DNA of 64,000 bases from an uncultured archaeon (GTDB lineage: Archaea > Thermoplasmatota > Penumbrarchaeia > JASLWR01), in assembly GCA_964342815.1 (NCBI GenBank), contig CAYFHS010000001.1, positions 51,749-115,748 of the forward strand. Reading direction: 5' to 3'. Positions 1 to 64,000 of this stretch are shown here, piece after piece (the first letter of the stretch is position 1; each line of letters opens with the position of its first letter). The notes beneath the pieces were generated by a model. It was not told the DNA's origin. It worked only from the letters and a program-made list of their open reading frames with translations, and did no database searches. The translations under genes and the position numbers were made by a program.

Positions 1-2555
1 TGAACGTCAATACTGATGGGCGGATCGGATTTGAACCATCCAAACTCGGTGACGTTGTAATGTATCTCCGGGGGATGAGAATCCTTATCGTAATTTATAG
101 TGGTCTGATTTACATTGAGCGCCTTGTCAAAACAACGGATCTGAACGGTGAGATCGCCATTTACCACGTTGACCCAATCCAGGGCCCAGTTGTCGGTGTA
201 ATCCGTGGTAACGGTACCATTGAATATGTCCGTCCAAACTCCCGGGGCACCTGCACGATACTGGGCGAACCAGAGATCGGATCCACTGCCGCCGTTGGAG
301 AAATCCACATCGATCACAGCACCGGGGTCTTCATAGTACTGGCCGTAACTGGCAGTATTGACCGTGATGATCGGTGCGGTTGAATCGTCGCTTATGGGGA
401 TAGTAGTGTAAAATGGTTTCAGATCGTCTCCGGTCACAGTGATATTTGCCAGTCCCGCCACAGTAGGGGTACCCGACACCGAGGCATCTCCGTTGGCATC
501 GGTGGTGTCATTGGCAAAGAGGTCGGGCCAGTTCACAAGATCCACCCTGGCATTGGCTACGTTTGCGCTTAATGAGTCCTCCACATGGACTGGCAGTGGA
601 GCGGCAGAGTCGGTATAGGTCATTGCGGGATGGGTCACGGTTAGAGGTTCAGGTTCGTTGAACCAGAAATTCATGGTGGGGTCGCCCATGTAGTTCACGG
701 TGTAATAGATCCATCTCATATACCCCAGGTGATTGAATCCTGCCAGATCTTCCATTCCCAGCCGATTGGCTTTCCCGGCTTCCCTTACGCCTCCGTTGAA
801 AAGTTTATCGAAGAATTCCAGGGCAAATTTATGCGAAGGCGAAGCAAGCATGTTCCCAGGTGAATATAGGCCGTACCGTGTATTCCCGATGAATACCACG
901 CTGCCTCCGTTGGCATTGAACATCAGGTGCTCGCTTATGGCATCGCTGTAATCAAATGCATTGGCATAGCAGCCCATTGTATAGAACAAATTGAATCTGT
1001 GATCGCTCACGTGGGCGTCCGCATCCGCGCGGTAATAACCAAGTGTTTCCGTAAGTGACATCACGTTGTAATTGGCATGCCCTCCATTGTAAACCACGTT
1101 CACCCCGTCGTTCATTGCCGTGTTGAAATTATTCTTTGTAGCATTTCCGAGGGTTTCGTACAGCTTGATGGAAGTCATCTGCGGTGGAAATGTCTTACTT
1201 TCCAGGTCATCGGAGGAGAGGCTGGCATCCGTATTATCATCCAGCCATGCCGCCGAAAGAAGGGCTTTCTCCACAAATCCCGTACGCGGGTCCCTCTCGT
1301 AGTCAAAAACCTTGTTGACGAAGGTATCTGCCTGTGCAGTGGTACTCACCGGTGCACGGCCGATGTATACTTCAGAAACCTGATCCACATCTCCTCCCGC
1401 GGTCCCGTCATTGGACTCGCCCCAACGCCCGTCTCCGTCATTGTTGTACGGTCCATCCAGACAACCGAAGTAATGATCTACCGGTATATTATCGTCCTCG
1501 CAAACACCGGAGACAAGCCCGTAAAGTCCCCTGAAAGGAACAACGTCCGTATCCCCGCCTATCAGGATATATTCAGTGTTCCAGTTCTGGTAGGCATCGT
1601 TAACGAAATTACGTATCTCCGCAGGAGTGTCCACATCGTCATAGTCCGCATCCGAAGTAATGTCCGCAAGATCTACAATTTTCGTCGGAATACCCTTGTT
1701 TATCTTCCACTGGGCAAGTGGAAGGAAATGATCGTACAGGGCGGCGGAAGTAATGATTACATAGGGATAATACTCCCCGGGTTGGGGTATGCTTCTTTCT
1801 CCTGCCATGGAAGCGAAATTGTACGAATCCAAAATGTGGTCAATAGAGGGTTCGCTTGTTACCAGATTCCGTTGAAGCAGCTCCTCTCTGTCGAGAAGGC
1901 CTCCCGCACCGTGTCTAAGCATGGGGAGGCTGTTATAGTCGGCGTTGTCGCGAAGGTTCAATTTCATTTCAGCTCCTGAATAAAACCGTAATTCGTGAGT
2001 GTCCGGTTCATAACAGATGGGATCGACGATTAAACTGGCAATGGCAAAACCCCTGAAATACTGGATGCCGGTATTTTTCACTGTGGGGCGGCGGGTATCC
2101 CTGGTTGGAAAGTTCTCCCCAGGACCATCTTTCTGATATGATTGAGGCCCTCCCGGATAAGTTATGAACGGAGCTTTCTCAAGTGGAATACTACTGGAGA
2201 TCACCGTGGGATGCCCCCAGTCTATCTCGATATCAGCGATGTCCGCACCAGGAGGTAAGAGCGCATTAACGGTCCGGGAAGGGATATTGAATGCGCCCGG
2301 GGGAGTCACCGAGACCCATCCATCGCCCGATAAGGATATTGTATTCTTAGTCACCCCTGAATTCACTTCGGGCATGGGGAAATCCAGAGACAACGATAAC
2401 GAATCGCCGTTGCCCTGTTCATCACCTTCGCCATATTCCGGTTTAAGATCTCCAGTCGGGGCTGCAACCACAGGAGAAGCTATGTTCAGGACCAACAGTG
2501 CCAGAATGCCCAGCAGTAACATCCTCGCAATTGGGAATTTATTTTTTCGTGTCAT
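1..2555 (-). CDS. Secreted gingipain-like cysteine peptidase (family C25) with propeptide and C-terminal Ig-like extension; runs off the left edge
   Basis: Hand translation from ATG at 2555 (not in the ORF track, no stop in window): signal peptide MTRKNKFPIARMLLLGILALLVL, propeptide-like PGAFNIPSRTVNALLPPGA, YILIGGD, IGRAPV, candidate catalytic His (GGHAN) and Cys (MGCYAN), YMGDP. Confidence 0.85.
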   Translation of the reverse strand, partial: MTRKNKFPIARMLLLGILALLVLNIASPVVAAPTGDLKPEYGEGDEQGNGDSLSLSLDFPMPEVNSGVTKNTISLSGDGWVSVTPPGAFNIPSRTVNALLPPGADIADIEIDWGHPTVISSSIPLEKAPFITYPGGPQSYQKDGPGENFPTRDTRRPTVKNTGIQYFRGFAIASLIVDPICYEPDTHELRFYSGAEMKLNLRDNADYNSLPMLRHGAGGLLDREELLQRNLVTSEPSIDHILDSYNFASMAGERSIPQPGEYYPYVIITSAALYDHFLPLAQWKINKGIPTKIVDLADITSDADYDDVDTPAEIRNFVNDAYQNWNTEYILIGGDTDVVPFRGLYGLVSGVCEDDNIPVDHYFGCLDGPYNNDGDGRWGESNDGTAGGDVDQVSEVYIGRAPVSTTAQADTFVNKVFDYERDPRTGFVEKALLSAAWLDDNTDASLSSDDLESKTFPPQMTSIKLYETLGNATKNNFNTAMNDGVNVVYNGGHANYNVMSLTETLGYYRADADAHVSDHRFNLFYTMGCYANAFDYSDAISEHLMFNANGGSVVFIGNTRYGLYSPGNMLASPSHKFALEFFDKLFNGGVREAGKANRLGMEDLAGFNHLGYMRWIYYTVNYMGDPTMNFWFNEPEPLTVTHPAMTYTDSAAPLPVHVEDSLSANVANARVDLVNWPDLFANDTTDANGDASVSGTPTVAGLANITVTGDDLKPFYTTIPISDDSTAPIITVNTASYGQYYEDPGAVIDVDFSNGGSGSDLWFAQYRAGAPGVWTDIFNGTVTTDYTDNWALDWVNVVNGDLTVQIRCFDKALNVNQTTINYDKDSHPPEIHYNVTEFGWFKSDPPISIDV

Positions 2556-2917
2556 GTTATCCCGTTTTTTATCTCGTTCAAATGATGTTGTAATATACCC
2601 TATTAAAAACACGTATTTCAGCGAGTTACTCGGCTCATATTCACTTATGTAGAATAGATGTGGGTAGCAAGAATGAATGATTATAACCGCGTTATATATA
2701 TGGTTAATATAGGTTAAAAATATTATTGCGTCATTTCAAATTTTTTATTTTCATTACAGGTTAACCGAATACGGTAACGACCCCATTAACAAAATATCTT
2801 TAACCTTGTTTTACAACAAAGTAAAAAATTATAAAAGGCACGACCCTAATCTTTTGCCCAGCTTCCAAGGGCCGGGGGTTGGTTAGTGGTTGTTCAATCG
2901 ATTAAACGGAAGATATT

Positions 2918-3349
2918 ATGCCTGGCAGTTATTCAGAATATGGACGGGACCTTCTCGTTCTTACGAAAAAAGGAGTGGGTGACAAATTCACCACCGACCT
3001 GTCTGTGAAAAGGACGGGTGACCTTGAGACTGTGGAAGGACGTGATCTCATGATTCAGGCAATAAGGCACAGGCTGCTAACGCGAAAGGGCGAACTTGCT
3101 CTGCTTGGTCATCCGGAGTACGGGTCTCTTCTGGAAGATGTTATCGGTGAGCCAAACATTCCGGATACCCATAGGATCATAGAGACGCTTATAAGAGACT
3201 GCCTGAAATACGAGGCCAGGATAAAAACCATAATATCGGTGAAAGCTTCTCCATCCGAGAAAGACAAGGTAAATATATTGGTCCACGTAGAACTGCAAGG
3301 GGGAGATGGGGAACTAAAGATAACGTATCCCCTTTACCTGGAGGAGTGA
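2918..3349 (+). CDS. Baseplate wedge protein, GPW/gp25 family
   Basis: 143 aa; QAIRHRLLTRKGE..HPEYGSLL..IGEP..CLKYEARI is the gp25 pattern; overlaps the start of the baseplate J gene. Confidence 0.85.
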   Translation: MPGSYSEYGRDLLVLTKKGVGDKFTTDLSVKRTGDLETVEGRDLMIQAIRHRLLTRKGELALLGHPEYGSLLEDVIGEPNIPDTHRIIETLIRDCLKYEARIKTIISVKASPSEKDKVNILVHVELQGGDGELKITYPLYLEE

Positions 3350-4845
3350 AATTGGTTTTCAAAAAGAAAGAATACAAAAGTATCGTTGACGCAATTCTAA
3401 AAGATCTCCAGGAACGCTCGCAGGTGGCGGATACCAATGTGGGATCGGTGAGCCGGACACTCGTGGAATCCGTAGGACGTGAGATTTCGATAATGTACGA
3501 GCAGATGGAGGCGGCCTACAATGCCGGTTTTATAGATTCGGCCAAGGGAACCGCTCTGGATATGGTGGTGGCCGTTCTGGGAGTTCAGAGAAAATCTGCT
3601 CAGTTTGCAACGGGCTCAGTGACTTTTTCAAGAAGAAAGGCCAACCAGGATGTTACCATTCCACGCGGAACTATGGTTTCCACAGTTTCCTCGGATCCCT
3701 CCAAGGTAAAGGTTTTCGAGACCAGCGTGACGGTTACGCTGATCAGGGTAAATAATGATATTGAAGTACCTGTAAAGGCGGTTATTCCCGGCAAGGAAGG
3801 AATGGCGGATTTTGAGACCATCGTGAAACTTGATAGTCCCATCATAGGTATAGACCGGGTGTTGAATAAAAAACCTACGACCATCGGAACAGAGAGGGAG
3901 ACCGACGAGGAATTAAGGGCCAGAGCAAAGGCAGTGGTGCTTTCAGCCGGTAAGACCACTGTGGAATCCATAAGAAATGCTGTCATGTCCATCCCTGGTG
4001 TAAGAGGAGTGACAGTGAACGACATGCCCGATGGTGTCCCCGGCGAGATAGACGTTATCGTGGATGGGCCCGACATCTCGGACCCGGAAGGAAGCACTTC
4101 TTTGGCCGTCTTCGAGACAGTGGAAAGGGTGAGACCGGCGGGGATAAGGGTCAATATTAAATCCACCACTCTCGTGAGGACCGATATTACAGCATTCGTC
4201 AATCTTACGGACGTTGCGAGAACCGACGAGGAGATGGACCGGACCCTCGATTCCATCCGAGACAGTGTCACAAATTACATTATTTCGCTTAACAGCGGGG
4301 ACAATATCATAAGGAACCGACTGGTGACGGCATTGTTCGGCAATCCCAATATTGACAATCTCGAAGATATGGTGATAATCACCAGGGTATTCGATGAAAA
4401 GGTAAGAGGAATGGTGGAAGATACCCGAAAAAGGATTGACGAGCGGACCCGTGATATCGAGATCGGCGAGTATGAGCGGGTGGACCTGTCGGGGGTTGAT
4501 ATCAGGACGCAGTTCACCCCCAGGCTCATCTCGTACGTGCAGATCGACCTTTCGGCACGAGTGATACCTACCAAAAAGACAATTTCCTTGGAAAGGCTCC
4601 GGGAGGGAATCGAGAACCAGATACACGCACATTTCGATAAACTGAGGACCGGGGAGACAGTGGATTACCAAAGAATATTCAATCTTGTGAAAGGTGTCGA
4701 GGGCATATCCGAACTGGTAGAACTGAATATCTCTGCCTTCCATGAGGAATCGGGATTGACCTTGAACGACGCAAATGACAACATAATTACATCCGATAAC
4801 GAGATCGTAAAACTCAGGAATGTGGATGTCGATATGGAAGGTTAG
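3346..4845 (+). CDS. Baseplate J-like protein
   Basis: 499 aa; GSVSRTLVE, FIDSAKGTALD, RKSAQFATGSVTF, GTERETDEELRARA, ERVRPAGI; C-terminal extension. Confidence 0.88.
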   Translation: MKLVFKKKEYKSIVDAILKDLQERSQVADTNVGSVSRTLVESVGREISIMYEQMEAAYNAGFIDSAKGTALDMVVAVLGVQRKSAQFATGSVTFSRRKANQDVTIPRGTMVSTVSSDPSKVKVFETSVTVTLIRVNNDIEVPVKAVIPGKEGMADFETIVKLDSPIIGIDRVLNKKPTTIGTERETDEELRARAKAVVLSAGKTTVESIRNAVMSIPGVRGVTVNDMPDGVPGEIDVIVDGPDISDPEGSTSLAVFETVERVRPAGIRVNIKSTTLVRTDITAFVNLTDVARTDEEMDRTLDSIRDSVTNYIISLNSGDNIIRNRLVTALFGNPNIDNLEDMVIITRVFDEKVRGMVEDTRKRIDERTRDIEIGEYERVDLSGVDIRTQFTPRLISYVQIDLSARVIPTKKTISLERLREGIENQIHAHFDKLRTGETVDYQRIFNLVKGVEGISELVELNISAFHEESGLTLNDANDNIITSDNEIVKLRNVDVDMEG

Positions 4846-4891
4846 GGAATTTCATTATCTGGTTCAGTTCCACATATGCAGGTGAGCTAAG

Positions 4892-6037
4892 ATGCTTAAC
4901 ACGGAAAGGATGGCAAATCGGCTTCCCATGTACCTCGAGGCTTACCGGGAAAACTCCACCATCAGAGCCGTTCTTGATGCTTTCGGGAGAGAGATGGAGA
5001 GGGCTGAGGAAAATCTCGGGAAACTGATGAAATCCAAATGGTTCTTCCATGCTGACCTCGGTGACCTGGAGAGGATGGGGCTGCTTTTCGGGATTCCAAG
5101 GCTCCCTGGCGAGATGAAGGTTCCATACCGCCAGCGCTTCTATCTCACTGTGAAAGAGCTGCTTACCGGAGCAGGCACGATAGATTCCATAAGCAAAATT
5201 GTAGAAGCCACAATAGGGACTTCCCCCGATATTGAAGAGAATCCCGCTGAGATAGTTGAGAGCCCGGTCCGTGAACTTGGATCTGACAGCGCCTGGAGCG
5301 AATACAACAAAAGCGTGAAGGAGGACCGGCCCGTAATAACGATCCGCCCCCTTACCCGGGTCCGGGACCCCACGGTAACGAACATCACTACACAGGAATC
5401 CATCACATACAGGGGATTGCTTCGCAAAGGATCCATGCTGCGGATACTGCCGGATGGGACCGCTTCACTTGCAGGGATCGACGTATCGTCCCGCTTGGAA
5501 TTTTATAAGGACGACCAACGGCAGACCGAGGTGCTGACGCCCAGGGTGCCAAAGATGCATTCCGAATGGAAGTATACGGATGGAACCGGATTTTTCGATT
5601 ACGCGCATTTCTCGGAAGCTGTTTTCGCCGCTGCTGCAAAAAATCAGGTAGCAGTGCAGTTAAGGTGGATAAGATACAGACCTGCCACGTTCAATGTCAG
5701 GATGGCGCTGTACTCCAAGGGAGGCCGGTCCACCGAATCAATCGGTTACGAAAAACACCTCCGACAGGAAGTGCGCCATCTAGTTGATCACGTGAAGAGC
5801 GCCGGCGTAAAGGCCAATATTAATTTCTACGACAATTTCACGGAGAAAAATACGGTGCGGGATCAGGGGATCGAGCCCTCCTTTGGAATCCATCATACGG
5901 ACCGTGAAACCCTAGGGGAAGAACTGGAGATGAATGTTGTGATGGAGTTCTGCGAGCAGCAGACCCTGGGGGACCGAATCTATTCCTGCGGAGTATTCGA
6001 TATTACTGAATTCGACTCGGCGAATGTGTGGGGATGA
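4892..6037 (+). CDS. Baseplate/tail protein (gpI/YmfQ-like N-terminus)
   Basis: N-terminal RLPMYL..DAFGREM..DLERMGLLFGIPR..YRQR..GAGT pattern typical of the gene after baseplate J; C-terminal HVKSAGV and FD-type motifs. Confidence 0.65.
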   Translation: MLNTERMANRLPMYLEAYRENSTIRAVLDAFGREMERAEENLGKLMKSKWFFHADLGDLERMGLLFGIPRLPGEMKVPYRQRFYLTVKELLTGAGTIDSISKIVEATIGTSPDIEENPAEIVESPVRELGSDSAWSEYNKSVKEDRPVITIRPLTRVRDPTVTNITTQESITYRGLLRKGSMLRILPDGTASLAGIDVSSRLEFYKDDQRQTEVLTPRVPKMHSEWKYTDGTGFFDYAHFSEAVFAAAAKNQVAVQLRWIRYRPATFNVRMALYSKGGRSTESIGYEKHLRQEVRHLVDHVKSAGVKANINFYDNFTEKNTVRDQGIEPSFGIHHTDRETLGEELEMNVVMEFCEQQTLGDRIYSCGVFDITEFDSANVWG

Positions 6038-6211
6038 ATTTTTTATCACAAATACTCAATCTTTGCCTCTATCATCTCCACCCTTCTCAACCCTCCCGGG
6101 CTCATGGACCGCACCTTTTTTTCCCCCTCTCATCAATAAGGGCTCGCATAAGAATAAGTTCCCATTCTTGCATCCCATCTACCAAGTGGCACACCCGTAG
6201 AAAACATTTCT

Positions 6212-7525
6212 TTACTTCCATTGTGATGCGGAATAGCTCAGTAACCATTCCCATAGGGGTATGTAATCGATGGTTTTCCCTTCTATGTCCTTCATATCTC
6301 TGGTATCTCCTGAAATAATCGTGCCCTTATCGAGGTCGAATTTATCAAGAGCGGATAGAAGAGATCTTGTTTCTCTTTCATCTGCGGCAGATACATCACA
6401 GCAGACCTGGATCGCCTCAACGATCTCATCCCCCTTCATTATCAGGAAATCCACCTCCCCGGAACTGTCCTTCCAGTAGTACATCTCATCATTATATCTC
6501 TTAAGTTCCATGAATACGATATTTTCGTACAGTCTTCCGAGGTCGCGGCTGAATTTGAATCCCACTGCGTTCCTTATACCCGTATCCGTACAGTATATTT
6601 TCTTCGGGTTGACCTGCTGCTTTTTGAGTGAATGGGAGAAGATGGACAATGAGAAAAAAAAGTAAGCTTCTTCCATGGCATGCAGGTAGCTCGATACGGT
6701 ATCGGATGAGATTCCCAGGTGTTTTGCGATTTTACTGTAATTCAGCAGATTTGATATATTTGGAAAGAGATAATTCTTCAGGTTTTCCACCTTGTCGGTC
6801 TTCGTAACGTTCGACCTCTTGATCACATCCCGGTATAGAATGCTGTCGGAATAGAATTTAAGAAGTTCCTTCTTGAAGCTTTCATTTTTTTCAAGGACGA
6901 TCTCAGGAAAACCGCCCCACTGAATATATTCTCTCAGATGGTTTTTTATCATATGCCTTTTTGAGATGATCTCCAGCTTTCCATCGATTGTTACATTCTT
7001 TGCTTTGATAAATTCCCTGAAAGACAGGGGGTACACCTCGAAGTAAACGAATCGACCGGCCAATGAGGTGGACAGTTCGCTCTTAAGCAGCCTGGAGCCG
7101 CTCAAGAATATCTTAACATCTTTATCCAGGTCATATATCCTTTTTACCGTTCGATCCCAATCCTTCTGTTCCTGCACCTCGTCCAGAAAGATATACACCT
7201 TTCCCGTCGGGTTGAACATTTCGAGATGCTTGGTCCTGGCACTTTCGATAAGGTTTTCTTCCTGAATTCTCTCATCATCGCATTTGATGAATAGAATATT
7301 CTCTCCGGGGACCTTTGTCAGCAGATATTTTATCAGAATGTACATTATCGTTGTCTTGCCGGACCTTCGACAACCGGTAATGGGAATAACCTGTTTCTTG
7401 TCGATCCACAATATTATTTTTTCCAGGACTTCCCGTTCCAGATAATCCGATTTGAGATCCCCTGTCCACCAGGGATTCCATTCGACGAGTATTTGCTCTT
7501 GCATTATAGTTGTAATACGGCTCAT
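6212..7525 (-). CDS. AAA_14 ATPase with DUF4143 C-terminal domain
   Basis: Walker A GCRRSGKT, Walker B FLDEVQ, SLAGR, GGFPE, KKIYCTD, YENIV, EVDF. Confidence 0.9.
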   Translation of the reverse strand: MSRITTIMQEQILVEWNPWWTGDLKSDYLEREVLEKIILWIDKKQVIPITGCRRSGKTTIMYILIKYLLTKVPGENILFIKCDDERIQEENLIESARTKHLEMFNPTGKVYIFLDEVQEQKDWDRTVKRIYDLDKDVKIFLSGSRLLKSELSTSLAGRFVYFEVYPLSFREFIKAKNVTIDGKLEIISKRHMIKNHLREYIQWGGFPEIVLEKNESFKKELLKFYSDSILYRDVIKRSNVTKTDKVENLKNYLFPNISNLLNYSKIAKHLGISSDTVSSYLHAMEEAYFFFSLSIFSHSLKKQQVNPKKIYCTDTGIRNAVGFKFSRDLGRLYENIVFMELKRYNDEMYYWKDSSGEVDFLIMKGDEIVEAIQVCCDVSAADERETRSLLSALDKFDLDKGTIISGDTRDMKDIEGKTIDYIPLWEWLLSYSASQWK

Positions 7526-7671
7526 GGCAAATAAATCTTCCGAATGAAATCGTGTAATTTATGAATTTTACGCGATTTAAATCGTGTGTTCTACAAAAAT
7601 GAGACGACCAGCTATGGAAAAATCTACATTATTTCCGGTCCCTTCCGCTAGAATTCATCTTCGTCGTTCCC

Positions 7672-8235
7672 CTACTCCTCCTTACCCTTTCTTCTCATTC
7701 CAAACATCAAGATACCAACGATCGCTCCTACCAAGAACACTACAAGCACAACCCCCACGAGCCACAACACCTTACCATCCCCTTCTTCCGCATTTTCTTG
7801 TCTTTCCCACCGTTCGCTGTCATCAGGATAAGCATCGTCCACGTTCAGTACCCCGTCCCCATCTCTGTCCGGATCGATGAAACCGGGTATCCCTTCTCTA
7901 TTTTGATCTCTTGGATACAATGTATAATAAAGGGAATCTTCATCCGTTTCGGTATCCGGATACCAGTAAAAATAAGCTGTAAATGAAATAACAACAAGGG
8001 AGATGATAACTGCAACAAGAAAAAGTAAACGACCCTGTTTCTTACTCTTATATTCTATCTGTTTTAGGCGTTTCTTCTCTTCTTTCATGGATGAATGTTC
8101 GAAATAATAGTTGCAACTGGGACAGAACTTTTTGTTTCTTTCCGCTGTAAAAACGAATTTCTTGCATTTGGGACATATTCGTATCTTAGTGTCGGCTTTG
8201 CCACCTTTCACTTTCGACATAATATCCACCATCAT
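7672..8235 (-). CDS. Small two-TM membrane protein with N-terminal zinc ribbon and a thrombospondin-3-like Ca-binding loop
   Basis: CPKC..CPSC, hydrophobic helix, DPDRDGDGVLNVDDAYPDD, second hydrophobic helix, basic tail RRK. Confidence 0.7.
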   Translation of the reverse strand: MMVDIMSKVKGGKADTKIRICPKCKKFVFTAERNKKFCPSCNYYFEHSSMKEEKKRLKQIEYKSKKQGRLLFLVAVIISLVVISFTAYFYWYPDTETDEDSLYYTLYPRDQNREGIPGFIDPDRDGDGVLNVDDAYPDDSERWERQENAEEGDGKVLWLVGVVLVVFLVGAIVGILMFGMRRKGKEE

Positions 8236-8334
8236 ACGTTATATGCACCAATGTTACCTTCAAACTTCTACATTTAAATGTTCGTTCTCTAAATTAAGCT
8301 TTATTGAATATCATTCATCCCCTTCTTCCCTTTT

Positions 8335-11300
8335 CTAGCCATCACTATCCTTTCCAACCCTCCCCAACTCATCCACCGCACCACCTTCTATCTTCTCCTC
8401 ACCCGTACCCTCCTTCCTTCTGACCAATATCACTCCCCCAATCACTACGAGCATCAACACTGCACCCAAAATTATCACTAGCCACCATACCGTACCGTCC
8501 CTTTCTTCCACTATTTTCTCCGCTTCCCATCGATCTCCGTCATCGGGATAAGCGTCGTCCACGTTCGCTACCCCGTCTCCGTCTCTGTCTGGGTCCAGGG
8601 AATCGGGTATGCCGTCTCGGTCGATGTCCTGTGGGACCGATAAATTATTCCGGGGATCCGTACCGACTTGCGTCTCAATGGTGTCATTCCAGCCGTCACC
8701 ATCTGAATCTAATGGGGTCTGGTTGTTATAATTGTATTCTACATACATTGTTAGTAAATCCTCGTTCGTAGGAATTCTACAATCCTGGTTTCCATCAGTT
8801 GCGATAAAATAATATCCATGAAATCCCTCGGGCAAATTTAGAGAATATTCGTATCTAATTCCATCCGAAAAATTAAACCGCTTGGGATCATCCTTAATCA
8901 TTGAATACCAGAAATTACCAATTATCAAACTAATATTCGCCGGGGGATCATTATCAACATCCATGTAATGCACGTAGAATGTGAAATTCATGGACGTATC
9001 TCCATTATTTGGTGTGACATTCCCATCATACAAGATTGGCGGATCGTTGACGTTCCATACGCGAAGCAGGAACTCGCTGTAGCCCCAACCGTCATTTCCA
9101 TCTGAAACAGTGATATTGACCATATAGATACCTACATCGTCATTCGTTGGTGTTCCATTCAATATGCCAGTATTGGAATTTATCGACAGCCATGTAGCAT
9201 TCGTCATAAGGGACCATGAAATCAACCCCTGCCCATCATCAGTTGAATTGTATTCGTTATAGTATACCTCATCCTGATATATTTCAACGATATTTCGAGT
9301 GGTAATAATAGGAGGTGTATTCAATACATCGAAAATGAAATTGAAAAAGTCTTCACCGTCGTTACCGTCATCTATAGAAACGTTTATGTTATACTTTCCC
9401 ACATCGTGATTCGTTGGATGACCGAATAGAACTCCAGATGTCGAATTCTGGCTTAACCAATCTGCATTTGTATCAAGATCCCATGTAGTGCTCCCCTCGC
9501 CCTCATCGGTTGAGTTTAGGTCTAAAAATAATTCTTCATCCTCATAAACGTAATACCTGTCGGGTAAAAAGATTTCGGGGGATGTATTATTAACAACAAT
9601 AGTGAAATTTATCTCATCCCAATAAATAATACCTTGAACATGGAGATTGACCCAATATGTACCCACATGGAGATTGAAAGGGAATCCAACGAGGCTGTTA
9701 GTGAATTCATCCCAGAATAACCAGGGCGCATTGGTATTGAGGGTCCACGACTCAGGTTTCTCTCCTGTAGTATTGAAATGTAGTGAGTAGTTATCATCCT
9801 CGCTCAAATATACAATTGTAGGTCTTGTCTCAAGATATATGCCTGGTCTAATGCTGAGATTGATTAGTATCGTTAGGTCTTTCATGGATGAAATCTCAAC
9901 CCAACCCCATCCACTTGCATTGATCCATCTATAGCGGTCGTGGGTGCGGTTGGCAATGGTAATCTCACCACGGAACTTCCCAGTGTTTTCTCCGCTCTCT
10001 AATAATCTCAATCTGAATCGATTATTAGGGTTAGATTTTCCTTTGACCCAGACCTGGGCAACATTCTTCCGAGATGGATTTCTATCGTTCGCCCTCAGTT
10101 CTAAGAATATCTTGTTACCAGCGTATACGTAGGAAATTTCTTGTGAGTATTCATCGTCAGAATAGGCTTTGACAGAGGTGATGGATGTGGGTCGGGAGTT
10201 GAGATCCGGAAAGATGAGGTATGTCTGGCCAGCGTCACTACCTCCCTCGTCATTTTTGTTTGCTCCAATCAGAATGTCGTCATATCCGTCTCCGTTGACA
10301 TCGCCCCCACCTGCTACTGAATATCCAGACCAGTCGTATGCGTCTTCTCCCCAGAATGATGCGTCCGATGCGGATAGATCGGTGTCCATAACCCAGCCGG
10401 AGGGCTTGCCTAATATAAGGTATGACTGGCCTGCTCGATAATTATTGTTGCGGTTTCGATATGCTCCAATCAGAATGTCGTCATATCCGTCCCCATTAAC
10501 ATCTCCCGCACCTGCAACCGAACCTCCAGAACTGTCCCATTGGTCTTCTCCTAAGAAGGATATGTCTGATGTTGAGACGTCCATATCCATGAACCAGCCA
10601 GAAGCTTTGCCGAGTATGAGGTATGTTTTCCCTTTTGACTGACCGAAGCCGGGAGCTCCAATCAGAATGTCGTCGTATTCATCCCCGTTAACATCACCCC
10701 CACTTGCGACTGACCATCCGGAAACACTGCCTATGCCCTTTCCCCAAAAAGATGCGTCCGAATCGGAGAGGTTTGTGTCCATGGCCCATCCCGAACCTTT
10801 TCCAAAGATGAGGTATGTTTGGCCGGAAGCTAATCCACCACTTTCATCCTCGTATGCTCCAATCAGAATGTCGTCATATCCATCTCCGTTGACGTCTCCT
10901 GCACCTGTGACGGAGCATCCAGAACAGTCGCCTCCGTCCTCCCCTAAAAACGATGCGTCTGAATCAGAGAGGCTTGTGTCCATGGCCCAGCCTGAGCTCT
11001 TGCCGAATATGAGATATGTCTGACCTGTATAATCACCACCGCTGTTCTCGTCACCGAATGCTCCAATCAGAATGTCATCGTATCCATCCCCGTTGACGTC
11101 TCCTGCACCTGCGATCGATATCCCCGAATAGTCTTGTTGGTCTTCTCCCCAAAATGATGCGTCCGAATCAGAGAGGTCGGTGCCCATGGACCACCCGGAA
11201 ACCTTTCCTAGTATGAGATATGTCTGGCCTGCACGAGAACCACCGTCCTCATCATAGACTGCTCCAATCAGAATATCGTCATATCCGTCTCCGTTGACAT

Positions 11301-11679
11301 CCCCCGCTCCAGCAATCGAGGCTCCAGAGCCGTCATCAGAGTCCTCTCCCAGAAATGATGCGTCTGAATTGGAGAGGTTTGTGTCCATGGACCACCCGGA
11401 AGCTCTGCCGAATATGAGATATGTCTGACCTGAATGATTCCCAGCATCATCGTCACCGTTTGCTCCGATCAGAATGTCGTCATATCCATCTCCGTTGACA
11501 TCCCCCGTAACTGCGATCGAGCCCCCGGACCAGTCATCGGCGTTCTCCCCCCAGAATGATGCATCAACATTCCCGAGATCCTGGTTCATCCCATAATCCA
11601 GCGCCTTAGAAGATATTGGAATGAGAAGCATTGAGACTATCATCAGGAATATCGTGCCCAAAGCGAATTCTTTTCTCAT
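8335..11679 (-). CDS. Surface protein: seven FG-GAP (integrin-alpha-like) repeats, Ig/cadherin-like domains, TSP3-like repeat, C-terminal TM anchor
   Basis: Signal peptide; 7x GDVNGD(G/E)YDDILIGA; repeated WLS..G.L.G.PTN.DVG.Y.(V/I)N(I/V) units; DSDGDG/DRDGDG; TM then RRK. Confidence 0.88.
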   Translation of the reverse strand: MRKEFALGTIFLMIVSMLLIPISSKALDYGMNQDLGNVDASFWGENADDWSGGSIAVTGDVNGDGYDDILIGANGDDDAGNHSGQTYLIFGRASGWSMDTNLSNSDASFLGEDSDDGSGASIAGAGDVNGDGYDDILIGAVYDEDGGSRAGQTYLILGKVSGWSMGTDLSDSDASFWGEDQQDYSGISIAGAGDVNGDGYDDILIGAFGDENSGGDYTGQTYLIFGKSSGWAMDTSLSDSDASFLGEDGGDCSGCSVTGAGDVNGDGYDDILIGAYEDESGGLASGQTYLIFGKGSGWAMDTNLSDSDASFWGKGIGSVSGWSVASGGDVNGDEYDDILIGAPGFGQSKGKTYLILGKASGWFMDMDVSTSDISFLGEDQWDSSGGSVAGAGDVNGDGYDDILIGAYRNRNNNYRAGQSYLILGKPSGWVMDTDLSASDASFWGEDAYDWSGYSVAGGGDVNGDGYDDILIGANKNDEGGSDAGQTYLIFPDLNSRPTSITSVKAYSDDEYSQEISYVYAGNKIFLELRANDRNPSRKNVAQVWVKGKSNPNNRFRLRLLESGENTGKFRGEITIANRTHDRYRWINASGWGWVEISSMKDLTILINLSIRPGIYLETRPTIVYLSEDDNYSLHFNTTGEKPESWTLNTNAPWLFWDEFTNSLVGFPFNLHVGTYWVNLHVQGIIYWDEINFTIVVNNTSPEIFLPDRYYVYEDEELFLDLNSTDEGEGSTTWDLDTNADWLSQNSTSGVLFGHPTNHDVGKYNINVSIDDGNDGEDFFNFIFDVLNTPPIITTRNIVEIYQDEVYYNEYNSTDDGQGLISWSLMTNATWLSINSNTGILNGTPTNDDVGIYMVNITVSDGNDGWGYSEFLLRVWNVNDPPILYDGNVTPNNGDTSMNFTFYVHYMDVDNDPPANISLIIGNFWYSMIKDDPKRFNFSDGIRYEYSLNLPEGFHGYYFIATDGNQDCRIPTNEDLLTMYVEYNYNNQTPLDSDGDGWNDTIETQVGTDPRNNLSVPQDIDRDGIPDSLDPDRDGDGVANVDDAYPDDGDRWEAEKIVEERDGTVWWLVIILGAVLMLVVIGGVILVRRKEGTGEEKIEGGAVDELGRVGKDSDG
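10240..11530 (-). repeat. Intragenic tandem repeat of about 201 bp, 7 copies, encoding FG-GAP blades
   Basis: Core cc(a/g)atcagaat(g/a)tc(g/a)tc at 10265, 10466, 10658, 10859, 11063, 11264, 11465 (spacings 201, 192, 201, 204, 201, 201). Confidence 0.9.
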
Positions 11680-11827
11680 TATGACTACCTTTTAAAAATA
11701 GTTTCTCGACTTTACAATTAATATATGAATTTATAGTTACAATAATAATTAAATTTTTGTCCTACATTTTCAATTCTTGGGTTATTGTCGTATCCTTGCT
11801 CCATTGCACTTCATTGTCGTTTAGGGA

Positions 11828-11966
11828 ACATAACGGACCGGTCTGTATGCTAAGTTCTGCGGGTGGGGATAGTATACGGTCGATCCAACAGTACGGTGAG
11901 GGAAAATAGGTCGGAAGCCGTAAGAGCGAAAACCGCCAAGTTGTTGGTTATGCAAAGTCGTTAGGA
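11828..11966. other. Solitary attC-like imperfect inverted repeat
   Basis: ACATAAC at the left end, CGTTAGGA at the right end; TAACG/CGTTA, TGTAT/ATGCA and GCGG/CCGC pairings; 139 bp. Confidence 0.4.
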
Positions 11967-12080
11967 GCAAGCTTTTAAGTGCCTCGGTTTGCCATTTGAG
12001 TGGAAAAAAGCTCATCTATTCATCAAGAAGTATTTTGAAAGAGGAAACTATTTAAATTAGTTTCCCTCTATGAAATACTT

Positions 12081-13400
12081 ATGAAGCGAGATGTATTCAT
12101 TGAAATTATACAGGACTTTAAAGAAAAATCACTCCCGGAATTGGTGGAACGTGAAACGATACTGAAAAGACCTACCGTAAAAAAAATAATTTCTGTGATC
12201 GGGCCTCGCAGAGCAGGTAAAACCTATTATATTTTCAATATTATAAAAAACCTAATCTCCGAGGGGATCCCGAAAGAGAGGGTGATTTACGTTAACCTTG
12301 AAGATGAGCGTTTATTTCCTCTTGAAGTAAAAGATATGGATTTATTTCTCCGGACCTTCTTTGAAATTCATTCTGTTGATAAAAATGAAGAAATCCATCT
12401 TTTTTTAGATGAAGTTCAAAATGTGGATAATTGGGAAGCATTTGTAAGGCGTATAATGGACACATACAATATTCAAATATATATAACAGGTTCATCTTCG
12501 AAATTGTTATCTAAAGAAATTGCAACTTCATTGAGGGGTAGATCATTATCAACAACTATACTACCATTTTCTTTTCGAGAATATTTAAAGGCAGGAAAAA
12601 TTGAAATAAATAAATTTCTATCTTCATCAAAAAAAGAAAAAATCCGCTCTAAGCTTTCAATTTTTTTAAAATATGGCAGCTTTCCCGAAATCACCCTCGA
12701 AAAGGATAACGATCTAAAGCATAAGATCATTAAAGAATATGTTGAAGTTATGCTTCTTCAGGATATTATTGAAAGGTATAATATTAAAAATACAAAATTA
12801 TTGAAAATATTATTTGATGGTATCATATCATCAACTTCAAGTACATTTTCAATCCATAAATTCTTTAAATTTCTACGTTCACAAGGTATGAAAATTAGCA
12901 AGAATACCCTGTATCAGTATGTTCAATACCTTGAAGATGCCTACGCGATCATATTATTGAGAAGTTTTAATTTTTCAGCTCGTATGGTTGAACAGAGTTT
13001 ACCGAAGGTCTACCCAATCGATCCCGGTTTCATATTGACACATTCCACTCGTTTTTCAAGGGACTTGGGGAAGGCTATGGAAAATGTAGTGGCAGTTGAA
13101 CTTTTCAGGAGAAGATCCGAACAACCCAGTCAAGATATATATTACTGGAAAGAACAGAATAGCAAAGAAGTGGATTTTGTTATTAAAGAGAATCTGAAAA
13201 TTACCAAATTAATTCAGGTTTGTTATGACATTGATAATTTCAATACCTACAGACGTGAGATTGATTCTATACTCAGATCCAGTGAAATATTGGAATGTAA
13301 TGATCTGTGTGTTATAACCTGGGATAAGGACGAAATAATTGAGGTAAAGGGTAAAAAAATAGAATACATCTCGCTCTGGAAATGGCTGATAGCTCATTGA
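12081..13400 (+). CDS. AAA_14 ATPase with DUF4143 domain (second paralog, AT-rich)
   Basis: GPRRAGKT, FLDEVQ, SLRGR, GSFPE, KVYPID, MENVV, EVDF. Confidence 0.9.
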   Translation: MKRDVFIEIIQDFKEKSLPELVERETILKRPTVKKIISVIGPRRAGKTYYIFNIIKNLISEGIPKERVIYVNLEDERLFPLEVKDMDLFLRTFFEIHSVDKNEEIHLFLDEVQNVDNWEAFVRRIMDTYNIQIYITGSSSKLLSKEIATSLRGRSLSTTILPFSFREYLKAGKIEINKFLSSSKKEKIRSKLSIFLKYGSFPEITLEKDNDLKHKIIKEYVEVMLLQDIIERYNIKNTKLLKILFDGIISSTSSTFSIHKFFKFLRSQGMKISKNTLYQYVQYLEDAYAIILLRSFNFSARMVEQSLPKVYPIDPGFILTHSTRFSRDLGKAMENVVAVELFRRRSEQPSQDIYYWKEQNSKEVDFVIKENLKITKLIQVCYDIDNFNTYRREIDSILRSSEILECNDLCVITWDKDEIIEVKGKKIEYISLWKWLIAH

Positions 13401-13617
13401 TTGTTATTTTCTTGTATATTCACGCTTCATCAGTCATCGTCGAAAAATCTTCTTCAATCTTCCGATCGTGAAATTGAATTTTAATCCCAAGTCATGTATC
13501 AAAATTCGCCATAACACTTTGGTTTCCGAGTGTACCCTTTTGACAAAATACCACATTACCAATATCTCCTTCCCACCAGTTACCAGCCAACATAGAAATA
13601 AAATATCTGAATTACCC

Positions 13618-15822
13618 ATGGCTACCATGCAGGAATTGATCTCAAAATTTCTGAAAATAATCGCGGATCGGATATCCCGCCACAGAATTCTCTATATTAT
13701 CATAGTGGTATTGATAACCGCGGCCCTCATCTATCCTCTTTTACAGATAAAGTTCAACGCCGATATGGATGTTTTTTCACCGGATGAGCCCGTGGTAGTG
13801 GCAAAAAAATATGTGGAAGATAATTTTCTATCCGAAAAAGTGATATTAATAATCGCAATTCCTACTTCAGGCAGGGTCAACGATACGGAATTTCTGGGTG
13901 ATCTAATAGAAACGGGGGATTGGATCGAGGTTAATGAAATAATTGAAAATACGTTTTCCATTGCGGATTATATCGAAATAGTATTAAATATGTCGAATCT
14001 GACGATGTCCGAATGTCCACTCGAGATGCTCGATTCTTTACTGTATCAGGCCACAATGGATCGGAATGTTTCCGGACTCTTTACTTCGGAGGCGGCCCTT
14101 ATAATGGTCAGTCCTTCGGATTCCTCGGATGAGGGCGAATTGAGCGAGTTTCTGCGGAAGGATGTCCGTGATACTCAAAATGTTCAATACAAAATTCTTG
14201 CCGGGTTCGATGAGGATCTGAACGATGGGGCAATACGAAGTCTTTACCTGTTCCCCGTAACCATTGCCCTCATCATCGCCGTGCTGTATCTCAGTCTCAG
14301 ACGCTGGTTCGATGTGGTTCTGACAATGTTTGCTATTCCGGTCGTATTGATTTGGACCTTCGGAATCTCCGTTATCGTGGGACTTGAGATCACCATCCTG
14401 GGTATGGCTGTGCCATTTATAGTGCTTGCCCTGGGTATCGATTACGCCATTCATTCCATGAACCGCTATACCGAGGAGAAGGAGCGGGGATTGTCTGGCG
14501 AAAAAGCAGCGGGCACGACCATAAAATACCTAGGTGTGGCGCTTCTACTCTCCTCCATAACCACGGTGGCGGCGTATCTGTCCAATGCTGCGTCATCCAT
14601 ACCCGCAGTTGTGGATTTCGGGATAATGGTGGGAATCGGGATCACCAGCTCATTTCTGATAATGGGTCTCCTTTTACCGGTTGTCCGATCACTTTTCGGC
14701 AAGGGTAACATCGGGAAAAAACGAGCCGATCCCGTAGGAACAATATGGAAAAAACTGAGCCGGAAACTAGGTCGCTTGTTCAATAAACCACGGAACGCCG
14801 CAATTGTCCTTGCCTTCATTTTGATAATTACAGCCATATCCGCTTCCATGGCCTTGAAATTGGACTCGGAATTCGAGCCCGACGATATTCTTCCCGAAGA
14901 CTCCGAATGGTTGGATGCACAGAGAACATTGGTCGAGCATTTTCCCATAAACCTGAATAGTTACCAGGTCCTGATAACGGGAGATATCGCCAATCCCGAA
15001 ACATTGAGGGCCATCGAATCGGTGACCCTGAACAACCAGGTCAGTGATTCGCTAGTGCACCATTTAACAAACTGGTCATCTCTCGACAGTGAAGGTATTG
15101 CCGAGTTATTGGACCAAATATTCATTGAAGATCCGTCCATGGGCCATGTGCTCCATAAGGACGGAAACGTATACGATGCAACGGTGATCTGGTTGGATGG
15201 TGCCCATGAGAACGATATCGATCTTACGTCTCTCGAAGGCGTAAAGGGGATCGATTTCATCATTACCGGGGAAAAACTCACGGGCGATCTGGTGGTGGAT
15301 GAACTTTCGTCGTCGATGCTGACCTCGCTTTTTATTTCCATCATTGTCTGCGCAGTGGTGGTATCTCTCGTTTATCTCTCCCCCAGGATCGGAATTATTA
15401 CTTTGCTGCCTGTCAGCATAGTTACAGTTTGGCTATTATCGGCCATGCGGATCTTGGGTTTTTCTCTGAATGTTGTTACGATAATAATTGCAGTCACATC
15501 CATCGGAGTGGGCATTGATTATTCCATCCATATCACTCACAGCTTTCTCAGTGAAAGGGCGAAAAATATCGTAAGACAGAAAGCGATTATCAACTCACTC
15601 GGTCGCAGCGGGATCTCGCTTGTGGGAGCGGCTCTCACCACCTCGCTGGGTTTTCTTGTTTTGGCATTTGCTCCGATGAAAGGGTTTATGGCTTTTGGTA
15701 TCCTCACCCCAATAATGATCATTTTCAGTCTTTTCGGAGCGATTCTTGTATTGCCGCCGTTACTGCTGTTATCGGACCGGCTCCCGTACATTAAGAATAT
15801 TCTGGGTCGACGTAATAGATAA
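13618..15822 (+). CDS. MMPL/RND-family transporter
   Basis: Two repeats of 1+5 TM with GIDYAIH and GIDYSIH motifs; ATG at 13618 (or 13627) preferred over the upstream GTG. Confidence 0.88.
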   Translation: MATMQELISKFLKIIADRISRHRILYIIIVVLITAALIYPLLQIKFNADMDVFSPDEPVVVAKKYVEDNFLSEKVILIIAIPTSGRVNDTEFLGDLIETGDWIEVNEIIENTFSIADYIEIVLNMSNLTMSECPLEMLDSLLYQATMDRNVSGLFTSEAALIMVSPSDSSDEGELSEFLRKDVRDTQNVQYKILAGFDEDLNDGAIRSLYLFPVTIALIIAVLYLSLRRWFDVVLTMFAIPVVLIWTFGISVIVGLEITILGMAVPFIVLALGIDYAIHSMNRYTEEKERGLSGEKAAGTTIKYLGVALLLSSITTVAAYLSNAASSIPAVVDFGIMVGIGITSSFLIMGLLLPVVRSLFGKGNIGKKRADPVGTIWKKLSRKLGRLFNKPRNAAIVLAFILIITAISASMALKLDSEFEPDDILPEDSEWLDAQRTLVEHFPINLNSYQVLITGDIANPETLRAIESVTLNNQVSDSLVHHLTNWSSLDSEGIAELLDQIFIEDPSMGHVLHKDGNVYDATVIWLDGAHENDIDLTSLEGVKGIDFIITGEKLTGDLVVDELSSSMLTSLFISIIVCAVVVSLVYLSPRIGIITLLPVSIVTVWLLSAMRILGFSLNVVTIIIAVTSIGVGIDYSIHITHSFLSERAKNIVRQKAIINSLGRSGISLVGAALTTSLGFLVLAFAPMKGFMAFGILTPIMIIFSLFGAILVLPPLLLLSDRLPYIKNILGRRNR

Positions 15823-15906
15823 GATAATAATTATACTCCACATTGCAGAATTGAAGCCCAAAGCGATTCCGTGTTCCGCTGCTTGCCTATAAAAACTTCT
15901 TTTCCT

Positions 15907-16200
15907 TCATTTTGCAAGAGTAAAAAGGCGGTGGTCCTCTTCCACATCGAATAATCCCAGGCGAGCGCCGGCGTCAAGCCACCCGTGAGCGTAATTTATC
16001 GCTGCAAAAGCGTTCACGTAGTCGTCGTTATCGTAGAAATGATTCGCATCGCTGTAGTACCTACCAGCCATATCGAAAAAATCCTTTGCCACCTCAGAAA
16101 TATGAGAGCTGCCCGGGGCGATTATGGCGGCTTTCTCCATGGCAAGGCGCGTAATATCGAGGTATTTGAGTATCTTTTCCTTGCTAATAACATCTTTCAT
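15907..16200 (-). CDS. DUF357 family protein
   Basis: MAGRYYSDANHF..DYVNAFAAINYAHGWLDAGARLGLF. Confidence 0.85.
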   Translation of the reverse strand: MKDVISKEKILKYLDITRLAMEKAAIIAPGSSHISEVAKDFFDMAGRYYSDANHFYDNDDYVNAFAAINYAHGWLDAGARLGLFDVEEDHRLFTLAK

Positions 16201-16264
16201 TGTATCTCACCAGTTCGACGAGCTAAAAGCCAGCCTACTCGGCACTTGCCATTTTCCGGATGTA

Positions 16265-17026
16265 CTATTCTTTGTCGAAAACGAATCTCCACAGAACAGC
16301 AGCAAGCACTCCGCCAATAATGGGCGCCAGCAGGAATAACCACAACTGCGAAAGGGTTTCTCCTCCCACGAACACGGCCGGTCCGAGACTGCGTGCCGGA
16401 TTTACCGAAGTCCCGGTTATTGGTATCCCGATAAGATGAATCACAACGAGGGAGAAGCCTATGGCGACACCGGCGAATCCCTTTGGCGCTCCCTTGCTGG
16501 TTGCCCCGAAGATAACGAATAGAAATAATGCCGTGAGAACCACCTCGGCGGTGAAGGCCGAAACCACCGAATAACCTCCGAAATTATCCGGACCAAAGCC
16601 ATTTTGGCCTAGGCCGTTCTCTGCAAGTGAATAACCGTCCCTCCCGCTTGCTATGGCATACAAGGTTCCTGCTGCAATGATCGCTCCTATGCACTGGAAT
16701 AGTATATACATCACAGCGTCCCTTGATTTTATCTTGCCCGCAACCAGCATGGAGAGTGTTATGGCAGGATTGATGTGACAGCCAGAGATGTTCCCTATGG
16801 CATAGACCATCATCATGACGGTCAAACCGAAAGCAAATGATATGCCCAGATAACCAATTTGTCCACCCATATTAAAGGAATTCATGGCGATATTTTCAGC
16901 GGAGAGGTTTCCCGACAGGGTGATACTGCTCTTTCCGGCTATCACGGCACTGCCGCAACCTATCAGGACCAGTGCGAAGGTCCCGATCATTTCAGCTACG
17001 TACTTGCTCATATTATTCTTTTCCAT
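16265..17026 (-). CDS. aqpZ: Aquaporin (MIP family)
   Basis: KYVAEMIGTF; two NPA boxes (SGCHINPAIT, TSVNPARSLGPA); start placed at MEKNN. Confidence 0.9.
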   Translation of the reverse strand: MEKNNMSKYVAEMIGTFALVLIGCGSAVIAGKSSITLSGNLSAENIAMNSFNMGGQIGYLGISFAFGLTVMMMVYAIGNISGCHINPAITLSMLVAGKIKSRDAVMYILFQCIGAIIAAGTLYAIASGRDGYSLAENGLGQNGFGPDNFGGYSVVSAFTAEVVLTALFLFVIFGATSKGAPKGFAGVAIGFSLVVIHLIGIPITGTSVNPARSLGPAVFVGGETLSQLWLFLLAPIIGGVLAAVLWRFVFDKE

Positions 17027-17284
17027 TTCATTGACCCCCAATCTTGTGGGCGTGTCATTTCTGGGAGATTTGAATGACTTAAAGAGACAAATAACGAACT
17101 TATATTCAATATTTTTCATATTTTGGCTGGATTATCTTTTTTTCGGAGACTCGAGACTATGGTTCGTGAATAAAACGGAACTTCGATCTCCAACATCAAT
17201 CCACCTACCTCATATCGTCAAATTGCATCATATTGTCTATGGTGAAAAGCTTGATGCATCAAGGTTTTTAGCTTGACGATGTTC

Positions 17285-17396
17285 GCGGAATCGCGGGCCT
17301 GTAGGCTTACCGGCCGAAGGCTCAGCAGAGCCGTAGGGTCTGCGGAGCGAAGTGGGAGCCCGAAGGAAAAAGTATGTTTCCGAGGGCCGATTCTGC
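17285..17396. repeat. GC-rich multi-hairpin intergenic element (REP/MITE-like or small RNA)
   Basis: Outer stem GCGGAATCG/CGATTCTGC encloses GCC-GAA-GGC, GCAGA..CC-GTA-GG..TCTGC, GC-GAA-GT, CC-GAA-GG and GGAAA..TTTCC. Confidence 0.55.
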
Positions 17397-17447
17397 ACAA
17401 TAAAATTGAATTATTATATGTACCCTAACGTTGAGCGGTGTGAGAAC

Positions 17448-17729
17448 ATGGCAAAACAGATACGAGCTAGTCATATACTGGTTGAAGATGAGAAATTGGC
17501 AAACAAACTCTATGAGCGGATCAACAAGGGAGCGGATTTCCCTTCACTCGCAAAGAAACATTCCAAGTGCCCTTCGGGAAAAAAGGGGGGCGATCTGGGA
17601 TATTTCCGCAAGGGACAGATGGTTCCGGAATTCGAGAAGGCCGCTTTCGAGCTTGATATGAACGGTCTAACAAAGCCAGTGAAGACCAAGTTCGGTTATC
17701 ATCTGATAAAGCTTACGGGAAAAAGATAG
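17448..17729 (+). CDS. ppiC: Parvulin-type peptidyl-prolyl cis-trans isomerase
   Basis: [47 protein letters not shown]. Confidence 0.93.
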
Positions 17730-17825
17730 ATTAGACTCGTCAAGATCAATTGTCAGTCTTCGAAGTTTTTGATATCACGGGTTTCCACTGCATAGATGAA
17801 TTGACCGAGAATTTATATTAAATTT

Positions 17826-28115: not shown

Positions 28116-29702
28116 ATGGTGTTTAAAGATTCATCGTCTATCGATCAACTAATGAAAAGAAGTGATATATTGCGGTTCTTTCTAAAGGGCAGATTGAAGT
28201 TGAGTAGATATGCAGAAGAGGCCGTGGACGACCTCGAAACATTTTTTACGGAAGCCAACGGCACGCTTCTTGCCAGAGGTGCCTCCCCGGGGGATGGAGC
28301 AAGGGTTCTGTCGTGGTCTCTTGAGGATGATGTAATCCATTTGGAGATAGGCAGCGAAGGGCCGATAAGGGCTCACGATGCGCTGCTTCGGTTAAAGAAC
28401 GGGATCGGCAGGGAACTGGGAAAGAAACACCGACTGGGTGTTCGAAACAGCTACGTTGATCTATACGAGATTACCTTTTCCCTGGAATACCCTCCCGTGG
28501 ATGAGCTGACGATCCCTTATGCTGCCTCTGTACGTTTCGAAGGGATGGAATGCACCCTTCGTCTTGAAAATGTCGATGAAGTGTTTCTCAGAGAGAATTA
28601 CATCGACCGAATGATCAGCCTTATCCGTGACAAGACTGCTGGCCAGCATTACAAGGGCAAGGGCGAATACTGGGAGGAAATATGGAGGTCGCCTCAGCGC
28701 GAAATCGTATATCAAAATGACCCTACAGAGGATATGGTTGAAAAGAAATGGATCAAACAGGGGCCCACAAAGGGAAAATGGTTTCTCCGGCCCGAGATCA
28801 CGAAGATAATGAGGATAATGGAGCAGATCGCCATCAATGAGGTTTTGGCTCCCCTGGGATTCCAGGAAATCATTGCCTCACATATGGTACCATTTGAAAT
28901 ATGGATAAAGACAGGTCATATGGCAGGCTCGCCAAATGAATTTTATTACGTGTCGGAACCCGCTACCAGAGATCCGGCGGCCTGGGAGACCTTCTCGGAC
29001 CTCGTGAAGATAACGCGAAAGGTTCCGTACGAGGAACTGGGAAAATGTCTGGCCGGACCCCGGGCCGGCATCTGTTATGCCCAGTGCCCTGTCATCTACT
29101 GGTCCTTCAAGAGCGAGACCCTGGCCGATGATTCCCTGCCCGTTCTTTTATTCGAACGGACCGCAAATTCGGGGAGGTATGAATCCGGGGGCCGACACGG
29201 TATGGAGCGGGTGGACGAGTTCCACCGCATAGAGCCAGTTTACATCGGGACGAAGGAGCAGATGCTGGAGATAAGGCATAAAATGCTCGATGCATACAAG
29301 CACGTGTTCAACGATATTCTGGAACTGGAATGGAGAATGGCAAGGGTCACACCCTTCTACATGCAGCAAAGTGGGGGATTCGGATTGGATGATCCGGGAT
29401 CCGAAGAAGAAACGGAAAAAAGCAAGGGGACCATCGATTTCGAGGCATATATGCCTTACAGGGGAGGGAGAGAGGATAGCGAGTGGCTCGAGTTCCAGAA
29501 TTTCTCCATAGTGGGGGATAAATACACCAGGGCTTTCAATATCAAATCCCAGACGAAAGAACTGTGGTCGGGCTGTTCGGGGATAGGTCTCGAGAGATGG
29601 AGCACGGCCTTCCTGGCGCAATATGGGCTATCACCTGACTCTTGGCCTTCGGAATTTCGAAGAATATACGGTAAGATGCCCAGCGGTATTCGTTTTCTAT
29701 AG
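28116..29702 (+). CDS. serS: Seryl-tRNA synthetase, methanogen (type 2) form
   Basis: Long N-terminal domain with RAHDALLR; CYAQCP, YESGG, RVDEFHRIE, LEFQN, WSGCSGIGLERW, consistent with the Cys/Glu/Cys zinc site of this class. Confidence 0.88.
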   Translation: MVFKDSSSIDQLMKRSDILRFFLKGRLKLSRYAEEAVDDLETFFTEANGTLLARGASPGDGARVLSWSLEDDVIHLEIGSEGPIRAHDALLRLKNGIGRELGKKHRLGVRNSYVDLYEITFSLEYPPVDELTIPYAASVRFEGMECTLRLENVDEVFLRENYIDRMISLIRDKTAGQHYKGKGEYWEEIWRSPQREIVYQNDPTEDMVEKKWIKQGPTKGKWFLRPEITKIMRIMEQIAINEVLAPLGFQEIIASHMVPFEIWIKTGHMAGSPNEFYYVSEPATRDPAAWETFSDLVKITRKVPYEELGKCLAGPRAGICYAQCPVIYWSFKSETLADDSLPVLLFERTANSGRYESGGRHGMERVDEFHRIEPVYIGTKEQMLEIRHKMLDAYKHVFNDILELEWRMARVTPFYMQQSGGFGLDDPGSEEETEKSKGTIDFEAYMPYRGGREDSEWLEFQNFSIVGDKYTRAFNIKSQTKELWSGCSGIGLERWSTAFLAQYGLSPDSWPSEFRRIYGKMPSGIRFL

Positions 29703-29777
29703 CTCCGTATCACTATTCTGATTTCCCACGCTTATGCTGGCTGCCGAATTACTCCAAAATACTTATAATAAACCAAC

Positions 29778-30503
29778 TTGATGTGGCCACTGATGGAATC
29801 CGTCATAGAGGTTGCGAAAGTACAGAAGGTATTCAACAAATTCCGGGCTCTTGATGACGTATCGTTCAAGGTTAAAAAGGGTGAGTTCTTCGGATGTTTT
29901 GGACCCAACGGTGCCGGGAAGACCACATTGATCCGCATTCTCACAGGACAGCTTCCAAGGACCAAGGGACACGTTCGTGTTCTGGGAATAGATCCAAGTG
30001 AAAATCCAATCGACGTAAAGAAGAGAATTGGTATCGTTCCCGAGTCTGAATCGCCTCCTTCCTTTTTGACGGGGTGGGAGTACCTCTATTTCGTTGCCCA
30101 TATTCGGCGATTGCCGAATATTGAGACGAAGATCAAACACTGGTTGGAATTTTTCGATATGACGGGACACGAGAGCACCATATGCAAGGATCTGTCCAAG
30201 GGAATGCGACAAAAGCTGATGCTGTCTGCGGCTCTAATACACGAACCGGAGCTTCTGATTCTAGACGAACCGCTGATAAACCTCGATCCGATATATCAGA
30301 GAAGGGTCAAAGACCATCTCAAAAATTATGCAAAGAAGAGGACCGTGTTCATGTGCACGCATATTCTCGAAGCTGCTGAGAAACTTTGCGGCAATTCCGT
30401 CATCCTGAACAAGGGCAAGATTGTGGGCAGGGGTAAGATCGCACAGCTTCGTGCCAAGGATAGCGAGAACCTTGAAGATATTTTCCTTAGACTAGTAGAA
30501 TAG
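29778..30503 (+). CDS. ABC transporter ATP-binding protein
   Basis: GPNGAGKT, LSKGMRQK, LILDEP. Confidence 0.92.
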   Translation: MMWPLMESVIEVAKVQKVFNKFRALDDVSFKVKKGEFFGCFGPNGAGKTTLIRILTGQLPRTKGHVRVLGIDPSENPIDVKKRIGIVPESESPPSFLTGWEYLYFVAHIRRLPNIETKIKHWLEFFDMTGHESTICKDLSKGMRQKLMLSAALIHEPELLILDEPLINLDPIYQRRVKDHLKNYAKKRTVFMCTHILEAAEKLCGNSVILNKGKIVGRGKIAQLRAKDSENLEDIFLRLVE

Positions 30504-30617
30504 GCGAGACCGCAAAAGGCTGAAATTTATTCCTAACAGCAATCAAAATCTATATATATAAATCGCACCATCTTGCGCATTCCAAATTTTTTTTCCATTC
30601 AATGAAGGTGTTTTCCG

Positions 30618-33473
30618 GTGAATCCTGGTGACCCCCATGATGACGGGACCGATAGAGCTGTCGAGGTGGAACCCCTCACCCCAAAACACAATAGAGCGGT
30701 TGGAAAGATCGACGGATACCTTGATACTGCTCTGTCTAGGTTTATGGGGAGGGCGAGAAATTCCCAGGAAAAATATCAAGAGGTCGCCCCGAAGATAAAA
30801 ACGAAGGTGGCGGGGGTGGCAAAGGAGGGTGCGGACATATTAAGATCCCTGGACAAAAAAGGGGACGAGATGTCCGGCAGGATAAAGGTATCCAAATTCA
30901 CCGATTGGTTTCTCACTCCCCTGCTGAACCATCCCAGGATCCCTCTTATGGTGATCATCTTTATTGTTTTAATAGCCAGCATGGGTATACTGAACATCAG
31001 AGGGAACATACGGGGCGATATGGAAGTTTATCTTCCTTTGGACGAGGAGATCACTGACGTTATTGAAGAGGTAAGGGAAGATTGGACAATCGACATACTG
31101 ATGTTGTACGTGGAAACTAACAATGTGAAGGACCGTACCGACGAGACCAACATCACCGACATCAATGTATTGAAGGAAATGTCCGAGATAGAGGAAACGT
31201 TGAACCACCAGAGAGGTGACAAAGGGGTGAACGATACCGTACTTTTCGTCTTATCGCTATCAACGCTGGTAAAGGAATTGAACTCAACCCCATCAAGACT
31301 CACCAATGCCATTCTCGACGAGTTACTTCCACCCGAGATCGATAATCCGGAGTACCGATTATTACCCGGAGAATATGCTATTCCCAACAGCCAGGATACG
31401 GTTGACTCCATGTTTACCCAGATACCGTCCGAATCATTGTCCGCAATGGTGGCTGATACCAATGGTGACGGAACGTTTGATTCAGCCATCATCATCATAG
31501 GCATGGCAAAGGACGTTGACCAAGCCGATTTCATGAAAAAGGTCGAGGGAGCCATCGGTGACCTGTCCTTCTGCGAAATAACGGCAACGGGACCCATTCC
31601 CATGACCCAGGTGGTCACCGAGAGAACCTATGAAGAAATGACCAGGGTGTTACCCATTTCCATTCTGCTGATAGCTTTCTCGCTTTTTTTGTTTCACCGG
31701 AACTGGAAGATACTGATCATCGAAGGCGTTCCGCTGATCTCGGAGCTTATCATCACCTTCGGCGTCATAGGAGCGCTGAACCTGGACCTCACACCCCAGG
31801 TAGTGCTCGTGGCTCCCATCATCGCCGCGCTGGGGGTGGCCAACGGCCTCTATATTACGAACAAATACATGGAAGAATCCCACATAAAGGACGAAAAACT
31901 CCGAATGAGGGTGACGATCCACGGCACTGCCCGACCCATCCTTTTGGCAGCGGCTACCACCTCCTTTGGATTTGCATCACTGATGACCATAAACATGCTG
32001 CCCATGAAGGTATTGGGATTCGGCCTTGCCTTTGGTATTGTGGTCGATTACATCGTGACCTTCCTTACAGTACCTGCACTCATTAGGCTGTTAAAATATG
32101 AGAAGAAGACGAAGGTGGACAAGGAAGGATGGCTATCCCGGCTTCCCGTGAACCATTCGAAGAAGATACTTCTCGTGGTGGGCATTCTGGTTTTTTCCTC
32201 CATTGTCATGATATGGTATCCAGGAGTGGAGGCAAACATGGACTACATGGCCATGTCGCCCCAGGACGAGCCAGTGATACTGAAGATGGAGGACTACACG
32301 GAGAAATTCGGCGGTGGGCAGATAAACATGTTCTTGGTAAGGGGAAGGCCTGGGGTGGATGATAACTACGATGAAAAGACGGATCAGTTTGAGGCTAGGT
32401 ACAGTTTGAAGGATGTTGAATTGTTGGACAACCTGGATTATCTCCAGGTTCAGATAAACGGCAATCCCAACAAACCCGAGGACCTTGGTATTGAGAATTC
32501 GGTATCCATAGGTATAACCGATATAATGAAAGCCATCCAGATGCCCAATATCACCGATATCGACCAGATCGAGGATCTATTTGAAAGCGTCCCGGTACTG
32601 GAAGAGTTGTTTTATAGTTATTTTAACGAAAATTATACTTTCTGGGAGCTTCTGCATAATACTAATATCGACGAACAGAGACAAACCCAGCTTTTGAACG
32701 TATTTTACAATACCATAACCTACGAGATGCGCGGAATGCTGGTGAACGACGATTATTCCCGGACTCTTGTATACGTAACCATGCCGAATATGGACACGGT
32801 GGATACGGAAAAGGCTGTGAACCAGGTGGATGATGCACTAAAGAAGTACCCGGTGGGGGACTCGACTTCCGTCCTCACGGGTTTTGGTCCAATTGTTGTA
32901 ACAGTGAACAACCTTCTTGTGGAGAGCAGTCTTATCAGTACCGTGATGGCTATACTAGTGGTGTTCACGTTGCTTGTGATCGCCTTTAGGTCTTTTAAAT
33001 ATTCTCTTATCACCGTCATCCCGGTGATATTCGTGGTGCTGCTCCAGCCCATTACTTTCTATTACATAAGATATATCGGTGCTGCTTTCAACTGGGAGTT
33101 CACAGGCGTACTGAACCTTTTCACCGCTATGATAGGTGCCATCATCATAGGATTGGGAATTGATTTTGCCATTCATATGACCGAGACCATACGGGAAAAG
33201 GGGACAACCATATATGCGGTAAAGAGCGGTGTGACCACAACGGGAAGAAGTTTTCTCGAGACCACCATAACCATGATAATGGGTATCTCGGCTGTGTTAC
33301 TAGTGAATATTGTTTCCATACGCGAGTTCATTTTTCTGATAGCGATCCTACTTTTCTACTCTATGGTGGGTGGTCTGGTCATTCTGCCCAGCCTGTTCAC
33401 ATATTATATAAGAAGCCGGACGGAGTCGGCTGAAAGGAAGGAAGCTGCCAGACGGGAAGAAAAAGCTGCTTGA
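30618..33473 (+). CDS. MMPL/RND-family transporter (second paralog)
   Basis: Duplicated 1+5 TM layout; ALGVANGLYI and GLGIDFAIH. Confidence 0.87.
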   Translation: MNPGDPHDDGTDRAVEVEPLTPKHNRAVGKIDGYLDTALSRFMGRARNSQEKYQEVAPKIKTKVAGVAKEGADILRSLDKKGDEMSGRIKVSKFTDWFLTPLLNHPRIPLMVIIFIVLIASMGILNIRGNIRGDMEVYLPLDEEITDVIEEVREDWTIDILMLYVETNNVKDRTDETNITDINVLKEMSEIEETLNHQRGDKGVNDTVLFVLSLSTLVKELNSTPSRLTNAILDELLPPEIDNPEYRLLPGEYAIPNSQDTVDSMFTQIPSESLSAMVADTNGDGTFDSAIIIIGMAKDVDQADFMKKVEGAIGDLSFCEITATGPIPMTQVVTERTYEEMTRVLPISILLIAFSLFLFHRNWKILIIEGVPLISELIITFGVIGALNLDLTPQVVLVAPIIAALGVANGLYITNKYMEESHIKDEKLRMRVTIHGTARPILLAAATTSFGFASLMTINMLPMKVLGFGLAFGIVVDYIVTFLTVPALIRLLKYEKKTKVDKEGWLSRLPVNHSKKILLVVGILVFSSIVMIWYPGVEANMDYMAMSPQDEPVILKMEDYTEKFGGGQINMFLVRGRPGVDDNYDEKTDQFEARYSLKDVELLDNLDYLQVQINGNPNKPEDLGIENSVSIGITDIMKAIQMPNITDIDQIEDLFESVPVLEELFYSYFNENYTFWELLHNTNIDEQRQTQLLNVFYNTITYEMRGMLVNDDYSRTLVYVTMPNMDTVDTEKAVNQVDDALKKYPVGDSTSVLTGFGPIVVTVNNLLVESSLISTVMAILVVFTLLVIAFRSFKYSLITVIPVIFVVLLQPITFYYIRYIGAAFNWEFTGVLNLFTAMIGAIIIGLGIDFAIHMTETIREKGTTIYAVKSGVTTTGRSFLETTITMIMGISAVLLVNIVSIREFIFLIAILLFYSMVGGLVILPSLFTYYIRSRTESAERKEAARREEKAA

Positions 33474-33485
33474 GGAAGTATTTAT

Positions 33486-34268
33486 ATGAGGGCTCTAGGG
33501 AAATGCATTATAATATCGCTCCTGATCGTTGCTATTGTATTCATGGGGTGTACCGGGAATGACGAGAAGCTCAACGATAATGAAAACAATAACGGGAATG
33601 GCGACGGCGATATGGATGGGAATGGGAATGTATCACCCCATGCTTCCATGTGGTTCCCGCGGAGCGCTGTCGTTGGTCAATCGGTCAAGTTCGATGCTTC
33701 GAACTCAAGCGATCCGGATGGTGAGATCGTAGAGTTCTTCTGGGATTTTGGCGATGGCAGCAATGACACGGGAAAGATTGTTTATCACACGTACGAGATT
33801 GCTTCCTATATGGGCGTTTCGCTGAGGGTCACCGATGACGACGGGTATGTCGATTTCACATCCGATTCCATCAGCATCACGGAAGATGGAACTAATGGAA
33901 CACAGCTAACGGCGCCCGAAGCTGATCTAAGCTGCAGGAAGATCGAAAAGATACCCGGAATAGTGAAATATTTCATTACCGTCTCCAATGTAACGGGAGA
34001 TAATACCGAGATAGTCAATATGAACTATTCGATAATTGATGGGGGCAGCAATGAAATTCTTTTAAATGGGTCGCTTACTGAAGCAACCCAAAGTTCGGAT
34101 AACGGCGTGGCTTTTGCTACCTTTGACTACTATCTGAGTGACGGCGACCTTTTTACCATTTCACCGGAGACCATACCTGGACTGGATGATGGGGATATTT
34201 TCCGGATAGATTTTATTCCGAACGGCGACGTGGTGGGCGCCTGCCTGCTTGGGACCGATGGATTATAA
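33486..34268 (+). CDS. Putative lipoprotein with PKD domain
   Basis: Lipobox-like VFMGC; FDASNSSDPDGEIVEFFWDFGDG. Confidence 0.82.
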   Translation: MRALGKCIIISLLIVAIVFMGCTGNDEKLNDNENNNGNGDGDMDGNGNVSPHASMWFPRSAVVGQSVKFDASNSSDPDGEIVEFFWDFGDGSNDTGKIVYHTYEIASYMGVSLRVTDDDGYVDFTSDSISITEDGTNGTQLTAPEADLSCRKIEKIPGIVKYFITVSNVTGDNTEIVNMNYSIIDGGSNEILLNGSLTEATQSSDNGVAFATFDYYLSDGDLFTISPETIPGLDDGDIFRIDFIPNGDVVGACLLGTDGL

Positions 34269-34329
34269 TTCGACATTTGCGTTTGGGGTAATAAAACAGT
34301 CTTGTACCGAAGCGGAAATTTTATCCGTA

Positions 34330-34610
34330 AGAAACAGCAGAAGACCCCCGTTTTAAACGGGGGATGAATGGACCTGTAGCTAGACTTGGCGAAGATGCAG
34401 CAAAGCCTGAAAGGGTTTGCGTAATGAAATGCGCATCTTCGGCTGTTTCTGAGGATGATACCCACATTTCATACGTAGAAAACCGGTTCGGTTTTCGAGG
34501 ATGTAGCAATGCCCGTAGACGTACTTGTCGAGGGCACAGGAATGCCTGAAGGGTATTTCAGAGCGCAGTGGGTGCCAAAGGTGTTGCGGAGCGAAGCGGG
34601 CAAATGTGGG
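34330..34610. mobile_element. Highly structured non-coding element with an IS200/IS605-end-like hairpin (non-autonomous element or orphan RNA)
   Basis: Perfect stems AGAAACAGC/GCTGTTTCT, CCCCCGTTT/AAACGGGGG, CGAAGATGC/GCATCTTCG, GAAAACCG/CGGTTTTC, CCCACATTT/AAATGTGGG; lies between convergent genes; no transposase ORF. Confidence 0.45.
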
Positions 34611-34614
34611 TTGT

Positions 34615-35865
34615 TCATTTTACCTTTATAGAAAACCGTTCGATATAATCGCCAAATCTTTTAATTATCTCGTCGCGGTCCAGGCCGAACTGTTCCGGAC
34701 TGTAGCGATGTTTCCCAGGCTTATCGCCACGGTGTCGCTGAAGATATTCACGGACTCTCCCGTCGGATTCCTTGTCGTATGGAAGGTTAAAATACCTCTT
34801 TATATCAGAGACGGCACGGGGAATGTTCTCAATCAAGGTCTCGAAATTTATGTCATAGAATCGATCATCTCCCTCAAGCTGGCGGAATTTCATTAGCTCA
34901 TCTACCCCGGAATGGAATCGGTCCTCCATCATTTCACCCACCAGTTCCGCATCGATATGTCCGTAAAAAATTCTCCGCCCGAGCCCCATGAGACTGCAGA
35001 AGGAGGCAATGCTGTTCACGGGATTGCGGTGCGACCATACTATGCAGGCATCCGGAAAGGTCTTGAGTATGAATTTGAGATTCCATATGTGAGATGGACA
35101 TTTCAGAACGAATCTCTCGGTTGGAGTGACATGGGCCTGGATCTGCAGCATGCGCTTGTAGTCCTCGAACACCCAGGTTCGGTCCATTGCCATGAGCCAT
35201 TGGTTCCACTGGTGGAGGCCTGTTGCTATATCCGTGTTCCCCAGGGCCAGGGTGTTTGCCAGCAGTATCCAGCACTCTTCTACGGAATCTGCCTTTACCT
35301 CATGGGCCACAGACATTTCGGGTACTCCAACTCTGATCAGGCGGAGCGGTAGGTCAACCTTGCGGATACGCAGTTTACGGTCAAGCTCACGGGATTCATG
35401 CAGCGGGTACGGTGTTGCAAGTTCCCACAGATACAATGCCCGATAAGCGGGCCCCAGGGAAAGAACGTTCTGCAAGAGGGTGGTCCCGGTACGGGGGAAA
35501 CCCACGACGAAAACGGGTGACTCTATGGGGATATTTTCCACATCGGAATTTCTTCGAATGTAGTCCTCAATGTACAGCCGGTTCATGGCGGTCTTGAGCG
35601 CAAGAAAATATATAGCGTAGATCCCGAGGGGAGTTATTTCCGTATTTCGCGCATTATCTATCAAGCGGTCGAGAACCTCGACATATTTCTCGTTGCCGAG
35701 ATCGGTCAATCCCGTTTTCATCCGGGCCCGCTCGAGGATGGAATCCCGGTCGAGCTCCCAAATTTTCAGCCCCAATTTCTTACCAATGTCCATCAGCATA
35801 TTAACAAGTTTTACAGAGGGCTGCGCTTCCATACGGTTGACCGTGTAATGCGGGATCCCGTCCAT
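34615..35865 (-). CDS. PAPS-dependent sulfotransferase (Sulfotransfer_3 / Stf3-like)
   Basis: PVFVVGFPRTGTT (5'-PSB loop), VLKCPSH, HRNPVNSIAS (3'-PB), GKHRYS. Confidence 0.88.
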   Translation of the reverse strand: MDGIPHYTVNRMEAQPSVKLVNMLMDIGKKLGLKIWELDRDSILERARMKTGLTDLGNEKYVEVLDRLIDNARNTEITPLGIYAIYFLALKTAMNRLYIEDYIRRNSDVENIPIESPVFVVGFPRTGTTLLQNVLSLGPAYRALYLWELATPYPLHESRELDRKLRIRKVDLPLRLIRVGVPEMSVAHEVKADSVEECWILLANTLALGNTDIATGLHQWNQWLMAMDRTWVFEDYKRMLQIQAHVTPTERFVLKCPSHIWNLKFILKTFPDACIVWSHRNPVNSIASFCSLMGLGRRIFYGHIDAELVGEMMEDRFHSGVDELMKFRQLEGDDRFYDINFETLIENIPRAVSDIKRYFNLPYDKESDGRVREYLQRHRGDKPGKHRYSPEQFGLDRDEIIKRFGDYIERFSIKVK

Positions 35866-36113
35866 GATGGGGTATTGGAGTAAAATTAGAAAAGAATTTC
35901 GGCAGTTACTAAGTACACCTGTGAAACCGATATCCGAAATTATTTATACTATTCGATTGTTTATGCGGCAAAATAGATTTTAATCGAATAGATTATTAAA
36001 GATTATAATTTAATATTATTGAGTATAAAATAGACAGATTAGACTTGAGCTTTGAATCAAATCGAATCATTCTATATTATAATATGATTGTTAAATTAGG
36101 GAAGTGAGAATGA

Positions 36114-36386
36114 ATGATAATAAGTAAAGTGATCGGAACTCCCACCTCGACATTCAAGATAAAGGAGCTAAACGGCAGTAAATTACTGGTCGTTCTACCT
36201 TTGAATCCCATGAATATGAGACCCGAGGGAACACCTTTCATCTGCGAGGACAGGCTGGGAGCCGGGAGGGGTAATCTCGTCCTGATCAGCAGCACCAACC
36301 GCAAGGGCAGCCTGGTGGATGCCTGTGTGGTGGGTATACTGGATTCGCTGGAGATAGAGAACCGGGTGGTCTACGAAACGGAATGA
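36114..36386 (+). CDS. Microcompartment vertex protein, EutN/CcmL family (BMC-P)
   Basis: MIISKVIG...T.K...GSKLLVV.P....G......D.LGAG.G.LVL......VDACVVGILD over 90 aa. Confidence 0.9.
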   Translation: MIISKVIGTPTSTFKIKELNGSKLLVVLPLNPMNMRPEGTPFICEDRLGAGRGNLVLISSTNRKGSLVDACVVGILDSLEIENRVVYETE

Positions 36387-36569
36387 GCATAAACCGACAG
36401 AGCCCTATAATTTTCGATCAAATAATTGGAATAGCTTTCATTTGGATAATCGAATTATTTCGTAACAAAATGAGATTAGTTGCCTTGCAAAAATAATTAC
36501 AATCAATTAATATTTGAACTCTTTACGAATCTAAAAAAACAATAATAATAAAAAACGGACCGGGATAAT

Positions 36570-37109
36570 TTGGTAAGTTTTGGAATAATTGAGATGCGCT
36601 CACCCGTCAAGGGATTGAAACTCGTCGCTGAGGTCCAGACCGGAGGCGATGTGGAGCCCATAATGATAAAGGCGGATGATCCGAAATATTTCATTGTCAT
36701 ATTCCGAGGAAGGCGGGACGAGCTTATTACCGTACTCGACGCGGTTTATAAAAGCAACGGGCGTGATTACCTAAAAAAGACTATTATACCATCACCTCAC
36801 CCGGAGCTTTTAGAGGTCCTTCTGCTGAAAGGTACCGGAGAAAACGTGAAGCATCTAGGATTGATGGAGATCAATGGTTACGGAGCAATGATGAAATGTG
36901 CCGATATTGTTCTGAAGACCCCCGCAATGGCGGTTCTGAGCATTGTTTTCGATACTTTGACGGGAACAGGTCAATTAGCCATAGCAGGCGTGGACACGGT
37001 TTTTCCGTCGCTGTTCATGGAGATGAGAGGGATCTGCGGCAGCCTGAATATACGAAGCGCATCCGTGATCAGCACCCCTGGAAAAAAGATCATAGAGGCA
37101 ATTTTGTAA
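36570..37109 (+). CDS. Divergent tandem BMC-domain shell protein (BMC-T-like)
   Basis: Two BMC-like halves: SFGIIEMRS...IIPSPHPELL and HLGLMEINGYGAMMKCADIVLK...VISTP; TTG start. Confidence 0.72.
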   Translation: MVSFGIIEMRSPVKGLKLVAEVQTGGDVEPIMIKADDPKYFIVIFRGRRDELITVLDAVYKSNGRDYLKKTIIPSPHPELLEVLLLKGTGENVKHLGLMEINGYGAMMKCADIVLKTPAMAVLSIVFDTLTGTGQLAIAGVDTVFPSLFMEMRGICGSLNIRSASVISTPGKKIIEAIL

Positions 37110-37162
37110 ACGTGGCAGTATTTACGATTAATGATATTGAATAAATGAATAGAGGTGAATAT

Positions 37163-64000: not shown

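What the first reader, a model, noticed from the sequence alone, without database searches (positions are those of the whole stretch)
2918..6037. Isolated three-gene contractile baseplate module (gp25, J, I-like) with no other tail genes
Seen: three intact, tightly coupled ORFs behind an AT-rich promoter region, flanked by a C25 peptidase and an AAA_14 ATPase. No sheath, tube, spike, tape-measure, capsid, integrase or att site is nearby. Known: this triad forms the wedge of myophage tails, R-type tailocins and eCIS, and is normally embedded in a long operon. Inference: intact frames argue against passive provirus decay and for a split but maintained system.
Basis: partly seen in the sequence, partly recalled or inferred. 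Interest (0 to 1): 0.7.

Follow-up and report, generated by a model that had tools for sequence, protein, structure and literature searches.

The report
Baseplate module of scattered archaeal injector
These three genes encode the baseplate wedge of a phage-tail-like injection machine whose other parts (sheath, tube, spike, tip, chaperone, probable fibres) lie as separate small units around an archaeal chromosome, a layout kept across several related families that cluster-based searches would miss.

Summary
Window 2918-6037 (+) carries three intact, tightly packed genes: a gp25/sheath-initiator homologue, a Baseplate_J protein and a gp7/gpI-like third wedge protein. They sit behind an AT-rich promoter region, between a C25 peptidase gene and an AAA_14/DUF4143 ATPase gene.

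In the same 4.35-Mb archaeal MAG (probably Thermoplasmatota) I found these other parts, each flanked by cellular genes:
- a lone sheath gene (contig C10)
- a tube-fold gene heading a three-gene unit (C36)
- spike plus PAAR (C52)
- a probable fibre cassette (C8)
- a frameshifted chaperone pair, 50 kb away in this same window

No capsid, portal or terminase gene was found.

Sheath occurs in 9 of 37 genomes of the class and in none of 364 others sampled from the phylum. Orthologous J and I occur in 7 of those 9, always unlinked to sheath. Sheath, J and I trees agree with each other and with taxonomy. Synonymous sites are saturated while frames stay open.

Two caveats apply. The sister species has a clean 12.4-kb deletion that removes J and I. 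Function is inferred, not shown. Earlier agents of this scan described the tube, fibre and chaperone modules of the same genome. I found no paper describing this system.

The parts
2650..2917 (+). AT-rich promoter region of the wedge operon, with a TATA-like box (AAAAATTATAAAAGG) at 2823-2837, about 80 nt before the start codon
   Evidence: GC is 0.37; the sequence was read. All six modules in the genome have a similar generic archaeal BRE/TATA-like element 75-125 nt upstream. Promoter function is inferred.
2918..3349 (+). gp25-like sheath initiator (143 aa), XkdS/PF10934 type, with an EAR variant of the gp25 EPR motif
   Evidence: PF10934 at 34.5 bits, over its cut-off. phrog_975 at E 2e-20. 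A profile of 8 orthologues hits phage phi812 ORF61 (E 1.7e-11), gp25-like proteins of the Streptomyces, Algoriphagus and Anabaena CIS, diffocin CD1370 and TssE. The E-x-R motif column and its invariant R101 are in the alignment.
3346..4845 (+). Baseplate J / gp6-like wedge protein (499 aa); residues 1-340 are homologous to phage J proteins, and about 160 C-terminal residues are lineage-specific
   Evidence: PF04865 at E 1.3e-30. phrog_6 at E 7e-56. PDB sequence hits: phi812 ORF62 at E 2.2e-14, diffocin TRI-2 CD1371 at E 6.3e-11, Bas63 wedge protein 2. The closest phage J proteins are those of haloarchaeal myoviruses HSTV-2 and HRTV, at 30% identity over residues 5-330.
4892..6037 (+). gp7/gpI-like third wedge protein (381 aa): an N-terminal helical wedge-core domain (1-108), a galectin/Dit-like beta-sandwich (113-272), a disordered tail, and a conserved C-terminal motif
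   Evidence: phrog_1160 at E 2e-12 on residues 3-123. A profile gives weak hits to phi812 ORF63/TmpF (E 0.017) and Bas63 wedge protein 1 (E 0.029). The AF2 model has pLDDT 70. The beta-sandwich scores Z 13.1 against monocin tip chain K and Z 12.4 against SPP1 Dit. The N-terminal helices score Z 5.6-6.5 against wedge chains of Bas63, PhiTE, Mu and Milano. Atlas structural neighbours include Tail_P2_I clusters.
6038..6125 (+). T-rich stretch after the stop codon (TTTTTT at 6040-6045, a T8 run near 6115); a possible archaeal oligo-T terminator
   Evidence: Read directly. Terminator function is inferred only.
55549..56218 (+). A separate module of the same machine inside this window: a tail-assembly-chaperone-like pair (157 aa, plus 73 aa in the +1 frame) with a conserved TTT-CGY +1 frameshift site
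   Evidence: Its homologue directly follows the sheath gene in G005, G006, G007, G010 and G014. The slip site is conserved in six genomes of three families, and the two frames are fused in one G005 copy. It has no Pfam, PHROG or PDB sequence hit, so 'chaperone' is inferred from position and frameshift architecture.

Best explanation
The three genes form one transcription unit. It encodes the wedge of the baseplate of a contractile, phage-tail-like particle. By analogy with solved baseplates, two copies of the J-like protein and one of the ORF3 protein form the wedge core, and six wedges ring a central spike. The gp25-like protein sits on top and templates the first ring of sheath. The beta-sandwich and conserved C-terminal peptide of ORF3 probably dock the fibres. 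The machine's other parts are encoded at five or more unlinked chromosomal sites, each behind its own promoter. The whole set has been inherited together, mostly vertically, in five families (several orders) of one archaeal class, probably Thermoplasmatota. It is a tail-only device (tailocin, eCIS or T6SS-like), not a virus. Shown here: gene identities, scattering, co-occurrence, congruent trees and purifying selection. Inferred: assembly, contraction, what it targets, and whether it acts outside the cell or from the membrane.
For: Identity of the triad:
- Searches identify the three proteins.
- The gene order is the same as phi812 ORF61-62-63 and diffocin CD1370-1371-(1372).

Other parts in the same genome:
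- Sheath at C10:47121-48548 lies between ScpA/ScpB and surface-protein genes.
- A tube candidate at C36:43211-43609 has a predicted fold whose top 50 PDB matches are almost all tail-tube or Hcp chains: phi812, diffocin CD1364, Hcp, PVC and AFP. It heads a three-gene unit that is syntenic in G002 and G003.
- Spike plus PAAR lie at C52:1899-3437.
- No Terminase_6N, HK97 capsid or portal was found.

Distribution:
- Sheath is in 9 of 37 class genomes and 0 of 364 other genomes of the phylum sample.
- Orthologous J and I are in the same 7 genomes. The chaperone is in 8.
- The modules are on different contigs even in the 40-contig genome G002: J on C12, sheath on C6, tube on C1, spike on C18.
- Sheath, J and I trees each recover family f1 and family f8, with f4 next to f8.

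Selection:
- pS is 0.73-0.87 (saturated), pN is 0.17-0.40, and frames are open. Where it can be estimated, dN/dS is 0.05-0.18.

Link between modules:
- In G007 a divergent gp25-J-I operon runs straight into homologues of two C8-cassette genes. This ties the wedge to the cassette.
Against: - There are no expression or particle data.
- G001 (same genus, 93% complete) has a clean deletion of window 3477-15905 that removes J after codon 47 and all of I. It also gave no hit for the tube or the chaperone. The machine is therefore being lost, or is dispensable, in one close relative.
- In G006 the I gene is shorter and its match crosses a stop codon.
- A tail terminator, a gp27-type hub and an ATPase were not identified by me.
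- The tube model has only pLDDT 63.
- All genomes are MAGs of 82-93% completeness.
- Vertical inheritance was judged from gene-tree agreement with taxonomy labels, not from a species tree.
Confidence: 0.75

Rival explanations
1. The triad is a decaying leftover of an integrated myovirus. It and the other tail genes are unrelated relics with no present function.
For: The closest phage J proteins are those of archaeal myoviruses. G001 has deleted J and I. G006 has a shortened I, and a 360-aa ORF is inserted between J and I there.
Against: - Open frames persist through saturated synonymous divergence in four families, with low dN/dS.
- Unlinked sheath, J, I and chaperone genes share almost the same phyletic pattern and have congruent trees.
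- No head or packaging genes are left anywhere.
- No integrase or att site is present.
- ORF3 homologues at 84-85% identity are intact in other samples.
Confidence: 0.1
2. The genes are maintained but exapted. The wedge proteins, with or without the sheath, serve a cellular role other than contraction-driven injection, for example a surface or adhesion structure.
For: - The modules sit among very large FG-GAP, PKD and C25 surface-protein genes.
- ORF3 carries a lectin-like sandwich.
- The long vertical history resembles that of a housekeeping structure.
- The C25 peptidase is divergently adjacent to gp25 in three f1 genomes.
Against: The full mechanical core is co-retained: sheath, tube, spike, PAAR, gp25, J, I and chaperone. 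That is hard to explain unless the contractile machine itself is selected. The flanking surface-protein genes are not conserved outside family f1.
Confidence: 0.1
3. The scattered tail genes belong to a gene-transfer-agent-like or complete viral system whose head genes are too divergent to detect.
For: Known gene transfer agents such as RcGTA are encoded at several dispersed loci and are inherited vertically (established knowledge). A frameshifted chaperone and a tape-measure-sized gene are phage-like features.
Against: Terminase_6N, Phage_capsid and Phage_portal gave nothing in G000 or in eight relatives, while the control genomes rang. HSTV-2 head and tail proteins other than J found nothing by phmmer. 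Only three head families were tested.
Confidence: 0.05

Closest known systems
Baseplate wedge of Gram-positive and archaeal myovirus tails and R-type tailocins (phage phi812 ORF61-62-63; diffocin CD1370 sheath initiator, CD1371 TRI-2 and the next gene; PBSX XkdS-XkdT-XkdU; HSTV-2 gp29-30-31)
   Same: The three protein families appear in the same order. The gp25 homologue is of the PF10934/XkdS type. J matches phi812 ORF62 and CD1371 by sequence. The ORF3 N-terminus weakly matches phi812 ORF63 and Bas63 wedge protein 1. A frameshifted chaperone and a tail-only gene complement, as in tailocins.
   Different: In those systems the wedge genes sit inside one long tail operon, with lysis and regulatory genes or a whole virus around them. 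Here the triad is a free-standing operon among cellular genes, and every other module is elsewhere. Identity is only about 30% or less. ORF3 has a Dit-like sandwich and a lineage-specific C-terminus. J has about 160 extra C-terminal residues.
Haloarchaeal T6SS-like contractile injection system (Halogeometricum borinquense; Zachs et al. 2024, PMC11566945)
   Same: It is an archaeal, chromosomally encoded contractile machine with sheath, tube and baseplate, shown there to mediate contact-dependent antagonism (abstract read).
   Different: That system is a single gene cluster with toxin-immunity pairs and a membrane anchor, and it belongs to the catalogued eCIS-related lineage. Here I found no T4-gp19-type tube, no GPD/VgrG hub and no cluster. 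Membrane anchoring is untested.
Afp/PVC-type extracellular contractile injection systems (dbeCIS; Chen 2019, Geller 2021 PMC8213781)
   Same: Tail-only particles with gp25, J and I-like wedge proteins, a spike and PAAR. Weak profile hits to gp25 homologues of PVC, the Algoriphagus CIS and the Anabaena CIS.
   Different: eCIS are defined as one operon with a T4-gp19-family tube, a PF04965 gp25, a DUF4255 terminator and an AAA ATPase. Here the tube is not PF06841, gp25 scores below the PF04965 cut-off, and the genes are not clustered.
Multi-locus domesticated phage-derived elements (RcGTA; orphan vgrG/hcp/PAAR islands of T6SS)
   Same: They are precedents for phage-derived machines encoded at several loci and inherited with the host chromosome.
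   Different: RcGTA has a head and a non-contractile tail, and most of its structural genes remain in one cluster. T6SS orphan islands are accessory to a core cluster. Here no core cluster exists at all in family f1.

Membership tests
Contractile-tail baseplate wedge (gp25 + gp6/J + gp7/I) | gp25-like sheath initiator | tested here: met
   PF10934 scores over its cut-off. The orthologue profile hits phi812 ORF61 at E 1.7e-11, CD1370 and TssE. The E-x-R motif has an invariant Arg.
Contractile-tail baseplate wedge (gp25 + gp6/J + gp7/I) | Baseplate_J (gp6-like) protein | tested here: met
   PF04865 at 107 bits against a cut-off of 21.1. PDB hits to phi812 ORF62 and diffocin TRI-2.
Contractile-tail baseplate wedge (gp25 + gp6/J + gp7/I) | Third wedge protein with an N-terminal helical core-bundle domain (gp7/gpI/TRI-1 type) | tested here: inconclusive
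   phrog_1160 at E 2e-12 on residues 3-123. PDB profile hits are weak, at E 0.017-0.029. Fold Z is 5.6-6.5 on helices, which lies within the range chance can give. Atlas neighbours include Tail_P2_I at TM 0.44-0.60. Position and order fit.
Contractile-tail baseplate wedge (gp25 + gp6/J + gp7/I) | Partner sheath, tube and spike encoded by the same organism | tested here: met
   The partners are present but unlinked.
Afp/PVC-type eCIS | Single contiguous operon holding all core genes | tested here: not met
   The modules are on C1, C8, C10, C36 and C52, each flanked by cellular genes.
Afp/PVC-type eCIS | T4-gp19-family tube (PF06841) | tested here: not met
   No hit at E<=1 in G000. The tube candidate has only a weak phrog_365 hit.
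Afp/PVC-type eCIS | DUF4255/Pvc16 tail terminator | tested here: inconclusive
   No hit in 9 genomes, but the control genomes did not ring either.
T6SS, including the haloarchaeal T6SS-like CIS | VgrG/GPD-type hub-spike | tested here: not met
   PF05954 gave no hit. The spike has only a gpV-type OB domain plus a DUF2345-like beta-helix.
T6SS, including the haloarchaeal T6SS-like CIS | Membrane anchor and firing from inside the cell | not testable with these tools
   This needs imaging. No anchor gene was sought.
R-type tailocin / PBSX-like defective prophage | Tail genes without head or packaging genes | tested here: met
   Terminase_6N, Phage_capsid and Phage_portal were not found, with positive controls. 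Only three families were tested, in an 89% complete genome.
R-type tailocin / PBSX-like defective prophage | One inducible cluster with lysis and regulator genes | tested here: not met
   The layout is scattered. No lysis cassette lies next to any module examined.
Gene transfer agent | Capsid, portal and terminase | tested here: not met

The most novel reading that the evidence does not exclude
A complete contractile injection machine has been domesticated so long ago that its operon has dissolved. Its genes now behave like ordinary chromosomal genes in six or more separate transcription units. The set has been inherited together across several orders of Thermoplasmatota, with further splitting still going on: sheath and chaperone are separated only in family f1, and I is separated from gp25-J in G014. 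This would be the first cell-encoded CIS without any core cluster. It would imply that catalogues built on gene clustering undercount such machines in archaea.
Probability: 0.6. Interest if true: 0.75.

Novelty: new variant of a known kind. Interest (0 to 1): 0.65.

Why it matters
Contractile injection systems are found and classified almost entirely as gene clusters. A machine whose wedge, sheath, tube, spike, chaperone and fibre genes are unlinked yet co-inherited under purifying selection has three implications:
- Clustering is not required to maintain such a machine.
- It is a natural case for asking how dispersed structural genes are co-regulated.
- It points to an unrecognised means of cell-cell interaction in uncultured sediment archaea.

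The variable C-terminal half of the spike between genera hints at diversifying target or cargo specificity.

Tried and rejected
Searches that found nothing:
- Pfam tube families PF06841, PF09393 and PF04985, and the hub family PF05954, found nothing usable in G000. The PF04985 hit at C25 lies inside a 566-aa ORF at E 0.02 and was dismissed.
- phmmer with 19 HSTV-2 head and tail proteins found only J.
- tblastn of the sheath against 50,697 phage records gave no match.
- Profile searches of the 415-aa tube-module protein and of the chaperone against PDB sequences gave nothing meaningful. I therefore do not endorse 'tube-starter ring' for the 415-aa protein.
- The genome-contig scan returned one locus only, with the title 'uncultured archaeon'.
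- Literature searches found no paper on a scattered CIS or on a CIS in this lineage.

Ideas rejected:
- A shared regulatory motif upstream of the six modules: only generic TATA-like boxes were seen, so there is no evidence for a specific regulon signal.
- The AAA_14 ATPase and the C25 peptidase as system parts. AAA_14 is not syntenic in G002. C25 adjacency is limited to family f1.
- The ORF at 6028-6318 (+). It overlaps the AAA_14 gene and has no hits.

Full report
**What is in the window**

Window 2918-6037 holds three co-directional ORFs of 143, 499 and 381 aa. The first two overlap by four bases. The third starts 46 nt after the second.
- ORF1 matches Pfam Sheath_initiator (PF10934) above its curated cut-off, and GPW_gp25 below its cut-off.
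- ORF2 is a clear Baseplate_J protein, at 107 bits.
- ORF3 has no Pfam hit, but its first 120 residues match PHROG 1160 'baseplate protein' at E 2e-12.

The left neighbour, on the minus strand, is a very large C25 peptidase with Ig domains. The right neighbour, also minus, is an AAA_14/DUF4143 ATPase. The 300 nt upstream are AT-rich (GC 0.37) and contain a TATA-like box. A T-run follows the last stop codon.

**Identity of the three proteins**
- A profile of eight gp25 orthologues hits the phage phi812 baseplate protein ORF61 (E 1.7e-11). It hits more weakly gp25-like chains of the Streptomyces, Algoriphagus and Anabaena CIS, diffocin CD1370 and TssE.
- The J protein hits phi812 ORF62 (E 2e-14), diffocin TRI-2 CD1371 (E 6e-11) and Bas63 wedge protein 2.
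- The ORF3 profile weakly hits phi812 ORF63/TmpF and Bas63 wedge protein 1.

The three best-matching solved proteins are consecutive genes of phi812, in the same order as here.

An AlphaFold model of ORF3, built from 21 homologues, has pLDDT 70. It shows:
- an N-terminal helical domain, which aligns at modest Z (5.6-6.5) to wedge chains of Bas63, PhiTE, Mu and Milano;
- a confident beta-sandwich at residues 113-272, which resembles the galectin-like domain of Dit proteins (Z 13.1 to the monocin tip, 12.4 to SPP1 Dit);
- a disordered tail that ends in a conserved motif.

The protein atlas lists Tail_P2_I clusters among its structural neighbours. I read ORF3 as the gp7/gpI-type wedge protein with an added lectin-like domain. 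That membership feature remains only moderately supported.

The gp25 alignment shows the family's E-P-R motif as EAR in this genome, with the Arg invariant.

**The rest of the machine**

The window lies in contig C1 (343 kb) of a 4.35-Mb, 116-contig, 89%-complete MAG. The genome has exactly one Baseplate_J and one Sheath_initiator gene. The other parts are as follows.
- **Sheath.** A single sheath gene (476 aa, PF04984 + PF17482, phrog_279) lies on C10. Its neighbours are ScpA/ScpB, a PAC2 protein and giant FG-GAP/PKD proteins. No tail gene is beside it.
- **Spike and tip.** A spike (gpV-type OB domain plus a DUF2345-like helix) and a PAAR protein lie on C52, next to a TPR protein and a PKD protein.
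- **Tube.** I found the candidate indirectly. In relative G005 a 133-aa ORF lies 2.6 kb from the sheath gene, and its G000 homologue is at C36:43211-43609. Sequence evidence is weak (phrog_365, E 5e-4). Its predicted fold (pLDDT 63) returns an almost unbroken list of tail-tube and Hcp chains: phi812, diffocin CD1364, Hcp, monocin, PVC, AFP and GTA. It heads a three-gene unit with a protein of about 1050 aa and one of 415 aa. This unit is syntenic in G002 and G003.
- **Probable fibre cassette.** A three-gene cassette on C8 encodes a protein with a tail-fibre-like N-terminus and a sheath-like insert, a 158-aa protein, and a Big_1 protein. It is tied to the wedge by G007. There a divergent gp25-J-I operon continues directly into homologues of the second and third cassette genes.
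- **Chaperone pair.** ORFs 55549-56022 and 55997-56218 of this window are homologous to the gene that directly follows the sheath gene in G005, G006, G007, G010 and G014. The two frames are joined by a conserved TTT-CGY +1 slip site in six genomes, and they are fused in frame in one G005 copy. This is the architecture of phage tail-assembly chaperones.
- **No head genes.** Terminase_6N, HK97-type capsid and portal families were not found in G000 or in eight relatives, although the control genomes rang.

**Distribution and inheritance**

The class holds 37 species genomes. The order holds only the four genomes of family f1.

| Gene | Genomes with a match |
|---|---|
| Sheath | 9 of 37 in the class (families f1, f3, f4, f5, f8); 0 of 24 in f7; 0 of 364 others sampled from the phylum |
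| Orthologous J and I | the same 7 genomes |
| Chaperone | 8 |
| Spike N-terminal domain | 7 |
| 415-aa protein | all f1 genomes, plus f4 and f8 |

In every genome the wedge and the sheath are on different contigs. This includes G002, which has only 40 contigs: J is on C12, sheath on C6, tube on C1, spike on C18 and chaperone on C32.

The flanks of the triad differ between families, so it is a free-standing unit everywhere. In G014 the I gene is on a different contig from gp25-J. The sheath-chaperone adjacency is kept in f3, f4, f5 and f8 but broken in f1. Fragmentation has therefore proceeded stepwise.

FastTree trees of sheath, J and I each recover f1 and f8 as groups, with f4 next to f8. 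Identities are similar to those of neighbouring housekeeping genes in the same genome pairs. Synonymous differences are saturated (pS 0.73-0.87), while pN is 0.17-0.40 and all frames are open. Where it can be estimated, dN/dS is 0.05-0.18.

ORF3 has only 19 homologues among 5.8 billion clustered proteins. All are about 381 aa long, and two of them are 84-85% identical to it.

**Contrary evidence**

The same-genus genome G001 aligns to the window up to 3476 and resumes at 15906. This clean 12.4-kb deletion removes J after codon 47, I, the AAA_14 gene and several surface-protein genes. G001 keeps gp25 (83% identity; dN/dS 0.18 against G000), sheath (91%), spike and PAAR (88% and 84%) and the 415-aa gene (79%). 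It gave no hit for the tube, the chaperone or I. That lineage is probably losing the machine, so the machine is accessory, not essential. In G006 the I gene is truncated, and an extra ORF separates it from J.

**Organism**

The genes are archaeal: Orc1/Cdc6 at 53399-54580, archaeal pilin and PAC2. The nearest atlas clusters of the Orc1 protein are Thermoplasmatota. This agrees with earlier notes of this scan, but it is a lead, not a placement.

**Comparison with known systems**

The parts resemble myovirus and tailocin tails of the phi812, PBSX, diffocin and haloarchaeal-virus kind more than Afp/PVC eCIS or T6SS:
- gp25 is of the PF10934 type;
- the tube is not PF06841;
- there is no GPD hub;
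- the chaperone is frameshifted;
- the closest phage J proteins are those of HSTV-2 and HRTV, at 30% identity.

The only characterised archaeal CIS is the clustered, membrane-bound haloarchaeal system (PMC11566945). I found no paper describing a scattered CIS or a CIS in this lineage.

Earlier agents of this scan had already described the tube, fibre and chaperone modules of this same genome. I reached the sheath, spike, tube and chaperone by my own searches, and I agree with their overall picture.

**Verdict**

The triad is the wedge module of a scattered, co-inherited, tail-only contractile machine. This is a new variant of a known kind. Its function and mode of action remain inferred.

Noticed in passing
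window 55549-56218 (+): A tail-assembly-chaperone-like pair with a +1 frameshift site, TTT-CGY. The site is conserved in G000, G002, G003, G006, G010 and G014, with the 0-frame stop 1-5 codons later. The two frames are fused in one G005 copy. The gene is adjacent to sheath in four families but unlinked in f1. Another agent of this scan has already followed it up.
   Followed up: yes
window 3477-15905 versus L020 (G001:C73) 10492-10497: A clean 12.4-kb deletion in the sister species removes J, I, the AAA_14 ATPase, a Zn-ribbon ORF, a 1114-aa FG-GAP protein and two more ORFs. A second gap removes the 1545-aa ORF at 17826-22463. Giant surface-protein genes seem to be hot spots of gain and loss.
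   Followed up: partly
window 3-2612 (-), continuing upstream to C1:48514 (about 1948 aa in all): A giant C25 (gingipain-like) peptidase with Ig-like domains is divergently transcribed from gp25. The adjacency is kept in G001 and G002 but not outside family f1.
   Followed up: partly
L039 (G000:C52) 2217-3437 (-), and L055 (G002:C18) 5764-7299: Only the N-terminal 130-180 residues of the spike are conserved between genera. In G002 the gene is a 225-aa ORF followed by an unrelated 279-aa ORF before PAAR. The spike tip or its cargo end appears to be exchangeable.
   Followed up: no
L042 (G005:C59) 3916-8486: G005 carries two tandem sheath-chaperone pairs and at least four full copies of the tube gene on different contigs. 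It also has a distant (32% identity) second sheath on C260. This could be paralogue expansion or strain mixture in that MAG.
   Followed up: no
L048 (G000:C1:45368-48096, minus strand), just beyond the window's left end: Two paralogous genes of 421-451 aa, with no known domains, are homologous to the 474-aa gene that ends the gp25-J-I-cassette operon of G007. They may be further parts of the machine (fibre or receptor-binding proteins).
   Followed up: no
window 53399-54580 (+): An Orc1/Cdc6 gene lies about 1 kb upstream of the chaperone pair, so a replication origin may be nearby. The atlas neighbours of this protein are Thermoplasmatota.
   Followed up: no
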